This document shows positions 1 to 64,000 of a stretch of 64,000 bases of DNA, one piece after another. The stretch is from NCBI GenBank assembly GCA_000991245.1, contig LBRD01000002.1, positions 108,141 to 172,140 of the forward strand. The letters are read 5' to 3'. The stretch is from Parcubacteria group bacterium GW2011_GWC1_36_108. Its GTDB lineage: Bacteria; Patescibacteriota; Minisyncoccia; Moranbacterales; GWC2-37-73. How positions within the stretch are numbered: the stretch's first letter is position 1; each line of letters begins with the position of its first letter. The notes under the pieces were generated by a model. The model was not told the DNA's origin. It saw only the letters and a program-made list of their open reading frames with translations, and ran no database searches. The translations under genes were made by a program, and so were the position numbers.

Positions 1-944
1 AAAGTTGCGACCTCGCTCACTGCTAAAATGTTTTCAAGTGTTTGTGACGCTACTTGTCCGATTGAATCTCCCGTGATGAGTGCCAAGCACTTTTCTTTTT
101 TAGCAAGAACTTCTGCAATGCGAATCATCATTCGGCGGTAAAGAATTACGCGAAATCTTTCTGGGGTTTTCATCATAATTTCTTTTTGCACGTCAGCAAA
201 TGGAATTAGATATAATTTGGTGGAGCTGCCAAATTTTTTAAGTTCCTGAGAAAGCGCGATTACTTTTTCAATGGAAGCTTTGGATGTGTATGGTGCGCTG
301 TGAAAATGGGCATAGCGAAGTTGCACGCCTCGCCTAAGTATCTGAAAAGCAGCAACAGGTGAATCAAACCCACCGGAAAGCATCGCCATAGCCTTGTTCC
401 CAGTGCCAACAGGCATTCCGCCAATTCCAAAAATTTTTTCAAGTGATACTAGTGCAAATTCGTTGAGAATAAAAATTTTGCATTCGCAGTCGGGGTTTTT
501 CATACTGACCGATTTTGCTCCACTCAATTTGTCATAAATATATCCTCCAACTTCGCGGTTAATTTCTTCTGAAGTCATTGGGAAATTTTTGTTGGATCTT
601 TGTGTGGTCACGCGGAAAGTTTCGAATTTTTCTTTGCTCATCATCTCCCAACAAAAAGTTTTTAATGTTTCAATGTCTTGTGATACACTGGTGGCGAAAG
701 AAAAATTGGCAATACCCGGAGTATGCATCAAAGCATCATGAATCAGGACGTGATTTTCAATGCTATTTTCATTAAGTTTAATTAAAATCCCCCCAGACAT
801 TTTTTTGACATATTCAAAACTGCCCGGGCAAAATGCTTCAAGTTGGGTTTTTATATTTTCGATTAATTGCGCCTCAAAAAAGTTGCGGTTTCCACCCTTC
901 AGCGCTATTTCACCATAGTGGCACAGGATAAATTCATTTTTCAT
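1..944 (-). CDS. thiI: tRNA 4-thiouridine synthase ThiI (THUMP + PP-loop ATPase); 3' end of gene runs off window start
   Basis: Manual minus-strand translation from ATG at 944-942: MKNEFILCHYGEIALKGGNRNFF... then AMAMLSGGFDSPVAAFQILRRGVQLRYAHFHSAPYTS (PP-loop SGGFDS and HFHS motifs typical of ThiI). The frame is open to position 1 with no stop in the window, which is why it is absent from the ORF track. Confidence 0.8.
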   Translation of the reverse strand, partial: MKNEFILCHYGEIALKGGNRNFFEAQLIENIKTQLEAFCPGSFEYVKKMSGGILIKLNENSIENHVLIHDALMHTPGIANFSFATSVSQDIETLKTFCWEMMSKEKFETFRVTTQRSNKNFPMTSEEINREVGGYIYDKLSGAKSVSMKNPDCECKIFILNEFALVSLEKIFGIGGMPVGTGNKAMAMLSGGFDSPVAAFQILRRGVQLRYAHFHSAPYTSKASIEKVIALSQELKKFGSSTKLYLIPFADVQKEIMMKTPERFRVILYRRMMIRIAEVLAKKEKCLALITGDSIGQVASQTLENILAVSEVAT

Positions 945-1119
945 ATGAAAATAGTTATAAAATTTGTAAAGTTTTAAGGTTCATAAAGTTAAAATGAACA
1001 TCAAATATTTATAACATACAATTTGGGCTGCGTAAAGCTTTTTTGTTGCCTAAATTGCGTATTTACTGTACGATTTACTTTATGAACTTTTAACTTTAAA
1101 ACTTTACGAACTTAAACTT

Positions 1120-2172
1120 ATGGCTTTACAAATAGGAATCGTGGGATTGCCAAATGTGGGAAAATCAACCCTATTTAAGGCTTTAACAAAAAATCCGGTA
1201 GAAATTAGTAATTATCCATTTTGCACTATTGAACCCAATGTTGGGGTGGTAAAGGTGCCAGATGAGCGCTTGGACAAACTGTCGATAATGTCAGAGACAG
1301 AAAAAATAGTGCCAGCAGTGGTGGAATTTGTTGATATTGCCGGAATTGTGAAGGGGGCGTCCGAAGGAGAGGGCTTGGGAAACAAGTTTTTGGCTAATAT
1401 TAGAGAAGTTGATGCAATTGCTCAAGTTGTGAGGGTTTTTGAGAATTCCAATATTACTCACGTGCATAATAAGGTTGATCCGCTAGAAGACATTGAAATC
1501 ATCAATACTGAGCTTATTTTGGCAGATCTTGAAACTGTGACCAAAAGAATGGAGAAATTGGCCAAAGATGCTCGTGGGAATGACAAAGATGCCCAATTTA
1601 AGCTTGGAATCGCGGAAAAAATCAAAAACACCTTAGAAAAAGGTCTTTTGGCTAATATGGCAGAGATTGATTTTGAAGATCAAAACACTAAAATTGCAGT
1701 CCGCGAGTTGCAATTGCTTACAATGAAGCCATTTTTGTATGTTTATAATGTTTCTGATGTTAATGAGAAGCTGCCTGATATTTTGGAAAACAGGAGGCAC
1801 GTTAAATTGGACATTAAAATCGAAGAGGAGCTGATTGAAATGAGCGAAGAAGAAAAGGCTGAAATGAAGCTTACTTCACATATTAATGATTTGATTGTGG
1901 AGGCTTACGATTTGTTGGGATTGCAAACATTTATTACAACTGGAAAAATTGAAACTCGAGCTTGGACAATCAAAAAAGGTGCCACGGCGCCCGAGGCTGG
2001 AGCTGCCATTCACACTGATTTTCAAGAAAAATTTATTCGCGCTGATGTTATTATGTGGGACAAATTACTCGAAATCGGTTCTTGGGGCAAAGCCAAGGAG
2101 CTTGGTGCTGTTAAAACTGTTGGCAGGGACTATGTGATGACAGATGGGGAGGTGGTGGAGTTTAAAGTTTAA
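1120..2172 (+). CDS. ychF: Ribosome-binding ATPase YchF (Obg-like GTPase family, C-terminal TGS domain)
   Basis: 350 aa; N-terminal G1 motif [15 protein letters not shown]; C-terminal TGS-like region; typical YchF length. Confidence 0.9.
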
Positions 2173-2215
2173 GGGGTAGGAATTAGGAGTTAGGAATTAG
2201 GTTGTAGGAAATACA
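2173..2215. repeat. Intergenic GT-rich repeat element (TAGGAATTAGG family) immediately after ychF stop
   Basis: ggggtaggaattaggagttaggaattaggttgtaggaaatacaaatgc; the same family recurs at 5621-5700, 15262-15460, 20581-20659 and 61111-61150. Confidence 0.6.
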
Positions 2216-2227
2216 AATGCAAATTTA

Positions 2228-2257
2228 AAAACCGCCGGCTTGCGCCGGCGGTTTTTA
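2228..2257 (+). terminator. Rho-independent terminator after ychF
   Basis: aaccgccggc-ttgc-gccggcggtt hairpin followed by a T-run. Confidence 0.7.
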
Positions 2258-2353
2258 ACGTGATTTTTTGTTGTGTGTTGTATGTTTTATGTTATATGAT
2301 TTTGTGATATAATTATGACAAGAATGAAGTTGTTAAATATATTATAAAACATA

Positions 2354-3334
2354 ATGATCAATTTTAAACAAAGAGTTTACGATGAGTTGAATTTGAAGAA
2401 ACAGGCTGATGAACTTGGGGTTAAGGTTTGGCAATCACCTAGTTTTTTGTTTATTGTGATGGGTATTATAATTATTGGAGCAATGACAGCTGTTTATGTT
2501 GTATCTATAAATTATGATTCTCCCGAGATCGTGGTAATCAGTGAAGCCCTGGTTGTTATTTTGCTTTTTACAATCGGAAGTTTTATTATTAGAACTGTGG
2601 AGGAAGTTGCCAAGGCAAACAAAATGAAAACAGAATTTGTTTCGATTGCTTCACATCAACTTAAAACTCCGATTTCGGAAATGAAATGGCAAATAGAGTT
2701 GTTGTTGATAAAATTCTCCACAGGACTCAGTGTTAAACAAACTGAAATAATAAATGAGATTGCACATTCAAGCGAGAAAATGGGAAGGCTTGTTAATGAC
2801 CTGTTGGATGTGGCTAGAATTGATCAAGGGCAATTGGCACTTGCCAAGGAGGAAATTAATTTTTGCGATTTGGTTAATGATACTGTTCAATCGCAAAAGA
2901 TTTTTGCTAAGGCTAGAAGTATTGACTTGGTAACCTCTTGCAATGTGGACAAGCTGATGGTGCTTGTTGATAAGAGACGTCTTTCAGTGGTGCTTGATAA
3001 TCTTATTTCTAATGCGATCAAATATATCGATGGCAACGGAAAAGTCGAGGTTGTTGTTGAAAATGATGATGGCTTTGCTCAAGTTTGTGTTAGAGATGAT
3101 GGTGTTGGTATTCCAAAAAATGAACAAGATAATATTGCTAAGAAATTTTTTCGCAGCAACAATTCAATTAAAAACAGAACCGATGGAACTGGGCTTGGAT
3201 TGTATATAGCTAAAAACATTGTGGAGCAATCAGGCGGCAAGTTGTGGTTTAAATCAATTGAGAATGTGGGCAGTGAATTTTATTTTTCAATTCCACTGGT
3301 TGATAATGAAAAAAAGAATTTAAATTTTAAATAA
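2354..3334 (+). CDS. Sensor histidine kinase (2 TM segments, HisKA + HATPase_c)
   Basis: H-box SHQLKTPISEM; G-box DGTGLGLYIAKNIVEQSGG; N-terminal hydrophobic segments. Confidence 0.85.
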   Translation: MINFKQRVYDELNLKKQADELGVKVWQSPSFLFIVMGIIIIGAMTAVYVVSINYDSPEIVVISEALVVILLFTIGSFIIRTVEEVAKANKMKTEFVSIASHQLKTPISEMKWQIELLLIKFSTGLSVKQTEIINEIAHSSEKMGRLVNDLLDVARIDQGQLALAKEEINFCDLVNDTVQSQKIFAKARSIDLVTSCNVDKLMVLVDKRRLSVVLDNLISNAIKYIDGNGKVEVVVENDDGFAQVCVRDDGVGIPKNEQDNIAKKFFRSNNSIKNRTDGTGLGLYIAKNIVEQSGGKLWFKSIENVGSEFYFSIPLVDNEKKNLNFK

Positions 3335-3390
3335 AAATAATGTTCTTGATCGGTTCGAAAATATTTTCGTGTCGGTTGTGAGAAAAGTTT

Positions 3391-3762
3391 ATGGCAAAGT
3401 TATTGATTATTGAAGATGATCTTGTTCTGCAAAAAGCTCTTAGTGAATATCTCACTTCCGAAGGTTTTGAGGTTGAATGTGCCGAAGATGGAGAAACTGG
3501 TGTAAAATTAGCCTTAACTGGAAAGCCAGATTTAATCTTGTTGGACATTGTTTTGCCAAAAAAAGATGGATATGCAGTTCTCACAGAAGTGCGAGCAGAT
3601 GAAAATTCCAAAAATATTCCTATAGTCCTACTGACAAATCTTGGAAGTATTTCTGATGTTGAAAAGGCATTGGAGTTGGGAGCAACGACTTATCTCGTGA
3701 AAGCTGATTATAAGTTGGAGGAAGTTACTGCTAAAGTTAAAGAACTTTTACACATCAAATAA
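3391..3762 (+). CDS. Stand-alone response regulator receiver domain (CheY-like)
   Basis: 123 aa; LLIIEDD ... LLDIVLPKKDG ... K; no output domain. Confidence 0.85.
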   Translation: MAKLLIIEDDLVLQKALSEYLTSEGFEVECAEDGETGVKLALTGKPDLILLDIVLPKKDGYAVLTEVRADENSKNIPIVLLTNLGSISDVEKALELGATTYLVKADYKLEEVTAKVKELLHIK

Positions 3763-3871
3763 ATTTCTACGAATTACAAATTACTACAAATTTACAAATA
3801 TACAAAAATACAAAAAGAAATAACCCCAGTTGGATGGTCGCTAATGCGAATTTAACGGGGTAAAAATAAAA

Positions 3872-5620
3872 ATGCGAATTGAAAACAAACAGCTGAAAGA
3901 TTTTCTTTTAGATTCCAACTTATTAGAACCTGGAATTATAGAGGAAAATTTTAAAATCTCCTCGGAAACCAACCAAAAATTGGGGGATTTGTTGGTGGAA
4001 AAAAAGTTAATGAATGAAATTGAACTTCAGAAACTTTATTCTTATATCTTGGGCATTCCATTTGTTAATTTGGAAAAGGAGACTATCACAGCTGATATTT
4101 TGCAAATTATTCCTGAGCCTATTGCAAAAAAATATGGGATTATTGCTTTTGAAAAAAATGGTAATGACTTGAAGGTTGCAATGAAAAATCCTGAGGACTT
4201 GCAAACCATTGATTTTATTAGAAAAAAAACAGGGTTGAAAATTATTCCTTGTCTTACAAATGAAGAAAGTATTAAAGCAATTCTCAAGCAATATGAGAAA
4301 AGCTTGAAAGCTGAGTTTGGTGATATTATCAATAAAAATGCCGATGATGTCGCTGTTGGAAATGACGCGGAAAATTTGGAAAAAATCGCACAAGACTTGC
4401 CGATAATCAAAATTGTGGACACCTTGCTTAAACATGCTATTTTGCAATCCGCCAGTGATATTCATATTGAACCGGGGGAAAAAGAAGTTCGTGTTAGATA
4501 TCGTATTGACGGTGTTCTCCACGATGCAATGACACTTCCAAGACAAGTTTTGGAAGGTCTTGTTGCGCGTATTAAGGTTTTGTCTAATCTTAAATTGGAT
4601 GAACATCGTTTGCCGCAAGACGGACGTTTCAAGATTGAAAAAGAAGGATACAAAATTTCTTTTCGTGTAAGTATGTTACCAGTTTTTGAAGGGGAAAAAA
4701 TCGTAATGCGTTTGCTGGATGAAACATCCAAGGGACTCACTCTTGAAAAAATGGGGCTTACTGGTAATGCCTTGGAAGTCGTGCATAAGCACATCAAACG
4801 TCCCAATGGAATGGTGTTGGTAACGGGGCCAACCGGGTCTGGAAAAACCACGACACTGTATACGATTATGGATATTTTAAATACTACGGAGGTTAACATT
4901 AGTACGGTTGAAGATCCAGTGGAATATCGTATGACAAGAGTTAATCAAACTCAAACCAACGCTAAAATCGGAATGACATTTGCAGCGGCACTCCGCAGTC
5001 TCTTGCGTCAAGATCCGGACATTATAATGGTGGGAGAAATTCGCGATGGCGAAACGATGCAAATTGCAGTGGAAGCGGCGATGACAGGACATCTTGTGCT
5101 TTCAACATTGCATACTAACAGTGCCGCAGGAACGCTACCTCGTCTTTTGGATATGGGTGCGGAAGCTTTTCTGGTCGCTTCAACGGTAAATGTTGTTATC
5201 GGTCAAAGGCTTGTGCGAAAATTATGCAATGAATGCAAGACCGCTTATACGCTCGATGAAAAGGAAGTGAAAACACTTGGTGCTAATTTTGATATGGCCG
5301 CTATTTTGGAGATGCTTAAAAAAACTCCTGATTTGGGAGAGGTTGTTACGGCAAAAAGCACTTGGAAAAATTTGAATTTTTATCACGCCAAGGGTTGCGA
5401 ACAATGCAACAGTGAAGGATATCATGGACGTTTGGGAATTTATGAAGTATTGGAAATGGATGAGACAATTGGAAAATTGATAACCTCCAATGCTTCATCT
5501 GATGATATAGAAAAAAAAGCCAGAGAAAATGGAATGCGCACGATGGGAGAGGATGGTTTTATAAAAGCAATCCAAGGAATTACTTCACTTGAGGAAGTGA
5601 TGAGAGTAACGAAGGAGTAG
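3872..5620 (+). CDS. pilB: Type IV pilus assembly ATPase PilB / GspE family
   Basis: 582 aa; GspII_E N-terminal domain; Walker A GPTGSGKTTT; tetracysteine CNEC...CEQC motif. Confidence 0.9.
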   Translation: MRIENKQLKDFLLDSNLLEPGIIEENFKISSETNQKLGDLLVEKKLMNEIELQKLYSYILGIPFVNLEKETITADILQIIPEPIAKKYGIIAFEKNGNDLKVAMKNPEDLQTIDFIRKKTGLKIIPCLTNEESIKAILKQYEKSLKAEFGDIINKNADDVAVGNDAENLEKIAQDLPIIKIVDTLLKHAILQSASDIHIEPGEKEVRVRYRIDGVLHDAMTLPRQVLEGLVARIKVLSNLKLDEHRLPQDGRFKIEKEGYKISFRVSMLPVFEGEKIVMRLLDETSKGLTLEKMGLTGNALEVVHKHIKRPNGMVLVTGPTGSGKTTTLYTIMDILNTTEVNISTVEDPVEYRMTRVNQTQTNAKIGMTFAAALRSLLRQDPDIIMVGEIRDGETMQIAVEAAMTGHLVLSTLHTNSAAGTLPRLLDMGAEAFLVASTVNVVIGQRLVRKLCNECKTAYTLDEKEVKTLGANFDMAAILEMLKKTPDLGEVVTAKSTWKNLNFYHAKGCEQCNSEGYHGRLGIYEVLEMDETIGKLITSNASSDDIEKKARENGMRTMGEDGFIKAIQGITSLEEVMRVTKE

Positions 5621-5700
5621 GAACTAGGAATTAGCTTGTAGGAATTAGGCCTTGTTTATTATTTTACTAATTCCTAAATCCTAATTCCTAATATACTAAA
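5621..5700. repeat. Palindromic GT-rich repeat element (AGGAATTAGG ... CCTAATTCCT inverted arms) between pilB and pilC
   Basis: gtaggaactaggaattagcttgtaggaattaggcc...actaattcctaaatcctaattcctaat; imperfect inverted repeat able to form a long hairpin. Confidence 0.6.
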
Positions 5701-5703
5701 CTT

Positions 5704-6927
5704 ATGCCTAAATATATTTATACAGCCAAAAGTTATAGCGGCGAAACCAAGGGTGGAGAAGCTGTGGCTCAAGATGAAAAAAATCTCGCGCAACAATTGC
5801 GCAGCGAGGGTTTTTTAGTTACCTCAATATCTCTCGTGAAAGAAGTTGATGCCAACAGCGTTAGTGTAAAATTTCTGGACAGATTTCAAAGTGTGCCGCT
5901 TAAGGAAAGAATGGTTTTTGCTAGAAATTTGAGTATTATGGTTGCTTCAGGGTTAACTGTTTCTCGCGCAGTGAACAATCTGGCTTTGCAAACACAAAAC
6001 AAAACATTCAGAAAAATTTTATTGGAAATATATGAAGAAATTCAAAGTGGAAAAGCATTAAGCGAAGGACTGGCTAAATTTCCTAATATTTTTGGCGAAC
6101 TGTTTGTTAATATGGTTAAGGTTGGAGAAACTGCTGGTAATCTGGATGAGGTTTTAAAAATAGTTGCCGTTCAGTTGGAAAAAGAACATGACTTGAAGAG
6201 CAAAGTTAAAGGTGCGATGATTTATCCTGCTGTAATTTTGGCAGTGATGGTTATTATTGGAATAATAATGTTGACATTTGTTTTGCCAAAATTGTTGAGC
6301 GTGTTTAAGGATATGGATGCCGAATTGCCTGTTATGACACAAATGATTGTTAATCTTAGCAATTTACTAAGAAATAACGGACTTTTGGTGGCTATTGTTT
6401 TTATTGCGGGTACTCTTTTTCTGCAATATTTTTTGAGACAACCATTGGGCAAAAAAACCTTAAGCTGGGTTTCTATTAAATTTCCAATTTTTAGTCCACT
6501 TGTTAAGCAAGTAAACTGCGCACGTTTTGCTAGGATTTATAGTTCGCTTTTGAAAAGTGGAGTTGGCAGTGTGGAGGCGCTTAAAATAATTTCACATACA
6601 CTTACTAATTATTATTATCAAAATGCACTGCTGGGAAGTATTGAGGATATTCAAAAAGGTGTTGCGCTTAGTAAGGTGCTTTCCGATAATCAAGATATTT
6701 TTCCAATTTTAGTGTCCCAAATTGTGCAGGTTGGAGAAGAAACTGGAAAAACAGAAACCGTGCTTTTGCAATTGGCAGAATTTTATGAAGACGAAGTTGA
6801 TCAGATTACTAAAAACTTATCAGCGGTTATTGAACCACTTTTGATGGTTATTATTGGTAGCGCTGTTGGTTTTTTTGCAGTAGCAATGTTGCAACCGATG
6901 TATAGTATGATGGACAGTGTTAAGTAA
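5704..6927 (+). CDS. pilC: Type IV pilus platform protein PilC / GspF (two T2SS-F domains)
   Basis: 407 aa; polytopic membrane protein with duplicated GspF-type domains; immediately downstream of pilB. Confidence 0.9.
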   Translation: MPKYIYTAKSYSGETKGGEAVAQDEKNLAQQLRSEGFLVTSISLVKEVDANSVSVKFLDRFQSVPLKERMVFARNLSIMVASGLTVSRAVNNLALQTQNKTFRKILLEIYEEIQSGKALSEGLAKFPNIFGELFVNMVKVGETAGNLDEVLKIVAVQLEKEHDLKSKVKGAMIYPAVILAVMVIIGIIMLTFVLPKLLSVFKDMDAELPVMTQMIVNLSNLLRNNGLLVAIVFIAGTLFLQYFLRQPLGKKTLSWVSIKFPIFSPLVKQVNCARFARIYSSLLKSGVGSVEALKIISHTLTNYYYQNALLGSIEDIQKGVALSKVLSDNQDIFPILVSQIVQVGEETGKTETVLLQLAEFYEDEVDQITKNLSAVIEPLLMVIIGSAVGFFAVAMLQPMYSMMDSVK

Positions 6928-7015
6928 GTTAAAAGTTCATAAAGTTTATAAGATTTATAAAGTAGCGAGGTTCATAATTTTTGTGAAAAAAATAAAAAAC
7001 AGAAAAATAAAAAAA

Positions 7016-8344
7016 GTGAAAAAGGGCTTCTCATTGGTGGAAGTTTTAATCGTGATGTTTATTGCTGCGGTTGCTTTTACGTCTTTTTACACTGTGGCTA
7101 CCTTTGGTACGAAATATATTATTGAGTCAAAAAATAGATTAGCTGCTGTCGCATTTTTAAATGAAAGAATGGAGATTGTTAGAAATCTTGAATATAACGA
7201 TGTTGGGATAGAAGGAAGTATCGATGTTGATGGTATTCTTCCACAGGAAACTGATGCGATTGCAAATGGACGCTCATATCATATTTCTAATTCAGTTGCA
7301 TATATTGATGATCCCTTGGATGGTGTATGGCCAGCAGATACAATTCAAAATGATTATAAAATTGTCAGAGTAGTCGTTTCTTGGAATGATAGCAATGGGC
7401 AATTGCAAAGCGTGTCTTCATCGTCACGTTTTGTGCCACCTGGACTTGAAACTAGTGTGGGCGGTTCTCCTCTTTCAATCAATGTTATTGATGGCACAAC
7501 GTTGCTTCCTATTTCGCAAGCAACTGTTCATATAACAAATAATACGATGTCTCCTCCAATTGATGATACGATACAAACTGATACTAATGGGCACATTATG
7601 CTTCCTGTTGCAAAAATATCCAATGATACCCATCTGTCAATCACAAAAACTGGTTATGAAACAATTGAGACTATGGATTCTTCGCCAACATTCATTCCTA
7701 TCTATGGGCATATTAATGTTATTGAGGGTTTTCTTAATACTTATAATTATTTGCAAAACAAATTGGGAGATCTTATTGTAAAAACTGCGGATTATCAGGG
7801 TAATCCAGTGGGAGATCTCGGGTTTACTATAGGTGGAGGAAAGGTTATCGGGCACGATGAAGTTGGGGTTGAAATTTTTAGTATGGCAAACGAAGTAGGT
7901 ACAACAAATGCGACTACTGGAGAAAAAGAATATTCCGATATAAGTTCGGGAAATTATTCCATCTTAATGAGCCCCGATGATCAGTATGAGTTTATAGATT
8001 ATGACCCATCTGTTTCTCCAGCCTTTCTTGTTCCTGACAGTGTTACAACGCATACACTTCGTGTGGCTGATAAAAGTGTTAGCGCGTTATTCTTAACAGT
8101 TGTTGATATAGAAGATATGGCACCAATAGCAAATGCTAAAGTGACATTAACTGATGGAGCAGCGGATATTTTTACTGAAAAACTAAGCTCATTAAGAGGC
8201 GTTGTTTTTTATCCTGATGATGCGGCAACTTTGGAAAATAAGGAATATACATTAAAAGTTGAAGCTGAGGGATACACTCAAGACACTAAAACAATAAATA
8301 TTTCCAATTTGACTCATATTGGAGTGAGTTTAACAAAATTATAG
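7016..8344 (+). CDS. Large prepilin-like protein with N-terminal cleavage/methylation domain (pseudopilin or minor pilin)
   Basis: ORF track starts at 6917, but in-frame GTG at 7016 gives M-KKGFSLVEVLIVMFIAAVAF, a class III signal peptide (G|F, Glu+5). An alternative GTG start is at 6983. Large C-terminal domain. Confidence 0.7.
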   Translation: MKKGFSLVEVLIVMFIAAVAFTSFYTVATFGTKYIIESKNRLAAVAFLNERMEIVRNLEYNDVGIEGSIDVDGILPQETDAIANGRSYHISNSVAYIDDPLDGVWPADTIQNDYKIVRVVVSWNDSNGQLQSVSSSSRFVPPGLETSVGGSPLSINVIDGTTLLPISQATVHITNNTMSPPIDDTIQTDTNGHIMLPVAKISNDTHLSITKTGYETIETMDSSPTFIPIYGHINVIEGFLNTYNYLQNKLGDLIVKTADYQGNPVGDLGFTIGGGKVIGHDEVGVEIFSMANEVGTTNATTGEKEYSDISSGNYSILMSPDDQYEFIDYDPSVSPAFLVPDSVTTHTLRVADKSVSALFLTVVDIEDMAPIANAKVTLTDGAADIFTEKLSSLRGVVFYPDDAATLENKEYTLKVEAEGYTQDTKTINISNLTHIGVSLTKL

Positions 8345-8345
8345 G

Positions 8346-8984
8346 ATGCAAAAAAGAAAAAAAAATTTGAAAAGCGGGTTTACTTTGATAGAAACGCTTA
8401 TCGCAATTGCTCTTTTCTTGCTTGGCACACAAGCAACAGTGCTTGTTTTTGCCAAAACAATGAAGAGTAAGGCGTACACCTTGGAAATGGGTAGATCATC
8501 TTTCGTTGTTTCGCGTTCTATGGGAGATCTGACTCAATATCTCAGGCGAGCTAGACAATCAGACGCGGGATCGTATCCTATTATTTCAGCTGATGATAAT
8601 GACTTGGTGGTGTATTCTGATTATGATAAGGATGGTGATACTGAAAGATTGCATATTTATTTGACGGATAATAAAGTTTATATGGGAGTTAGAAATCCAT
8701 CCGATAGTTTTCCTGTAACCTATGCATCAGGTGATTCAGAAACTTTTCAATTGGCTGACCATATTATTAACTCAACTGATGATGCAATGTTTTCATATTA
8801 TGACAGTGCATATACTGGCGAATCTGATGATCCGCCGGTTGACACTCCAGCAGATGTTTCGGAAATTCGTTTGGTAAAAATATTTTTAAAAATTAATATC
8901 GATCCAAACAGAGCGCCAGACAATATTCAACAGGAAACTTTTGTCGAACTTAGAAATTTAAATGATTATGATAGAATCCATTAA
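8346..8984 (+). CDS. Prepilin-like protein (type IV pilin N-terminal domain)
   Basis: MQKRKKNLKSGFTLIETLIAIALFLLG; the G|FTLIE prepilin motif. Confidence 0.75.
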   Translation: MQKRKKNLKSGFTLIETLIAIALFLLGTQATVLVFAKTMKSKAYTLEMGRSSFVVSRSMGDLTQYLRRARQSDAGSYPIISADDNDLVVYSDYDKDGDTERLHIYLTDNKVYMGVRNPSDSFPVTYASGDSETFQLADHIINSTDDAMFSYYDSAYTGESDDPPVDTPADVSEIRLVKIFLKINIDPNRAPDNIQQETFVELRNLNDYDRIH

Positions 8985-10506
8985 AATTAAAAATAAAAAA
9001 ACTCAATTAAATAATTTGCCTACGGCAGAATTTAACGGGGTAAATACAAAAAGGGGAAGTGCTTTGGCTATGGCCTTGGTAATGATTGTTATTGTTGCAA
9101 TCACTCTAACTTCACTTCTTGGATATATTTCATCTCAAATAAGATATAGTAAGGACAGGGTTGAGCGCGAGCGAGCCTTTCAGGTCGCTGAAGCTGGAGC
9201 TTATTATTATAGGTGGTATTTGGCACATCAAGTTTCAGGAAAAACTGCGGCTCAAATTGAGGATTTTTGGCAAACTGGAAATCCTATTGGAGTTACTGAT
9301 CCATATTCTGGAACTTTTAATGATTCAGAAAATATGCCTGTTGGGGAATATGAATTAAATGTTGATCCTCCTGGAGATGGTTCAACAATTGTGACTGTCA
9401 CATCCACAGGCTGGACCAATAATAAGCCGAATATTAAACGCACTGTACAAGTGAGATTTCGCAGGCCTTCTTGGAGTGAATATACTTTTTTGTCCAACAG
9501 TTTTTTGAATTTCGGAGATCAATCAACGGTGTATGGAAAAATTCATTCTAACGATGGAATTCGTTTTGACGGACTAGCTTATAACGTTGTTAGTTCTGCC
9601 AAGGCAAGATTTAATGACCCGTCTATTGGTGGGAGTTCTCTGGATTTCGGAGTTCATACAACGGTAACTCCTGCAGATGATCTTGCTCCCGCATATCCAT
9701 GGCCGCCAGGAACAGTTCCGGTTCGTAGTGATATTTTTATGGGAGGTAGAGAATTTCCAGTTCCTGAAGTTAGTTTTTCTGGTGTGGCTACTGATCTCGA
9801 TAATATGAAAGCTCAGGCGCAAGCAGGCAGTGGTCAGTATTTTGCTGCTATAGCAACAAGTAATGGTAAGCCAGGGGGACGGAGAGTTATTCTTAAAAAT
9901 GATGGCACCTATGATATTTGTGCAATAAGTAAAGCAAATGAAACAACGCATAGCATTTCAAAATATTGGAAAAATGATTTGAGCGGAACTTGCGATACTT
10001 GTAGCGGAGCTTGTGCGACGAATTATCCAATTATTAATAATGGAGTAATATTTGTGGAAGATAATATTTGGGTTGAGGGATCCATAAACAATAAAAGATT
10101 AACGATTGCTGCTGCCAATTTGTCCGGAGGGTCAAATCAGGCAGATATTTATATTGGAATAGGCAATGATAACTTGCGACTTGCTGCATATGATTGTGCT
10201 AATATGCTTGGATTGGTAGCGCAAAGGGATATAAGAGTCCTTAACTCTTGTCCAGAAGATTTTATTGTTGACGCTGCTTTGCTTGCTCAAACAGGCTTAG
10301 TAGGTATAGTTGGTGGTACATCTGGAACAAAAAATTCGTTAACATTTAATGGTGCGATATCATCATATTTACAAACATTCTTTTTTAATGGAACCAGTGG
10401 CTTTGATGACAGAACTTATAACTTCAATAATAAGCTCTTGGATTGTCCACCGCCATATTTTCCAACTGGCACAGAATATGCAATAGATCTTTGGGATGAG
10501 CTGTAA
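8962..10506 (+). CDS. PilX-N-like large minor pilin
   Basis: KRGSALAMALVMIVIVAITLTSLLGYI resembles the PilX N-terminal domain; 514 aa. Confidence 0.6.
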   Translation: MIMIESIKIKNKKTQLNNLPTAEFNGVNTKRGSALAMALVMIVIVAITLTSLLGYISSQIRYSKDRVERERAFQVAEAGAYYYRWYLAHQVSGKTAAQIEDFWQTGNPIGVTDPYSGTFNDSENMPVGEYELNVDPPGDGSTIVTVTSTGWTNNKPNIKRTVQVRFRRPSWSEYTFLSNSFLNFGDQSTVYGKIHSNDGIRFDGLAYNVVSSAKARFNDPSIGGSSLDFGVHTTVTPADDLAPAYPWPPGTVPVRSDIFMGGREFPVPEVSFSGVATDLDNMKAQAQAGSGQYFAAIATSNGKPGGRRVILKNDGTYDICAISKANETTHSISKYWKNDLSGTCDTCSGACATNYPIINNGVIFVEDNIWVEGSINNKRLTIAAANLSGGSNQADIYIGIGNDNLRLAAYDCANMLGLVAQRDIRVLNSCPEDFIVDAALLAQTGLVGIVGGTSGTKNSLTFNGAISSYLQTFFFNGTSGFDDRTYNFNNKLLDCPPPYFPTGTEYAIDLWDEL

Positions 10507-10673
10507 TTATAAATCATATAACATATAGCATATAACACAAAATGCAAGACGCAAATTAGAATTTGTTAATCCAATGAATTATGAATTATTGATAAAATAG
10601 TGTAGAATTAAAAAATACAAAATAAATAAACAAATATAAAAATAGTAAATAAGAATTTTGTAGCGGAAGTAGT

Positions 10674-11804
10674 TTGTGTTGTATGCTACATGATTCATGC
10701 TATATGAACCGAATGTCTTTTCTTAATAAAAAAATATTTAATGACAGTCTGGATGTTTTCGGATTGGATTTGAGCGATTTGTCTGTCAAAATTGTTAATC
10801 TCGAAAGTGATGGCACATCTGAATATGTGGCAAGTTATGCTACAGTAATGCTTGCTAATGGTGCAATAGTTGATGGAGAGATTCAGCAAAAAGATCAAGT
10901 TGTGGCTGCAATAAAAAAGGCAGTTGAAACTGTTGGGCCTGCAAAAATAAAAACCAAGAAGGTTATTTGCTCTTTGCCTGAAACAAAAGCATTCTTACGC
11001 ATTGTTTCAATTCCTCAAATGAGCGATGACGAGCTTAATGAGGCGGTAAAATGGGAAATGGAAGCCAACATCCCGCTTACGCTTGATCAAGTTTATTATG
11101 ATTGGCAGGTAATTCCAGCAGAACTTCTTTTTGAGAAGAATAAGGTAAATTTATTAGTAGTAGCAATTGCAAAAGCCGTTGTTGATCAAACGATAGAGGT
11201 TTTAGAATTGGCGGGATTGGAACCTGTTGGTTTGGAAATAGAATCAATAGCTCAAGCAAGGAGCTTGCTTTTAGAAAAAAATGAAAAGGAAACAATATTG
11301 GTGGTAGATATTGGAGATAGAAGGACTAGTTTTTCAGTTACCAAGGGCGGTGTACCATGCTTTACCTCAAGTATTCCTCTTTGCGGACAATCATTGACCG
11401 ATGTCATCTCAAAGGGGATGAATATTGGTTTTGAAGAAGCAGAAAAAATTAAAATTTCTTATGGTATTGGAGATGATTTCAAAAATGATACTCTTTTTAA
11501 ATCAGTGCAACCAGTTTTGGAAAACCTTTCTCAAGAGATAGAGCGTTCCATTGATTTTTTTGTCACAGGTCTTAAATATTCGGACGGTATTGATAAGATA
11601 ATAATCTGTGGTGGTGGAGCAAATACCAAAGGCATCGTGCCGTATTTATCGAAAAAATTAGGCAGAGAAATTCAACTTGGAAATCCATGGATAAATATGA
11701 ATCTCGGTAAAAATTTGCCAATAATTGAAAAAGGACATTCATTGCAGTTTTCAACAGCAGTAGGACTTGCTCTTAAAGGATTACATTATGAAGATATATC
11801 TTGA
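10674..11804 (+). CDS. pilM: Type IV pilus assembly protein PilM (actin-like ATPase fold)
   Basis: FGLDLSDLSVKIV ... VVDIGDRRTSFSV ... IIICGGGANTKG; real start may be a few codons downstream of 10674. Confidence 0.8.
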   Translation: MCCMLHDSCYMNRMSFLNKKIFNDSLDVFGLDLSDLSVKIVNLESDGTSEYVASYATVMLANGAIVDGEIQQKDQVVAAIKKAVETVGPAKIKTKKVICSLPETKAFLRIVSIPQMSDDELNEAVKWEMEANIPLTLDQVYYDWQVIPAELLFEKNKVNLLVVAIAKAVVDQTIEVLELAGLEPVGLEIESIAQARSLLLEKNEKETILVVDIGDRRTSFSVTKGGVPCFTSSIPLCGQSLTDVISKGMNIGFEEAEKIKISYGIGDDFKNDTLFKSVQPVLENLSQEIERSIDFFVTGLKYSDGIDKIIICGGGANTKGIVPYLSKKLGREIQLGNPWINMNLGKNLPIIEKGHSLQFSTAVGLALKGLHYEDIS

Positions 11805-12342
11805 TTTATTGCCAAAACAAAGAAAAACAGAATTAAAACGAAAAAAATTATTTCGCAGAATTTTGCGCGAGGAATTCTTGTTTTTACTCCCAATAATTTT
11901 GTTTATTATAATTTTGTTTAATATTTTTTATTTGCTTTCTATCGAGCGCAATGCTTCTATGGCTGCAAAATCACTAGCTGAATCACAAGATAAGTATCAA
12001 GAACTTAGTTTATATGAAGAAAAATTTAAACAAGTTAATGAAAATGCTTCAAAATTATTGAAAATTCAAGAAGGGCATTTTTATTGGGCGGAAATTTTTA
12101 ACAAACTGAGTGCTGCCACACCGGAAGAAATTGCGGTTACAGATTTTTCAACAAAAGATCGCAACATATATCTTGTTGGAAAAGCTAAGAGTCGCGATGT
12201 GCTTTTGGAATTTAAGGATGAACTTGAAAAAAACGAATGCTACGAAAATATAAATGTTCCACTGTCTAATCTTGTTGTGAAGAATGATATTGTTTTTCAA
12301 ATGGATTTCTTAATAAAAATGGATTGTCTAAAGAAAAAGTAA
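11767..12342 (+). CDS. pilN: PilN-like fimbrial assembly protein (N-terminal TM, coiled coil)
   Basis: Position after pilM; single TM then periplasmic coiled-coil region; 191 aa. Confidence 0.6.
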   Translation: MLLKDYIMKIYLDLLPKQRKTELKRKKLFRRILREEFLFLLPIILFIIILFNIFYLLSIERNASMAAKSLAESQDKYQELSLYEEKFKQVNENASKLLKIQEGHFYWAEIFNKLSAATPEEIAVTDFSTKDRNIYLVGKAKSRDVLLEFKDELEKNECYENINVPLSNLVVKNDIVFQMDFLIKMDCLKKK

Positions 12343-13019
12343 TGAAGAATTTTTTACACAAACAACGTGAAATTATCGCAATATTGGCTTATGTGGCAGT
12401 TGTTGTTGGTATTATTTATTTTGCTATTTTTCCCTTACTTGGTCGTATAAGCAATATTAATGATGAGATTCAACAAGAAGCAATGAAACAAGAAAGTGTA
12501 AAATTGCATATTGAACAACTTCCAAAAATACAAAAACAATATGAAGCATTGCAAGCAAGCGGAGATTTGATGGATGTTCTTTTGAATAAGGACAAAGCGG
12601 TTGTTTTAATAGAGAGACTTGAAAAGTTAGCTGATAGTACCGGCAATGAAATAACAATCGCAGTACAACAGGACACTGCGCCCATCAAAAAAACTCAAAC
12701 AAAAACAGCAACAACTGCCGCTGTCGAGGATACGCTTGTTGCGAATCTACCAAGCACTGATTATCTAGAAATGAAAATAAGTTTAAATGGAAGCTACAAT
12801 TCTATTATTGAATTTATTGATTTGCTTGAAAAATTTGAATATTACGCTGATATTATTGAAATTAAAATTAATAAAGAAGAGGCGAACGCATCAACCGCAA
12901 ATAGCGCAACTGTTGGAATGTTTTCACGATCGTCATCTGTTGCAAGTAAGCAATCCGAAACACCCTTGAAAAAAGGGGAGTTGGCAGCTTCCTTGGGAGT
13001 GGTATTTTATACGAATTAA
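12324..13019 (+). CDS. pilO: PilO-like pilus assembly protein
   Basis: Single N-terminal TM, coiled coil, position after pilN; 231 aa. Confidence 0.55.
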   Translation: MSKEKVMKNFLHKQREIIAILAYVAVVVGIIYFAIFPLLGRISNINDEIQQEAMKQESVKLHIEQLPKIQKQYEALQASGDLMDVLLNKDKAVVLIERLEKLADSTGNEITIAVQQDTAPIKKTQTKTATTAAVEDTLVANLPSTDYLEMKISLNGSYNSIIEFIDLLEKFEYYADIIEIKINKEEANASTANSATVGMFSRSSSVASKQSETPLKKGELAASLGVVFYTN

Positions 13020-13031
13020 TTATACGAATAT

Positions 13032-13352
13032 ATGCAATTTGATTTTAAAAAATTAACAACGAACAATGGGCAGCTCTTTTCTTCAGTTGTAATTTTTTGG
13101 CAAAGAATTTATAAAACAGTTTTCTTTATTTTTCTAGCAATAGTAATTCTATTGAGTGGATATGTGTGGCAAAGAAGTTTATCTGGAGGACAATGGAGCG
13201 CAGAAAAAAAACAGGAGTTTCTGGATGCACAAAATAAGGGCGTGGTTTTTAAGGAAAGTGTTTTTAACAAGGCACTTTCAGATGTGGAGCTGCGAAAACA
13301 AGAAAGCATTAATGAGAATAAGGAAATAAAAGATATCTTTAAAGATTACTAG
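13032..13352 (+). CDS. Small membrane protein, hypothetical (last gene of pilus block)
   Basis: 106 aa; one TM segment; no recognisable motif. Confidence 0.4.
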   Translation: MQFDFKKLTTNNGQLFSSVVIFWQRIYKTVFFIFLAIVILLSGYVWQRSLSGGQWSAEKKQEFLDAQNKGVVFKESVFNKALSDVELRKQESINENKEIKDIFKDY

Positions 13353-13390
13353 TATTTTATTATTAGACTCAAAGCCCTTATAACACAAAA

Positions 13391-13416
13391 AACTTCAATT
13401 AAAATTGAAGTTTTTT
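13391..13416. terminator. Bidirectional hairpin terminator between the pilus block and the tRNA cluster
   Basis: aacttcaatt-aaa-attgaagtt palindrome followed by a T-run on the + strand and T-rich on the - strand. Confidence 0.6.
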
Positions 13417-13422
13417 CTTTTG

Positions 13423-13496
13423 TGCGCCTTGAGAGATTCGAACTCCCGACCTATTGTTCCGAAGACAATCGCTCTATCCAGCTGAGCTAAAGGCGC
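13423..13496 (-). tRNA. tRNA-Arg (anticodon TCG)
   Basis: GCGCCTTTAGCTCAGCTGGATAGAGCGATTGTCTTCGGAACAATAGGTCGGGAGTTCGAATCTCTCAAGGCGCA; clean cloverleaf, anticodon loop CTTCGGA. Confidence 0.85.
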
Positions 13497-13531
13497 AAAA
13501 TCCTCGAATTTTTTTTGTGAAATATGTGCTG

Positions 13532-13604
13532 GGCGAGTACTGGGAATCGAACCCAAATTCTCGGTACCACAAACCGATGTCTTAACCGTTAGACGATACC
13601 CGCC
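13532..13604 (-). tRNA. tRNA-His (anticodon GTG) with genomically encoded G-1
   Basis: G-1 GCGGGTATCGTCTAACGGTTAAGACATCGGTTTGTGGTACCGAG...GGGTTCGATTCCCAGTACTCGCC; G-1 pairs with C73. Confidence 0.85.
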
Positions 13605-13670
13605 ATATTGAAATGGAAACTTCTTTTTGTTTAGAAATTAAAAATTAAAAATTAAAAATTTCTTAACATG

Positions 13671-13742
13671 TACCCCCACCAGGAATCGAACCTAGATCTT
13701 CAGCTTAGAAGGCTATTGCTCTATCCGTTGAGCTATGGGGGC
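13671..13742 (-). tRNA. tRNA-Arg (anticodon TCT)
   Basis: GCCCCCATAGCTCAACGGATAGAGCAATAGCCTTCTAAGCTGAAGATCTAGGTTCGATTCCTGGTGGGGGTA; G1-U72 wobble and a weak 27-43 pair lower confidence. Confidence 0.7.
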
Positions 13743-13780
13743 TCTGTTGTGCAACGTTGGACGCAAAGCGTCTTACGTTG

Positions 13781-13853
13781 TGGGTTATGCAGGATTCGAA
13801 CCTGCGACCGTCGGCTTAAGAGGCCGCTGCTCTACCAACTGAGCTAATAACCC
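13781..13853 (-). tRNA. tRNA-Lys (anticodon CTT)
   Basis: GGGTTATTAGCTCAGTTGGTAGAGCAGCGGCCTCTTAAGCCGACGGTCGCAGGTTCGAATCCTGCATAACCCA. Confidence 0.8.
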
Positions 13854-13923
13854 AATTTTTTAACAACTAGCCAAGTATATCAGCTTTTTTGCACTTAGTC
13901 AATCCACATAATTCCACAGTTGC

Positions 13924-15231
13924 CTAGTTCTTTTCAGCAGCTCTTGCCATATCGCGCAATGTTTTTTTGTATGCCTTCCACTCATCTTCTGACCAATTGG
14001 ATGGTTTGGCGCTAAGGGTTGGTCCACCTGGATGCGGATATTTATACGGCGATCCGTATGAACTGTTAAAGACATCTGTGATAAATTCACTGCCATCACT
14101 TTTGAAAACATGTTGGGTAAAGTGTGCCTTGAGTGAGCCATCAGGCTGTCTGTCTGTGGTATATGGCCCATCGACTGTAATTTTTCTTCCATCATCAGTT
14201 CCATAAAAACTAAAAGTAAGTTGAGTGCCCTCTATTTTTGCCTGGATTAATATATGGTTTGGGGTGTTGTTAATAAATCTTAAATCAGGATTAGGGACAT
14301 AGATAGTCGAATCCATTCCTTGTGGATTGTAATATGAAACTGGGTAGGCGTGATTTCTTCGCGCTGTTATTTTTAAGCCTGAATAAATGGCGGCCCTAAA
14401 AGCTGTGGTTGAGACCTGGCAAACTCCTCCACCAAATTCAGGTTCGGTTACACCTTGTTTGATTACAAGTTCAGGAAGATAACCATGCTCAGCATCAACC
14501 TCGCCAAGATTTTTCACAAATGAGAACTCCTCTCCTGGTTTAATAAGTAGACCATTAAATCTTCGAGTTGCAACTTTAATGTTAAAAACTCTATTGCTAG
14601 GAGATCCCTTAAAATTAGAAGTTCCTTCACCGATAAGAGATGAGATTCCAAGATCATTAACATCTCCATAATTTGTGTCAGATTTTTTTATGTCAAAAGG
14701 CAGTGCTATGTTCTGCTCAGTTTTGAAATTGTATTTATTTAGAGCATCTGTGATAACTTCGAGACTTTTTTCTATATTAAGGGTTATTCCTTTTTGAGAT
14801 TCTGAAAAAGTGACAACTTTGCCATTTTCCACTTTAAATTTTGCTTCTATTGGATCCTTATTTACTTTTCTCGCCAAATCTTCAAGGTAGGATTGAATAG
14901 CTTGTGTGTCTATGTTTGGCTGAGAGGATAATTGCAGGTGTTGGCGTTGAATTTTGGTAAGTGTGAGTTCACAAAAAAGTTTGTTGACCGGACAAAATGA
15001 AGCATTTTCAAATTCTCCTTTTGCGCTTGGTGAAAGTGAAAAAGAAGTGGTATAAAAAACCCACTTATTAAGCAGATCATCCGACACAACTTCCGAATAT
15101 TGATCAACAGAGAGTGTTGTGGTTGGAGCGCTGGCTGTTTTTGTTACAGCTTGGTCTTCGGCAGCTGAAACTGCACAGCCAATTGTAAGAAAAATTACGA
15201 TTAAAAATGCTGTGTAGGAATATTTACGCAT
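13924..15231 (-). CDS. Secreted VanW-family protein
   Basis: Signal peptide MRKYSYTAFLIVIFLTIGCAVSA (start 15231 preferred over ORF-track 15324); VanW hallmark GGGVCQVSTTAFRAA. Confidence 0.75.
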   Translation of the reverse strand: MRKYSYTAFLIVIFLTIGCAVSAAEDQAVTKTASAPTTTLSVDQYSEVVSDDLLNKWVFYTTSFSLSPSAKGEFENASFCPVNKLFCELTLTKIQRQHLQLSSQPNIDTQAIQSYLEDLARKVNKDPIEAKFKVENGKVVTFSESQKGITLNIEKSLEVITDALNKYNFKTEQNIALPFDIKKSDTNYGDVNDLGISSLIGEGTSNFKGSPSNRVFNIKVATRRFNGLLIKPGEEFSFVKNLGEVDAEHGYLPELVIKQGVTEPEFGGGVCQVSTTAFRAAIYSGLKITARRNHAYPVSYYNPQGMDSTIYVPNPDLRFINNTPNHILIQAKIEGTQLTFSFYGTDDGRKITVDGPYTTDRQPDGSLKAHFTQHVFKSDGSEFITDVFNSSYGSPYKYPHPGGPTLSAKPSNWSEDEWKAYKKTLRDMARAAEKN

Positions 15232-15261
15232 AAGTTTAGCATACTGCAAAATTTGGAATAT

Positions 15262-15460
15262 AACAAGAGTATAATATAGGAATTGGGAATTAGGTTGTAG
15301 GTAGTAGGAAATACAAAAATACAAAAAAATATAGGGGTTAGGTTGTAGGAATTAGGAGTTAGGTCGCAAAAAAAAGGGGGGGGTAGTAAAAAATAAAAAA
15401 TTCAGCTACAAGCTGAATTTTTTATTTTCTAATTCCTACGACCTAACTCCTAATTCCTGC
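15262..15460. repeat. Composite GT-rich repeat region forming a long inverted repeat (ggaattaggagttaggtcg ... cgacctaactcctaattcc) around a central stem-loop
   Basis: Contains ggaattgggaattaggttgtaggtagtaggaaatacaaaaatacaaa, a G-run, aattcagctacaagctgaatt hairpin, then the inverted arm. Confidence 0.6.
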
Positions 15461-15461
15461 T

Positions 15462-15971
15462 TTAGAATCCACGAACTTGGATACGTTTGATTTTTGTTGT
15501 GTCTGCTTTTGGTAGGCGGATAGTTAGGATGCCGTTTTTAAGTGATGCCTCTGCTTTGTCAGAAATGATATCAACAGGAAGAACAACAGAACGTGAAAAA
15601 TGACCCCAGTAGCATTCTTGGTAATAATAGTTTTCACCGTTTACAATTTCTTCATTCTTTCTTTCACCCTTAATGGTTACCATATCGTTGTTAATCGAAA
15701 CATCCAAATCTTCAGGCTTCACACCTGCAATGGTTGATTTGATAACAATTTCAGTGTCAGTTTGATACACATCAATTGTAAGCTGGCCTTCTGCATCAGA
15801 AGAAAAATTCTCTTCTTCCACAAAAACAGAGCGTTGAGGTTGAGCGTTCATAATCATTTCGGTTTCTTCCTCTTCGGCATAAATAGGCATAGTTGATTCT
15901 CTTCTTTCGTCTGGTTCAATTGATGTTGCCCCAGTTACGCGTTCAAAAAATGATTTTTTTGTTTTCAACAT
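15462..15971 (-). CDS. Hsp20 / alpha-crystallin family small heat-shock protein
   Basis: Alpha-crystallin domain: LTIDVYQTDTEIVIKSTIAGVKPEDLDVSI ... GILTIRLPK. Confidence 0.85.
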   Translation of the reverse strand: MLKTKKSFFERVTGATSIEPDERRESTMPIYAEEEETEMIMNAQPQRSVFVEEENFSSDAEGQLTIDVYQTDTEIVIKSTIAGVKPEDLDVSINNDMVTIKGERKNEEIVNGENYYYQECYWGHFSRSVVLPVDIISDKAEASLKNGILTIRLPKADTTKIKRIQVRGF

Positions 15972-16059
15972 AATAAATTTTATGTAAATCTTTGATCAAA
16001 ATGACCAATGATTTCCCCCTGTTTAAAAATTAAGTTATATGAATATTATATGATGATTT

Positions 16060-16656
16060 TCAGTCCCGCGCAAGTCGAGTATTAATTCTGATGAAATTGA
16101 TAATGTTAATAAAGATCAGTAGCCCAAGTAGGGTAAAAATTGCGTAGTTTAAAATAAGTGTGCGATCTAGGATTAAAAGGTTGTATGCACTATGAAAAAA
16201 AACGACCAATATTGTGGCATAAATAGCTGTGCTTAGTTTTTTGGGATTTTTTATTGCGGTAATGTATCCAATAAGGCCGGCAGTTCCAATGTGGATGGTT
16301 GCGATTTCAGCCAAGAACTTGGCATCAGGTATGATTCCTGTTGCTATGATTAAAATCAGTTCAACTGAAAAAAATCCGATACCAACCAAGAATGAATTTG
16401 TTAAATATGATCTTCCAAATGATAGCATTTCGATTCGTCTGGAAATTACAATATATTTGAAAACTTCCTCCACGAAAACCCCAATGATAATAAACTGGGG
16501 GATTATAAAAAGTTGTAAAAAGGAAATGTTGGATGGCTGGCTGGATCGTATTGAAAAACCGATAAAAATTATCAGCTCCACAATAAGTGCGCCCAATGCC
16601 GCGATTATTCCCCAGAAAAATGATTCAAGTTTTGTCATTAGGGATTGCTCAATCAA
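16060..16656 (-). CDS. PrsW-family intramembrane protease-like membrane protein
   Basis: Polytopic; EEVFKY (EExxK) and FFHSAYNLL (FxxxH...HxxxN-like) motifs. Confidence 0.5.
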   Translation of the reverse strand: MIEQSLMTKLESFFWGIIAALGALIVELIIFIGFSIRSSQPSNISFLQLFIIPQFIIIGVFVEEVFKYIVISRRIEMLSFGRSYLTNSFLVGIGFFSVELILIIATGIIPDAKFLAEIATIHIGTAGLIGYITAIKNPKKLSTAIYATILVVFFHSAYNLLILDRTLILNYAIFTLLGLLIFINIINFIRINTRLARD

Positions 16657-16694
16657 TTAGAATTTTTTAAAAATTTTATTCTCTGGAAACTTTT

Positions 16695-19328
16695 TTACTT
16701 TAGTGAGGCTAGATGTTTTTTGAGTTCGGCTAGCTCAGCTTGTTTTTTGGCGAGCGTTTCTTTTTGCTGAGAAATTACCTGCTCGGGAGCTTTGGAAACA
16801 AATTCTTTATTACCAAGTCTTGTTGATGAACCAGTGATGAATTTTTCAAGATTAGCTATTTCTTTTTCAGCTTTTGTTCTTTCCAGCTCAACATCAATAA
16901 GGCCGACAAGCGGAATTTTTATGATGCATTCTCCCACAACTCTCTGAATGAAGCCGCCAATCAATATTTCGTTAAATTTTATAACAGAAACTCCTGCTGA
17001 TTTTTTTATGAAATCTGCGTTTTCCAAGATGACTTTTTCAGATGATGCAGAAGCTGTTTCCACCCAAAGCTCTATTTTTTTGGCGGATTCTATGTTTTTT
17101 TCTTTTCTAACATTACGTATTGTTTTGTTGAGCGATAGTACAAATGGAAAATATGAAGAGGTTTTTGCTTGCTTGCTTTCTTCATAAGCTGGCCACTTTG
17201 AAATCATTAACAATTCTTTTTCTCCTGCCAAAGTCCAAATATGTTCCGTCACGAATGGAATAAAAGGATGCCATAATTTGAGCAATTTATCCAAAACATA
17301 ACCAAGTACCTTGTCATTCTTCTCTATTTTTTGAGTTTCAATGTATCCATCTGCAAAAGAATTCCACGTGAAAGTTTTTAATAAATCAGCTGCAACAGAG
17401 ATTTGTTTGCTTTCAAATAATTGATTTGTTTTTCCAATTAATTCATTTAAGCTGTCAGTAATCCAGCGGTCTGCCTCTGAGTTTATATCTTCCTTCGAAA
17501 TCTCTTCAACCAGTTTGAAATTTTCTTGCGAGAGGCAGTAGCGCGAAATGTTCCAAAGTTTGTTGGCAAAATTTCGGAAGGTTTCAATTTTTTCTTCGTA
17601 TAGACGTGAGTTTTGACCAGGAGCAGAGTCCATAATCAAACTCATACGCAATGCATCGGCGCCAAATTTTTCAATAACAGTAAGTGGATCGATTCCATTT
17701 CCTCTGGATTTGGAAAATTTGTGACCATCTTTGTCAAGCACCAGCCCAGTGAAAAATAAATTTTTAAAGGGTATTTTTCCTGTCGTGTATAGACTCATCA
17801 TTATCATTCGCGATGACCAAAAAAACAAAAGGTCGCGACCCATTACCATTGTGTTTGTCGGATAAAACATTTCAAAATCTTTTTCTTTTGATTTTAGTGT
17901 GGTATATGCCCATTGCGAAGAGGTGAACCATGTGTCGAAAGTGTTTTCATCTTGAACCACCGCTCCGCCACAATGTGGACAGCTGTCAATTTTTTCAATG
18001 GAAATTATTGGTTCACTGCATTTTGGTTGTGAGTTGTGAGTTGTAAGTTGTGAGTTAGTGCAATACCAAACAGGGAATTGTGGACCCCACCAAATTTGGC
18101 GAGAAATGCACCAGTCGCGCATATTATCAAACCAGTCGATGAGAATTTTTTGAAAATTATTTGGAAAAATTTCAATTTCATTTTTTTTGATAGCTTCAAT
18201 TGCTTTCTTTTTCAGGGAAAAGTTTTTAGCATCAACATTGATAAACCATTGGTTTGAAGTCAAAGGTTCAATAATTGTTTTGCAACGTTCGCAAATTGAA
18301 ACGCTGTGTGTCATCTCTTCAATTTTTTCCAGTAAGTTTAATTTTTCCAAATCTTTGATGATCTCTTCTCTTGCTTCGTGCACCGTAAGACCTGCATATT
18401 TTCCGCCAAGTTCAGTGATTAAAGCTTTTTCATCAATGATTTGGATTTCCTCTAACTTGTGATCTTTGCCAATCTCCCAGTCGAGAGGATCGTGAGATGG
18501 TGTGATTTTTACAGCTCCAGTTCCAAATGACAAATCAATTCGTTTATCTGCAATAATTGGAATGATCGTATTTTGAAGTGGTAGAATAATATTTTTCCCA
18601 ACTAATTTTGAATAGCGTTTGTCTTTAGGATTAACCGCTACAGCAGTGTCACCAAGCATTGTTTCGGGACGCGTTGTTGCAACCGTAATAAAATCGGTTG
18701 AATTCTCAATCGGATATTTGATAAAATATAGTTTTCCAGGAGTTTCTTTGTGCAAAACTTCCACATCGGAAAGTGCGGTTCCACAGCGCGGGCACCAATT
18801 TATTATTCTTTTGCCTTTATAAATCAAGCCATCTTCGTGCATTTTCACAAAAGTTTCAAGTGCGGTTTTGAGCACATCTGGATCAAGAGTAAATTTTTCT
18901 CGTGACCAATCAGCAGAGATTCCAATTTTCTTTTCTTGGCTGCGCATATAATCTGCACGATCAATACAAAAGGCATAAGTTTTTTTGTAAAAATCTTCGC
19001 GTCCAATTTCTTGGCGAGAAAGTCCTTTTTCAGCTTGCAATTTTTTTTCAAAAACAACCTGCGTCTGAATTCCAGCATGATCTTTCCCAGGGAGAAGTAA
19101 GGTTTTTTTGCCATTCATACGAGCCCAGCGACCAAAAATATCCATCACAGTGTATCCACTGGCATGCCCAATGTGCAGTTCGCCATTAGCATTTGGCGGC
19201 GGAAGAATATTGCAATATGTTTCTTTTGAATCTATATTGTCAGGATTAAAATATCCGCTTTTCTCCCAGCGAGCATAAATTTCATTCTCAATTTTTTGTG
19301 GCTCGTATATTTTTGGAAGTTCTTTCAT
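16695..19328 (-). CDS. valS: Valyl-tRNA synthetase, carrying an in-frame heptamer-repeat insertion
   Basis: PPPNANGELHIGHA (HIGH), GKDHAGIQTQ, KFSKS (KMSKS), C-terminal coiled coil; 877 aa. Confidence 0.85.
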   Translation of the reverse strand: MKELPKIYEPQKIENEIYARWEKSGYFNPDNIDSKETYCNILPPPNANGELHIGHASGYTVMDIFGRWARMNGKKTLLLPGKDHAGIQTQVVFEKKLQAEKGLSRQEIGREDFYKKTYAFCIDRADYMRSQEKKIGISADWSREKFTLDPDVLKTALETFVKMHEDGLIYKGKRIINWCPRCGTALSDVEVLHKETPGKLYFIKYPIENSTDFITVATTRPETMLGDTAVAVNPKDKRYSKLVGKNIILPLQNTIIPIIADKRIDLSFGTGAVKITPSHDPLDWEIGKDHKLEEIQIIDEKALITELGGKYAGLTVHEAREEIIKDLEKLNLLEKIEEMTHSVSICERCKTIIEPLTSNQWFINVDAKNFSLKKKAIEAIKKNEIEIFPNNFQKILIDWFDNMRDWCISRQIWWGPQFPVWYCTNSQLTTHNSQPKCSEPIISIEKIDSCPHCGGAVVQDENTFDTWFTSSQWAYTTLKSKEKDFEMFYPTNTMVMGRDLLFFWSSRMIMMSLYTTGKIPFKNLFFTGLVLDKDGHKFSKSRGNGIDPLTVIEKFGADALRMSLIMDSAPGQNSRLYEEKIETFRNFANKLWNISRYCLSQENFKLVEEISKEDINSEADRWITDSLNELIGKTNQLFESKQISVAADLLKTFTWNSFADGYIETQKIEKNDKVLGYVLDKLLKLWHPFIPFVTEHIWTLAGEKELLMISKWPAYEESKQAKTSSYFPFVLSLNKTIRNVRKEKNIESAKKIELWVETASASSEKVILENADFIKKSAGVSVIKFNEILIGGFIQRVVGECIIKIPLVGLIDVELERTKAEKEIANLEKFITGSSTRLGNKEFVSKAPEQVISQQKETLAKKQAELAELKKHLASLK
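18025..18060. repeat. Heptamer tandem repeat (GTTGTGA)n inside the valS coding sequence, in frame
   Basis: ggttgtgagttgtgagttgtaagttgtgagttagtg; translated on the minus strand as NSQLTTHNSQP. Confidence 0.6.
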
Positions 19329-19437
19329 GTTTTTTCTTTATATAAAAGCTTTAATATGTATTTATCTTAGCAGGATAAGGGATATTTTTCAAGAATGTAA
19401 ATGCGGAAAGGGCGATTGTGATACAATCGCCCTTTTT

Positions 19438-19761
19438 TTAGGGTTGCGTTAACTCCTCAACTATCGCGTCCCTTAGTTCCTGCGAAAGTGAGGACTTTTG
19501 AATTTGCAACACAAATAATTTGATGTCTTTTCCAAGAGTCTCCGTTATAAATGTTGACAGGAGAATTTGAGGTTGCAACTCTTTGCTGTCGGAAAATATT
19601 TCTCCGAGCTGTTGAATGTAATGACCTGTAGCATTCATTGTTACATCTTCCTTGAATATGTCAGCACATTCTTTGATGGATCTAATTAGTGAGGGATCTC
19701 CGTTAGTAGCTACATAGACTTGATAAAGCATTCTTGCAATCGTGCTCATTTTAGGTCTCAT
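19438..19761 (-). CDS. Hypothetical protein
   Basis: 107-aa ORF, no motif recognised. Confidence 0.4.
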   Translation of the reverse strand: MRPKMSTIARMLYQVYVATNGDPSLIRSIKECADIFKEDVTMNATGHYIQQLGEIFSDSKELQPQILLSTFITETLGKDIKLFVLQIQKSSLSQELRDAIVEELTQP

Positions 19762-19821
19762 GCTGACCCTCCTTTTAAGTTGCTAATATTATGGTATCTC
19801 TATATCTATCTTTGCACATAT

Positions 19822-21045
19822 CTATTTCATTTTCAAGTTGGCATTTGGCTGAATTGTTTTCCAACCATCAAGTGCTTTTTTCTTTTGTGCTTCTGTCATT
19901 TTTTCCCAGCGAAAAGCTGCTGCAGCTGCAATCATAGCGGCGTTGTCGCCAGTCAGGTTTATAGGTGGTAGGTGGTAGGTTGTAGTTGGTAGGGATTTAG
20001 AAATAGCTTTGCCGAGTTGCTCGCGAAGTTCAGTATTAGCACTTACGCCACCTGCCAATAAAATTGTTTTTGGCTTGTAAATCTCGGCAGCCTTAATAGT
20101 TTTTGAAACAAGTACATCAATACAAGCCTGCTGAAATTCATGACAGATTTCAGGAATCAGTAACTCGTAACTCGTAACTGGTAACTTTTCTTGTAATTTT
20201 TTTGTTTCATATAACACAGCAGTCTTGAGTCCAGAGAAAGAAAAATTAAAATTCTTCTTATGCAGCATCGGGCGAGGGAAAATCAGCTTTTTAGGCATTA
20301 GCTTCTTAGCTTCATCGAATTCATAATTTTGTTTGGAAGTTGAGTTATTGGATTTTGTTTGGAAATTGGAAATTGGAAATTGGAAATTCGCAGCTTGCTG
20401 CGCAACCTTCGGTCCTCCCGGATAGCCGATGCCGAGAATGCGTGCAACTTTGTCAAAAGCTTCACCAACTGCATCATCCACGGTTTGTCCGATTATTTCA
20501 TATTGCAAATGATCCTTCATCAAAACGAGCTGAGTATGACCACCGCTGACAACAAGCGCCAAAATTGGAAATTCAATGTAGGTTCTAGGAATTAGGTTGT
20601 AGGAATTAGGTTTTTGTTTTTTATTTGCTAAATCCTCATTCCTAACTCCTAATTCCTGAGTTTCGATAAAGTTGGCATATATGTGTCCTTCGATGTGGTG
20701 AATCCCAATCAGGGGCTTTTCCCAGAGATAGGAAAGGGTTTTGGCATAGTTAACCCCTACTAGAAGCGCAGGAATAAGCCCAGGACCGCTTGTGACACTG
20801 ATTGCATCCAACTGGCTTGGCGTTATTTGCGCTTCTTCCAGGGCCATTTTTAGAAGCTTGGGAAAGTTTTTTAAGTGTTCTCTGGCAGCAAGATTTGGCA
20901 CAACACCGCCCCATTTGGCGTGTAACTTTACTTGAGATGAAACTTGATTTGTAAGAATCTCAAGCCCCTTTTTTGAACTACGCAAAATAGCGATAGCTGT
21001 TTCATCGCAGGATGTTTCTATAGAAAGTATTAGGGTATTTGACAT
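19822..21045 (-). CDS. tsaD: tRNA N6-adenosine threonylcarbamoyltransferase TsaD (Kae1/YgjD), with five in-frame repeat-derived insertions
   Basis: LILSIETSCDETAIAI, HIEGH, VVSGGHTQL, LAGGVSAN; start taken at MSNTL (21045). About 407 aa versus about 340 typical. Confidence 0.85.
   Translation of the reverse strand: MSNTLILSIETSCDETAIAILRSSKKGLEILTNQVSSQVKLHAKWGGVVPNLAAREHLKNFPKLLKMALEEAQITPSQLDAISVTSGPGLIPALLVGVNYAKTLSYLWEKPLIGIHHIEGHIYANFIETQELGVRNEDLANKKQKPNSYNLIPRTYIEFPILALVVSGGHTQLVLMKDHLQYEIIGQTVDDAVGEAFDKVARILGIGYPGGPKVAQQAANFQFPISNFQTKSNNSTSKQNYEFDEAKKLMPKKLIFPRPMLHKKNFNFSFSGLKTAVLYETKKLQEKLPVTSYELLIPEICHEFQQACIDVLVSKTIKAAEIYKPKTILLAGGVSANTELREQLGKAISKSLPTTTYHLPPINLTGDNAAMIAAAAAFRWEKMTEAQKKKALDGWKTIQPNANLKMK
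19964..19994. repeat. Heptamer tandem repeat (GGTGGTA)n inside tsaD, in frame
   Basis: ggtggtaggtggtaggttgtagttggtaggg; encodes LPTTTYHLPP. Confidence 0.6.
20158..20185. repeat. Heptamer tandem repeat (GTAACTC)n inside tsaD, in frame
   Basis: cagtaactcgtaactcgtaactggtaac; encodes LPVTSYELL. Confidence 0.6.
20292..20384. repeat. Composite repeat insertion inside tsaD (TTAGGCATTAGCTTCTTAG unit plus (GGAAATT)n)
   Basis: ttaggcattagcttcttag (cf. 52698 and 53564) ... ggaaattggaaattggaaatt; translated as ANFQFPISNFQTKSNNSTSKQNYEFDEAKKLMPKKLIF. Confidence 0.6.
20581..20659. repeat. Full palindromic TAGGAATTAGG-family element inserted in frame inside tsaD
   Basis: ggttctaggaattaggttgtaggaattagg...cattcctaactcctaattcctgag; translated as ELGVRNEDLANKKQKPNSYNLIP. 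Confidence 0.65.
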
Positions 21046-21150
21046 AAATATGATATTATTGTAGTATTCAACTTCCAATAAATGGCCTTGGGACACAATA
21101 ATTTTCAGACGTTTCGCGTAGTAGTAATAATCGTTAAGCGATTTTACCAT

Positions 21151-21918
21151 ATGGCAACGAAAATGAAAAGTCTAACCAAAGGGTCAGATTCTCGCAAGAC
21201 TTTGCCAGAATCAAGTACGCAAGCTAACCTTTTTCGTCGTGAAACAGATTTACCCTGGAAGTCCTCTGCTAATCAATCATTGTTAGAAAAAAGTCCAATA
21301 CAACAAAGCGATTCTATTTTTTTCAGAAGAAGTTCTGATTTGGATCGCTTAAAGAATCTGGAGGATAGTGAACTTATCATTATTATACATACGCAAAATA
21401 GGGAGGCCTACAAAGAACTTTTTGCTCGTTATCAAAAAAAACTTTTTGTTTACATTTATCACTTGGTTGGTAACAGAGATGAAACAGAAGATATTTTGCA
21501 AAATGTTTTTTCTAAGACTTATAAAAGCATTGATAATTTTGACACCACCCGAAAATTTTCTTCCTGGATATATCGCATCGCACACAATGAGTCAGTGAAT
21601 TTTTTGAAGCGAAAAAGCAAGAGATATACAGTTTCTTGGGATGATATTTCAACAAGCAAGGACAAATTGGACACAGCAACAAATGAAGAACGACCTGAAG
21701 AAAAAATGGAGCATCAAGAAATCGTGAAAGAAATAGACTATGCTTTGAAAAAAATTCCTGCAAGGTATCAAAAAGTTTTGCAGATGCGATATTTCAATGA
21801 ATATTCTTACGAAGAAATTGGAAAAATCCTCAAAAAACCCGTTAACACAGTCGGAACACTCATCAATAGAGCCAAAAAGAAGCTGCTGGAGGTGGTGCAG
21901 GAAGAGGGAAAGAAATAA
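21151..21918 (+). CDS. ECF-type RNA polymerase sigma factor (sigma-70 regions 2 and 4) with N-terminal extension
   Basis: Region 2 DILQNVFSKTYKSIDNFD...WIYRIAHNESVNFLKRK; region 4 YQKVLQMRYFNEYSYEEIGKILKKPVNTVGTLINRAKKKL. ORF track starts at 21082; ATG 21151 preferred. Confidence 0.75.
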   Translation: MATKMKSLTKGSDSRKTLPESSTQANLFRRETDLPWKSSANQSLLEKSPIQQSDSIFFRRSSDLDRLKNLEDSELIIIIHTQNREAYKELFARYQKKLFVYIYHLVGNRDETEDILQNVFSKTYKSIDNFDTTRKFSSWIYRIAHNESVNFLKRKSKRYTVSWDDISTSKDKLDTATNEERPEEKMEHQEIVKEIDYALKKIPARYQKVLQMRYFNEYSYEEIGKILKKPVNTVGTLINRAKKKLLEVVQEEGKK

Positions 21919-21947
21919 AAATCTCCGCATTAAAGCGGAGATTTTTG
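21917..21947 (+). terminator. Rho-independent terminator after the sigma factor gene
   Basis: aaaatctccgc-attaaa-gcggagatttt plus T-run. Confidence 0.7.
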
Positions 21948-22036
21948 TTTAGTTTTGAAAATTTTTTAAAAATAAAAACAGCCTCACTCGATTTCTCGAC
22001 GTGAGGCTGGATAATTTTCAACTATTCATTTTATTC

Positions 22037-22816
22037 TTAATCTTCAAGGATAAATGCCAAATCTGCTACGTAGGAAGCCTTTAAAAGCGCTTCCAAGCAA
22101 TAATCAAGCTCAGCTTGGTTATCCTCCTTTTCCAGTGCATAGCCGAACCATTTTCTGGCTTCGGCTATATATCCATCAACAAGGAGCTGCAACATTTCCT
22201 CTGCTGAAGAGTCAATGTCTTCGAAACTCGCATCGGCTTTTTCCAATGCTTGTATAGAGAAGTTAATGTTATTTTCATTGTTATCGCTTCTGTTACGCGC
22301 ATATCCCAACCAGAGCTTTGCTTCGGCGACGTAGCCGTCAGTGAGAAGTTCTTGAAGTTCTTCTTCAGAAGTTCCGATTGAAGCTGGTGTTGCGTCAGCT
22401 TTTGCAAGTGCTTCGTGGACATACTTGATATTGTGTTTGTTGTCAGCCAGGCGATTGCGCGCATGCTCCAACCAACGCTTGGCTTCGGCAAGGTAACCTT
22501 TCGTTAAAAGCTGTGAAATCTCTTTTTCGGAAGTCCCAATGAATTTAAGAGTCACATCAGCTTTTTCTACGGCTTCTCGGATATATCTGATAGCCGCCGT
22601 GTTGTCCCCAAAAGGTTTCCTGGCTATTTCCAACCACCGTTTTGCTTCTGATACATCTTGTTGCTGTTTAACTTCAATGTCATTGCTGACTGAAGTTATT
22701 GTGATGTCGGTGTTATTGTCGGCAAATGCCGGACAAGTGAAAAGCAGACTTGCGAAAACGATTGTGATGTTAAGGATCTGTTTCATGTTGTATCTCCTCT
22801 TGAGTTTATTTTCCAT
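22037..22816 (-). CDS. Secreted protein with about four tandem 45-aa repeats
   Basis: Signal peptide ...LFTCPAFA; repeated unit AEAKRWLEHARNR.ADN..NI.Y..EAL.KADA....IGTSEEE.QELLTDGY. Confidence 0.6.
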   Translation of the reverse strand: MENKLKRRYNMKQILNITIVFASLLFTCPAFADNNTDITITSVSNDIEVKQQQDVSEAKRWLEIARKPFGDNTAAIRYIREAVEKADVTLKFIGTSEKEISQLLTKGYLAEAKRWLEHARNRLADNKHNIKYVHEALAKADATPASIGTSEEELQELLTDGYVAEAKLWLGYARNRSDNNENNINFSIQALEKADASFEDIDSSAEEMLQLLVDGYIAEARKWFGYALEKEDNQAELDYCLEALLKASYVADLAFILED

Positions 22817-23068
22817 TGGACAGTTCCAATTGGATAAATCTTACAACTGTCCATATTAGCATATTTTTATGTAACTGTCAATGGTAATATTTAAAAAATG
22901 CCTTTAGAAAGCCTTTTCTTGGTGATTGTAATGCCTAAGTGCGCGTCGCAAGTTCGTCGACACTCACTTGTTCCTTGTCCGCGGCAGAGCTGAATGCTCC
23001 TATGGTCGCATTCATCTACGCACGCTGCGTTTACTTTCTGCTGAAAGCCAATTTGTTTCACTTCTGCC

Positions 23069-23088
23069 GGTCCGATTCCCCTTGGCGC
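23069..23088 (+). repeat. Inverted 20-nt copy of the tRNA-Glu 3' end (positions about 53-72), candidate att/recombination core
   Basis: GGTCCGATTCCCCTTGGCGC is identical to the complement of 28171-28190 inside tRNA-Glu; followed by CA and a terminator hairpin. Confidence 0.7.
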
Positions 23089-23096
23089 CAATACGC

Positions 23097-23124
23097 AAAA
23101 ACTCCAGATAAATCTGGAGTTTTT
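23097..23124 (+). terminator. Rho-independent terminator directly after the displaced tRNA-Glu 3' fragment
   Basis: aaaaactccaga-taaa-tctggagttttt perfect hairpin with flanking A/T runs. Confidence 0.7.
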
Positions 23125-23334
23125 GTACTTGGTAGCCCAAGTTAGAAATTCTTGGAACCAGCTTATTAGTGAGCTTAATGAGTGGGCTATGTTTAGGAGA
23201 CGGGAAATGTGTGCTGAAAATATGGCTCAGATTGGCGTATAACATTTCTTACCGTATCTGCCATTAAAGAATGAAACCATATATAAACCCCGTCTGACAT
23301 ACACAGGCGGGGTAATTAAATGGGATAAATTTTT

Positions 23335-23817
23335 TTACGTGTGTAATTTATGTATTAAACCCGTATCGAGAAGACGAATAGACATTGCTTGCTCACTGAC
23401 TTCGAACTTTTTTGCGAGCTGGTTAATTCCAATTTTTCCCGAGTGCTCCTTAATTTCTTTCTCAATAAATTGTTTTGGCATTAGTAATTCTGATGCGAAT
23501 TTATTTGCCTCCTTCTCCTTGTTTATTGGCTTATCAAATCTATCATCAACAATTGTATGGTCATCGTGTCCCATTAAAAAATGTCCTAGCTCGTGTGCAA
23601 GTGTAAAACGTTGTCTTACCTTGGGATGGTTTTGATTAACGCCAATAAATGTCATTCCTTCCTTGTGCATTATCATCCCGGAAACATTGTCAGGAAAATC
23701 TGGGTATGGAACAACTTGTATGTTGAATAATGCAGCCACTTCTTCAAGGGGCACAGGCAACTTTTCTAGTCCAATTTTAGCAATAATTGTATTAACTTTT
23801 TCTGAAATACCTTCCAT
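23335..23817 (-). CDS. ImmA/IrrE-family zinc metallopeptidase (anti-repressor protease type)
   Basis: HEXXH motif AHELGHFLMGH; DUF955-like; immediately downstream of the XRE regulator. Confidence 0.75.
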   Translation of the reverse strand: MEGISEKVNTIIAKIGLEKLPVPLEEVAALFNIQVVPYPDFPDNVSGMIMHKEGMTFIGVNQNHPKVRQRFTLAHELGHFLMGHDDHTIVDDRFDKPINKEKEANKFASELLMPKQFIEKEIKEHSGKIGINQLAKKFEVSEQAMSIRLLDTGLIHKLHT

Positions 23818-24134
23818 TATTTTTTGTTTATGTTTGACTTTGCATACTTAAAAAAATCAGCCGTTAGTTTATCGTAGTTGCACTCAGGGTCAAGACTGCT
23901 TGCATCCGCCCTAAATTGAACCATTGTGCTGTCATTAGAAAAATAATTTTCTCCAAGGTTGAATGTTTGAATTAGTTTATGCAGTGATTCGCCACTTAAG
24001 ACGCGGGCGCCCTTCTCAACGTACGAAATATAGGACTCAGAAAGACCTAGGGTTGTCCCTAGTTCGTGCTGTTTAAGTCCTTTTTCTTTTCTAAGTTGTC
24101 TGATTTTTTTACCTACAGAAGATTCTATATTCAT
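23817..24134 (-). CDS. XRE-family helix-turn-helix transcriptional regulator (CI/ImmR-like)
   Basis: KKIRQLRKEKGLKQHELGTTLGLSESYISYVEKG, a canonical HTH_XRE. Confidence 0.8.
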   Translation of the reverse strand: MNIESSVGKKIRQLRKEKGLKQHELGTTLGLSESYISYVEKGARVLSGESLHKLIQTFNLGENYFSNDSTMVQFRADASSLDPECNYDKLTADFFKYAKSNINKK

Positions 24135-24166
24135 ATGTACTTACATTTTTACACACTGTTAAACTA

Positions 24167-24181
24167 CTGTCAAGTCTTGAC
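24167..24181. promoter_or_regulatory. 15-bp perfect palindrome TGTCAAGTCTTGACA upstream of the XRE repressor gene (candidate operator)
   Basis: tgtcaag-t-cttgaca lies 33 bp upstream of the XRE start in the divergent control region. Confidence 0.5.
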
Positions 24182-24285
24182 ACTACCCATACAATTTAAA
24201 TGCCCTTATAGAGCCATTAGGAGCTAGCGGTGTACTTATTGATTTAAACGTTTTTGTTCTAGAATAAGGCAATATTTTAAAATTC

Positions 24286-24313
24286 TTGACAAACTTGACC
24301 AAGCTACTATAAT
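24286..24313 (+). promoter_or_regulatory. Consensus sigma-70-type promoter TTGACA-16-TATAAT driving 24416..24946
   Basis: ttgacaaacttgaccaagctactataat. Confidence 0.55.
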
Positions 24314-24415
24314 GAGGGGTAGGTCGAAACTTTTCCCAGTCCTTATTTTTCTCCTTATTAAGCCACTGGATATAATTTTAAAAAAGAGAACACAATTCGG
24401 GGGAAAATTGTAAAT

Positions 24416-24946
24416 ATGGCAATGAAATCCAAGTATGAAAAAGAAAAACTAAAAGCAAAAAATAAATATTTTTCCATTGGCAAGGTTTTTAACCCTGCTT
24501 TTGCAAAAGATATATATTTCAATGCTCAAGGCTTCAACCACCTTGTTTACGGTAAAGGTAATATGATGAGGAGTAAAGAGCAGCAGTTAGCCAGATTCAG
24601 GCTTTTAGATAAAGCAGTTGGGCTCATATCAAGCAATGAAGTGTTTAAGTTGAGCAAAACAGCAGACAGAGAAAAGCTTAAAAAAGGTATAAAGAAAATT
24701 AGCATTGAAAAACAATGGTGCTGTGACGGTGAGAAAAATGGCTCTGGTTTCAGGGTTATTTTGAGACAAAGGGACAATGGCAATATTCATTTTTTGAGTG
24801 TCATACCTCTTGGAAAAACTCAGACAGCATATTATCCATTCGCTTCATTGTTAGCTGCAATCCCAAATTTGCTATTTAAACGGCCTGAGCCGGCTCTTGA
24901 AACCGTAGAAATTAGTGAAGTTGAGACTGAAAATGAACCTGAATAA
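24416..24946 (+). CDS. Hypothetical protein (element cargo)
   Basis: 176 aa, lysine-rich N-terminus, acidic C-terminus; no motif recognised; followed by a terminator at about 24951-24979. Confidence 0.45.
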   Translation: MAMKSKYEKEKLKAKNKYFSIGKVFNPAFAKDIYFNAQGFNHLVYGKGNMMRSKEQQLARFRLLDKAVGLISSNEVFKLSKTADREKLKKGIKKISIEKQWCCDGEKNGSGFRVILRQRDNGNIHFLSVIPLGKTQTAYYPFASLLAAIPNLLFKRPEPALETVEISEVETENEPE

Positions 24947-25166
24947 ATATAAAAAAAAGCCGCCTAAAGCGGTTTTTTTCTATGCTTGCCTTCAATTAAA
25001 CTTGAAAAAGGCTTTCGCCTCACAAGCACATTCCTATAGTATCCCATAGTTAGTACTCTGTCAACAGAATTATATTCCCAAAGAGACATCTCGACAGAGT
25101 TGTTTTTTTATTGATTTTATTGTAAATTACATATGCAACGTCCAATTTAATAGGCTCTGTCTTTCT

Positions 25167-25688
25167 ATGGATAGAAGTAAGGTTGTGCTCGAAAATGGCA
25201 ATCTTACTAAAACAATTTGGCATAACCTGCTTAATTGGGCGTTGCAACCAGTAAGGTTGCCTTTTTTTATATCCAAAATTGCGACTTTGGTGGGGTATTT
25301 TTCTAATAATTTTTCAATAAACTATATGAAAGAACTATCCATTGTCGAAAAAATAACAAGTGATTTTTCTCAGGGCGTAAGCATATCAGTAATACTATTC
25401 ATAATTGGCGCGGCGTTTATTTTTAGCAGCCCACTGATAGGATTATTTTTATTAGTATCCGCATTTTTCATATACTCAAAAACATTAAGTAAATGGGGTC
25501 GAATTGAAAAGATGACCTCTAGCGTCTGGAGTGGAGTTAAGACGGCAGCAGTATTATTAGTGGTTGGAATGGTGCCCGGGATAATTCTCGAACTTATTTT
25601 TAAACCATTAGCACTGGGGTATTTCTTCTTTGTGATTGCAGCTGTTTATATTTTTTCTAAATCAATAACAAGGCGATGGAAAAAGTAA
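25167..25688 (+). CDS. Hypothetical membrane protein (element cargo)
   Basis: 173 aa with several hydrophobic segments. Confidence 0.45.
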   Translation: MDRSKVVLENGNLTKTIWHNLLNWALQPVRLPFFISKIATLVGYFSNNFSINYMKELSIVEKITSDFSQGVSISVILFIIGAAFIFSSPLIGLFLLVSAFFIYSKTLSKWGRIEKMTSSVWSGVKTAAVLLVVGMVPGIILELIFKPLALGYFFFVIAAVYIFSKSITRRWKK

Positions 25689-25945
25689 AGAAAGAATCGT
25701 TAGATGAAAAAGTTAAAAAGTACATCCTTATTTTTATGGCTGGTATGTTTGAGTTGGTGGCTTTAGATTTTTTTGCTGGAGCTAACGGCATCATTATTAT
25801 CAAGGATGACGGTCCACAATGGCCTTTCTATTTACTTGCTACAGTAGCGGGCATATTTCTATACATAGCCTTTAGGACCGGGGTTAAGCAAGGTTATGAG
25901 GATGGATTTACTGATGGAGAAAAATACAAGAATATTACATATTGA
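25676..25945 (+). CDS. Hypothetical small membrane protein (element cargo)
   Basis: 89 aa, two hydrophobic segments, overlaps the previous ORF. Confidence 0.4.
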   Translation: MEKVKKESLDEKVKKYILIFMAGMFELVALDFFAGANGIIIIKDDGPQWPFYLLATVAGIFLYIAFRTGVKQGYEDGFTDGEKYKNITY

Positions 25946-26502
25946 ATGCACTTACAATATGTGCCCGTCTGACAAGGGACACCGTCTGACATTATATTGC
26001 AAATCGTTTGTCAGCTTGTATTTATTTAATGCACGAAAATCAATCCATCAAAGGCTTATTCCAAAAGAGTTAGCTTCTTTTTTTTATCAGATTGTTATTG
26101 TTCTACTGTCTGACACAAACATTCCAATAAAAGCACACAAACAGTCGGTACTTGCTAGCCGGCACTGTTGCTGAGATTTATTTTTTTATTCAAGTTGAAT
26201 TGATTTCAAAAATGTGCAGACTTTCGAGGGGGTGGTAGGGGTGGAGCTAAACTTTTGGTCTTGGCACACGTGTTGTATACCGTTTCTGGCGATTATGATT
26301 TTGGAATTCAACTGTCTGACATTGACAAGTGGCAATTTTTCTGCTAAGTTAATGATAACAATTTAAGAGTAGTTAGCTTCACTTTCTAGACACTCACCCT
26401 CAAAAGTCACCCTCTAGAGTACTCAAGCCTGAAAATGTTTTTTCGAAAATATTCTCAGACTCGATTACTCTTTTTTGTTTCTTGTTTTTAACTCGAAACA
26501 AA

Positions 26503-26655
26503 TGTTTACTACTGAGAAGTGTTGTCGAATTGAGCCATCATTGAAGAATCTTTCCGAAGAAGAGGTTATTTTGGTTGAGGAAAATTATCGTGAAATGGTG
26601 AGACTTGCAATAGAAAGCTTCAAGAAAAATAAAAAGGGTTCCAAAAATCCCTGAT
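26503..26655 (+). CDS. Small ORF (50 aa) immediately upstream of the recombinase; possible accessory protein or directionality factor
   Basis: MFTTEKCCRIEPSLKNLSEEEVILVEENYREMVRLAIESFKKNKKGSKNP; below the ORF-track size cutoff; position suggestive only. Confidence 0.25.
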
Positions 26656-26694
26656 GGGTATTGTTGAATATTTACACGAGCGTACTATATAAAT

Positions 26695-28206
26695 ATGGAA
26701 ACAGAAAAAACAGGCATCATCTATTGCAGAGTATCCTCAAAAGACCAAGTTGAAGGTACTAGCTTGGGCAGCCAAGAAAGGTTTTGCAAAGAATATGCAG
26801 AACGTAATGGTATTAGGATTTTAAAAATATACATTGAGCTTGGTGAATCAGCAAAAACAGCTAACCGAACAGAATTTAATAAGGCCTTAGCATTTTGTAG
26901 TGACAAAAAGAATAATGTCACTTTTTTTGTTGTTTATAAGCTAGATAGGTTTGCACGAAATCAAGAAGACCACGTTATGGTTCGAGCTTTATTAAAAAAG
27001 GCGGGTACTGATTTACGTTCAGTTACGGAAACAATAGACGAATCGCCAGTTGGGAAAGCGATGGAGGGTATGATTTCTGTTTTTGCGGAATTAGACAATA
27101 ATATGAGAACGGAAAGAACTAAGCAGGGTATGCTGGAACGCTTAAAACAAGGCTTCTGGAACTGGCAAGCACCCCTAGGCTACTATCGACCTTACAAGGG
27201 TTCAAATATTGTACCTGACCCTCAAAAGAGCGGGTTTATACGACTTGGTTTTGAAGAATATTCCAAAGGCACATACACTTATGAAAAAATTGCACTGTTT
27301 CTGTCAGACAGAGGTTTAAGGACAAAACAAAACAAAAACCCATCAACCGCCCTTATGCAAAAAATACTTACTAATCCTATTTATTATGGGTATATTGATG
27401 TTTGGGGTGGACATAAAGGAGCCTTCGAACCTATTATTTCAGAAAACTTGTTTAGAAAGTGCCAACCTGACTATATGAAGTCGGCGCACGCAGCACCAAG
27501 GTCAGCAAACAACCCCTTATTTCCCTTGAGAAAATTAGTTATTTGCGATGAATGTGGGGCTTCACTCACTGGCAGTACATCAAGAAATAGGCACGGTTCA
27601 AAATATCCATACTATCATCACCAGCACGCTGGTTGTAAAAAAACAAGGTCAATCCCAAAAGAATCATTCGAACAGCAATTTGTTGAATATCTGGACAGTA
27701 TCTCTCCCGGTATTAAATATGAAAAACTATTCAAAGCTATCGTTTTGGATGAATGGCAAAATGGCTACAAAAAGATAGACAACGAAAATGCACAAATAAG
27801 AAGAGACATAACTTCATTAGAAGCTGAACGCCAAAAAGTCTTCGATTTTCATCGTGCAGGAAAGTATACCGATGATGACCTATTTGAGCAAAAAAAACTA
27901 ATCGAGGATAGGATAAGTCAAAAGCACGCCCTCATACAAGACAAGAGATATGAGGAGTTTGAAATGAATGAGGTGCTTGAATATTGTTTTTCCTATGTTC
28001 GAACCTCTGCAAAATCGTGGATTGAGGCTGATTATGCAACAAAACTAAGTTTTCAAAAGTTAATCTTTGCAGATAGCATAAAATATGATGGTGAGAAATT
28101 TGGAACCCCTGATTTAAGGCTCCTATATACGATAAATCAGCACTCGCGTGCTGATAAATCTTCTTTGGTAGCGCCAAGGGGAATCGGACCCCTGTTACCA
28201 GGATGA
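26695..28206 (+). CDS. Large serine recombinase (resolvase/invertase catalytic domain, recombinase domain, zinc ribbon, coiled coil)
   Basis: IYCRVSSKDQ (catalytic Ser), YKLDRFARN, zinc ribbon CDECGASL...C; 503 aa; last 41 nt overlap tRNA-Glu antisense. Confidence 0.85.
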   Translation: METEKTGIIYCRVSSKDQVEGTSLGSQERFCKEYAERNGIRILKIYIELGESAKTANRTEFNKALAFCSDKKNNVTFFVVYKLDRFARNQEDHVMVRALLKKAGTDLRSVTETIDESPVGKAMEGMISVFAELDNNMRTERTKQGMLERLKQGFWNWQAPLGYYRPYKGSNIVPDPQKSGFIRLGFEEYSKGTYTYEKIALFLSDRGLRTKQNKNPSTALMQKILTNPIYYGYIDVWGGHKGAFEPIISENLFRKCQPDYMKSAHAAPRSANNPLFPLRKLVICDECGASLTGSTSRNRHGSKYPYYHHQHAGCKKTRSIPKESFEQQFVEYLDSISPGIKYEKLFKAIVLDEWQNGYKKIDNENAQIRRDITSLEAERQKVFDFHRAGKYTDDDLFEQKKLIEDRISQKHALIQDKRYEEFEMNEVLEYCFSYVRTSAKSWIEADYATKLSFQKLIFADSIKYDGEKFGTPDLRLLYTINQHSRADKSSLVAPRGIGPLLPG

Positions 28207-28240
28207 AAACCTGGTGTCCTAACCACTAGACGATGGCGCC
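28166..28240 (-). tRNA. tRNA-Glu (anticodon TTC) with encoded CCA and G1-U72 wobble
   Basis: GGCGCCATCGTCTAGTGGTTAGGACACCAGGTTTTCATCCTGGTAACAGGGGTCCGATTCCCCTTGGCGCTACCA. Confidence 0.85.
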
Positions 28241-28341
28241 ATATGTAAAATTTCAATAACACAGTAACAGTGGACAGTTTAACATAAAGAAAAAAATAAA
28301 TCAATAGTTGAGTTATTTCTTGTATACGATATAATATAGAA

Positions 28342-28947
28342 ATGGAAGAAGCAGGACAACACATTTTTGAATTTTTGAGACAGTATGGCTATTGGGCGAT
28401 GCTGCCTTTAATGATTATTGAAGGACCGGTTGTAACAATCATCGCAGCTATGCTGGCTTCATTGGGAGCTTTCGCTTGGCCGGTGGTTTTATTGTTTTCA
28501 ATTTTAGGGGATATTATTGGCGATGTGCTTTTGTATGGAGCGGGATATAAATGGGGAATGGGCTTTACAAGCGGTTTTGGTAAATATATGGGAATCACTG
28601 AAACATTGGTTTTAAAAATGGAAAAATATTTTGAAAAACATGGCGGCAAGACTATTTTTGCTGTAAAATCTACGACTGGACTTTGCTGGGCAACCTTTGC
28701 AGCAGCCGGAATTGTGAAAATGGATTTCAAAAAATTTGTGAAATACTCAGTTCTTGGCGGCTTTGTTTGGAGCGGAACCTTGGTTGCAATGGGATATTTC
28801 TATGGTTATTTGTGGAAAGAAATGAAACAATATATCAGCTGGATTGGCTGGATCATTGCTGCTGTGGCAATCGTTTCGTATGTTGGCATAACTTTGTATA
28901 AAAATCTCCAAGCCAAAAAACTTCTAAAAGAGAATGATAATGCTTAG
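28342..28947 (+). CDS. DedA / SNARE-associated (VTT domain) family membrane protein
   Basis: 201 aa, polytopic, DedA-like N-terminal pattern YGYWAMLPLMIIEGPVV. Confidence 0.7.
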   Translation: MEEAGQHIFEFLRQYGYWAMLPLMIIEGPVVTIIAAMLASLGAFAWPVVLLFSILGDIIGDVLLYGAGYKWGMGFTSGFGKYMGITETLVLKMEKYFEKHGGKTIFAVKSTTGLCWATFAAAGIVKMDFKKFVKYSVLGGFVWSGTLVAMGYFYGYLWKEMKQYISWIGWIIAAVAIVSYVGITLYKNLQAKKLLKENDNA

Positions 28948-29016
28948 ATAAAATTGAAAAAAGCCGTCCCTAATTTGGGGCGGCTTTTGTTTTGCCAATT
29001 TGTTTGGCAAAATATT

Positions 29017-29880
29017 CTATTTGATTAGATTGAAAATAAATTTGTCTATTTCTTTGGCAGTCAGGTCGCTGCCGTGCATTGTTGTGTTGTGCCATAGCGG
29101 CAGGGGCACATAAATAATGCCATCGCAGTCAAGTGCGTGCCTGAATAGGGAATCTTTTTCCCCATAAATGCATTGCACCATCTTAATGTTCAGAACCTTT
29201 TTTAGCGATGTTAATGCTTTGTCATCACACAGTTTTTCCCACTCACATAAGCGTTGTTTTATACGATCAGATGTAAATGGAGATTTTTCTTTAGGCAGAA
29301 ATTTTTCGAGGACTTCCCATTTGGGATTTCCGGAAAATGCCCATTTATGACCAATTCCATTGGCGATAAATTTCAGACCAAGTTCCAACATTGATCTTTT
29401 TTGAAAACCTATGGGATCAAGAAGTGTTAAGCTTGATATTGTTCGAGGGCTCATAACGGCAAGTTCTGTGATTACGGCAGCGCCCATTGAATGTCCAATC
29501 CAATGAATGTTCCTACCTGGAAGCACTTTGTTTGCCCAGATATGAAGTGCAACAGCATCCCTTTTGAAATTATTTCTGGCGAGCATAGGAGGGTTGTTTG
29601 AGTTCCCATACCCTAACAGCGAAACCATTGTGACTTGGTAACCAAGTTTCACAAGTTCGTAGCCAAGAAGAGAACTGCCAGTCCAACCAGATCCAAATCC
29701 GCAGACTAACACGATTACATCAATAAATGAAATAGGGTCACCATTGCTTATAGTGCAGTAGTTCATTAGGTAAGAATTTAAATTTATTGGTATTTTGACG
29801 TGCTCACTTTTTTGTAGTTGCGGTCCAATAACTTCATTTATGAATCGTTGCTCATCTTGTGAAAGTTCTTTTTTAGCCAT
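29017..29880 (-). CDS. Alpha/beta hydrolase (lipase/esterase type)
   Basis: Nucleophile elbow IGHSMGAAV (GHSMG); 287 aa. Confidence 0.7.
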   Translation of the reverse strand: MAKKELSQDEQRFINEVIGPQLQKSEHVKIPINLNSYLMNYCTISNGDPISFIDVIVLVCGFGSGWTGSSLLGYELVKLGYQVTMVSLLGYGNSNNPPMLARNNFKRDAVALHIWANKVLPGRNIHWIGHSMGAAVITELAVMSPRTISSLTLLDPIGFQKRSMLELGLKFIANGIGHKWAFSGNPKWEVLEKFLPKEKSPFTSDRIKQRLCEWEKLCDDKALTSLKKVLNIKMVQCIYGEKDSLFRHALDCDGIIYVPLPLWHNTTMHGSDLTAKEIDKFIFNLIK

Positions 29881-30015
29881 GGCAGGCCTCCTCGTAGATA
29901 TTTTTTGAGATATTCAATTGTTAATGAATATAAAAGTATACTGTAAATGTAGAAAATGTCAAGGTTTTTTCTTGCAAAAAGGGTGTAAAAGAGGTAGGCT
30001 TAGTCATAGAAATAT

Positions 30016-30858
30016 ATGGTAAAAAAGCTTGTAAAATTTGCAGAAAAAGCTCTTGGAAAGGCAAAAAACATTCTCTTTGCTGACCCGAAGCTTTTATATG
30101 AAGAAGAGCGGAATCTTGTGAATCAGCCGTTTTTTTTCATGGGTAGTAATGGCAAAGGAATTTTGCTTGTGCATGGTTGGACATCAACGCCATATGAAGT
30201 GCGAAGATTAGGAAAATATCTGAATGAAAACGGTTACACAGTCTTGGGGATTCAACTGACCGGGCATGGAACTGTACCAAAAGATTTGGAAGGCGTGACA
30301 AGGAAAGATTGGATTATGGATATTGAGAAGGGTTATGCGGAGTTAAAAAAAACTTGCGAAAAAGTTTACATCGGGGGAACTTCAATTGGTGCAAACTTGG
30401 CGATGGAGTTTGCCAAAAAAGAAAAAAATATTGCAGGACTGATATTGATGGCAACTCCATATAGATTGAGATATGAAGAGATTGTTGTGTCTTTTGCAAA
30501 AACATTAAAAATGTTTAAGAAATATCACAAAAAATATTATCCTCCGACTTTTGGTGTTTCAACTACCATTACAAGATTGATTTCATACCAGTCGTATCCT
30601 ATTTCTAGTTCGCTAGAAACTTTTTCTTTGATTAAAGATTCAAGAAAAAATCTGGAGCTGATAACTCAGCCTATTCTTATTATGCAATCAACGCATGATC
30701 ATATTGTTCAAAAAAATAGCTTGGAGAATATTTATAGAAAAGTTGGGTCTAAAATAAAAAAGAAAAAATATATTGAAAAAGCTTATCACACTTTTATTTC
30801 CGATATTAAAAACCAGCACGTATTCTTGGATATATTGGAGTTTCTTGATGCTAATTGA
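30016..30858 (+). CDS. Alpha/beta hydrolase / esterase
   Basis: GGTSIGANLA (G-x-S-x-G); 280 aa. Confidence 0.65.
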   Translation: MVKKLVKFAEKALGKAKNILFADPKLLYEEERNLVNQPFFFMGSNGKGILLVHGWTSTPYEVRRLGKYLNENGYTVLGIQLTGHGTVPKDLEGVTRKDWIMDIEKGYAELKKTCEKVYIGGTSIGANLAMEFAKKEKNIAGLILMATPYRLRYEEIVVSFAKTLKMFKKYHKKYYPPTFGVSTTITRLISYQSYPISSSLETFSLIKDSRKNLELITQPILIMQSTHDHIVQKNSLENIYRKVGSKIKKKKYIEKAYHTFISDIKNQHVFLDILEFLDAN

Positions 30859-31014
30859 ATTTAATGATGAATTAAGTTTTTATAATCTTAGCTTGTCCCA
30901 AATTTTTAATTTTTAATTTACAATTTTTAATCAAATCTAAATTTTTGAATTTTTAAATTAAAACATTGAAAATTCATTTCAAATTTCGAATTTCAAATTA
31001 AAAATTTTGGAAAT

Positions 31015-32181
31015 ATGCGCATAGCGATATTTACAAATAACTATCTCCCTAATCCTTTTGGAGTTTCGATGTCAATTGAAAGTTTTCGCAGGGAATTTGA
31101 AAAACTCGGTCACACGGTGTATATTTTTGCGCCTGAGTTTAAGGGTTATGTTGATGAAAATAAAAATGTTTTCAGATATCCCGCCTTGGATTTGAAATTT
31201 AAAAACATTCGCTTTCCAATTGCAATTTCATATTCATACCGCATTGATAGGATTTTATCCAAGCTGGAAATTGACGTCATTCATTCTCAACACCCAAATC
31301 TTTTGGGTTGGCAAGCAAAAAGATGGGCAAAGAAAAAAAATGTGCCGCTTGTTTTCACGTGGCACACATTGTATGACCAATACGCACACTTCGCACCCCT
31401 TGTTCCTAGAAGATTGGCAGCTTGGTGGACGATTAAAAACGCTGTGGGATATGCAAACGTTTCAGATCAAATCATTACACCAACACCCTCTGTCACTGAA
31501 ATAATCAGATCTTGGGGAGTTAAAAATAAAAAAATCGAGAGTATTCCTTCTGGCGTGGAAGAATCTGAGTTTGAAAATGCAGAAGGAATAGAGATTAGAA
31601 AAAAACTTGAAATTGCATCAGATGAAACAGTATTATTTTTCATTGGCAGAATAACAGCTGAAAAAAATCTTACTTTTCTGATGAATGCTGTTGCTAAAGT
31701 TTTGCTAAAAAATAAAAAAGTTAAATTTTTGGTTTGTGGCGGAGGCGATTATATTTCTGTGATGCAGAAAATTGCCTTGGAAAATGGAGTTTCTGATCAG
31801 GTTATTTTCACTGGATTAATTGCTAACAATGATCGTAAAAATTATTTTGCTGCAGCTGATATTTTTGTGCATGCTTCTAAGTCTGAAACACAGGGAATGA
31901 TTTTAACTGAAGCTATGTATATGGGTGTGCCTATTGTGGCAGTTAGCGCAACTGGAGTAAAAGACTTGATTACAAATCAAATTAATGGGCTGTTGGTTAA
32001 GGAAAATGAGGTTGATTTTGCGAATGCTGTTGAAAGATTAATAAATGATAATGATATTAGAAGAAAATTTTCGGAAAACGCTAAAAAAATAGCCAAGGAA
32101 AATTACACAGCCTCTATTTGTGCTAAAAAAATGTTGGAAGTTTATCAAAAAACAATAGAACAAAAAAATGATTCTAGGTAA
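31015..32181 (+). CDS. Glycosyltransferase family 4 (GT-B fold)
   Basis: C-terminal SKSETQGMILTEAMYMGVPIV (E-x7-E motif); 388 aa. Confidence 0.8.
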   Translation: MRIAIFTNNYLPNPFGVSMSIESFRREFEKLGHTVYIFAPEFKGYVDENKNVFRYPALDLKFKNIRFPIAISYSYRIDRILSKLEIDVIHSQHPNLLGWQAKRWAKKKNVPLVFTWHTLYDQYAHFAPLVPRRLAAWWTIKNAVGYANVSDQIITPTPSVTEIIRSWGVKNKKIESIPSGVEESEFENAEGIEIRKKLEIASDETVLFFIGRITAEKNLTFLMNAVAKVLLKNKKVKFLVCGGGDYISVMQKIALENGVSDQVIFTGLIANNDRKNYFAAADIFVHASKSETQGMILTEAMYMGVPIVAVSATGVKDLITNQINGLLVKENEVDFANAVERLINDNDIRRKFSENAKKIAKENYTASICAKKMLEVYQKTIEQKNDSR

Positions 32182-32716
32182 AAATTTTTATAAGCAGAAC
32201 ACTTTAGATGTTGCTAAGAAACTTTTGGGCTGCGTTTTGGTTCGCAAGATTGGAAAAAAAGAAATTCACGCGATAATTGTTGAAACTGAGGCATATGTTG
32301 GTGAGGATGATTTAGCCTCACACGCCTCTAAAGGCAGAATGCCAAGGACAGAATTGATGTATGGGGAGGCAGGGCATGCATATGTGTATATGATTTATGG
32401 AATGTACCATTGTTTTAATATTGTGACAGAAAGAAGGGATTTTCCAGCAGCAGTTTTGATCCGGGCGGTTGCTATCGACGGTGTGGAACATAAAAAAACC
32501 AATGGCCCAGGAAAACTTTGCAAATTTTTGGAAATCGATTGTAACCTTAATGGATGGGATGTGACAATGGGGGACAAATTATGGATTGAACGTGGCAAAA
32601 GGATTGTTAATGCGGAAATAATTAAAAACAAGAGAATTGGCATTGATTATGCCAAACACTGCAAAAATTATCTTTGGAGACTTACTCTCCCAGAATATGC
32701 TGGGAAGAAAAAGTAG
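32168..32716 (+). CDS. mpg: DNA-3-methyladenine glycosylase (Mpg/AAG family)
   Basis: IVETEAYVGEDDLASHASKGRMPRTELMYGEAGHAYVYMIYGMYHCFN matches the Mpg family. Confidence 0.8.
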   Translation: MILGKNFYKQNTLDVAKKLLGCVLVRKIGKKEIHAIIVETEAYVGEDDLASHASKGRMPRTELMYGEAGHAYVYMIYGMYHCFNIVTERRDFPAAVLIRAVAIDGVEHKKTNGPGKLCKFLEIDCNLNGWDVTMGDKLWIERGKRIVNAEIIKNKRIGIDYAKHCKNYLWRLTLPEYAGKKK

Positions 32717-32826
32717 CTTTCCTGTGTAGTAAGATGTGTGATAATTTAAAAAATTTTTAAAAGTATTGCGTTTCGGGTATTTTGTATTTATACATGATAC
32801 ATGCTACATGATACATGCTACATGCC

Positions 32827-33420
32827 ATGATTTACGAAGCAAAAAAGTTTGATCATCTGCTAGGCTTGGAGGGTTTTTCTGATGAACTGCTTAAAAATCA
32901 TTTCACTTTGTATGAAGGTTATGTAACAAATACAAACAAAGCGGTTGATGCAATTGTGAATCTTTTGGATCATGATAAAACTGGCACGCCAGAATATGCT
33001 GAGGTTATGCGCAGATTTGGTTGGGAATTTAATGGAATGCGCCTGCATGAACTGTATTTTGAAAACATGATGAAGGGTGGTTCGACTTTAGAGGCGGAAA
33101 GTGAACTTGGTAAAAAAATTATTAAGGAGTTTGGTTCACTTGAAAGATGGGAAAAACATTTTCGGGCAACAGGTGCAATGCGAGGAATTGGTTGGGTAGT
33201 GCTCTATCAAGATGATGTTACTGGCACGATGTATAACGTGTGGATAAATGAACATAACGAAGGACATTTGACTGGCGCAACTCCACTTTTAGTAATGGAT
33301 GTTTTCGAACACGCCTACATGATTCAATATGGCCTCAAAAAAGTTGATTACATCGAAGTATTTATGAAAAATATTTGTTGGCACGTTGTTTCCGCCAGGT
33401 TCGCGCAGGCGAATGCTTGA
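32827..33420 (+). CDS. Fe/Mn superoxide dismutase family protein (start uncertain; ORF track 32815)
   Basis: C-terminal DVFEHAYMIQYG (compare D-V-W-E-H-A-Y-Y); N-terminal region degenerate (NHFTLYEGYV). A tandem 14-mer repeat spans the annotated start. Confidence 0.6.
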   Translation: MIYEAKKFDHLLGLEGFSDELLKNHFTLYEGYVTNTNKAVDAIVNLLDHDKTGTPEYAEVMRRFGWEFNGMRLHELYFENMMKGGSTLEAESELGKKIIKEFGSLERWEKHFRATGAMRGIGWVVLYQDDVTGTMYNVWINEHNEGHLTGATPLLVMDVFEHAYMIQYGLKKVDYIEVFMKNICWHVVSARFAQANA

Positions 33421-33427
33421 TTTTTTT

Positions 33428-33545
33428 AATGTGTTCGATTCCCACTATTTCAATTATAATAAAACAAAACAAGGTCCCAAAAAGGACCTTGTTTTGTTTT
33501 ATTATGAGCCCCTTGTGCAACGATGTTCGAACTGGGTTTATGCAA
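33428..33545. repeat. Repeat module copy 1: degenerate tRNA-Gly T-loop copy (ttcgattcccactat) + 50-bp palindrome + 37-bp repeat B
   Basis: ttcgattcccactatttcaattATAATAAAACAAAACAAGGTCCcaaaaaGGACCTTGTTTTGTTTTATTATgagc, then cccttgtgcaacgatgttcgaactgggtttatg. Copy 2 of the module is at 36911-37004; copy 2 of repeat B is at 34813-34850. Confidence 0.65.
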
Positions 33546-33559
33546 AAGTGTTTACAATA

Positions 33560-33596
33560 ATAAAAAAACGGCTCTTCACTTTGCAGTGAAGAGCCT
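33560..33596 (-). terminator. Rho-independent terminator for the minus-strand islet genes
   Basis: ggctcttcact-ttgc-agtgaagagcc with a T-run on the minus strand. Confidence 0.65.
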
Positions 33597-33616
33597 AATT
33601 ACAGTTTACGGATCTA

Positions 33617-33856
33617 TTATTTATAGCCGTATTTTTTAAGAAAAGCATTTGAAGCCACTAAGGCAACAACAGCAATCCAGAACATTCTCCAGCTTATGGG
33701 TTGGATGAGATTTGAGAACCCGTCGTAAAGGCCACACATGAGCAATGTGCCCAAAACGAGTAACGACAGAACCATAACGGTGGCCGCGAGTAAAATTGAA
33801 ATTCTTTTCATTATGAGCACTCTCCTTTTTAACTGCCTTTTTGGTTTGTTATCCAC
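33617..33856 (-). CDS. Small membrane protein, hypothetical
   Basis: 79 aa, two TM segments. Confidence 0.4.
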   Translation of the reverse strand: MDNKPKRQLKRRVLIMKRISILLAATVMVLSLLVLGTLLMCGLYDGFSNLIQPISWRMFWIAVVALVASNAFLKKYGYK

Positions 33857-34671
33857 TCTTTCATTTCTATTATGAAATTCTTTCTTGCCCTGTAATAATC
33901 CTCGGGGTGTTTATTTTCTCCTTCCGCATTGAGAACTGATTCAATCTCCTCAATGTCAGCACAGGGAATCAAACCAGCTTCAAGCATATGGCGAAGATCA
34001 GTGAGGTCATAATTCCTCATTGATCGCAGCTTGTAGTAGGCTGTCTTGAGAGGACTTGCAACATTTAGTACACTACCTTGAAATTCTACAACTTCAGAAT
34101 AAAACCAATGTGCTGGCAATACTTTTTTGCCCCAACTTAATGGATTTCCAAGCTCGTTTCTTCTGATGATATGGACATTAATGAAGCTCAGTGACTTATC
34201 TTTTTGAATTAAGCCATTTTCATCAACGGCAATAATCCAGAAAAGGTAAGTGTCAGCCGTTGAAAATTCTTTCCAGTTAACTCTCTTCATGAACATTGTT
34301 TCTCGACTCTGAACTCCAAGCGTGACGAACAGTCCGTAACCTTTTCTCTCAATCCACTCTTGCAACTTTTCCAACTGAAACTCTTCTACTGCCAGATCAA
34401 GATCTCTGTGTTCTCCAATGAAATCACCTAGCAGAATGGAAACACTAAGACCGCCGTCAACTATCCAACTTAACCCAGAACAGTCAAAAAGTTTTTCCAA
34501 CTCGCATAACATTGTGATGATTTGAAGTTTTCTTTCCTTTGTTAAGACTACCCTGGTTCCATCTTCCAGGATTTTCTTTTTTTCAAAACCTCCCTGAAAA
34601 GGAAACGGTTGAAAAATATTATCCTTAGCGCAAAGCTTCTTTCCAGAAATCCTATTCAGTAAGTTTTTCAT
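33829..34671 (-). CDS. Nucleotidyltransferase, Lnu(A)/ANT(2'')-like fold (possible antibiotic nucleotidyltransferase)
   Basis: WIVDGGLSVSILLGDFIGEHRDLDLAVEE resembles the GG[WF]..D...G....HxD.D core of Lnu(A)/ANT(2'')-Ia; 280 aa. Confidence 0.55.
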   Translation of the reverse strand: MKNLLNRISGKKLCAKDNIFQPFPFQGGFEKKKILEDGTRVVLTKERKLQIITMLCELEKLFDCSGLSWIVDGGLSVSILLGDFIGEHRDLDLAVEEFQLEKLQEWIERKGYGLFVTLGVQSRETMFMKRVNWKEFSTADTYLFWIIAVDENGLIQKDKSLSFINVHIIRRNELGNPLSWGKKVLPAHWFYSEVVEFQGSVLNVASPLKTAYYKLRSMRNYDLTDLRHMLEAGLIPCADIEEIESVLNAEGENKHPEDYYRARKNFIIEMKEWITNQKGS

Positions 34672-34812
34672 ACATCCTCCCTTGTTGGTTTATTTAGTTT
34701 TAAAAGAATATATTAGTATATAGTAATAATATTAATTTGTCAAGATTATAAATAAATCATGAACATACCAAAAAACAGCTCAACAGAGCCGTTTTAAGTA
34801 AATTTGAGCCCC

Positions 34813-34850
34813 TTGTGCAATGACGTTCGAACTGGGTTTATGAGTCTGCT
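34813..34850. repeat. Repeat B copy 2 (cccttgtgcaatgacgttcgaactgggtttatg)
   Basis: About 90% identical to 33510-33545; direct orientation. Confidence 0.6.
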
Positions 34851-34862
34851 CGCCTTGATTAA

Positions 34863-36212
34863 CTAATTTTCCAATGTTTCATCATGAGAATCTAATTCTT
34901 CCAAATCTTTTTCGGATATACAAAGCTGTTCCAAAATCCAAATATGCCTGGAATTGCTTGGGTCATATTTTCCAACCGTAAATCGCTTAACTTCTTCAGG
35001 GTTATTTTTTATGACATTCCACACTCCGACATTTCCCTCTCTGTATACAATATCTCTTGTTAAGCAAGATCCTGGAGTGTCACAGGTGGTTCCACGAAAC
35101 GTTCTGACACAACGATTCCATGCTGTATTCTCTGCATATGTTTTAGCTTCGGATTCCTCTTTCTTAGAATTTATAAAATAGTAATCTTTCAATATTTCGT
35201 AAACTTCTCTAAAATTTCTTTTCCTTCCATCCATACCGAGAGCAAGAGATATGGCAAGATGCCCTTCAAGTCCAGCAAATTCATTCGCTCCTTCAATTTT
35301 TTGTTCTTCATATGTGGCAATGCCTTCTTCTCCCTTCAAATAACGATCTAATCCCAATCCTAATAGTTTTAATTTCGATCTTTCTCCATTTTCACGCCTA
35401 AGCACATGCGTTCCAATTTCGTGTTCAATTAGTGCAGTTAATTTTTTTTCACTCATTTTTCTATCCGTTGGAATATTGACAGTTTTATTTTCCTGGCTGA
35501 CTCCAATGGCTGTGAAATTATCGCCAATTAGAACCTCCCATCCTGATAATTTATATCTTTCCAGTGCACCTTCAAATGCATTTTTTATTTCTTCAGCCTC
35601 AAATTCAGTTTTTGGAAAATTGCCAGCCTCTGAACTTTCTTTCATGAAATCCCTTAATTCTGCAATATCTGAAGATGTGCTTTCAAAATAATCACCCAAC
35701 TCATTAAGAAGTCTTTGCGCGGAAATACGAATATTTTCATTTGGATCTTTTATTTTTTTATTTATAGTTTTCCTTATTTGATTCATAGTATAATCAAATA
35801 TTTCCTTCTCTGGTTGTCCATAAATAAATTTACTATAGCGAAGAAATCTTCTGTCATTTTCAGATTTTGTTTCCTTAAGCATTCTAAGTTCTGCAATTTT
35901 TGCATTAATTTTCCAGCGATAAGCTTGCTTCACAGTTTCATTGCTCTCTTGATCCAGAATATCTTTTTTAAGTTGTAACAAGTCTTGTTCCCTCTGATTA
36001 ATATTTATTTTTTCAAGATCGGGATAATCCAAAATAGGATTTTCACATTCACCCGAAATAAAAAGTTTCTTTTGATTATCTCTCAATCCTTTTTCTCCAC
36101 CCAGATATTCATAATCTTCAAAAGACCCGCAAGCACTAAATCTATCAAACCACTTATCATCCAAAGCCTCCCTTTTTTCTGCGATCACTGGCTGTTCAAA
36201 TTCAAATGACAT
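34863..36212 (-). CDS. DUF1704-like protein (HExxH metallopeptidase-like, QEGLA-type motif)
   Basis: LIEHEIGTHVLRRENG and GEEGIATYEE (QEGLA-like); 449 aa. Confidence 0.5.
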   Translation of the reverse strand: MSFEFEQPVIAEKREALDDKWFDRFSACGSFEDYEYLGGEKGLRDNQKKLFISGECENPILDYPDLEKININQREQDLLQLKKDILDQESNETVKQAYRWKINAKIAELRMLKETKSENDRRFLRYSKFIYGQPEKEIFDYTMNQIRKTINKKIKDPNENIRISAQRLLNELGDYFESTSSDIAELRDFMKESSEAGNFPKTEFEAEEIKNAFEGALERYKLSGWEVLIGDNFTAIGVSQENKTVNIPTDRKMSEKKLTALIEHEIGTHVLRRENGERSKLKLLGLGLDRYLKGEEGIATYEEQKIEGANEFAGLEGHLAISLALGMDGRKRNFREVYEILKDYYFINSKKEESEAKTYAENTAWNRCVRTFRGTTCDTPGSCLTRDIVYREGNVGVWNVIKNNPEEVKRFTVGKYDPSNSRHIWILEQLCISEKDLEELDSHDETLEN

Positions 36213-36258
36213 AAATTTTATTTATCAATTTATATGTAAAGTATAGCATAAACCTAAT

Positions 36259-36747
36259 TTATATAGTTTGCTTTTCAATAAATTTTTTAACAGCGATTAT
36301 ATCAATAAAATCTTCTTCTCTTGGGGATTTGCTTTTATATCTAATTAGATCTTTAGGTTTAATAACGGGAATAATAATTCCAAACACATCTATTAGATTA
36401 TATCTTAAAAAATTTGTTGAATCCTTGATCCAGACATTCTTTTTTCTATTGTATGTTTTTGCAAAAGTTCCGCCACCTATATCAATTTTTTGACCATAAT
36501 AATCTAGTCGGAGAAGCGTTAAATCAAAAACATCATCAATATAATGTTCTGGACCGAAGACAATAAATTCTTTAACATCGGAAATTATTTCTTTTAATTT
36601 ATCATCAGGGATGTCAAAATCAATATCACGAAGTTTCCTAGGGGAGCCGTAAAGTTTAGCCGAAAACCCACCTGCTAAAATAAAGGGGATTTCGTGCTTT
36701 TTAAAAATATTAACTATCCATCGAAATGCTTTTTCTGTTTTATTCAT
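36259..36747 (-). CDS. Nucleotidyltransferase, Lnu(A)/ANT(2'')-like (162 aa)
   Basis: IPFILAGGFSAKLYGSPRKLRDIDFDIPDD; Lnu(A)-like size and motif. Confidence 0.55.
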   Translation of the reverse strand: MNKTEKAFRWIVNIFKKHEIPFILAGGFSAKLYGSPRKLRDIDFDIPDDKLKEIISDVKEFIVFGPEHYIDDVFDLTLLRLDYYGQKIDIGGGTFAKTYNRKKNVWIKDSTNFLRYNLIDVFGIIIPVIKPKDLIRYKSKSPREEDFIDIIAVKKFIEKQTI

Positions 36748-36795
36748 ACGGAACTCTCAAAAAGATGGTATTTTTATGTATAAATTATACCATAG

Positions 36796-36815
36796 TTCGA
36801 TTCCCCCTACCCGCA
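36796..36815 (+). repeat. Inverted 20-nt copy of the tRNA-Gly 3' end (positions 53-72)
   Basis: GTTCGATTCCCCCTACCCGC on the + strand equals the sense sequence of minus-strand tRNA-Gly (37006-37025); followed by hairpins. Confidence 0.65.
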
Positions 36816-36894
36816 AAAATGAGAGGGGGAATCCTTCTCACCCAAACTTTCTCGCGAGTACGCAGAGAAAGTTTTCCTTCGAAGCCCGGGTTTT

Positions 36895-36921
36895 CAAAAA
36901 AGCAAAATCGTTTGCTTTTTT
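36895..36921 (+). terminator. Hairpin terminator (aaaaaagcaaa-atcg-tttgctttttt)
   Basis: Stem-loop plus T-run. Confidence 0.55.
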
Positions 36922-37004
36922 GAAATACCCTTCGATTCCCACTATATTCAATTATAATAAAATAAAACAAGGTCCTTTGAGGGACCTTGTTTTATTTTAT
37001 TATG
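36911..37004. repeat. Repeat module copy 2 (ttcgattcccactat + 50-bp palindrome) abutting the tRNA-Gly 3' end
   Basis: ttcgattcccactatattcaattATAATAAAATAAAACAAGGTCCtttgagGGACCTTGTTTTATTTTATTATgagc. Confidence 0.65.
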
Positions 37005-37076
37005 AGCGGGTAGGGGGAATCGAACCCCCCTCCTCAGCTTGGAAGGCTGATATAATAGCCACTATACGACACCCGC
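37005..37076 (-). tRNA. tRNA-Gly (anticodon TCC)
   Basis: GCGGGTGTCGTATAGTGGCTATTATATCAGCCTTCCAAGCTGAGGAGGGGGGTTCGATTCCCCCTACCCGCT; discriminator U. Confidence 0.8.
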
Positions 37077-37321
37077 CTTCGTCTCGTCATAGCTCGACTT
37101 CGGCGAGGTAAAACCCGCGAAGGAAAGCGACGGCGGAATTCGTTACACTTCGGCGGGCAAGCCCGCGCGACGCAACTCTTTTCGAACTCTTACTATTATA
37201 TATAAAAATAAAGTTTTGTCTAGGGCTGGTTGGTTGACATTTTTGTTTCTTTGCAATATACTCGGTAATTGAGTAATTTTAAAAAAGAATATTAAAATAT
37301 TTTCATAGGGAGGAATTACAG

Positions 37322-37843
37322 ATGAGCGATGAAAAAAGCCAAAAGGAATATGATTTTGAGGCGACACTTTTGTTTATTGTGGATAATAGGGAGGTTTTGT
37401 TGGCTCCGAAACTAGACAAGATCGGCAAAGACCGATGGAACGGTTCAGGAGGCAAGCCTAAACCGCAAGACAGTTCCCTTGAAGAATGTGTTGCCAGGGA
37501 AACCTGGGAGGAGCTATGGATCCTTGTTAGGAAAAAATATCTTGAAAAGGTTGCAGTTGGTTATTTTACCAATATACAGGAAGATGGTGGCAGTGTTATT
37601 TGGAAAGTTACTGTTTATATTATTGAGAAAAAATATTGCATCGGGACTCCTGCTTCGACAAAGGAAATGGGAAATCCACAGTGGTTTGATATGGACAATA
37701 TGCCATATATGATAGCAGCTGATTGTTTCTGGGTTCCGGAAATTTTCAAAGGCCGGAAAATTATTGTAAGGGCGACGATGAAAAACAATCAAAGTGAGCT
37801 GGTTGGCCCTGTTCAAATCGTTGACGTGGATTCATTCGAATAG
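37322..37843 (+). CDS. NUDIX hydrolase
   Basis: Nudix box GGKPKPQDSSLEECVARETWEELWI. Confidence 0.75.
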   Translation: MSDEKSQKEYDFEATLLFIVDNREVLLAPKLDKIGKDRWNGSGGKPKPQDSSLEECVARETWEELWILVRKKYLEKVAVGYFTNIQEDGGSVIWKVTVYIIEKKYCIGTPASTKEMGNPQWFDMDNMPYMIAADCFWVPEIFKGRKIIVRATMKNNQSELVGPVQIVDVDSFE

Positions 37844-37896
37844 ATATTAGTGGCAGTAAAAATACAAGCAGGACATTAAAAGGGAGGAAGTGAATT

Positions 37897-38181
37897 ATGT
37901 CGAAGAGAATTAGTGTTGGCTATGGAGAATCTCGGTTGGTTTATTTGAGAGGTGATGCTCCAATTGATCATGTTCCTGTTTCAGAAAAGCTTGGTGTTTC
38001 AGTCGAACAACTGAAAGATGGCTATCTTGTCAATGTAAGCAGGTGCAGAATTTATTATCGAAAAACCGGTATACAATTTTCACCCTCAGATTTAGTAACC
38101 TTTGGTTGGCCATTTGCTGACATTAAAAGTGTTCAAAAATCGGATGGCGAGGTTATCTGGGAAAATCCCATAATTGAGTAA
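37897..38181 (+). CDS. Hypothetical protein
   Basis: 94-aa ORF; no motif. Confidence 0.4.
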   Translation: MSKRISVGYGESRLVYLRGDAPIDHVPVSEKLGVSVEQLKDGYLVNVSRCRIYYRKTGIQFSPSDLVTFGWPFADIKSVQKSDGEVIWENPIIE

Positions 38182-38290
38182 AAAAGTAACAAAAAGTTCC
38201 ATACTGGGGTCTTGGCTGAATTAGCTGGGACCCTTTTTTCTTTTTTTGATTTATGTTAGGATATTTAAGTAATTTTTTAAGCAGCAATTT

Positions 38291-38803
38291 ATGGAAAATA
38301 AAAAAGTCTTAGTTATTTTAATTTTAGTGGTAGCAATCGTTTTGGGATATGTGCTTTTTGCTGGGAAATCAGCAAACGCTCCTGTGACAAAAACTGAAAC
38401 CGAAAAAGTAGCACCGCAAGAAACCAAGAAGGCAGCACAACCAACAACAGTTAATCAAGTTAATGAAAAAAAACCTATGGAATTGGAAATTAAAACAACT
38501 CAAGAAGGAACAGGTGATCGTGTGGTTAAATCGGGTGATAATATTTCTGTGCATTACACTGGAAAATTGACTGATGGAACCAAGTTTGATTCAAGTGTTG
38601 ATCGTGGAACTCCATTTGAATTTCAAATTGGACAAGGTATGGTGATTGCTGGTTGGGAACAGGGACTTTTGGGCATGAAAATTGGTGAAAAACGAACACT
38701 GACAATTCCTTCTGAAATGGGTTATGGAGCGCGAGGAGCAGGTGTGGCCATTCCACCAAACGCCACTCTTGTTTTTGATGTTGAGCTTATTTCGATAAAA
38801 TAG
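38291..38803 (+). CDS. FKBP-type peptidyl-prolyl cis-trans isomerase with N-terminal membrane anchor/signal
   Basis: [60 protein letters not shown]...[10 protein letters not shown]. Confidence 0.9.
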
Positions 38804-38825
38804 CCGTTGAAACAAGTAAAAAATT

Positions 38826-38856
38826 TAAAAAATCTCCCTTTTTCGGGAGATTTTTT
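38826..38856 (+). terminator. Rho-independent terminator after the FKBP gene
   Basis: aaaaaatctccc-tttttc-gggagatttttt. Confidence 0.7.
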
Positions 38857-38986
38857 ATTTTGAAGAAATATTAATATATCTATAAGTTTAGATTATTGCG
38901 TATTTTTTAAATATGCTATATTATAGACAGTTTCAAAGATACTTTTGGTTCGAAATCTGGGCTGGTTTTTGTAAATATAAACAAGA

Positions 38987-40120
38987 ATGCTTTTTCAAGA
39001 GAAAAAAACAGAAACATCATACAAAAATAACAAAAATGATGTTATTTTATATCGCGATTTGAATAAAAGAGAGGAAATCGTTTCTCCTAGTTTTGCTGTG
39101 GAGAAAAAAAGGCATAAAAAGATTTTGAAAATATTTTTTATTGATCATTTTCATCTTCTTTTCAAATCAGCAGCTCTTAATCATTTGCGCATTCAAGAAT
39201 GCAAGAGCAAATCTAAGGTAGGAGATGTTTGCAATTTTAATTTCGATTCATATTCTCAGCTCAAGCGTTATCAGAAAAAAGTGCGTTTGTTTACCTTTAG
39301 CACCTCTTTTACCGCAGCATTAATTTTTGTTGCAGTGGCTAGTTTTCAGTTCCTCAATATCCAACAGGGGAAAAGTGCTACTTTCGGATGGCTTCAAACT
39401 GATTGGAGTGGTGGGATTGATGCGGTGGCAACCGCCATTCATACATCTAACCAAAATGGTTGGATCAAGTTTTTTTCTAAAGATGATGATGTGGATACAA
39501 GTAGCGGAGAAATAAAAATTTCCAGTACAACTGATTCTTTTGTGACAACTTCAGACACTGATTTTAATGCTTTTGCAAAAACACAATCTTTTGTTAGTGG
39601 CGCAGGATCAGCCGGAACTATATATGCTCAAAAACCCGATGGTGGTTCTTGTACGACAAACACTGAGTGTGTAAATAATTGGTGCAATGTTAATGTTTGT
39701 GCAAATCCTTGGACTGTTGGACCTTGCGCTGGATTCGCAGTGTATAAAGAAGATAGTGGCGATCCAGCACATCCTGGTACTTGGCAATGGAAAACATCCG
39801 ACACTGACTGTGCTGCCCCCCAATGTCTGCCAGTTGATGGATTTGATGGTTTGGTTGCCGATAATAATGTTGATTTCTCTCTTTATCCTTCGCGAAATGC
39901 ATGCAAAGCAATTGGGGGCAGGTTACCAACTAGAAATGAACTTTTGTGTATCTATAGTAATAAGGCTAGTTATGGCATGGCTAGTGCAACAGGATTGTAT
40001 AATACTTCCCAGGAAGCTGCTGTCAATAAGATTTTAACTGTAAGATTTAGCGATGGTTTTTCAAATGTTGCAGGCGCCTGGTATAAAACTAGTTGGTGGT
40101 TAAATAGATGTGTAAAATAA
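38987..40120 (+). CDS. Membrane-anchored Cys-rich protein with C-terminal DUF1566 (Lcl C-terminal) domain
   Basis: TM segment FTFSTSFTAALIFVAVASF; C-terminal ACKAIGGRLPTRNELLCIY (RLPT..EL DUF1566 signature). Confidence 0.55.
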   Translation: MLFQEKKTETSYKNNKNDVILYRDLNKREEIVSPSFAVEKKRHKKILKIFFIDHFHLLFKSAALNHLRIQECKSKSKVGDVCNFNFDSYSQLKRYQKKVRLFTFSTSFTAALIFVAVASFQFLNIQQGKSATFGWLQTDWSGGIDAVATAIHTSNQNGWIKFFSKDDDVDTSSGEIKISSTTDSFVTTSDTDFNAFAKTQSFVSGAGSAGTIYAQKPDGGSCTTNTECVNNWCNVNVCANPWTVGPCAGFAVYKEDSGDPAHPGTWQWKTSDTDCAAPQCLPVDGFDGLVADNNVDFSLYPSRNACKAIGGRLPTRNELLCIYSNKASYGMASATGLYNTSQEAAVNKILTVRFSDGFSNVAGAWYKTSWWLNRCVK

Positions 40121-40131
40121 AAGTTTCGTAA

Positions 40132-43100
40132 ATGTCTTTGAAAAACAAATTAAAATTAAAATTGTTTTTGTCTACAGTATTTTTTTGTGGAGCTCTTTTT
40201 ATTTTTTCCGCTGAAGATGCTAGCGCATATACATATTCTGCAAGTGCAATTTCTCCTGTGAAAGAATATGCCACGCAAGTTTCTTTTGATACAATAACTT
40301 GGACCGAAGTTTCTTCAATTACCGGTGTTAGCCCTCGACCTGCAAATTCATTAATAATAATGGAGGTGAAAGCGGGAGATGTTGCTGCTCCCGATGGAAC
40401 ATGGACTAACGGTGGAAATTGGACAGCTGTGACAAACGGTCAAAGTTTGTCTTTTCTTGGAGGTAAAAAGTATCTTCAATACCAGGTCGTTTTCTCTTAT
40501 GATGATCTAAGTAATATGCCTGGCGTTTCCGATGTGACGATTACAGATACTGTTTATTCAAAAAATCAAACTAGACTAACATCAATTAATCTTTCTTCTT
40601 CCTCCGAGGTTGATTTTGTACAAGAAAACGCTGCTGATGGGACTGACTTTATGGCAAACGCGGCTATATTACATTCATCATCACCGTCACCTTTTTTTGC
40701 TACAGGTGGATCAGTAACTATTGTTGATGGATATAAGATTCATACTTTTTTATCTAACGATAATTTTGTTCCAAATATGGCAGGAGAAGTTGAATATCTG
40801 GTTGTTGCTGGTGGTGGTTCAGGTAGGCAAGGTGGTGGTGGTGCTGGAGGGTTTAGGACCGGTACCGGTTATGGAGTATCAGCTCAAAACTATAGTGTAA
40901 TAGTTGGTGCTGGCGGAGTAGATAGTAATGGTGGAAATTCTGTATTTAGTGGTATAACATCTATCGGTGGTGGTCGAGGAGGACATTCATATAGTATTTC
41001 AGCTTCAAGTGGTGGTTCTGGTGGAGGTGGAGGTTCTTATCAAAATCAAAATGGTGGTGTTGGTGTAATTGATCAGGGTAATAAAGGTGGTGATACAAAT
41101 TGTGGTACCTCTTTTTTTGCTGCTGGCGGTGGAGGTGCAAATACTGCTGGCATAAGTGGTTGTGCTTATGCTTTAGGTATAGGTGGAGATGGTAAAGCAA
41201 GTTCAATAACAGGTTCAACTGTTTATTATGCAGGTGGAGGTGGTGGTGGAACAAGTACTGCTGGTGGTGCTGCTGGTGGTGTTGGGGGAGGAGGTAGAAG
41301 TGGCTATAGTGGTGTTGCTGCTGTTGCAGGAACACCTAATACTGGTGGAGGTGGTGGAGGAGATTTGTGGACAAATTATGCTCCAGGTGGTTCCGGCATT
41401 GTTGTTTTAAAATATCCAGCACCTATTTATACAGAAAATCAAGCTTATTATTTAACAACATCTTCAACCTCACAAAAAAATACTTCAACATGGAAGCATA
41501 TTAGGAATGTTACATTAGAGCAAGATACGCCAATTAACACAACTCTTAAATATTTAGTATCTTTCAATAATCGTACAACTTGGAAATATTGGAATGGCAG
41601 TACTTGGCTCACTTCTGATTTAACAGATTTGGAAACAAATGGGATGAGCAAGGCAACGCTGGAGAGCATTACGGAGTCTCAATGGGAAGAAACAGGTGGG
41701 TTTACTAGAACTGCTGATGGAAAATTGGATTTTGCAATTAGTCTAAAAACAACTGACACTACGGCAACCCCATTGCTTAGTAATATAAATATTGAGTATG
41801 AATTGTTCCCATTGAGCTTACTTTCCAGTCCATATAATACTGGCGCTTCAGATAATCTGTTGGCAGAAATAAAATGGAATGAAAATGTTCCAGAGGGTGC
41901 AAATGTTAAATTTCAGATGCGCAGTGCTCCTGACAATGCTGGTTCTCCAAATTGGGCAGCTGGTAGTGGTTGGTGCGGGCCTGTAAATTGCGCTGTCACA
42001 ACAAATGATATTGATTATGCAGTTGATTTTTATGAAACAACGCCTACGGGAGAAACCGCAAATCCAATTCATATAACAGGAAGCAATGATCAATGGATTC
42101 AATATATAGTTTGGTTGGAAAATAGTACTACAGCAGTTACTCCTATTCTTTCTGGTGTCACATTGACTTATGTTGTTAATTCTCCACCACAAGTGCAAAA
42201 TGTGAGCGCAATTCAAAATTCTAATGGTACGGTTGCGGTGGCTTATGAAATAAAAGACCCAGATACCACCACTGGTATTCTGGATGGTTTTTTAGATGCA
42301 TCGCTTGAATATTGCACTGTATCTTGCGACACTCCGGGAAGCGAAACATGGGTTAATGCTAACGCGTTATCCGGCGACTGGGGATTGGTTGCAGCTCAGG
42401 AAGAAAGTTTTACTGCTCATTCCGTTATTTGGACACCAAAAACAGATTATCCAAATCAGTATAATGCTAATATGAAAGTGCGCATTAGATTAGATGACAA
42501 TGAGGCTGCTAATAATGTGACTTATGGCGCGTCTAATAATTTTAGCTTAGATGTTAAAAATCCAACCAATGTTGGTGTAGTTATCGATCACACTAAATCA
42601 TCAAATAATTTAACACTCACAACTCCGGCGGATGATTCTACTTATCAAATTGCATATTCCAATTATTCAGACTTTAGAGATGCATCTTTTGAGGCTTTTC
42701 CGGGAGATAATAAAAAAACATACAACAATTTAACTGCTGATCCTGCTACCGTTTATATTCGAGTAAAAGATGAAAAAAATAATTATACTGATATTAGCGC
42801 TACTACACCAGCGCAACCAAGTCATATTGTGTATTATGACACTTCTAACGAAGCTTCAGGCGAATATCGTGAATTTATTGCTTGGGATGTTGTATCAGAA
42901 GAACAGGTTGGCTCTGGATTTGCTAGCTATGACATCTATCGCGCAGATAGATTGGAATCCGATGGAACTGCTGTTCCAAGCTATACTTTTCTTGATTCTG
43001 TTGTTGATCGCAACACTAACTTTTTTACTGATTTGAATTTAGATAACAGTAAACATTATTATTATAAAATTTTTATTAAAGATACAGCTGGAAATATCTC

Positions 43101-45636
43101 TCAATATTCATCAGTAGTTGATGATAATCCAAATGGTCAAGGAGGATCTGATCAAACGGCGCCAACCTTGTCCAATGTAAATGTTTCCAATATTAATACT
43201 ACTAGCGCAACCATAACCTGGAATACCGATGAACTTTCAGACTCTAGTGTTGGTTATAGTGAAAATAGTACATATTTACCTGAAAGAGGGTTAGCTTCCA
43301 TGGTGACGGCTCATGAAATCGTGCTTACCAATCTTGTTCCAGGAACGACTTATAATATTCGTGTTAAATCTCACGATAGTGTTGGTAATCTTGGACAGAA
43401 TGATAAAGATAACCCAGGAGCGACTCCTATTGAAAATTTTACTTTTGAAACGTTGCCTGGACCGGCAATTTCTGGAGTTACAATTCCAAATATTTCAAAT
43501 AATCAAGCTACAATAGATTGGAAAACCAGCACTGATTCTTCCGGGTATGTCGTTTATTCGGATACTGTTTCTGATGGAGCGCTTGTGAACCCTAAAGAAT
43601 TTGGAACGCCTGAACTTGTGGGAAGTCCTGTTGATGGAAAATATTCTCATTCTCAAACCATAACAACCTACAATGATCTACCATTGGTGCCAAACACTAG
43701 ATATTATTTTTACGTGAAATCTGTTGATGGAGACAGTAATATTTCCATCGATAATAATGCCGGTATGTTTTATGAACTGCTTACAACAGAAGATAATGAT
43801 CCTCCAATTATATCTGATATTGAAACTCCATTGATAACAAAAGATGGAACTATTGTTTCTTGGACGACTAATGAGCCTGCAACAAGCAAAGTTTCTTATT
43901 CAACTGTTGATGGTGGTCCATATAGCAGTGTGGTGGAGGTTTTGACCTATGATCGTAGCCACTATGTTATCTTGGGAGATCTTGATCCAGACAAGGATTA
44001 TTATTTCGAGGTCACTTCTCAGGATATTAATGCAAATTCAAAGACTAGCGATGAGCAGGAAACATTTAAAACTTTAAAAGATCTTGAGTTTCAACATGAA
44101 CCATTAGCTGCTATTTCGTTTAATGATCCTAACCCTTCTATGATTACCGATACGGTAGCGGTTATTTCATTTAATAGTGATCAAAACGCTAATTGTTTTG
44201 TTGAATATGGGACTGAGTCCGGAAATCTTAACGCAGTACCCTCCAAAGAAGGAGACGATATTTTTAACAGAGGACATAATATCCAGCTTAATGGCTTAAT
44301 TTTTCTAACAAAATATTATTATAAAGTTACTTGTGAGGATAATTTGGAAAACGTAATTTCTTCCAGTGAAAAAGATTTTACAACTAAAGAAAAGAATTAT
44401 ACAGCAACTAGTATAGGAGAATTAATCGATTCGACCTCTCCAACAATTTCCAATATTAAAATCGCGGACATTAATGGCGAAAGCGCTACAATAAGCTGGG
44501 ATACGGATGAAAAAGGAAATAGTACAGTAAGATACGGAATTTCAGATGTTTCTGAGGTTGCTGCCAGTGACAGTATTGTTAATAGTGATAAGGGTAAATA
44601 TGCAACCGCCCACTCCGTTGTTCTTAGTGGACTTATTCCAGCCACAAGATATGTTTTCATTGTTTCTTCTATTGATATTGCTGGAAACATCGCTCAATCA
44701 TCGCAAGATAATTTTACAACATCATCACCCTCCTCGATTTCGTTTATAAAAGCACAATCAAAAGAATTAGGGCAGGCAACAATTAGCTGGAAAACAAATG
44801 CTGAAACAACCTCAACCGTGGAATATGGTTTGTCTACGAGTTATGGTGAGAAAAAAGAATCTACATCGTTTACAACCGAGCATTCCTTAAATCTCTCAGG
44901 CCTTAATCAAGGTAATACTTATCATTTTAGAGTTAAGGGCAAAGATAAAGATGGAAAATTTTATGCATCTTCTGATCAAACATTTGATCCTAAATCTCCT
45001 CCGATAATTGAAAATATAGTTGTTGATGAAATAACCGAACATGGCGCAGTCGTTTCTTTCACTACTAATGTTCCTACTGATGCTACGGTGGCTTTTCAAG
45101 ATGTTCAAAACGGTGATAATTCAGGAACCCAGGGAGACCCTGATCTCACAATTGATCACAGAATAAAGCTTATTGGATTAAATTCGGGAACAACGTATAA
45201 AACGACACTTAGTGTTAGAGATGAACAGGGAACGCAATCAGTTCAAGTTGCTAAAGATATAATCACTATTAGGGATGAAAATCCTCCAAAAATAGAGAAT
45301 GTCAAAACTGATAGCGCGCTTACTCAATCAGATAAGGTGCAAGCAATTATTTCTTGGAAGACTGACGAACAGGCAACCTCAAGTATTTTGTATAAAGAAG
45401 GTAGAAATGGCGAAGAAAAAGAAATTAAGATTACTGATAATTTGACCGTTGGCCATATAGGAGTAGTTACAATTTTCAAACCAGGAACGGTATATAATTT
45501 CAAAGTTAAATCAATAGATGCTAGCGGCAATCAGGGAATTTCAAGTGATTTTGCACTGCTTACACCAAAAAAGAGAGAAAATATTATTCAAATTATCATA
45601 GCTAACTTCGTGGATATCTTTGGATGGGCAAGGTAA
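40132..45636 (+). CDS. Giant cell-surface protein (1834 aa): signal peptide, glycine-rich (GGX)n region, about 10 fibronectin type III domains
   Basis: Signal peptide ...FSAEDASA; GGGSGRQGGGGAGG... low complexity; repeated FN3 units (TAPTLSNVNVSNINTTSATITWNTDE...YNIRVKSHDSVGN). Confidence 0.8.
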   Translation: MSLKNKLKLKLFLSTVFFCGALFIFSAEDASAYTYSASAISPVKEYATQVSFDTITWTEVSSITGVSPRPANSLIIMEVKAGDVAAPDGTWTNGGNWTAVTNGQSLSFLGGKKYLQYQVVFSYDDLSNMPGVSDVTITDTVYSKNQTRLTSINLSSSSEVDFVQENAADGTDFMANAAILHSSSPSPFFATGGSVTIVDGYKIHTFLSNDNFVPNMAGEVEYLVVAGGGSGRQGGGGAGGFRTGTGYGVSAQNYSVIVGAGGVDSNGGNSVFSGITSIGGGRGGHSYSISASSGGSGGGGGSYQNQNGGVGVIDQGNKGGDTNCGTSFFAAGGGGANTAGISGCAYALGIGGDGKASSITGSTVYYAGGGGGGTSTAGGAAGGVGGGGRSGYSGVAAVAGTPNTGGGGGGDLWTNYAPGGSGIVVLKYPAPIYTENQAYYLTTSSTSQKNTSTWKHIRNVTLEQDTPINTTLKYLVSFNNRTTWKYWNGSTWLTSDLTDLETNGMSKATLESITESQWEETGGFTRTADGKLDFAISLKTTDTTATPLLSNINIEYELFPLSLLSSPYNTGASDNLLAEIKWNENVPEGANVKFQMRSAPDNAGSPNWAAGSGWCGPVNCAVTTNDIDYAVDFYETTPTGETANPIHITGSNDQWIQYIVWLENSTTAVTPILSGVTLTYVVNSPPQVQNVSAIQNSNGTVAVAYEIKDPDTTTGILDGFLDASLEYCTVSCDTPGSETWVNANALSGDWGLVAAQEESFTAHSVIWTPKTDYPNQYNANMKVRIRLDDNEAANNVTYGASNNFSLDVKNPTNVGVVIDHTKSSNNLTLTTPADDSTYQIAYSNYSDFRDASFEAFPGDNKKTYNNLTADPATVYIRVKDEKNNYTDISATTPAQPSHIVYYDTSNEASGEYREFIAWDVVSEEQVGSGFASYDIYRADRLESDGTAVPSYTFLDSVVDRNTNFFTDLNLDNSKHYYYKIFIKDTAGNISQYSSVVDDNPNGQGGSDQTAPTLSNVNVSNINTTSATITWNTDELSDSSVGYSENSTYLPERGLASMVTAHEIVLTNLVPGTTYNIRVKSHDSVGNLGQNDKDNPGATPIENFTFETLPGPAISGVTIPNISNNQATIDWKTSTDSSGYVVYSDTVSDGALVNPKEFGTPELVGSPVDGKYSHSQTITTYNDLPLVPNTRYYFYVKSVDGDSNISIDNNAGMFYELLTTEDNDPPIISDIETPLITKDGTIVSWTTNEPATSKVSYSTVDGGPYSSVVEVLTYDRSHYVILGDLDPDKDYYFEVTSQDINANSKTSDEQETFKTLKDLEFQHEPLAAISFNDPNPSMITDTVAVISFNSDQNANCFVEYGTESGNLNAVPSKEGDDIFNRGHNIQLNGLIFLTKYYYKVTCEDNLENVISSSEKDFTTKEKNYTATSIGELIDSTSPTISNIKIADINGESATISWDTDEKGNSTVRYGISDVSEVAASDSIVNSDKGKYATAHSVVLSGLIPATRYVFIVSSIDIAGNIAQSSQDNFTTSSPSSISFIKAQSKELGQATISWKTNAETTSTVEYGLSTSYGEKKESTSFTTEHSLNLSGLNQGNTYHFRVKGKDKDGKFYASSDQTFDPKSPPIIENIVVDEITEHGAVVSFTTNVPTDATVAFQDVQNGDNSGTQGDPDLTIDHRIKLIGLNSGTTYKTTLSVRDEQGTQSVQVAKDIITIRDENPPKIENVKTDSALTQSDKVQAIISWKTDEQATSSILYKEGRNGEEKEIKITDNLTVGHIGVVTIFKPGTVYNFKVKSIDASGNQGISSDFALLTPKKRENIIQIIIANFVDIFGWAR

Positions 45637-45658
45637 TTTGAAAATAAAAACATAAACA

Positions 45659-45687
45659 AAAAATTCTCATTAGTTTGAGAATTTTTT
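45659..45687 (+). terminator. Rho-independent terminator after the giant surface protein gene
   Basis: aaaattctca-ttagtt-tgagaatttt plus T-run. Confidence 0.7.
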
Positions 45688-45773
45688 GTTGTTTATTAAC
45701 ACCTACCACCCCTTTTTTATTTTTTAAGATCGTGTATAATATTTAAGTAATATTTTATTGTCGAAACATTTAT

Positions 45774-46121
45774 ATGCAAATTATTGATCAAGAAGTTAAG
45801 AAAACACAGGAGATTTTTAAGGTTCTGGAATTGGCGCCAGCGCAGACAAAGGAACACATTGAAAAAATAAAAAATGCATTGTTGATGGATATGGTCGCGG
45901 AAGCTTTTGCAGAAAAAGGTCAAATGATGGAAGATGCAAGTTTTACGCAAGACGACATCGAAGATTTTTTAACTGATAATTATGAAGAAGGAGAAGTTGC
46001 AGAAATTTTAAGCAGGGTTTCACGCGATGTGATTGTGGAATATTTTTCAAAAATATTAAAAGGTGCTGCTGAGGATAGAATTGAAAAAGTAAATGAAATT
46101 TTGACGGCAAAGTTTGAATAA
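45774..46121 (+). CDS. Hypothetical acidic protein
   Basis: 115-aa ORF. Confidence 0.45.
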   Translation: MQIIDQEVKKTQEIFKVLELAPAQTKEHIEKIKNALLMDMVAEAFAEKGQMMEDASFTQDDIEDFLTDNYEEGEVAEILSRVSRDVIVEYFSKILKGAAEDRIEKVNEILTAKFE

Positions 46122-46190
46122 TATTTTGCTTTGCCATTTTTGAAAAAGGTGTATACTGGGTGGGTATTTAAATACTTATTTAAAAAATAT

Positions 46191-46277
46191 ATGTTATATA
46201 ATAAAACTTGCCTTGCAAATGTTGAGCCAGATGAAGATGATGACGACGATGAGGATTGCGGCGATTTTGGTTGCTAA
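46191..46277 (+). CDS. Small ORF: 28-aa acidic Cys-containing peptide (MLYNKTCLANVEPDEDDDDDEDCGDFGC)
   Basis: ATG 46191, stop 46275-46277, followed at 46293-46325 by hairpin terminator aaaaatggtcacat-tgcg-atgtgaccattttt. Below the ORF-track size cutoff. Confidence 0.3.
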   Translation: MLYNKTCLANVEPDEDDDDDEDCGDFGC

Positions 46278-46338
46278 GAAAAAATACAAATAAAAAATGG
46301 TCACATTGCGATGTGACCATTTTTGTTTGTGTATGACT

Positions 46339-46497
46339 TTATACTGTTGACCCGTATGGCTTTTCATCACCGGTCGTTTCGCTGGCTTTTTGCATTAACT
46401 TGAGAAGCCTATCTAGATTTTTCTTAGCTTGTTTTGAAAGTTTTTGTAACTCCTCAAGTTGCTGCTCTTTGGATAATTGTACGGGTATGATTTTCAT
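46339..46497 (-). CDS. Small ORF (52 aa) downstream of 46525..47112
   Basis: MKIIPVQLSKEQQLEELQKLSKQAKKNLDRLLKLMQKASETTGDEKPYGSTV; coiled-coil-like. Confidence 0.3.
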   Translation of the reverse strand: MKIIPVQLSKEQQLEELQKLSKQAKKNLDRLLKLMQKASETTGDEKPYGSTV

Positions 46498-46524
46498 GGG
46501 CGATCAACTCCTTTCAATTTCTGA

Positions 46525-47112
46525 TTAACACTGATGAGACTTTGCTTTTTGAAGCGCTTCCTTTATTGGCATATTGTTTATTTTGTGCACGCCTAGATCT
46601 TTCAATAGTGTTATTGTTTCAACTCGGATGTCTCCCAGATGCAATGGATAGCATATTGTGGGGATTTTTTCCGCAATTTCCAGGAGAAGTTTTTTGGCTC
46701 GCTCAGGATTTTTTTCAAGCAGTAGTTTGGCGTATTGAAAAATTCCTTCATATCCAAGCATTCCGTTAACACGAGAAACTTCTTCTGAGATGTACGCACC
46801 ACAATTTGGCGGGTCATACAAAAAGAGTAGATCTTTTTTATCTCCCGCAATCAAATCAAACAATTCCAAGGCTTCTTCTTGTTTTTTGTCCGCAATCAAA
46901 TAAAGTGCATATTCTTCAGCATAAGGACTTTTACCATTGAAAGACATGTTTTGGTTGAAGACAGTAGAAATTTTTGTGAACAGTTCTAGTAGTTCCGTTG
47001 TGGTTTTTGGCAGTTCGTATCTTGGACCATCATGGATAACCATCTTGATTAATGAAAAATCTTTTAGCGCGGATTGTAAAATTTTGCTGGCCTCAAAAAT
47101 ATTTGTCTTCAT
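46525..47112 (-). CDS. Hypothetical protein
   Basis: 195-aa ORF; no motif recognised. Confidence 0.45.
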   Translation of the reverse strand: MKTNIFEASKILQSALKDFSLIKMVIHDGPRYELPKTTTELLELFTKISTVFNQNMSFNGKSPYAEEYALYLIADKKQEEALELFDLIAGDKKDLLFLYDPPNCGAYISEEVSRVNGMLGYEGIFQYAKLLLEKNPERAKKLLLEIAEKIPTICYPLHLGDIRVETITLLKDLGVHKINNMPIKEALQKAKSHQC

Positions 47113-47279
47113 AAAAACCTCCCTTGGTTTGTATTGATTTTGGAAATTAATTTAGTGGTCTGAATTGTTAAGAAGCTACGGTTATTGAGTGTATAAATAA
47201 AAAGAGTTTTAGTCAAACCATGTGTTTTGAAAGGAGGATGGAATGTTGGCGTAGTAGTTGTTTGCATGCTGTTTTATAT

Positions 47280-47341
47280 ATACCCCTGGAGGGTATTTGA
47301 CAAGAAATACGGTGCGGGTGTAATATACCCCTAGAGGGTAT
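47280..47341 (+). promoter_or_regulatory. gdhA promoter (TTGACA-18-TAATAT) bracketed by two 17-bp palindromes ATACCCCT(G/A)GAGGGTAT (candidate operators)
   Basis: atacccctggagggtat|TTGACA|agaaatacggtgcgggtg|TAATAT overlapping atacccctagagggtat; 94 nt upstream of the gdhA ATG. Confidence 0.55.
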
Positions 47342-47419
47342 ATATCGCTGCGCGTAATTTTTTAATTTTTAATTTAAAATTTTTAAACAATAAAAAATTA
47401 TTTTTTAAAAAGAAAATTT

Positions 47420-48658
47420 ATGAAAAATGATGCATTTGCAAGTGCGCTGAGTCAACTCGAGCAAGTTCAGAAACTCATAAAAATAGATAAAAATATTTTT
47501 GCACAACTTCAAAGCCCGCAAAGAATTTTGGAAGTTTCCATTCCAGTTAAGATGGATAATGGCAATATCCAAGTTTTTACAGGTTATCGAAGTCAGTTTA
47601 ATGATGCACGCGGACCATTTAAAGGTGGAATAAGATTTCATCCGGACGTGAATATTTCGGAAGTTAAAGCGCTAAGTGCCTGGATGACTTGGAAAACTGC
47701 TGTAGTTGGAATTCCCTTGGGTGGTGGAAAAGGCGGTGTGATTGTTGATCCAAAAAAACTTTCTGAAAATGAATTGGAAAAACTTTCACGTGGATATATA
47801 CAAGCTATTTTTAAATTTATTGGACCTAATTTGGATATACCAGCCCCTGATATGTATACTGATCCGAAAATTATGGGTTGGATGCTGGATGAATATGAAA
47901 AATTAGCTGGTTTTCATATCCCAGGGGTAATCACTGGGAAACCTCTTTCTATTGGAGGTAGTAATGTTAGGGGTTATTCTACTGCACAAGGAGCTTTTTA
48001 TGTTTTAAAAGAGGCTGTGAAAAAAGTTGGAATTCGAAAAGATGCAACTGTCGCTATTGAAGGTTTTGGTAATGCTGGGGCTCATTTGGCTCAGATTTTG
48101 CAAAAAAATGGCTTTAGAATTGTTGCACTTAGCGATTCAAAAGGGATGATTGTAAATTATATGGGACTAGATGTTGAGCAAGTGAAAAAGTATAAAGAAA
48201 AGACAGGAAGTGTGGTTGGATATCCTGGTGCTGAAAAAATTAAACATTCACATATTATTGCACAAGAAGTTGACATCCTGATTCCTTCTGCATTAGAAAA
48301 TTCAATAACTGTGGATAATGTTAAAACAGTAAAAGCAAAATTAATAATAGAAGTAGCTAATGGACCCATAACTCCTGGGGCGGATGCAATTTTGGCAAAG
48401 AGAAATATTATGGTTGTGCCAGACATTTTGGCTAATGCTGGAGGAGTAGTTGTGAGTTATTTGGAACAAGTTCAAAATGCATACGGATATTATTGGAGTG
48501 AGGAAAAAGTTCTGAAAAAATTAGAGCAAATTATGAAGGAATCGTTTGCATATGTTTGGGAGCAAAAAATGAAACATAATACTACTGTAAGAATGGGTGC
48601 GTATGTGTTGGCCATTAATCGTGTATCACAGGCAATGGTTGATCGGGGCAGGATGTAA
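47420..48658 (+). CDS. gdhA: Glutamate dehydrogenase (Glu/Leu/Phe/Val dehydrogenase family)
   Basis: GGIRFHPDVN...WKTAVVGIPLGGGKGG; NAD(P)-binding GFGNAG; 412 aa. Confidence 0.9.
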   Translation: MKNDAFASALSQLEQVQKLIKIDKNIFAQLQSPQRILEVSIPVKMDNGNIQVFTGYRSQFNDARGPFKGGIRFHPDVNISEVKALSAWMTWKTAVVGIPLGGGKGGVIVDPKKLSENELEKLSRGYIQAIFKFIGPNLDIPAPDMYTDPKIMGWMLDEYEKLAGFHIPGVITGKPLSIGGSNVRGYSTAQGAFYVLKEAVKKVGIRKDATVAIEGFGNAGAHLAQILQKNGFRIVALSDSKGMIVNYMGLDVEQVKKYKEKTGSVVGYPGAEKIKHSHIIAQEVDILIPSALENSITVDNVKTVKAKLIIEVANGPITPGADAILAKRNIMVVPDILANAGGVVVSYLEQVQNAYGYYWSEEKVLKKLEQIMKESFAYVWEQKMKHNTTVRMGAYVLAINRVSQAMVDRGRM

Positions 48659-48774
48659 AAATCTTGAATTTGGTTTTTTATCAAAAAATCGTCAATCAAT
48701 GGCGGTTTTTTGCTCTATGCAACAAGTGAAGAAAGTTGTATGTTTGATGTAGTAGTAGTTATATCCTTAAAATT

Positions 48775-50943
48775 ATGAAAAAGAAGACTATCAAAAAGAA
48801 TAAATCCCGATTTCATTATCCTAAGCAAGTTGTGCTGGGGGTTATTGACGCTGGCTTGGTAATGTTGATTGCTGGGATCTGTTTTGTGGCTTGGATATAT
48901 TATTCCGCGACTCCTGCAGCAAGCCAGTTGGCAGAAAGAAAAATTTCCGAAACCTCGGTTTTATATGACCGAAGTGGCGAATATGCTTTATATAAATTGT
49001 ATGGCGAGGAAAATAGGAAAATAGTCTCGCACAGCGAGATTCCAGATGTTGTGCGAAATGCGACGATTGCGACCGAGGATGCCAATTTTTATCGTCATAT
49101 AGGCGTTGATCCGCTTGCAATATTAAGAGCGATTAAGATCAATTTCCAAAATAACGGTGTAAGGCAGGGAGCATCAACCATTACTCAGCAACTTGCTCGC
49201 AGCGCTTTTCTTACTTCAGAGCGAACAATGAAGCGAAAGTTTTTGGAAGCAGTTTTTGCTTTGAAGATTGAACGACACTACAGCAAAGATGATATTCTGG
49301 ATCAATACTTAAACCAAGTGCCATATGGTTCGAATGCATATGGAATTGAAACTGCCAGCAGGACATATTTTGACAAAGCCGCCAAGGATTTGACCTTGGA
49401 TGAAGCAGCTTTTTTGGCTGCACTTCCAAAAGCGCCGTCATATTATTCTCCATACAGCACACATCGCGGCGAGCTTGCATATCGTCAAAAGAAAATTCTT
49501 GAGCGTATTTCGGAGCTTGAACTCGCTTCTCAGGAAGATGTGACCAATGCGCTTGCAGTCGACACATTTTCAAAAGTAAAACCATTAGTCAGCCCTATCA
49601 TCGCACCTCATTTCGTGTTCTTTGTCTTGGAGCAGCTTGAAAAAAAATATGGCAAAGAGTTTTTGCAAACAGGCGGACTTAAAATTTACACAACGCTTGA
49701 TTATGAATTGCAAAAAATGGGGGAGGATGTTGTTGCGCGAGGAGCTGAAAAAAATATAGCCAGAGGAGCAACCAATGCGGCGCTGGTAGCGGTTAATCCA
49801 AAAGATGGAGAAATTTTGGCGATGATTGGAAGCAAAGATTTTTATAACAAAGCTATTGATGGGGAAGTAAACATTGCTACAACTTTGCAACAACCAGGAT
49901 CTTCATTTAAACCTTTTGCATATGCCACTGCATTTGAAAAGGGTTATCAACCGGAAACAAAAATTCTTGATGCGCCAACAAATTTTGGGCCAGACGGAAG
50001 TGGTCGAAATTATGTTCCGAGAAATTATGACGGAAAATTTCATGGACTTTTGAGTATGCGCGAAGCGTTGGCGCAGTCGCTTAATATTCCAGCTATCAAA
50101 ACCTTGTATCTTGCAGGAATTGACAGCACGATTGAATTGGCTCATCGACTTGGCATCACAACACTTAATGATCGCAATCGTTATGGCTTGTCTTTGGTAA
50201 TTGGTGGCGGAGATGTGAAATTGGTGGATATGGTCAGCGCTTTTTCAGTTTTTGCTAATGACGGCGTGCGCAATCCTTCACATTCGGTAATTAAGATAGT
50301 TGATAGCAAAGAAAAAACAATTGAACAAGCGGAGTACAATCCAATTCGAGTGCTGGATGTGCAGATTGCACGCAAGATTGATTCAATACTCTCAGACAAT
50401 AAAGCTCGCACTCCAATTTTTGGACCAAGAAGTCCGCTTATACTTGCAGATGGAAGACCTGTAGCCGCCAAAACGGGAACGACACAGGAATTTCGCGATG
50501 CTTGGACTGTTGGGTTCACTCCGCAAATCGCAGTTGGTGTGTGGGCAGGAAACAATGATAATCGTCCTATGAAAGCTGGCTCCGACGGAGTTTTCGTGGC
50601 AGCGCCAATCTGGAATGAGTTCATGACCAAAGCACTTGCGAATCAACCCAGAGAAACTTTCATTGCATATGACACTTATCAACAAAACAATGATCCGACA
50701 AAAATTGCCGAGAATGGTTCATCAAGCCAAGATGTAAGAATGAAAATAACTTATTATAACAATAAAACCGGAAAAAAGATTTCCGAAGAAAGAGCAAAAA
50801 AAACAGATCCTAAAAAAGTTGACAAGAGGGTTGAGTATATTATCGTCAATGACCCAAGCATTATCCCGCCAAAAAATTCAGTCAGTGTCGCAATGCCTTC
50901 GCCAACTGATCCTATGTATAAAAATTGGACAATGCAACCTTAA
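48775..50943 (+). CDS. Class A penicillin-binding protein (PBP1A-type transglycosylase + transpeptidase)
   Basis: GT51 motifs EDANFYRHIGVDP, GASTITQQLAR; transpeptidase SSFKPF (SxxK), SLN, KTGT. Confidence 0.9.
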   Translation: MKKKTIKKNKSRFHYPKQVVLGVIDAGLVMLIAGICFVAWIYYSATPAASQLAERKISETSVLYDRSGEYALYKLYGEENRKIVSHSEIPDVVRNATIATEDANFYRHIGVDPLAILRAIKINFQNNGVRQGASTITQQLARSAFLTSERTMKRKFLEAVFALKIERHYSKDDILDQYLNQVPYGSNAYGIETASRTYFDKAAKDLTLDEAAFLAALPKAPSYYSPYSTHRGELAYRQKKILERISELELASQEDVTNALAVDTFSKVKPLVSPIIAPHFVFFVLEQLEKKYGKEFLQTGGLKIYTTLDYELQKMGEDVVARGAEKNIARGATNAALVAVNPKDGEILAMIGSKDFYNKAIDGEVNIATTLQQPGSSFKPFAYATAFEKGYQPETKILDAPTNFGPDGSGRNYVPRNYDGKFHGLLSMREALAQSLNIPAIKTLYLAGIDSTIELAHRLGITTLNDRNRYGLSLVIGGGDVKLVDMVSAFSVFANDGVRNPSHSVIKIVDSKEKTIEQAEYNPIRVLDVQIARKIDSILSDNKARTPIFGPRSPLILADGRPVAAKTGTTQEFRDAWTVGFTPQIAVGVWAGNNDNRPMKAGSDGVFVAAPIWNEFMTKALANQPRETFIAYDTYQQNNDPTKIAENGSSSQDVRMKITYYNNKTGKKISEERAKKTDPKKVDKRVEYIIVNDPSIIPPKNSVSVAMPSPTDPMYKNWTMQP

Positions 50944-50967
50944 AAGTTAAAAAAAGAAAAAATAAAA

Positions 50968-51002
50968 ACGGTCTTACGCAAAATTTATTTGCGTAAGACC
51001 GT
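50968..51002. terminator. Long hairpin terminator between PBP1A (+) and the 51013..51354 (-) gene
   Basis: acggtcttacgcaaa ... tttgcgtaagaccgt with an A-run upstream (T-run on the minus strand). Confidence 0.6.
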
Positions 51003-51012
51003 TAATGATATT

Positions 51013-51354
51013 TCATGCGATTGCAAGAAATATAACTCCAGCGCTAAGTGGAACAATAGCTGGAATTAATCCCTGCATTCCATATTTGTATAATGCAATG
51101 CAAAAGAAAAACATAAAGCAGCCTAAAGCCAGTGACAGAATGCTATTGTTGCCCGTAGAAAGAAATATGACAATTTTTTTCATCGGATCGTCTTCAAGAA
51201 CTTTAAAGACATGTGGGATTAACAAAATAATAATAAAAGATATTATTAAGATGTCTGTCTGGGTTGTCTTTTCTTGCAATTCATTGAAGAAAATTCCGAA
51301 ATTTGTTTGGATTTCTCCTGACCATTCAAATGGTGCAAAAAAATTTACATTCAT
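51013..51354 (-). CDS. Small membrane protein, hypothetical
   Basis: 113 aa, 3 hydrophobic segments; preferred over the overlapping + strand ORF because of the minus-strand terminator. Confidence 0.4.
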   Translation of the reverse strand: MNVNFFAPFEWSGEIQTNFGIFFNELQEKTTQTDILIISFIIILLIPHVFKVLEDDPMKKIVIFLSTGNNSILSLALGCFMFFFCIALYKYGMQGLIPAIVPLSAGVIFLAIA

Positions 51355-51467
51355 GTGAACCTCCTGGGATTTTATTGCAAAGCAATAAATAATTTAAACA
51401 ACTCAAAACATCTTACTATAAAAAAATGCATTTGTCAAGTCGGGTGGCTTTGTGCTAGTGTGTTGTT

Positions 51468-52259
51468 ATGAATAGACGAAATATTATAATTATCGGTGTT
51501 CTGTGCTTATTGGCTGTTCCTAGCCTTTATTTTGGCTTGAAAAAAGTGCAAGAATCCAAAAAAACAGTTCAAATAAGTGTTACTGACTTGCAGGAAAATA
51601 ATGACAATCAACAAGCTGAAGAGGAAGCGAAACCAATTGAAAAAAATATTAATAATGACAATGCAGAAGTTGCTGAAAATCAAGAAAAAGAAATTGCAGC
51701 ACCAAAAACTCCAGAAAAAATAATAGAAGAAAAAAAGGTTGAACCAAAAAAAACAAATCCGCCAGTTCCAGCTGATGAAGAGGTAAAAGTAGAAGCAGGA
51801 AAAATTGTCGACAAATTAATTTCGTGGGGTTTTACAAAATCTTCTGGAAGAACAATTGACACTGTTATTGTGCACTCATCTTATGATGCACTTGGAGATG
51901 ATCCGTATAGTGTTTCAGGAATTATTGCTGAATACAAACAATATAATGTTTCTGCGCACTATTTGATTGCGCGCGATGGCACCGCTTATCGTTTGGTAAC
52001 AGATCAAAATATCGCTTGGCACGCGGGTGTTAGCAAAGTTCCGGATGGACGAACAAACGTGAATGATTTTTCAATTGGCATAGAAATGATCAACACAAAA
52101 GATGGGAAATATACCGATGATCAATATGCTGCATTGAATTCTTTGATTGTAACATTGAAGAAAAAATATAAAATAAAATATATTCTCGGCCACAATGAAA
52201 TCGCCCCCGACAGAAAGACTGACCCGTGGGGAATAGAGTGGAATAAAGTTAATCGGTAG
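51468..52259 (+). CDS. N-acetylmuramoyl-L-alanine amidase (Amidase_2/PGRP domain) with N-terminal TM
   Basis: TIDTVIVHSSYD...AHYLIARDGTAYRLV...AWHAGVS...IGIEMIN...LGHNEIAPDRKTDP. Confidence 0.85.
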   Translation: MNRRNIIIIGVLCLLAVPSLYFGLKKVQESKKTVQISVTDLQENNDNQQAEEEAKPIEKNINNDNAEVAENQEKEIAAPKTPEKIIEEKKVEPKKTNPPVPADEEVKVEAGKIVDKLISWGFTKSSGRTIDTVIVHSSYDALGDDPYSVSGIIAEYKQYNVSAHYLIARDGTAYRLVTDQNIAWHAGVSKVPDGRTNVNDFSIGIEMINTKDGKYTDDQYAALNSLIVTLKKKYKIKYILGHNEIAPDRKTDPWGIEWNKVNR

Positions 52260-52432
52260 TACTTGTTTAAGATTAATATTGAATTGTTAGCTTGAGTTTT
52301 TAATTTAGCATCCAAATTTTTAATTTTAAATTTTTAATTTTGTAAATAAATTATAAATACTAATTTTTAAAAATTTGAAATTAAGGCATTATTTAAAAAT
52401 TACAAAAATTATAAAATTAAAAATTAGTAACT

Positions 52433-52693
52433 ATGATTTTACAAATTTCCTTAGATGGTAACGATATAAAATTGACACTGAAAGATGATCGAAAGATTGT
52501 TGATGAATTGTTGTGGAATGATGAATATACCTTGAGTGAAAAACTGCTGCCAAACATTGACGTATTGCTTAGAAAAAATAAAATTTCCAAAAGTGAGATA
52601 GGAAAAGTGACCACAAAAATAAGCAAAACTTCCGGCGTGACCAGCGCACGTATCGTTAGAACGATTGCAGCAGCCTGGAACCTGGGAAATTAG
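52433..52693 (+). CDS. Hypothetical protein
   Basis: 86-aa ORF. Confidence 0.35.
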   Translation: MILQISLDGNDIKLTLKDDRKIVDELLWNDEYTLSEKLLPNIDVLLRKNKISKSEIGKVTTKISKTSGVTSARIVRTIAAAWNLGN

Positions 52694-52877
52694 CTTATTA
52701 GGCTTTAGCTTCTTAGGTGACATGAAGTTTTTTTATCTGGAATTTTCTAAAAAGCTAAAAAGCTAATGCCTAAAAAGCTGTTCGATTGGACAAGGAGTGA
52801 AATTTATGCTATACTTGAGTGGTAATAGAGGACGGGTGCAAAACCTCGCCCTCTTTCTTTATAATAAATGAAAATCC

Positions 52878-53180
52878 ATGCCAACAAAACAAAATAAAAA
52901 AGAAACAAAGAGCGATGACTGGAAGAGTTTAGTTCAGGGCTTTGTGGGTAATATGCTTGAACAGTTGAGCGAAAATGTGACAACTAGAGTTCACGCTTGG
53001 ACAAAGCAAATGAAGCGCAGGGCAGTTGGGGGAGTTGTGATGCTACTCGGAGCAACATATTTTCTAACTGGCTTGTCTGATTATACTGGTAGTTTTTTTG
53101 GAGAAAATTTCCCCGGGTTTGGATATTTACTTGTTGGAGCGTTGGCATTATTGATAGGATATTTTGTTAGTCGAAAATAG
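52878..53180 (+). CDS. Hypothetical membrane protein
   Basis: 100 aa, two TM segments at the C-terminus. Confidence 0.4.
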   Translation: MPTKQNKKETKSDDWKSLVQGFVGNMLEQLSENVTTRVHAWTKQMKRRAVGGVVMLLGATYFLTGLSDYTGSFFGENFPGFGYLLVGALALLIGYFVSRK

Positions 53181-53276
53181 TATTGGCTACAAACCTATAA
53201 AAATTGTTAGTTAATTAATTTTAATAACCCCAGTTAAATAATATGGAGTACCATAATTTAACGGGGCAAGAAAAAT

Positions 53277-53552
53277 ATGAACAAGAAACAAATCAAGAAG
53301 GTCGTGAAAAAAAATGTGGAAAAGGTTAAAGTGCAGGCCAAATCTGCTAGTGCTGATTTGGAGAAACTTGCTATGAAGGAATATGGCAAGATCAAAAAAC
53401 AAATGGATACTACTTCCAAAAAAGTTGAATCCTATGTGAAAAGGAATCCAGAAAAAGCAGCAGCAATTTCTGCTGGAATTGGTATGGCCCTTGGAGCAGT
53501 TGCCGGACTTATTGCTGGAAGCAATATGGATGGAAAAAAGAAGAAGAAATAG
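53277..53552 (+). CDS. Small C-terminally anchored protein (ElaB/YqjD-like architecture)
   Basis: Lys-rich helical N-terminus plus C-terminal TM AAAISAGIGMALGAVAGLIAG. Confidence 0.4.
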   Translation: MNKKQIKKVVKKNVEKVKVQAKSASADLEKLAMKEYGKIKKQMDTTSKKVESYVKRNPEKAAAISAGIGMALGAVAGLIAGSNMDGKKKKK

Positions 53553-53951
53553 TAAACAGATTCTTAGGCTTTAGCTTCTTAGCTTATTAAGAAATACAAA
53601 TTCCGCTCTTTTGAGCGGTTTTTGTTTGTGTATAAAATTTTTATATACCAAAACTATGCGGTCGTCGAGTTTTGGTATATATTGGAAACCTAAGAAGCTA
53701 ATGCCAAAAAAGCTAAAACCTGTTCTATTGACACTTTTTCGTATCTGTGTTAACTTACTTGTACATTCTAGCTTTAGGAAAGAACTTCTACTTTTTGCAT
53801 TGTTTTTGGGTGAAAACAGCGCACAAACTTTTTGTCAAATTAAAGTGTTAAAATGCTTTAAAATGGCACTTTTTGTCAAAGGATAAATGACTAAAAACAT
53901 ACAACTTAATTAAATAGTCTTAACCAAAAACTCGCTACGAGCTTTTCGTTT

Positions 53952-56900
53952 TTGCGTCGAAAAGAACTAGTGAGAGTTGTTTTTATGGTAAAAGAGAAGA
54001 AAGCCCTAAAGGTGAAGGAGACGTATGCGTCTACCTCATCCCTGTCTAAAAGAAAGTTTTTCAAAAAGCAGTTGATGGTGTCGCTGCCTAATCTGATTGA
54101 AGCTCAGATCGACGCGTATCAGTGGTTTTTGGATAGAGGTCTTCGGGAATTGTTCGATGAAATCAACCCAATTAGTGATTTCACTGGAAAAGATTTAGAG
54201 CTTTCGCTCACTGATTATTATTTGGACGAGCCAAAAACAGATGAGCTTACTGCCAAGAACAAAAATGTTTCATATGAAGCGCCTCTTCGAGCGAAGGCGC
54301 GTTTAACGATAAAGAAAACTGGCGAAATCAAGGAACAAGAAATTTATCTTGGAGATTTTCCAGTGATGACTCCTCGTGGAACTTTCATTATTAATGGAGT
54401 AGAACGCGTGGTTGTTTCTCAGTTGATCAGATCTTCTGGAGTTTTCTTTACGATGGAATATTCAAAAGGAAAGAAATTATTTGGAGCAAAATTAATTCCA
54501 AATCGTGGAGCATGGCTGGAAATTGATACTGATTTGTCTGGTGTTTTGAACGTGAGAATCGATCGCAAACGAAAAATTCCAGTAACTGCACTTCTTCGAG
54601 CTTTTGGAATGGAAAAAAATGAAGAAATTCTTAAAGCGTTTGATGGCTTTGATAAAGGTGAAGTGAAATTCATTGAAGAATCACTTGCAAAAGACATTAC
54701 TAAAAGTCAGGCTGAAGGATACAAAGAAATTTATAAAAGAATTCGTCCAGGAGATTTGGCAACAGCTGAAAATGCTAAACAACTTGTTAATGGCATGTTT
54801 TTCAATTTTGAAAAATATGATTTCGGCAGCGTTGGACGTTATCGTTTGAACCAACGTTTGAATATCAATCTTGAAGACAAGGAGGAAAACAGAATTTTGT
54901 TGGTTTCTGATTTGCTTTTGATTATCAATGAAATTATTCGTTTGAATAATGATCCACACGCAATCGCTGATGATATTGATCATCTTGGAAACAGACGTGT
55001 AAGAGGTGTTGGGGAATTGGTACAAAACAAACTTCGCATCGGTATGGCTCGAATGGCTCGCAACATCAAGGACAGAATGAGTACTTGCGACATTGAAACA
55101 GTTGTTCCAGGACAATTGATTAATTCTCGTCCAGTGGCTGCTGCGATTAAAGAATTCTTCTCAAGTTCACAACTTTCTCAATTTATGGATCAAGTAAATC
55201 CATTGGCTGAGCTTGAACACAAAAGACGTTTGTCAGCGATGGGACCAGGAGGGCTCACACGAGAACGAGCTGGCTTTGAAGTTCGAGATGTGCATCATTC
55301 ACATTATGGACGTATTTGTCCTATTGAAACTCCTGAAGGTCCAAACATCGGATTGGTGGGACATATGGCTTCATATGCTCGTATTAATGATTTTGGATTT
55401 TTGGAAACACCGTATATTAAACTTCAAAAAGAAGTTCCAAACACGGTGGAAGCTTTGCTTAATCGAGTTTTAAATGAAGATGTAGCTGGTGGAAAAGTTG
55501 GAGAATATATTACTGAAGAATTAGCCAAGAAAATTGCGAAAACTTCTGCTAAGATTATTCAAATCAAACCTTACATTTCTGATGAAATTGAATATGTTAA
55601 TGCAACCGTTGAAGATCGCTGCGTGATTACACATGCTCGTGTGAACACTGATGAACATCGCAATATTGTTGATGCAACAGTGGAAGCTCGCGTGAAAGGA
55701 CATCCTGAAATGATTGAAACTGAAAAACTTGATTATATCGATGTTAGTGCTAAACAATGTATCTCAGTTGCAACTTCACTTATTCCATTTTTGGAACACG
55801 ATGATGCTAACCGAGCCTTGATGGGTTCAAACATGCAACGACAGGCTGTACCTTGTATCGTACCGCAAGCTCCTTTTGTGGGAACAGGCATCGAAGACAA
55901 GGCTGCTGCTGATTCCGGACAGGTTGTTCTTGCTCTTGGTGATGGAGAAGTGGTGGAAGTTGATGGAGCGCACATTACTGTCAAAGAAAATGCACCAATC
56001 GGAGCAAAGAAAGATAATTTCAAACGAGAATATAGACTGCAAAGTTTCCAAAAATCAAATGCTTTCACTTCAATGAGCCAACTTCCACGAGTGGAAAAAG
56101 GACAGATTGTGAAAAAAGGTGATCTTTTGGCTGACGGCGCCGCAACAGAAAATGGAGAATTAGCACTTGGACAAAATCCATTGGTAGCCTTTATTCCATG
56201 GGACGGATATAACTTTGAAGATGCTATCATCCTTTCAGAAAGACTTTTGAAAGAAGATTGGTACAGTTCGATTCATATTGAAGATTTTTCAATCGACGTG
56301 CGCGACACAAAGCTTGGGCCGGAGGTTGTGACTCGTGATATCCCAAATATTGGAGAAGAAAGATTGAAGAATTTAGATGAAACAGGAATCATCCGTATCG
56401 GAGCAGAAGTTTCTTCAGGAGATATTCTTTGTGGAAAAATCACACCGAAGGGAGAAGGAGATTTGACTCCAGAAGAAAGATTGCTGCGAGCTATTTTTGG
56501 TGAGAAATCTAAGGATGTTAAAGATTCATCATTGTATCTTCCTCATGGAGAACATGGAAAAGTTGTTGATATTAAAATTCTTTCACGAGAACAAGGAGAC
56601 AAACTTTCAACTGGTGTGATCAAGCAAATTCAAGTTTCTGTTGCACAACTTCGCAAAGTTTCAGTGGGAGACAAGTTGGCTGGACGACATGGAAACAAAG
56701 GTGTGATTTCACGCATTGCTCCTGTTGAGGATATGCCATATCTTCCAGATGGAACTCCAATCGATGTAATCCTAAATCCATTGGGAGTTATCTCTCGTAT
56801 GAATATTGGACAGATTTTGGAAACACATCTTGGATGGGCAGCACTTAAACTTGGATATAAAGCTGCAACTCCTGCGCTTGATGGAATCACGGAAGAAGAC

Positions 56901-57419
56901 ATCAAGGGAGAACTTAGAACTGCTGGACTTCCAGAAAGCGGAAAGATTCGTTTGATTGATGGAAAGACTGGTGAGCCATTTGATAATGAGACCACTGTTG
57001 GTGTTATGTATATTATGAAACTGAACCATTTGGTTGAAGACAAATTGCATATGCGTTCAATAGGACCGTACTCACTTATTACTCAGCAACCGCTTGGAGG
57101 TAAGGCTCAGTTTGGAGGACAGCGCTTTGGAGAAATGGAAGTATGGGCGCTCGAAGGATATGGCGCAGCATACACATTGCAAGAAATGCTCACAATTAAA
57201 TCAGATGACGTACTCGGAAGATCAAAAGCATATGAATCAATTATTAAGGGCGAAAAAATAAAGAGCCCGAACATTCCCGCATCATTCCACGTGCTTGTAA
57301 ATGAGCTCAAAGGATTATGTTTGGATGTTGAACTTGTTGATTCCAAGCTTAAGGAAGATGATCATGACGATGAAATCGGTGGATATGATAAACCGGAAGA
57401 GGACGTTGATCAAATTTAA
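53952..57419 (+). CDS. rpoB: DNA-directed RNA polymerase subunit beta
   Basis: 1155 aa with canonical RpoB blocks (LPNLIEAQIDAYQWFL, NMQRQAVP, GRHGNKGVISRI, FGGQRFGEMEVWALE); true start possibly ATG 53985. Confidence 0.95.
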   Translation: MRRKELVRVVFMVKEKKALKVKETYASTSSLSKRKFFKKQLMVSLPNLIEAQIDAYQWFLDRGLRELFDEINPISDFTGKDLELSLTDYYLDEPKTDELTAKNKNVSYEAPLRAKARLTIKKTGEIKEQEIYLGDFPVMTPRGTFIINGVERVVVSQLIRSSGVFFTMEYSKGKKLFGAKLIPNRGAWLEIDTDLSGVLNVRIDRKRKIPVTALLRAFGMEKNEEILKAFDGFDKGEVKFIEESLAKDITKSQAEGYKEIYKRIRPGDLATAENAKQLVNGMFFNFEKYDFGSVGRYRLNQRLNINLEDKEENRILLVSDLLLIINEIIRLNNDPHAIADDIDHLGNRRVRGVGELVQNKLRIGMARMARNIKDRMSTCDIETVVPGQLINSRPVAAAIKEFFSSSQLSQFMDQVNPLAELEHKRRLSAMGPGGLTRERAGFEVRDVHHSHYGRICPIETPEGPNIGLVGHMASYARINDFGFLETPYIKLQKEVPNTVEALLNRVLNEDVAGGKVGEYITEELAKKIAKTSAKIIQIKPYISDEIEYVNATVEDRCVITHARVNTDEHRNIVDATVEARVKGHPEMIETEKLDYIDVSAKQCISVATSLIPFLEHDDANRALMGSNMQRQAVPCIVPQAPFVGTGIEDKAAADSGQVVLALGDGEVVEVDGAHITVKENAPIGAKKDNFKREYRLQSFQKSNAFTSMSQLPRVEKGQIVKKGDLLADGAATENGELALGQNPLVAFIPWDGYNFEDAIILSERLLKEDWYSSIHIEDFSIDVRDTKLGPEVVTRDIPNIGEERLKNLDETGIIRIGAEVSSGDILCGKITPKGEGDLTPEERLLRAIFGEKSKDVKDSSLYLPHGEHGKVVDIKILSREQGDKLSTGVIKQIQVSVAQLRKVSVGDKLAGRHGNKGVISRIAPVEDMPYLPDGTPIDVILNPLGVISRMNIGQILETHLGWAALKLGYKAATPALDGITEEDIKGELRTAGLPESGKIRLIDGKTGEPFDNETTVGVMYIMKLNHLVEDKLHMRSIGPYSLITQQPLGGKAQFGGQRFGEMEVWALEGYGAAYTLQEMLTIKSDDVLGRSKAYESIIKGEKIKSPNIPASFHVLVNELKGLCLDVELVDSKLKEDDHDDEIGGYDKPEEDVDQI

Positions 57420-57537
57420 GAATTTCCAAGAAATTCTTGGAATTGGTTCGCTCGCACGGAATTAAAATAAATTTTATCCCGCTGCTCGCTGCCAATTATA
57501 ATTAACTTTAGTAATAAACTTCTTATAAAAAAACAAT

Positions 57538-60500
57538 ATGGAAAATATTACCAAGGTGAGCGATTTCAATAGCGTCCGACTTCGACTAGCAAGTCCTGAT
57601 GCGATCATGAATTGGTCTCACGGTGAAATAACAAAACCTGAAACAATAAATTATCGAACCCAACGTTACGAAAAAGATGGTTTGTTCTGTGAAAAAATAT
57701 TTGGACCATCGAAAGATTGGGAGTGTTATTGTGGAAAATATAAACGAATTAGATATAAGGGAATCGTGTGCGACAAATGCGGAGTCGAAGTGACTCGCTC
57801 AATCGTGCGAAGAGAAAGAATGGGTCACATCAAATTGGCTGTGCCTGTTTCCCACATTTGGTTTTTGCGAGGTGTGCCTTCAAAAATTGGCTCAGCTCTT
57901 GGACTTGGCGTGCAGGACTTGGAAAAAGTTATCTATTTTTCAGCCTACATCATTAAGGAGGTTAATGAAGAAGTTCGCGACCGTGTGGTTGATCAATTGG
58001 AGCAGGAATACAAAATGAAGCAAAAGGAAATCAAGGGTGGAAAAACTGAAAATGAACGAAGTGCAGAAACAATGTTAGATGAACTTCGCGAACAATACAA
58101 AGGTGTTAAGGATGATTTGAAAAACCTTAAACCAATGCAGATTCTTTCAGAACTTGAATATTTCAATCTTTCTTCAAGATTCGGGCAGGTTTTTTCTGCC
58201 GGAATTGGAGCTGAAGCAGTTCGCGCAGTGCTTGAATCAATGGATATCGAAAAGATGATCAAGCATGTGAAGAAGGAATTGGAAAATGAAGATACTGCTG
58301 ACAAGAAAAAACTTTTCAAGAGAATGAAATTGTTCCAAGGTTTCAAAAAAGCTGGGCTTAAGCTTGAATGGATGCTTCCAACAGCTATCCCAGTTATTCC
58401 ACCAGATTTGCGACCAATGGTTGCTCTTGATGGAGGACGTTTTGCAACTTCAGATTTGAACGATCTTTATCGTCGTATTATTAACAGGAATAATCGTTTG
58501 AAAAAATTGATTGATCTTGGAGCTCCTGAAGTTATCACTCGAAATGAAAAAAGAATGCTTCAGGAAGCAGTGGATGCACTTTTCGACAACTCTGCTCGCA
58601 AAGGACAATCATCAGTGGCTGCTTCAACTGGACAACGAAGACCGCTTCGTTCATTGGCTGATGCGCTTAAGGGAAAGCAAGGACGTTTCCGACAAAACTT
58701 GCTTGGAAAACGTGTGGATTATTCTGGACGATCTGTGATCGTGGTTGGACCGCAGCTTAAACTTCATCAAGCAGGTTTGCCGAAGAAGATGGCTTTGGAA
58801 CTTTTCAAACCGTTTATCATCAACAAGCTTATTGAAAAAGAATTTGCGCATAATGTTAGAACTGCTGGACGAATGGTTGATGCTGAAGCTGAAGAAGCAT
58901 ATGAAATTTTGGATGAAATCATCGAGCATCACTATGTGCTCCTAAACCGTGCGCCGACTTTGCATCGTTTGTCTATTCAAGCTTTTCAACCAGTATTGAT
59001 CGAAGGAAAAGCCATCCAGGTTCATCCTATGGTTTGTGCCGCTTTCAATGCTGACTTCGATGGAGACCAAATGGCTGTGCATGTTCCTTTGACCGATCAA
59101 GCTCGCGATGAAAGTGCAAACATTATGCTTTCTTCTAAAAACCTTTTGAAACCTGCTTCTGGAGAACCAATCGCAGTGCCTTCTAAAGATATTGTGCTTG
59201 GAATTTATTTCATTACACATATAAAAGCTGGCGTGAAAGGCGAGGGAAAGATTTTTGCTACTGAGGAAGAAGCACTGTTGGCATATCAACTTGGATATAT
59301 TGCAGTTAATGCAAAAATTAAAGTTGATGTTGAAGGAACAATTCTTGAAACATCAGCTGGACGCATTATGCTTAATGATATTTTGCCAGTTGAACTTCGT
59401 TTCATTAATGAAGAAATGACGCAAAAAGAAATTAAGCAATTGGTGGCCAAAATGCTACGAATGAAAGGACAAGAAGAAACAGCTGCTTTTATCGATCGCA
59501 TCAAATCACTTGGATTCAAAATGGCTGGACGCTCTGGTATTTCTTGGGGAATGGATGATCTTAAACAATCACCAGTGAAAAAGGAAGCGATGATCAAAGC
59601 TGAAGCAGAAGTTTCAACCATCAATCAACAATATGCAATGGGACTTTTGACTGAAGAAGAAAGAAAGAATCGTGTTATTGAAATTTGGAACCGAACCAAG
59701 AATTTAATTGCTGACGCAGTGAAAGCTTCACTTGATAAGGAAGGAACAGTATACACCTTGGTTCATTCAAAAGCTCGAGGATCTGAATCAGTAGTGGTAC
59801 AGATGATGGGTATGAAAGGACTTGTGGCTGGACCGACTGGAGAAACGATTGAATTGCCTGTAAAAAGCTCCTTTAAAGAAGGTTTCAATGTTTTGGAATA
59901 TTTCATTTCAACTCATGGAGCTCGAAAAGGTATGGCTGACACAGCTCTTCGAACTGCAACTGCTGGATATCTTACTCGTCGTCTCGTGGATGTGTCTCAA
60001 GACATTATCGTGCGTGAAGAAGATTGTGGAGACACTGAGGGCGCATTTATTTATCGAGCTGATTCTGATCGTATCGGGCAAAGTTTTGCAGTGCGAGTGG
60101 AAGGACGATATCTTGCCGAAGATGTTATTGATCCAGCAACGAAAAAAGTTATCATCAAAAAAGGAGTGTTGGCAACCAAGGAAGATGGTCAAGTAGTGGA
60201 AGCCGCTGGAATTTCTGAGGTTAAAATTCGCAACGTTGTTACTTGCAAGAGTAAGCGAGGAATTTGTCGACATTGTTACGGAATCGATCTTGGTCGCAGC
60301 AACTTGGTTGCAATCGGTCAGGCTGTCGGTATCGTCGCTGCTCAAGCCATTGGTGAACCAGGAACACAGCTAACGATGCGTACTTTCCATACTGGAGGTG
60401 TTGCGGGTGGATCTGACATCACACAAGGACTTCCACGTGTTGAAGAAATTTTCGAATGTCGCCCACCGAAGGGAGAAGCGATGATTTCAGAAGTTGATGG

Positions 60501-61116
60501 AAAAATTATTGACGTGATAAGTGAGAGCAAAAAAACAGTTACTGTTAAGATTGAAACGACTGAAGGCGAAGTGGTTGAATACCAAGTTCCAGCTGAATCA
60601 ACACTGGTTGTTTCCAAGGGACAACTCATTGGCAAAGGAACACAATTTAATGAAGGTCACATTGATCTTAAAAAATTGTTTGAAACAATGGGGCAGGAAG
60701 CAATTCAACGCTATGTTATTCAAGAAATTCAGGAAATTTATGCTGCGCAAGGTGAAGCGATTAGTGATAAGCACGTTGAAGTTATCATTCGTCAAATGCT
60801 TTCTCGTGTGAAAGTTATCAGCGCGGGAGACACCGATCTTTTGCCAGGGGACATCGTTGAAAAAGATCAATTTGAAGAATCCAATAATGAAGCGATTGCT
60901 GCCAAGGAAGAAATTGCTGTTGGCGAACAACTTATTATGGGAATCACAAAAGTTGCTCTTTCAACCGAATCATTCCTTTCAGCTGCATCCTTTCAAGAAA
61001 CTGCTCGCGTTTTGATTAACGCTGCAGTAACTGGAAAAGATGATCGTTTGCGAGGACTTAAGGAAAATGTTATTATCGGACGCTTGATTCCTGCAGGAAC
61101 AGGATACCGCAAATAG
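57538..61116 (+). CDS. rpoC: DNA-directed RNA polymerase subunit beta'
   Basis: 1192 aa; zinc finger [19 protein letters not shown]; [14 protein letters not shown] catalytic motif. Confidence 0.95.
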
Positions 61117-61150
61117 GTATTAGGTTCTAGGGATTAGGTTTTAGGATATA
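61111..61150. repeat. GT-rich repeat element (TAGG(A/G)TT family) after the rpoC stop
   Basis: taggtattaggttctagggattaggttttaggatatacaatacaaatc; shares the ...taggaaatacaaa tail with 2173-2215 and 15262-15340. Confidence 0.55.
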
Positions 61151-61372
61151 CAATACAAATCTTCTTGTCATTCCCGCGTAGGCGGGAATCCAGGACCTTA
61201 GCACAACTTTGCTCAGTATAGAGCAGTATGGAAAACATCAAACGTCTCACGAAAGTGAGGCGTTTTTTGTTGTCAAAATTTGCCATATTTGAGCCAAATT
61301 TAGGACTTATCCACAGTGATGTCTTGCAGTGATAAAGTATCAGTGATAGAATAGCATTAACGAAGTAAGAAA

Positions 61373-61526
61373 GTTCATAAAGTTATAAAATAAGATATAA
61401 AATCCTAAGGTACCAATTTGGCACCTTAAGTCACGGAAGAAGCAATAGGTTTTAAGAATAGAAAAAAATAATTAATTTTTTAAAAAGATATAGTGTTTGC
61501 ATCGTTCTTTATGAACTTTATGAACC
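61373..61526 (+). promoter_or_regulatory. lexA upstream control region: GTTCATAAAGTT (61373-61384), possible TTCATA-16-TATAAA promoter, then tandem CTTTATGAAC TTTATGAAC (61507-61526) before the start codon
   Basis: The same motif pair in the same inverted arrangement occurs at 979-990 / 1077-1112 (thiI-ychF divergent region); a single copy is at 6935-6946 upstream of the pilin gene. Confidence 0.45.
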
Positions 61527-61548
61527 TTATAACTTTATAAACTAATCT

Positions 61549-62211
61549 ATGCAATTAACAGCGAAACAAAAAAACATTCTTGAATCAATTCGAGAACTCA
61601 CAATGCAAAAAGGAGAAAAACCAACCAGCTATCGTGTTTGCAAACATCTTGTTTCTCAAGGTGCAAAGGAGAGTATGAAATCAGTGATGCAAGTAATTGA
61701 ATCACTCGAAAAAAAGGAACTCATTACTCGCGATGATAAAAAGAAGATTTATCTTGTTGAGAATGATAGTTACGGAGATGCTCAAAATGTTATGTCGATT
61801 CCACTTTATGGTTTGGCATCTTGCGGAGAAGCCCTGGCATATGCTGATGACAACAGTACTGATGATTTTTTGCAACTATCTCGCAGTCTTTTTCACAGAG
61901 CTGAGCCAGAAAAACTTTTTGCAGTCAAAGCACTTGGAGACTCGATGAATAAAGAGGGAATCGGCGATGGAGATTATGTTATTTTTGAAAAAGCGGAAGG
62001 TCAAAATGATTTTGAAGGAAAGATTGTGGTGGCAGTAATTAATGGTATGGCCACAATAAAGCGATACAAAAATATGGGCAAAGGCATAATCGGACTTTTT
62101 CCACATTCTACGAACGAAACACATCATCCGATTTATTTGTCAGAAGTTGATGTTATTTTTGTGGCTGGAATTTTCAAAAAAGTTTTGCCAGTGAAATTTA
62201 TAAGCCTATAA
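61549..62211 (+). CDS. lexA: LexA-like repressor (N-terminal winged HTH + C-terminal S24 peptidase domain)
   Basis: S24 motifs ALGDSMNKEGIGDGDYVIF ... GMATIKRY (Ser/Lys dyad); 220 aa. Confidence 0.8.
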   Translation: MQLTAKQKNILESIRELTMQKGEKPTSYRVCKHLVSQGAKESMKSVMQVIESLEKKELITRDDKKKIYLVENDSYGDAQNVMSIPLYGLASCGEALAYADDNSTDDFLQLSRSLFHRAEPEKLFAVKALGDSMNKEGIGDGDYVIFEKAEGQNDFEGKIVVAVINGMATIKRYKNMGKGIIGLFPHSTNETHHPIYLSEVDVIFVAGIFKKVLPVKFISL

Positions 62212-62318
62212 ACATAAAATTTTAAATTTGAAATTTTAAATTTGAAATCAAATCCAAATGTTTAAATGTTTTAAAATTTAATATATTTTAAAATTAAAAA
62301 TTAAAAATTGTTTCCGAT

Positions 62319-62609
62319 ATGAACATCATAACCACAATTGAATATTTGGCTGCAATGATGGTTGGTTTTTACTTGATCGGACTACTTATGGTGTGGATTT
62401 ATGAATTCAAGCGAAATGCTATTTATAAGAAAATGCAAGAGAAAGCCAAGAATCTTGAGCAGATGCATTTGAGTATGGCAGTTACGCATGCTAAAGCATA
62501 TAAAATTATGCAAGATTATCGACGCGACAGCTCAGCGGCTGAAAGAGTGCAGCAATTTATTCTCGAAAATGTGTTGTTAATAAGGAGAAGTACTTTGAAA
62601 AGTGAATAA
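62319..62609 (+). CDS. Hypothetical small membrane protein
   Basis: 96 aa, one TM. Confidence 0.35.
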   Translation: MNIITTIEYLAAMMVGFYLIGLLMVWIYEFKRNAIYKKMQEKAKNLEQMHLSMAVTHAKAYKIMQDYRRDSSAAERVQQFILENVLLIRRSTLKSE

Positions 62610-62679
62610 TGCGATAATATAGAAACAAATAGGGAAATGTGCTAAAATTAAAGCATATTAATTTTATCTAATTTTGGCT

Positions 62680-64000
62680 ATGGGAAGAAGAAAAAAACAA
62701 CAAGAAGATGTCGAAAATGAGGAAATAAAGCCTATTATTCATGGAGATGCAAAACGTAGCTTGGTAGCAATATTTTTATTTGTTCTGGCTGTGTTGTTTG
62801 TGTTGGGATTCTTGGCGGATGCAAAGATCGTGGGCTCTGGCTGGCTATTGGATTTTTTGAATTTGGTTGTTGGTTGGATGTTTGGAGTTGGAAAATATAT
62901 CTCTCCAATTGTGCTAATTATTGCCGGAATAATATTGCTTTTTCGAAAAGAGACATTGTTTTATGTTTCAAAGCTCATTGGACTTTTTATCGCATTTGCT
63001 AGTGTTTTAGGACTTATTCATATTTTAGCCTATGATGCTGACAAAATGCTGGAAGTTGCTAAGCTTGGAGAAGGCGGTGGTTTTCTGGGATATATTTTTG
63101 CGTTTCTTTTGTTGAAACTTGCTGGAATTATTGGCGGGAGTGTGATCTTGATAGCGCTGTTGCTTATGGGTGTTATCGTGGCTTTCAATTTTTCTTTGGT
63201 AACCTTGATTAAGAAATTTTTTCACAAAAAAATTGCTCAAGATGAAACTGAAAAAGAAGAGATGGAAGAAGAGCAGCAAGAAGAAGATCTTGAGGAAGTT
63301 TTGGAAGATCCAATTGTTGAAGTTGAAAAACAAACTGATCTTGAGGAAACAGAATTTGTGCAGGATCCCAATGAAAATGAGGAAATGGATAGTCGTATGA
63401 ATAATGTTCTCAAAAAGGCTGCAGCTTGGATGCCTAAAGGAAAAGATAGGGCAAAAAAAGAGCAGTCAATCGTAGATTGGGAATTGCCACCGGTTAGTTT
63501 GCTTGATAGCGTGATCGAGAAAGCTCAAGGCGGAGATGTGCAAAAAAATGCCAAAATAATTCAAGATACGCTTAAGAATTTTGGAATCGAAGTTGAATTA
63601 GGTGAGATTAAAACTGGACCAACTGTTACTCAATACAGTTTCCGTCCTGCGGTTGGTGTGAAGTTAAGCAGAATCACTGCGCTTAGTAGCGATCTTGCAC
63701 TTCGCTTGGCTGCACGTCAAGTTCGAATTGAAGCTCCAATCCCTGGAAAATCATTGGTTGGAATCGAAGTTCCTAACAAAGCAAATGCAACAATAAGATT
63801 GCCGGAACTTCTTTCAGCTTTGGAATTTGAAAATAGAAAATCAAATTTGCTTTTGGCTTTAGGAAAAGATGTGAGCGGAAATTACATTTTTGGCGATTTG
63901 AAAAAAATGCCACATTTGTTAATTGCCGGTTCAACTGGTAGTGGAAAAAGTGTCTGCGTGAACACACTTTTGCTTTCAATGTTATATCAAAATTCTCCAG
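62680..64000 (+). CDS. ftsK: DNA translocase FtsK/SpoIIIE, N-terminal part (runs off window end)
   Basis: Manual translation from ATG 62680: MGRRKKQQEDVENEE... N-terminal TM segments, then ...HLLIAGSTGSGKSVCVNTLLLSMLYQNSP (Walker A of the FtsK motor). No stop within the window. Confidence 0.8.
   Translation, partial: MGRRKKQQEDVENEEIKPIIHGDAKRSLVAIFLFVLAVLFVLGFLADAKIVGSGWLLDFLNLVVGWMFGVGKYISPIVLIIAGIILLFRKETLFYVSKLIGLFIAFASVLGLIHILAYDADKMLEVAKLGEGGGFLGYIFAFLLLKLAGIIGGSVILIALLLMGVIVAFNFSLVTLIKKFFHKKIAQDETEKEEMEEEQQEEDLEEVLEDPIVEVEKQTDLEETEFVQDPNENEEMDSRMNNVLKKAAAWMPKGKDRAKKEQSIVDWELPPVSLLDSVIEKAQGGDVQKNAKIIQDTLKNFGIEVELGEIKTGPTVTQYSFRPAVGVKLSRITALSSDLALRLAARQVRIEAPIPGKSLVGIEVPNKANATIRLPELLSALEFENRKSNLLLALGKDVSGNYIFGDLKKMPHLLIAGSTGSGKSVCVNTLLLSMLYQNSP

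Follow-up and report, generated by a model that had tools for sequence, protein, structure and literature searches.

The window analysed here is a stretch of 64,000 nt (64 kb) from a small-genome Moranbacteria host, within which a tRNA-Gly gene adjoins a block of minus-strand genes interspersed with repeats. The reading frames of this block are as an earlier sequence-only reading had described them, and all the other features it listed are present, but some of its coordinates were 1–20 nt off. The features, together with those of a tRNA-Glu locus in the same window, are as follows.

22901-23099, no strand assigned: Y element, covariation-supported, ending in an inverted tRNA-Glu 3'-end copy (23071-23090)
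23137-28172, plus: intact 5-kb element in the tRNA-Glu 3' end, flanked by the 8-nt repeat TTGGTAGC
26695-28206: large serine recombinase, 503 aa, carried by the 5-kb tRNA-Glu element
33434-33509, plus: module A' (SOD-side copy), with T-loop-type fragment TTCGATTCCCACTAT (33434-33448), 22-bp-stem hairpin (33456-33505), then GAGC
33506-33542, plus: repeat B1 (GAGCCCCTTGTGCAACGATGTTCGAACTGGGTTTATG), candidate P' half-site in the attP of a large serine recombinase
33570-33595, minus: intrinsic terminator of the NT280/small-protein operon
33617-33856, minus: small hydrophobic protein, 79-aa ORF (64 aa in public records), not conserved in relatives
33829-34671, minus: NT280, 280-aa nucleotidyltransferase, PF10706 (LnuA/ANT(2'')) superfamily, extended at both the N- and the C-terminus
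34715-34743, minus: promoter-like site of NT280 (TTGACA-17-TATACT)
34770-34805, minus: terminator behind the MATCAP-like gene, together with AAGTAAATTT; candidate P arm
34806-34842, plus: repeat B2, which with the preceding arm would form a P-GAGC-P' (attP-like) junction of two tandem cassettes
34863-36212, minus: MATCAP/DUF1704-type HExxH metalloprotease-like protein, 449 aa
36259-36747, minus: NT162, 162-aa minimal nucleotidyltransferase of TM1012/LnuA type
36795-36814, plus: frag1, the final 20 nt of tRNA-Gly (37006-37025) copied exactly but inverted, pairing with 36831-36843 as hairpin 1
36819-36950, no strand assigned: X element, a conserved three-helix structure with a degenerate direct tRNA-Gly 3'-end copy (...GAGAGGGGGAATC) as its left boundary and frag2 (TTCGATTCCCACTAT) as its right boundary
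36931-37007, plus: module A (tRNA-side copy), with frag2, hairpin (36954-37003), then GAGC, the tRNA 3' end
37004-37076, minus: tRNA-Gly(tcc), whose terminal bases read GAGC on the plus strand, the recurrent junction
37077-37190, no strand assigned: GC-rich block of ~110 nt separating tRNA-Gly from its promoter, missing in relative L018

Profile and fold searches place both nucleotidyltransferases nearest to LnuA/ANT(2''), as had been proposed, rather than among the MNT or AbiEii toxin families. NT280, with extra segments of ~45 residues at its N-terminus and ~70 at its C-terminus, scores above the PF10706 cut-off. NT162, which has five homologues, reaches 16.2 bits against the same model (cut-off 21); its predicted structure (pLDDT 82) matches TM1012 in Foldseek (E 1e-9, TM-score 0.75–0.78), and its family profile matches LnuA at E 2.3e-4. 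Both share with Lnu(A) and ANT(2'')-Ia (PF10706, with TM1012 and MenT as fold neighbours) the minimal two-domain fold, the G-G/S...D-x-D motif and the third acidic residue, but identity over structural alignments is 13–20%, and both lie far under the cut-offs of curated resistance genes. Both belong to the LnuA/ANT(2'') fold group, have their catalytic motifs intact and are probably active. The label "drug-modifying" is unproven: the NCBIfam Lnu models give 17–23 bits against cut-offs of 300–350, and the likeness to LnuA is limited to the catalytic motif region of ~60 residues. In fold, the MenT toxins, which modify tRNA, come almost as near as do the resistance enzymes. The third enzyme candidate, the 449-aa protein, matches PF08014 at 2.6e-29 and retains HEIGTH; against TIGR02421 it scores 91.7 bits, under the cut-off of 338.

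A pair of modules of ~80 bp does bracket the block, although the right-hand copy had been started at 36911, 20 nt too far left. The two copies are identical over the TTCGATTCCCACTAT part (15/15) and, after a 1-nt indel, 89% identical over the following 61 nt, which include a perfect 22-bp-stem hairpin; the one at 36954-37003 is a shared bidirectional terminator. Similarly, the 37-bp repeat B brackets an inner cassette, 4–8 nt away from where it had been placed, with 2 mismatches in 37 nt between B1 and B2. Beyond these copies and the true tRNA T-arms, neither B, the hairpin nor the 15-mer recurs in the 64 kb, and shuffled sequence is expected to give 0–0.1 matches. The repeats are thus not ordinary terminator modules scattered through the window. 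The same duplication (A-GAGC followed by B versus A-GAGC followed by the tRNA) is found in L018, with another hairpin sequence and 100% identity over 53 nt.

The islet is not unique to the present genome, as its architecture recurs in three relatives (L005, L015 and L017, all partial contigs). These keep NT280 and differ in the upstream genes: an HD protein, none, and a gp30.3-like gene with one for a 101-aa protein, respectively. Relative L020 shares synteny with the window (VTT, abhydrolase, GT4, MPG, SOD ... NUDIX, FKBP; 70–87% nucleotide identity), and its interval from SOD to tRNA-Gly, which is followed by NUDIX, contains no more than B, Y units and a single unrelated gene (103 aa). Homology between the two begins at 36928; leftward of it, X in the window takes the position of Y in L020. 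In L018 the slot is occupied by a 97-aa gene. These other occupants support the view of the block as accessory cargo, placed at a recombination site linked to a tRNA. A B core of 27–37 nt is kept in five genomes, always straight after GAGC and with varying flanks; L015, L018 and L020 are examples. The proposed P arm is likewise kept adjoining GAGC in L015 and L018: terminator-AAATTT-GAGC leads into B2 in the window but into a tRNA-Gly half in these two, with GAGC followed by AGGTAGGGGGAATTC in L015 and by GGGTAGGATTGG in L018.

We lean, with modest confidence, towards the reading that the 3' end of tRNA-Gly(UCC) is a recombination hot spot whose cargo slot spans 33.4–37.1 kb, and are inclined, no more firmly, to see in the islet two recombinase-less tandem cassettes placed there by a large serine recombinase. 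Cassette 1 would consist of B1, the small protein and NT280 with its own promoter and terminator, and cassette 2 of B2, the MATCAP-like protease and NT162. Neither contains a recombinase gene, and they are only 1.3–2 kb in size. Both would open with B as the P' half of an attP, and the crossover would lie inside GAGC, where tRNA-Gly has its final two acceptor bases, its discriminator and one more base. We read module A' as the original 3' flank of tRNA-Gly and the left arm of an attL-type junction, so that A' plus B1 would join the old tRNA flank to an element end; the B2 junction would be of attP type, joining two elements. Tandem integration is the best reading because B1 and B2 bracket one cassette, and to this extent the earlier suggestion of serial integration or excision by an element holds. 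The recombinase may have been supplied in trans, or may since have been lost. For a small-genome host, this would be a slot where small cassettes were swapped in next to tRNA-Gly.

The case for a serine recombinase as the agent draws on the spacing of a T[CG]G[AG]AC motif. Counted from GAGC, it starts at nt 17 in the tRNA-Gly half and at nt 22 in B1 and B2 (TCGAAC in B), an offset of +5; in the 5-kb element it starts at nt 16 on the tRNA-Glu side and at nt 21 at the element end, giving the same +5, so that the argument is built on two sites. In large serine integrases, the zinc-ribbon motif lies 5 bp nearer to the centre in attB than in attP (PMC3783163), and since the +5 offset equals this signature, we read B as an attP half-site. 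From its sequence, the behaviour of B as a candidate att half-site is supported. The cargo differs among relatives, B is kept at GAGC, and the offset occurs at both the tRNA-Gly and the tRNA-Glu sites; the agent and the order of events are what we infer.

The tRNA-Glu element, whose site is empty in L020, serves as a model for how the tRNA-Gly cassettes may have arrived. Elements of the phiC31, Bxb1 and A118/LI type share with the islet a short crossover identity (GAGC here, TTGGTAGC at tRNA-Glu), hybrid junctions uniting host flank with element end, and a T-loop-like motif whose distance from the centre is 5 bp greater in the element half than in the tRNA half (PMC3783163), and the intact example is 9 kb away in the same window. 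The cassettes differ in being a tandem pair with an attP-like joint and no recombinase, in that the tRNA still stands beside its own copy of the downstream module instead of a P arm, and in counting among their landing sites the pseudo-tRNA halves that head Y units. Classical tRNA-linked islands also have accessory genes directly 3' of the tRNA, fragments starting at the T-loop and variable content. They differ in having a tyrosine integrase, which is lacking here; moreover, the long exact tRNA copy is inverted here rather than direct, and in place of the tRNA 3' end the bracketing repeats consist of B and the sequence that flanks the tRNA downstream.

Another explanation, unlikely yet deserving of consideration, dispenses with dedicated site-specific recombination. 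The slot would be an intergenic region, rich in repeated X and Y units and in copies of tRNA halves, that was reshaped by homologous or illegitimate recombination and gene conversion, with A and A' arising by unequal exchange and B being some other functional site, such as a small-RNA 3' end or a protein-binding site. In its favour, the A copies are 89–100% identical within each genome while their hairpins differ between genomes (window versus L018), resembling concerted evolution; X/Y units occur in tandem, three of them in L020; and, with NUDIX as reference, the stretch running from tRNA-Gly to the small protein has opposite orientations in L005 and the window. Apart from the one in the tRNA-Glu element, no recombinase gene was detected in the islet, the related loci or the rest of the window, which also favours rearrangement. 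Several further points speak against the cassette reading itself. No truly empty tRNA-Gly site was found among the relatives, the second module A copy flanking tRNA-Gly is not a layout that simple attP x attB recombination would yield, and no attR with a recognisable P arm was found adjoining tRNA-Gly itself. The left half-sites (P and B) have little dyad symmetry, and cassette ends on the X side fall at T-loop boundaries, not at GAGC. Since all 24 public contigs with the exact NT280 protein have an identical neighbourhood (24/24), there is no sign of ongoing mobility. Rearrangement is opposed by junctions exactly at GAGC in five genomes and exactly at the T-loop in more than 20 fragments, and by the unrelated cargo genes that occupy one slot; homologous exchange also fails to account for a +5 offset in common with a bona fide large-serine-recombinase element.

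The sequence-only reading had taken the inverted copies of tRNA positions 53–72 as scars left by elements of a single class that integrated or excised serially at both tRNA-Gly and tRNA-Glu, with the enzymes as lincosamide- or aminoglycoside-modifying cargo. The 20-nt inverted copy of the tRNA-Gly 3' end is indeed exact, but lies 1 nt from the position given. The parallel at tRNA-Glu is also real, although the copy (19/20 nt of the 3' end, inverted) is 5 kb from the gene. All tRNA fragments begin in the T-loop, the classical crossover sublocation of tRNA-targeting integrases, and NT280 passes the PF10706 cut-off, both of which suit this model; we nevertheless consider it improbable. Y is near-identical to L020 over ~170 nt, and there Y plus the unaltered fragment sits ~30 nt from an unoccupied tRNA-Glu; in the window the 5-kb element has inserted between the two using its 8-nt repeat. 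Relative to the tRNA gene, the fragments have inverted rather than direct orientation. X has 11 more copies, in unrelated contigs; copies adjoin tRNA-Ser, -Pro, -Leu and -Asp among unrelated genes, with neither an integrase nor shared cargo nearby. Because Y adjoins an unoccupied tRNA-Glu in L020 and X stands beside other tRNAs, the inverted copies were not left as scars when the islet integrated, but form the ends of X and Y, both of them conserved elements. Antibiotic cargo is in turn opposed by the low Lnu scores and the restricted likeness to LnuA.

X and Y are an undescribed and unannotated family of structured DNA/RNA elements adjoining tRNA genes in many related bacteria. In both Moranbacteria and Saccharibacteria their orientation to the tRNA gene is tail-to-tail, and the stretch from T-loop to 3' end of the adjoining tRNA is copied in each element. 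A unit equivalent to frag1 is present in L005, L017 and L018. Covariation supports the X structure (96% of cells paired, 12 pairs changed on both sides, 0/500 shuffles). No Rfam family matches X at gathering score; Clostridiales-1 (RF01699) gives 29.4 bits locally (E 8e-5, closing stem included), under its gathering score of 48. Like REP/REPIN, MITE-like repeats and Clostridiales-1, X and Y are repeated intergenic units of ~100–170 nt with compensated hairpins. They differ in always lying beside a tRNA gene, in having caps copied from it (direct, 17–68 nt; inverted, 9–20 nt; both ending in the T-loop) and in having no fixed terminal inverted repeats or target duplication.

That X and Y hold acceptor/T-stem sequences, and that an MNT-HepT fusion gene lies close to the X of L008, could suggest that NT280 and/or NT162 are MenT-like toxins adding nucleotides to tRNA acceptor ends, with X/Y RNAs as decoys or antitoxins, but this is very improbable given no AbiEii or NTP_transf_2 HMM match, an E of only 0.18 for the NT280 family profile against MenT1, no neighbouring AbiEi or MenA-type gene, no PADLOC defence match, and the occurrence of NT280 homologues without X/Y (L004, L006) and of X without nucleotidyltransferases. 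Under the cassette reading that we favour, X and Y would form a layer separate from the cassettes, one that may also create pseudo-tRNA half-sites where cassettes can land, as in L015.

NT162 and NT280, the nucleotidyltransferases of 162 and 280 aa in the islet beside tRNA-Gly, are 100% identical to US57_C0002G0046 and G0048 of Candidatus Moranbacteria bacterium GW2011_GWC2_37_73, the genome from which the window comes. The islet contains the following features:

33434-33509 and 36931-37007: module A, SOD-side copy (A') and tRNA-side copy, each a T-loop-like piece (15/15), a hairpin with a perfect 22-bp stem, and GAGC
33506-33542 and 34806-34842: repeat B, copies B1 and B2, with 2 mismatches between them; sequence GAGCCCCTTRTGCAAYGAYGTTCGAAC
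33617-33856, minus: small hydrophobic protein
33829-34671, minus: NT280
34863-36212, minus: 449-aa HExxH protein of the MATCAP/DUF1704 type (PF08014, 2.6e-29)
36259-36747, minus: NT162, 3' of tRNA-Gly
36795-36814: exact 20-nt inverted copy of the tRNA-Gly 3' end
36819-36950: X, a structured element capped by copies of tRNA-Gly sequence
37004-37076, minus: tRNA-Gly(tcc)

All of the repeats reported in the sequence-only reading are present and locus-specific, with its coordinates 1-20 nt off. They are not terminator modules common to the genome: within the 64 kb, no further copy exists of B, of the module A hairpin or of the 15-mer, and nhmmer returned one X and one Y, the second type of structured element.

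In 24/24 public contigs encoding exactly this NT280 protein, the neighborhood is the same. Gene order on either side of the slot is shared with the Moranbacteria relative L020 (GCA_028715745.1) at 70-87% nucleotide identity, with VTT, abhydrolase, GT4, MPG and SOD genes on one side and NUDIX, FKBP and a giant protein on the other. The L020 interval from SOD to tRNA-Gly is limited to a terminator, a single B (92-97% identity with the two window copies), an unrelated gene of 103 aa, Y in three tandem units, and the tRNA terminator. In a second Moranbacteria relative, L018 (GCA_041736215.1), tRNA-Gly and NUDIX are preceded by B, a gene of 97 aa and Y/X units. NT280 homologues with 74-83% identity could be found in three shorter contigs, L005, L015 and L017, behind the same region of X and tRNA fragments; upstream of the homologue, L005 encodes an HD-domain protein, L017 a T4 gp30.3-like protein and a 101-aa protein, and L015 nothing. 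None of the relatives examined has an empty tRNA-Gly slot, and different cargo occurs instead at the common GAGC|B junction. Since the cargo at this one site differs among relatives, the islet is not a recent insertion peculiar to this genome; judged from these comparisons, it is the present filling of a conserved variable slot. The earlier proposal of a tRNA-linked integration slot with accessory cargo is thus borne out, the slot in L020 and L018 being filled by other genes, and the serial filling proposed with it is probable, given two cassettes with what would be an attP-type joint at B2. The small membrane protein can be dismissed as a conserved partner of NT280, as it has no homologue downstream of NT280 in the relatives. 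L020 also encodes, between tRNA-Gly and NUDIX (9197-9865), a 222-aa protein with an N-terminal transposase-type helix-turn-helix (HTH_23/HTH_28) that is absent from the window.

How cassettes might enter this slot is suggested by the junctions. B directly follows GAGC in 5/5 genomes, and on the opposite strand GAGC represents the last two acceptor bases of tRNA-Gly, the discriminator and one further base. The sequence terminator-AAGTAAATTT-GAGC continues into B2 in the window, into AGGTAGGGGGAATTC in L015 and into GGGTAGGATTGG in L018. The same left sequence therefore leads either to B2 or to a tRNA-Gly half, which makes GAGC a recurrent exchange point with a tRNA-Gly half or B on its right. 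A T-loop-type hexamer occurs in both kinds of right half. Its start, counted from base 1 of the common tetranucleotide (GAGC at tRNA-Gly, TAGC at tRNA-Glu), is as follows:

tRNA-Gly site (TCGAAC): nt 17 in the tRNA half, nt 22 in the element half (B1 and B2)
tRNA-Glu site: nt 16 in the tRNA half, nt 21 in the element half (left end of the element)

By chance, the hexamer pattern would be expected at ~1 in 1000 positions, so that the same +5 offset at two independent sites is unlikely to be a coincidence. In the recombination sites of large serine integrases, the zinc-ribbon-domain motif of attB (the host site) lies 5 bp nearer the center than that of attP (the element site) (Rutherford et al. 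2013, PMC3783163). B1 and B2 stand in this same +5 relation to tRNA-Gly, as expected of attP and attB in large-serine-recombinase elements. The offset at both sites, together with the published rule, leads us to read B as the P' half-site of an attP used by a large serine recombinase. On this reading, A'-GAGC-B1 would be an attL-type junction and the B2 junction would be attP-type, with two elements in tandem, while the GAGC junctions of L015 and L018 would be attR-type.

The second tRNA site in the window is occupied by an intact element of this kind, with the features listed here:

22901-23099: Y, GC-rich, the only copy in the window, which supplies the tRNA-Glu pattern
23071-23090: inverted copy of the tRNA-Glu 3' end, 19/20 nt matching, 5 kb away from the gene
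23137-28172: integrated element of 5,036 bp in the very 3' end of tRNA-Glu, with the 8-nt repeat TTGGTAGC at both of its boundaries
23335-23817: ImmA/IrrE-type peptidase, inside the element
26695-28206: large serine recombinase of 503 aa with Resolvase, Recombinase and Zn-ribbon domains
28166-28240: tRNA-Glu, its 3' end overlapped by the recombinase ORF

The element, which also encodes an LPD3-domain protein, carries the recombinase gene that defines large-serine-recombinase elements. Its junction uses acceptor-end nucleotides equivalent to those at tRNA-Gly, and the site is unoccupied in L020. By analogy, it provides a clear model for the mechanism at tRNA-Gly. No recombinase gene with the same three domains was found within 33.4-37.1 kb or in the related loci, and none adjoins B in either. 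We infer that the islet consists of tandem recombinase-less cassettes at a serine-recombinase-type tRNA site, a variation on known elements.

In a simple attP x attB recombination, the P arm would flank the tRNA. At tRNA-Gly in the window, a second copy of module A is found where the P arm is expected. L018 has the duplication too (A-GAGC|B and A-GAGC|tRNA), with another hairpin; there, 53 nt are 100% identical. A comparable bracket, again lacking a recombinase, is seen at tRNA-Glu in L020, where an attL-type remnant at 1146-1351 (a tRNA-Glu fragment, a hairpin, TTGGTAGC and ~200 nt with homology to the window's 5-kb element at its left end) is followed by two genes, neither a recombinase, and then by an intact Y-hairpin-tRNA-Glu. 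In its layout this is the bracketed, recombinase-less architecture of the tRNA-Gly islet. One possibility is that cassettes land in pseudo-tRNA half-sites made by insertion of X or Y, as is directly seen in L015, where a cassette encoding NT274, with attL- and attR-type ends, is placed between Y units. Another is that the recombinase-proximal part was removed by recombination between repeated X/Y units.

Other known systems were rejected. For a classical tyrosine-integrase tRNA island, the integrase is missing, the exact 20-nt tRNA copy is inverted, and the bracketing repeats are module A and B, not direct repeats of the tRNA 3' end. An integron cassette array is recognized by an IntI gene, attI, and attC sites with R''/R' boxes (RYYYAAC...GTTRRRY); the islet has no IntI, and the box sequences and their order are wrong, its palindromic junctions, unlike attC, opening with GTTCGAT, closing with ATCGAAC and being tRNA-derived. 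A phage origin can be rejected, as the patterns for X, B and Y gave 0 matches in IMG/VR, where the 503-aa recombinase has no relative, blastn against phages gave a single, irrelevant match, and PHROGs and PADLOC searches of the islet cargo returned nothing. Bacteria of the Candidate Phyla Radiation have very small genomes that are thought to be poor in mobile elements. This locus illustrates how genes can be exchanged in such bacteria, with very small recombinase-less cassettes at the end of a tRNA gene and, at the second tRNA in the window, an intact serine-recombinase element as the template for the cassette mechanism.

The inverted tRNA copies had been taken as integration scars of the islet. 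They belong instead to X and Y, and in L020 a Y (2642-2834) lies ~30 nt from the unoccupied tRNA-Glu. The parallel drawn with tRNA-Glu is real, with the inverted copy there distant from the gene. Pattern scans placed X on unrelated contigs. In each case X is immediately downstream of a tRNA gene, in convergent orientation; some copies stand at contig ends:

L008, metagenome contig: tRNA-Ser
L009, metagenome contig: tRNA-Pro
L010, metagenome contig: tRNA-Leu
L012, Saccharibacteria: tRNA-Asp
L013, Saccharibacteria: tRNA-Gly
L005 and L017 (metagenome), L011 (labelled Bdellovibrionales) and L014 (Moraniibacteriota): X at contig ends
L018, Moranbacteria relative: truncated copy

The genes flanking X are different at every locus and include no recombinase. 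One side of each X is a direct copy of the 3' end of its own neighbor tRNA, starting at a constant T-loop position (17, 19, 23, ~31 and 68 nt at five loci), and on the other side the T-loop and T-stem are copied in inverted orientation over 9-15 nt. Neither piece was present at clustered control tRNAs. The cleanest insertion is that of L010 (2072-2330). Its X of 120 nt lies between the two copies of a perfect 68-nt direct repeat, in which the 18 terminal nt of tRNA-Leu are joined to 50 nt of 3' flank with the tRNA terminator. At its end, Y repeats the 3' half of the tRNA in inverted orientation over 18-20 nt. Beside tRNA-Glu, the Y copies of the window and L020 are near-identical over ~170 nt, the surrounding genes being 76-87% identical, which would reflect either strong constraint or recent exchange. 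At tRNA-Gly, homology between the window and L020 starts at 36928, and to its left there is X in the window and Y in L020.

Covariation in X and Y
X: 96% of cells paired; 12 pairs changed on both sides; observed value reached in 0/500 shuffles; 33-62% of cells paired in slid controls
Y: 93% of cells paired; 10 pairs changed on both sides; observed value reached in 0/500 shuffles; 29-48% of cells paired in slid controls

Single-sequence folding of Y is unexceptional (z -0.9) and its covariation is clear. Both elements have few G:U pairs, and no sigma-70-like promoter was found upstream of either on the strand with the sense tRNA piece. In the Rfam search only tRNAs passed; neither X nor Y attained the gathering score of any family, and Y had no match at E<=1. 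The X of L010 (2136-2250) scored 29.4 bits against the orphan motif Clostridiales-1 (RF01699), below the gathering score of 48, in an alignment that spans the closing stem and the conserved GAGC...GAAGC...GCGGA positions; X and this motif may be distantly related.

For a MITE or an IS200/IS605-type derivative, inverted terminal repeats encoded by the element and target duplications of constant length would be expected. Such an origin of X is rejected, since its flanking repeats are copied from the local tRNA and vary from 17 to 68 nt. Random decay of duplicated tRNA genes is contradicted by the fact that every fragment stops at one T-loop position. The perfect 68-nt duplication in L010 and the alternation of X and Y suggest that elements were recently inserted or exchanged at the T-loop. 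X and Y are the most unusual result of this analysis. We suggest, quite tentatively, that they form a hitherto undescribed class of structured elements that accompany tRNA genes in bacteria of the Candidate Phyla Radiation, with a conserved scaffold joined to ~12-20 nt copied from the T-loop-to-3' end of the neighbor tRNA. They might be non-coding RNAs whose variable 3' segment serves as a tRNA-half mimic or guide, a layout reminiscent of OMEGA/TnpB systems with their scaffold-plus-guide RNAs and of the homing RNAs in CRISPR-associated transposons, or new miniature mobile elements that enter tRNA T-loops and copy their target. Either reading, if true, would mean that tRNA-like landing sites are multiplied and the cassette slot thereby organized. 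X and Y are more strongly conserved than the neighboring genes, have covarying helices, are tailored to each tRNA and are absent from Rfam; should they prove to be RNAs or mobile elements able to read tRNA genes, they would offer a new handle on tRNA-linked genome plasticity. In L008, a fused MNT-HepT gene (nucleotidyltransferase and HepT RNase; 4280-5119) lies ~800 bp from the X beside tRNA-Ser.

As for the cargo, NT280 matches PF10706 (Aminoglyc_resit; ANT(2'')/Lnu superfamily) at 35.1 bits, which passes the gathering threshold of 21. NT162 scores 16.2 bits, under this threshold, and its homologue P0019 has a precomputed PF10706 match flagged 'faint'. The minimal nucleotidyltransferase fold with conserved G-G/S...D-x-D and a third carboxylate, typical of PF10706, is present, and the invariant residues of NT280 are D90, D92 and D150. 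The structure model of NT280 (pLDDT 85.5) has MenT1 as its top Foldseek match; its family profile matches LnuA at E 4.6e-5, with the alignment confined to the catalytic motif region, and MenT1 at E 0.18. NT162 is nearest to TM1012 (TM-score 0.75-0.78) and LnuA. Between the NT280 and NT162 families there is hardly any relationship (hhalign E 0.0015). Both proteins are probably active nucleotidyltransferases, whose substrate may be an antibiotic, a tRNA end or something else.

The drug-resistance cargo envisaged in the sequence-only reading is not demonstrable: with the NCBIfam models for Lnu(A), Lnu(E) and Lnu(P), NT162 scores 18.8 and 16.1 bits and NT280 17-23 bits, short of cut-offs of 300-350. 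Membership in the MenT/AbiEii toxins is not supported beyond a similarity in fold, as neither protein has an HMM match to AbiEii (DUF1814) at E<=1 and no AbiEi/MenA antitoxin gene is among the neighbors, which are the small membrane protein and the MATCAP-like protein instead. An MNT/HepT type VII toxin-antitoxin system (NTP_transf_2) is dismissed, since neither protein matches PF01909 or PF18765 and PADLOC is empty. The nearest solved relatives are antibiotic-modifying enzymes and tRNA-modifying toxins, so that either result would teach something about the biology of episymbionts. The islet cargo includes two members of very rare nucleotidyltransferase families, with 15 matches for NT280 and 5 for NT162 among 5.8 billion proteins; homologues of both are also found in ordinary chromosomal contexts. 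The NT162 homologue of L007 (5655-6135), split over two reading frames and, as called, lacking the catalytic GG...DxD region, is probably a pseudogene.

The 3' CCA is encoded in tRNA-Glu (28166-28168) and not in tRNA-Gly (37004-37006). A GC-rich block of ~110 nt (37077-37190), which contains a Y-like GACGGCGGAATTC motif, separates the tRNA-Gly promoter (37195-37222) from the mature tRNA, so that tRNA-Gly would carry a long structured leader; L018 has only ~10 nt at this position.

Follow-up and report, generated by a model that had tools for sequence, protein, structure and literature searches.

The promoter of the glutamate dehydrogenase gene (gdh) in the window, by which we mean the whole stretch of 64,000 nucleotides analysed here, is enclosed by two 17-bp palindromes that, judging from sequence comparison, are very probably operators of a CsoR-family protein repressing gdh. 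Sequence comparison shows the sites and their conservation, their association with PF02583 genes across the family, the operator that gdh has in common with the regulator's own promoter, and the linkage of csoR-like, trxB, trxA and gdh in several CPR lineages. We infer that the repressor actually binds and that its effect is repression, and likewise what the signal is and what glutamate dehydrogenase (GDH) contributes. The general type of switch, in which a repressor of the CsoR family binds a GC-tract palindrome lying over a promoter, is already well known. In open-access papers, we found no prior description of a regulon comprising the thioredoxin system and GDH under control of a CsoR protein or of an unlinked gdh promoter with a double operator, nor any earlier report of the corresponding gene linkage, which occurs in Moranbacteria, Komeilibacteria and at least one other lineage of Patescibacteria.

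The gdh promoter and its two palindromes

Site 1 (ATACCCCTGGAGGGTAT, 47280-47296, no strand assigned) spans approximately the promoter positions -53 to -37 and touches the -35 hexamer TTGACA (47297-47302, plus strand), which is separated by a spacer of 18 bp from the -10 hexamer TAATAT (47321-47326, plus strand). The final two bases of the -10 hexamer are shared with site 2 (ATACCCCTAGAGGGTAT, 47325-47341, no strand assigned), which covers approximately -8 to +9 and has its centre at the predicted transcription start near 47333. The -35 hexamer was located by a scan with a sigma-70-like consensus, in which the gdh promoter ranked first within 46100-47500 with 10 of 12 consensus matches. With the start position deduced from the -10 hexamer, an AT-rich 5' leader is predicted from 47342 to 47419 (plus strand), and the regulated gene follows at 47420-48658 (plus strand). 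Its 412-aa product is a Glu/Leu/Phe/Val dehydrogenase (PF02812 and PF00208; Pfam E-values 3e-74 and 8e-59), for which the best NCBIfam model is the archaeal-type GdhA (GdhA_Arch, 532 bits, under the cut-off of the model) and which NCBI names 'Glutamate dehydrogenase (NAD/NADP)'. The arrangement described in an earlier note on this DNA, two GC-rich 17-bp palindromes flanking a near-consensus promoter, was confirmed in that both sites are exact matches, the hexamers TTGACA and TAATAT lie 18 bp apart and a true gdh is located downstream. The 17-mers are present where the note had placed them, but they are imperfect palindromes, consisting of perfect 6-bp arms (ATACCC/GGGTAT) around a 5-bp centre.

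Among relatives, the ideal form of the palindrome is ATACCCC-N3-GGGGTAT. The pattern of the window sites, ATA-CCCC-T(G/A)GA-GGG-TAT, fits the operator form of PF02583 proteins, with G/C tracts of at least 3-4 bp and an AT-rich TAC/GTA inverted repeat, and on the reverse strand the sites read ATACCCTC(C/T)AGGGGTAT. Two copies of ATACCC-N5-GGGTAT, 45 bp apart, compare with 0.0024 expected per 64 kb from the base composition, and no third copy was found anywhere else in the 64-kb window. When up to three mismatches were allowed, shuffled sequence contained 0.18 matches on average. Matches with two mismatches at 23299, 26645 and 61104 of the window were judged to be chance occurrences.

For comparison, the contigs that encode GDH homologues in other Moranbacteria were located. 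The 62-bp unit composed of site 1, -35 hexamer, spacer, -10 hexamer and site 2 has 90-92% identity in L143 and L007 and the sequence flanking it only 36-60%, which supports the geometry of repressor occlusion proposed in the earlier note. Site 2 is 100% identical in both relatives, and site 1 keeps the arms ATACCC/GGGTAT with a different centre (L143 ATACCCTCAGGGGGTAT, L007/L153 ATACCCCAGCAGGGTAT). L143 and L007/L153, which are the closest relatives of the window, have gdh without a regulator gene beside it and carry both operators at the same spacing of 45 bp; in the gdh promoter of L005, only site 2 was retained. Nearly all related promoters have TTGAC(A/G/T) 16-18 bp 5' of TAAT-AT, and the fusion of -10 hexamer and operator, TAATATACCCC, recurs in L007, L009, L011, L137, L143 and others.

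Palindromes next to a promoter might instead be hairpins, acting as terminator, attenuator or another RNA element, or dispersed copies of a repeat or mobile element that has nothing to do with promoters, but we give this explanation virtually no weight. The 151-nt region folds better than shuffled sequences (z = -2.7), which is explained by the ability of two near-identical palindromes to pair together. Since site 1 is located upstream of the -35 hexamer and the predicted start lies inside site 2, neither full hairpin would be present in the gdh mRNA. Neither site is followed by a T-run, Rfam yielded no match for the 5' leader and promoter region of gdh, the 64 kb contain two copies only, and wherever else the motif occurs, its distance to a TTGACA box is constant. 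Conserved arms combined with centres that vary without compensation fit recognition by a protein and do not fit base pairing.

The probable regulator gene and its operons in related genomes

No PF02583 ORF was found in six frames of the 64-kb window (best E-value approximately 1.5), which was searched by phmmer with CsoR of B. subtilis and with RcnR and FrmR of E. coli, and by hmmsearch with a profile of the family from the candidate phyla radiation (CPR). In L009/L010, where GDH is 76% identical to that of the window, an 85-aa PF02583 gene is located 15 bp upstream of gdh in an operon that also contains a gene for a 305-aa thioredoxin-reductase-like protein and is preceded by the promoter TTGACA-16-TAATATACCCCTATAGGGTAT. 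PF02583 genes of related Moranbacteria (85-97 aa) head operons of the types csoR-like-gdh-trxB, csoR-like-trxA-trxB or csoR-like-trxB. The order csoR-like-gdh-trxB with an operator fused to the -10 hexamer was observed in L009, L011-L016, L034, L065, L102, L146, L151 and L160, csoR-trxB-trxA-gdh in L058 (Komeilibacteria), csoR-trxA-trxB-gdh in L096 and csoR-trxB without gdh in L159 and L161, and L118 has a lone trxA carrying the operator. The trxB-like gene is the constant partner of the two-Cys csoR-like gene, to which trxA and/or gdh are added in varying order. Each locus of L001-L016 contains one or two copies of the motif, all of them immediately in front of gdh or of a PF02583 gene. Promoters of the regulator's own operons have a single site, compared with two at the detached gdh in the clade of the window, and the double operator suggests tighter or cooperative repression of the detached gdh.

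As a side observation, the Moranbacteria-like L159 contains at positions 2368-2410 two more operator-like sites, ATACCCCCATGGGGTAC and ATACCATAAGGGGGTAT, which are preceded by a TTGACA box and lie upstream of genes for a 145-aa protein and an NAD(P) enzyme resembling Shikimate_DH and saccharopine dehydrogenase. The latter may be a further dehydrogenase that has joined the csoR-trxB regulon.

For the clade of the window itself, a profile search with the family alignment, which found roughly 5,800 relatives, identified P0206 (92 aa) in a MAG that shares 98% GDH identity with the window; the accessions listed for P0206 are those of the sister MAGs and not of the source MAG, and the contig carrying P0206 and the window do not overlap. 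P0206 heads a csoR-like-trxA-trxB operon in L137, with the promoter CTTGACG-17-TAATATACCCCTAGAGGGTAT. The 21-mer TAATATACCCCTAGAGGGTAT is identical between the region of site 2 in the window and the csoR-like-trxA-trxB promoter of L137/L156. Exact matches to this 21-mer in the JGI metagenome collection numbered 13, of which 10 precede csoR-like genes and 3 precede gdh, the window's own site being left out because its sample lies outside the collection. A contig of 483,584 bp from the sister strain contains exactly two of these 21-mers, one at gdh (approximately 57.8 kb) and one at csoR-like-trxA-trxB (approximately 134.7 kb). On this contig, the regulator gene is located approximately 77 kb downstream of gdh, and its product would therefore act in trans. 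By analogy with the sister strain, we infer that the repressor of the window's gdh would likewise act in trans, from a gene outside the window and its source contig. A palindrome confined to this place and unaccompanied by a regulator, which the earlier note had named as an outcome that would refute its reading, is literally what the window contains; the related genomes, in which the identical operator precedes the regulator gene, overturn this objection.

A scan for the motif TAATATACCCCNNNNGGGTATA in one genome per species returned at least 120 loci from many phyla, the source genome not being among those listed. A CsoR-family ORF is present within 1.5 kb at 76 of the 120 motif loci listed, which include oral streptococci, where the operator has already been characterised. 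In other CPR bacteria (L020, L022, L064 and L116, belonging to Saccharibacteria and Parcubacteria), the motif precedes CsoR genes that encode the sensing His, and the gene that follows was read by eye as a metal-transporting ATPase. The occurrence of the motif before His-containing CsoR genes as well marks it as a family-level type of operator that does not by itself identify the paralogue, and in a genome with two paralogues the DNA alone cannot name the binder, because the motif class is common to both kinds of CsoR. The identical operator and the gene linkage are the grounds on which the window sites are provisionally assigned to the two-Cys branch.

The earlier note had expected a regulon of nitrogen or amino-acid metabolism and had considered the product of the divergent ORF at 46525-47112 as the regulator. 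The status of gdh as a classic nitrogen-metabolism gene and the adjacent position of this uncharacterised ORF speak for operators of either kind, but we regard both as highly improbable. Neither NtcA (GTAN8TAC), TnrA/GlnR (TGTNAN7TNACA) nor sigma-54/NtrC-like motifs (TGGC-N7-8-TGC) were detected on either strand of 47113-47420, and the putatively co-regulated genes that were found are csoR-like, trxA and trxB. The ORF lies in a strain-specific insertion of approximately 950 bp (about 46330-47279) directly upstream of site 1, which is absent from L143 (the 98% sister) and from L007, yet both of these keep both operators. Alignment with the sister strain picks up again at or inside site 1. Furthermore, the motif tracks PF02583, as the 76 of 120 listed loci demonstrate, and all 13 of the 13 exact 21-mers lie at csoR-like or gdh promoters.

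The two minus-strand ORFs of the insertion, 46525-47112 (195 aa) and 46339-46497, have no family match, and searches in Pfam, NCBIfam, PHROGs and PADLOC yielded nothing meaningful for them. The neighbouring 115-aa and 195-aa ORFs were also considered as CsoR-like candidates and rejected, as hhalign against the CsoR-like profile gave probabilities of about 1% or lower. On the minus strand, a third ORF (46194-46370) lies only in part within the insertion and also overlaps a conserved small ORF on the opposite strand. The latter (46191-46277, plus strand, 26-29 aa) is located between the gene for the 115-aa protein and the gdh promoter and reads MLYNKTCLANVEPDEDDDDDEDCGDFGC*. Its orthologues in L143, L007 and L005 (5528-5617) differ partly by synonymous changes, and its product has an acidic run and the C-terminal sequence (C/G)(G/S)DFGC, after which a hairpin follows; conceivably, this product is a precursor peptide or has a role in redox reactions or metal binding. 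The stretch 46150-46175, in front of the small ORF, contains TATACTGGGTGGGTAT, a G-rich element flanked by TAC/GTA with a shorter spacing than in the gdh operators, which is nearly kept in L143 (TATAATGGGTGGGTAT) and may only be part of the promoter of the small ORF. The hairpin at 46293-46324, with a perfect 14-bp stem (AAAAATGGTCACAT...ATGTGACCATTTTT), marks the left edge of the insertion and looks like a bidirectional terminator because of T-runs on both strands; the sister strain has a different hairpin in its place. Elsewhere in the window, a gene with an XRE-type HTH-like domain is paired with a gene for a 160-aa protein (23335-24134), and a serine-recombinase-like ORF of 503 aa with the N-terminus GIIYCRVSSKDQ is found at 26695-28206. 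Judged from their N-terminal sequences, the XRE-type pair and the recombinase-like ORF hint at an integrated mobile element.

Probable signal and proposed mechanism

In an alignment of 21 members of the regulator family, C38 and C65 are invariant and no His is present at the Y position. Neither His3 nor Pro2 is present in the N-termini, which vary among the members (MKKE..., MSQQ...). The regulator thereby carries the x-C-x-C signature of CstR-type sensors and has neither the RcnR signature (H-C-H-H, His3) nor that of FrmR (P-C-H-x, Pro2). P0206 remains far under the NCBIfam cut-offs for RicR (51 bits versus 175), RcnR (40 versus 138) and FrmR (35 versus 133), and its nearest relatives of solved structure are Geobacillus CsoR 4M1P (E-value 7e-14), InrS 5FMN and S. 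pneumoniae CstR 7MQ1.

With a copper-sensing CsoR as the closest solved homologue, and with the motif class common to CsoR genes beside presumed metal-transporting ATPases (read by eye in L020, L022, L064 and L116), the sites could be operators of a copper sensor of the C-H-C type, which would place gdh in a copper-stress regulon. We consider this improbable. The PF02583 genes that are linked to gdh and preceded by the identical operator encode no His at the Y position, and thus lack the C-H-C ligands of Cu(I)-sensing CsoR proteins; release driven by Cu(I) requires this His, and its loss uncouples Cu(I) binding from DNA release (PMC8643695). Neither copA nor copZ is found beside the gdh-linked regulators, whose partners are trxA, trxB and gdh, and the low score of P0206 against RicR, RcnR and FrmR points in the same direction.

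Two invariant Cys without a sensing His, as in CstR, argue for a switch operated by thiols or persulfides. Taken from sequence features of this kind, thiol oxidation or persulfide/reactive sulfur has about an even chance of being the signal. No rhodanese, persulfide dioxygenase (PDO) or SQR gene, as would be typical of a CstR-type regulon, was found near the regulator in approximately 20 contexts.

In the mechanism that we propose, the repressor would be an 85-97 aa protein of the CsoR/RcnR family (DUF156, PF02583), from the two-Cys subfamily without the sensing His. In the reduced state, repressor tetramers would sit on site 2, over the -10 hexamer and the transcription start, and on site 1, against the -35 hexamer, and the bound tetramers would deny RNA polymerase access to the promoter. 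Once the Cys pair is oxidised or persulfidated, a di- or polysulfide between subunits might form, as it does in CstR or TTHA1953, and the DNA would be released, which would induce gdh along with thioredoxin and thioredoxin reductase. As the repressor would also control the thioredoxin system, gdh looks like a member of a thiol-stress regulon and not of a nitrogen regulon.

Within such a regulon, GDH might serve as a source of NAD(P)H for thioredoxin reductase, a guess that is based on its recurrent linkage with a pyridine-nucleotide-dependent disulfide reductase. [quoted passage not shown] The thioredoxin-reductase-like partner (P0281, L137 8748-9665) and its orthologues have a CATC redox site. 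P0281 contains YRGEKLR instead of the NADPH motif HRRxxxR and scores under the cut-off of TIGR01292, and because of the atypical motif and the sub-cut-off score it is uncertain whether its reductant is NADH, NADPH or another compound, so that the idea of NAD(P)H supply is speculative. Alternatively, GDH might provide 2-oxoglutarate as a peroxide scavenger. It is conceivable, although we rate the chance somewhat below even, that a conserved thiol-stress regulon exists CPR-wide in which a previously uncharacterised two-Cys CsoR branch co-represses the thioredoxin system and GDH, with GDH as a dedicated source of NAD(P)H or 2-oxoglutarate for thioredoxin reductase in cells without the oxidative pentose phosphate pathway. 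With the same tentativeness, this regulon may have acquired GDH several times, with the genes arranged differently and, in the window, with gdh standing apart from the other genes behind two operators.

CPR bacteria have not been brought into culture, and knowledge of how they regulate their genes is sparse. The combination of a two-Cys CsoR-family repressor, the operator ATACCCC-N3-GGGGTAT fused to the -10 hexamer and the targets trxA, trxB and gdh constitutes a testable triplet. If the proposed control is true, gdh would move from nitrogen metabolism to redox homeostasis in these organisms. [quoted passage not shown] To the CsoR family, with Cu, Ni/Co, formaldehyde and persulfide as the described inputs, it would add a type of regulon comprising the thioredoxin system and GDH.

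Comparison with known regulatory systems

Induction of the thioredoxin system via a cysteine-based redox switch is also brought about by Spx in Firmicutes and OxyR in Proteobacteria, although the analogy is functional only, as the target of Spx is RNA polymerase, OxyR belongs to the LysR-type activators, and both families and mechanisms are unrelated to CsoR. To our knowledge, neither the control by Spx nor that by OxyR includes gdh.

CsoR proteins (copper-sensitive operon repressors) as described from B. subtilis, M. tuberculosis and Geobacillus, the last of which provides the best PDB sequence match (4M1P), belong to the same fold family as the regulator considered here. Their operators are likewise GC-tract pseudo-palindromes over the -10 or -35 hexamer, and their genes are autoregulated, as may be the case for the regulator considered here. 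In contrast to the regulator considered here, CsoR has a Cu(I)-ligating His and copA/copZ as neighbours. Sites of CsoR-family proteins in general are described as pseudo-palindromes in which runs of four or more G or C are combined with an inverted repeat TAC/GTA (PMC10318464). A parallel in terms of the sensing chemistry is offered by TTHA1953 of Thermus thermophilus, a two-Cys member of the CsoR family that binds DNA in its reduced form and loses binding upon disulfide formation, and whose regulon begins with the thioredoxin-like gene soxW (PMC10318464). However, the operator of TTHA1953 is TACNNTACNNNNGTANNGTA, and its regulon serves thiosulfate oxidation by the sox pathway and does not consist of trxA, trxB and gdh.

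CstR, the CsoR-like sulfurtransferase repressor described from S. aureus, E. faecalis, S. mitis and S. pneumoniae, is a PF02583 protein with two Cys and no His, like the regulator considered here (PMC8643695). The similarity between S. pneumoniae CstR 7MQ1 and P0206 is modest, with an E-value of 1e-9 over approximately 50 residues. CstR regulons comprise rhodaneses, CoA persulfide reductase, persulfide dioxygenase and SQR, whereas the genes found here are trxA, a trxB-like flavoprotein gene and gdh. The S. mitis cst operator used in binding assays with CstR is ATATACCCTTATGGGGTATAT (PMC8643695). Its core, ATACCCTTATGGGGTAT, is nearly the same as the reverse strand of the sites at gdh, ATACCCTC(Y)AGGGGTAT, and both operators overlap a promoter.
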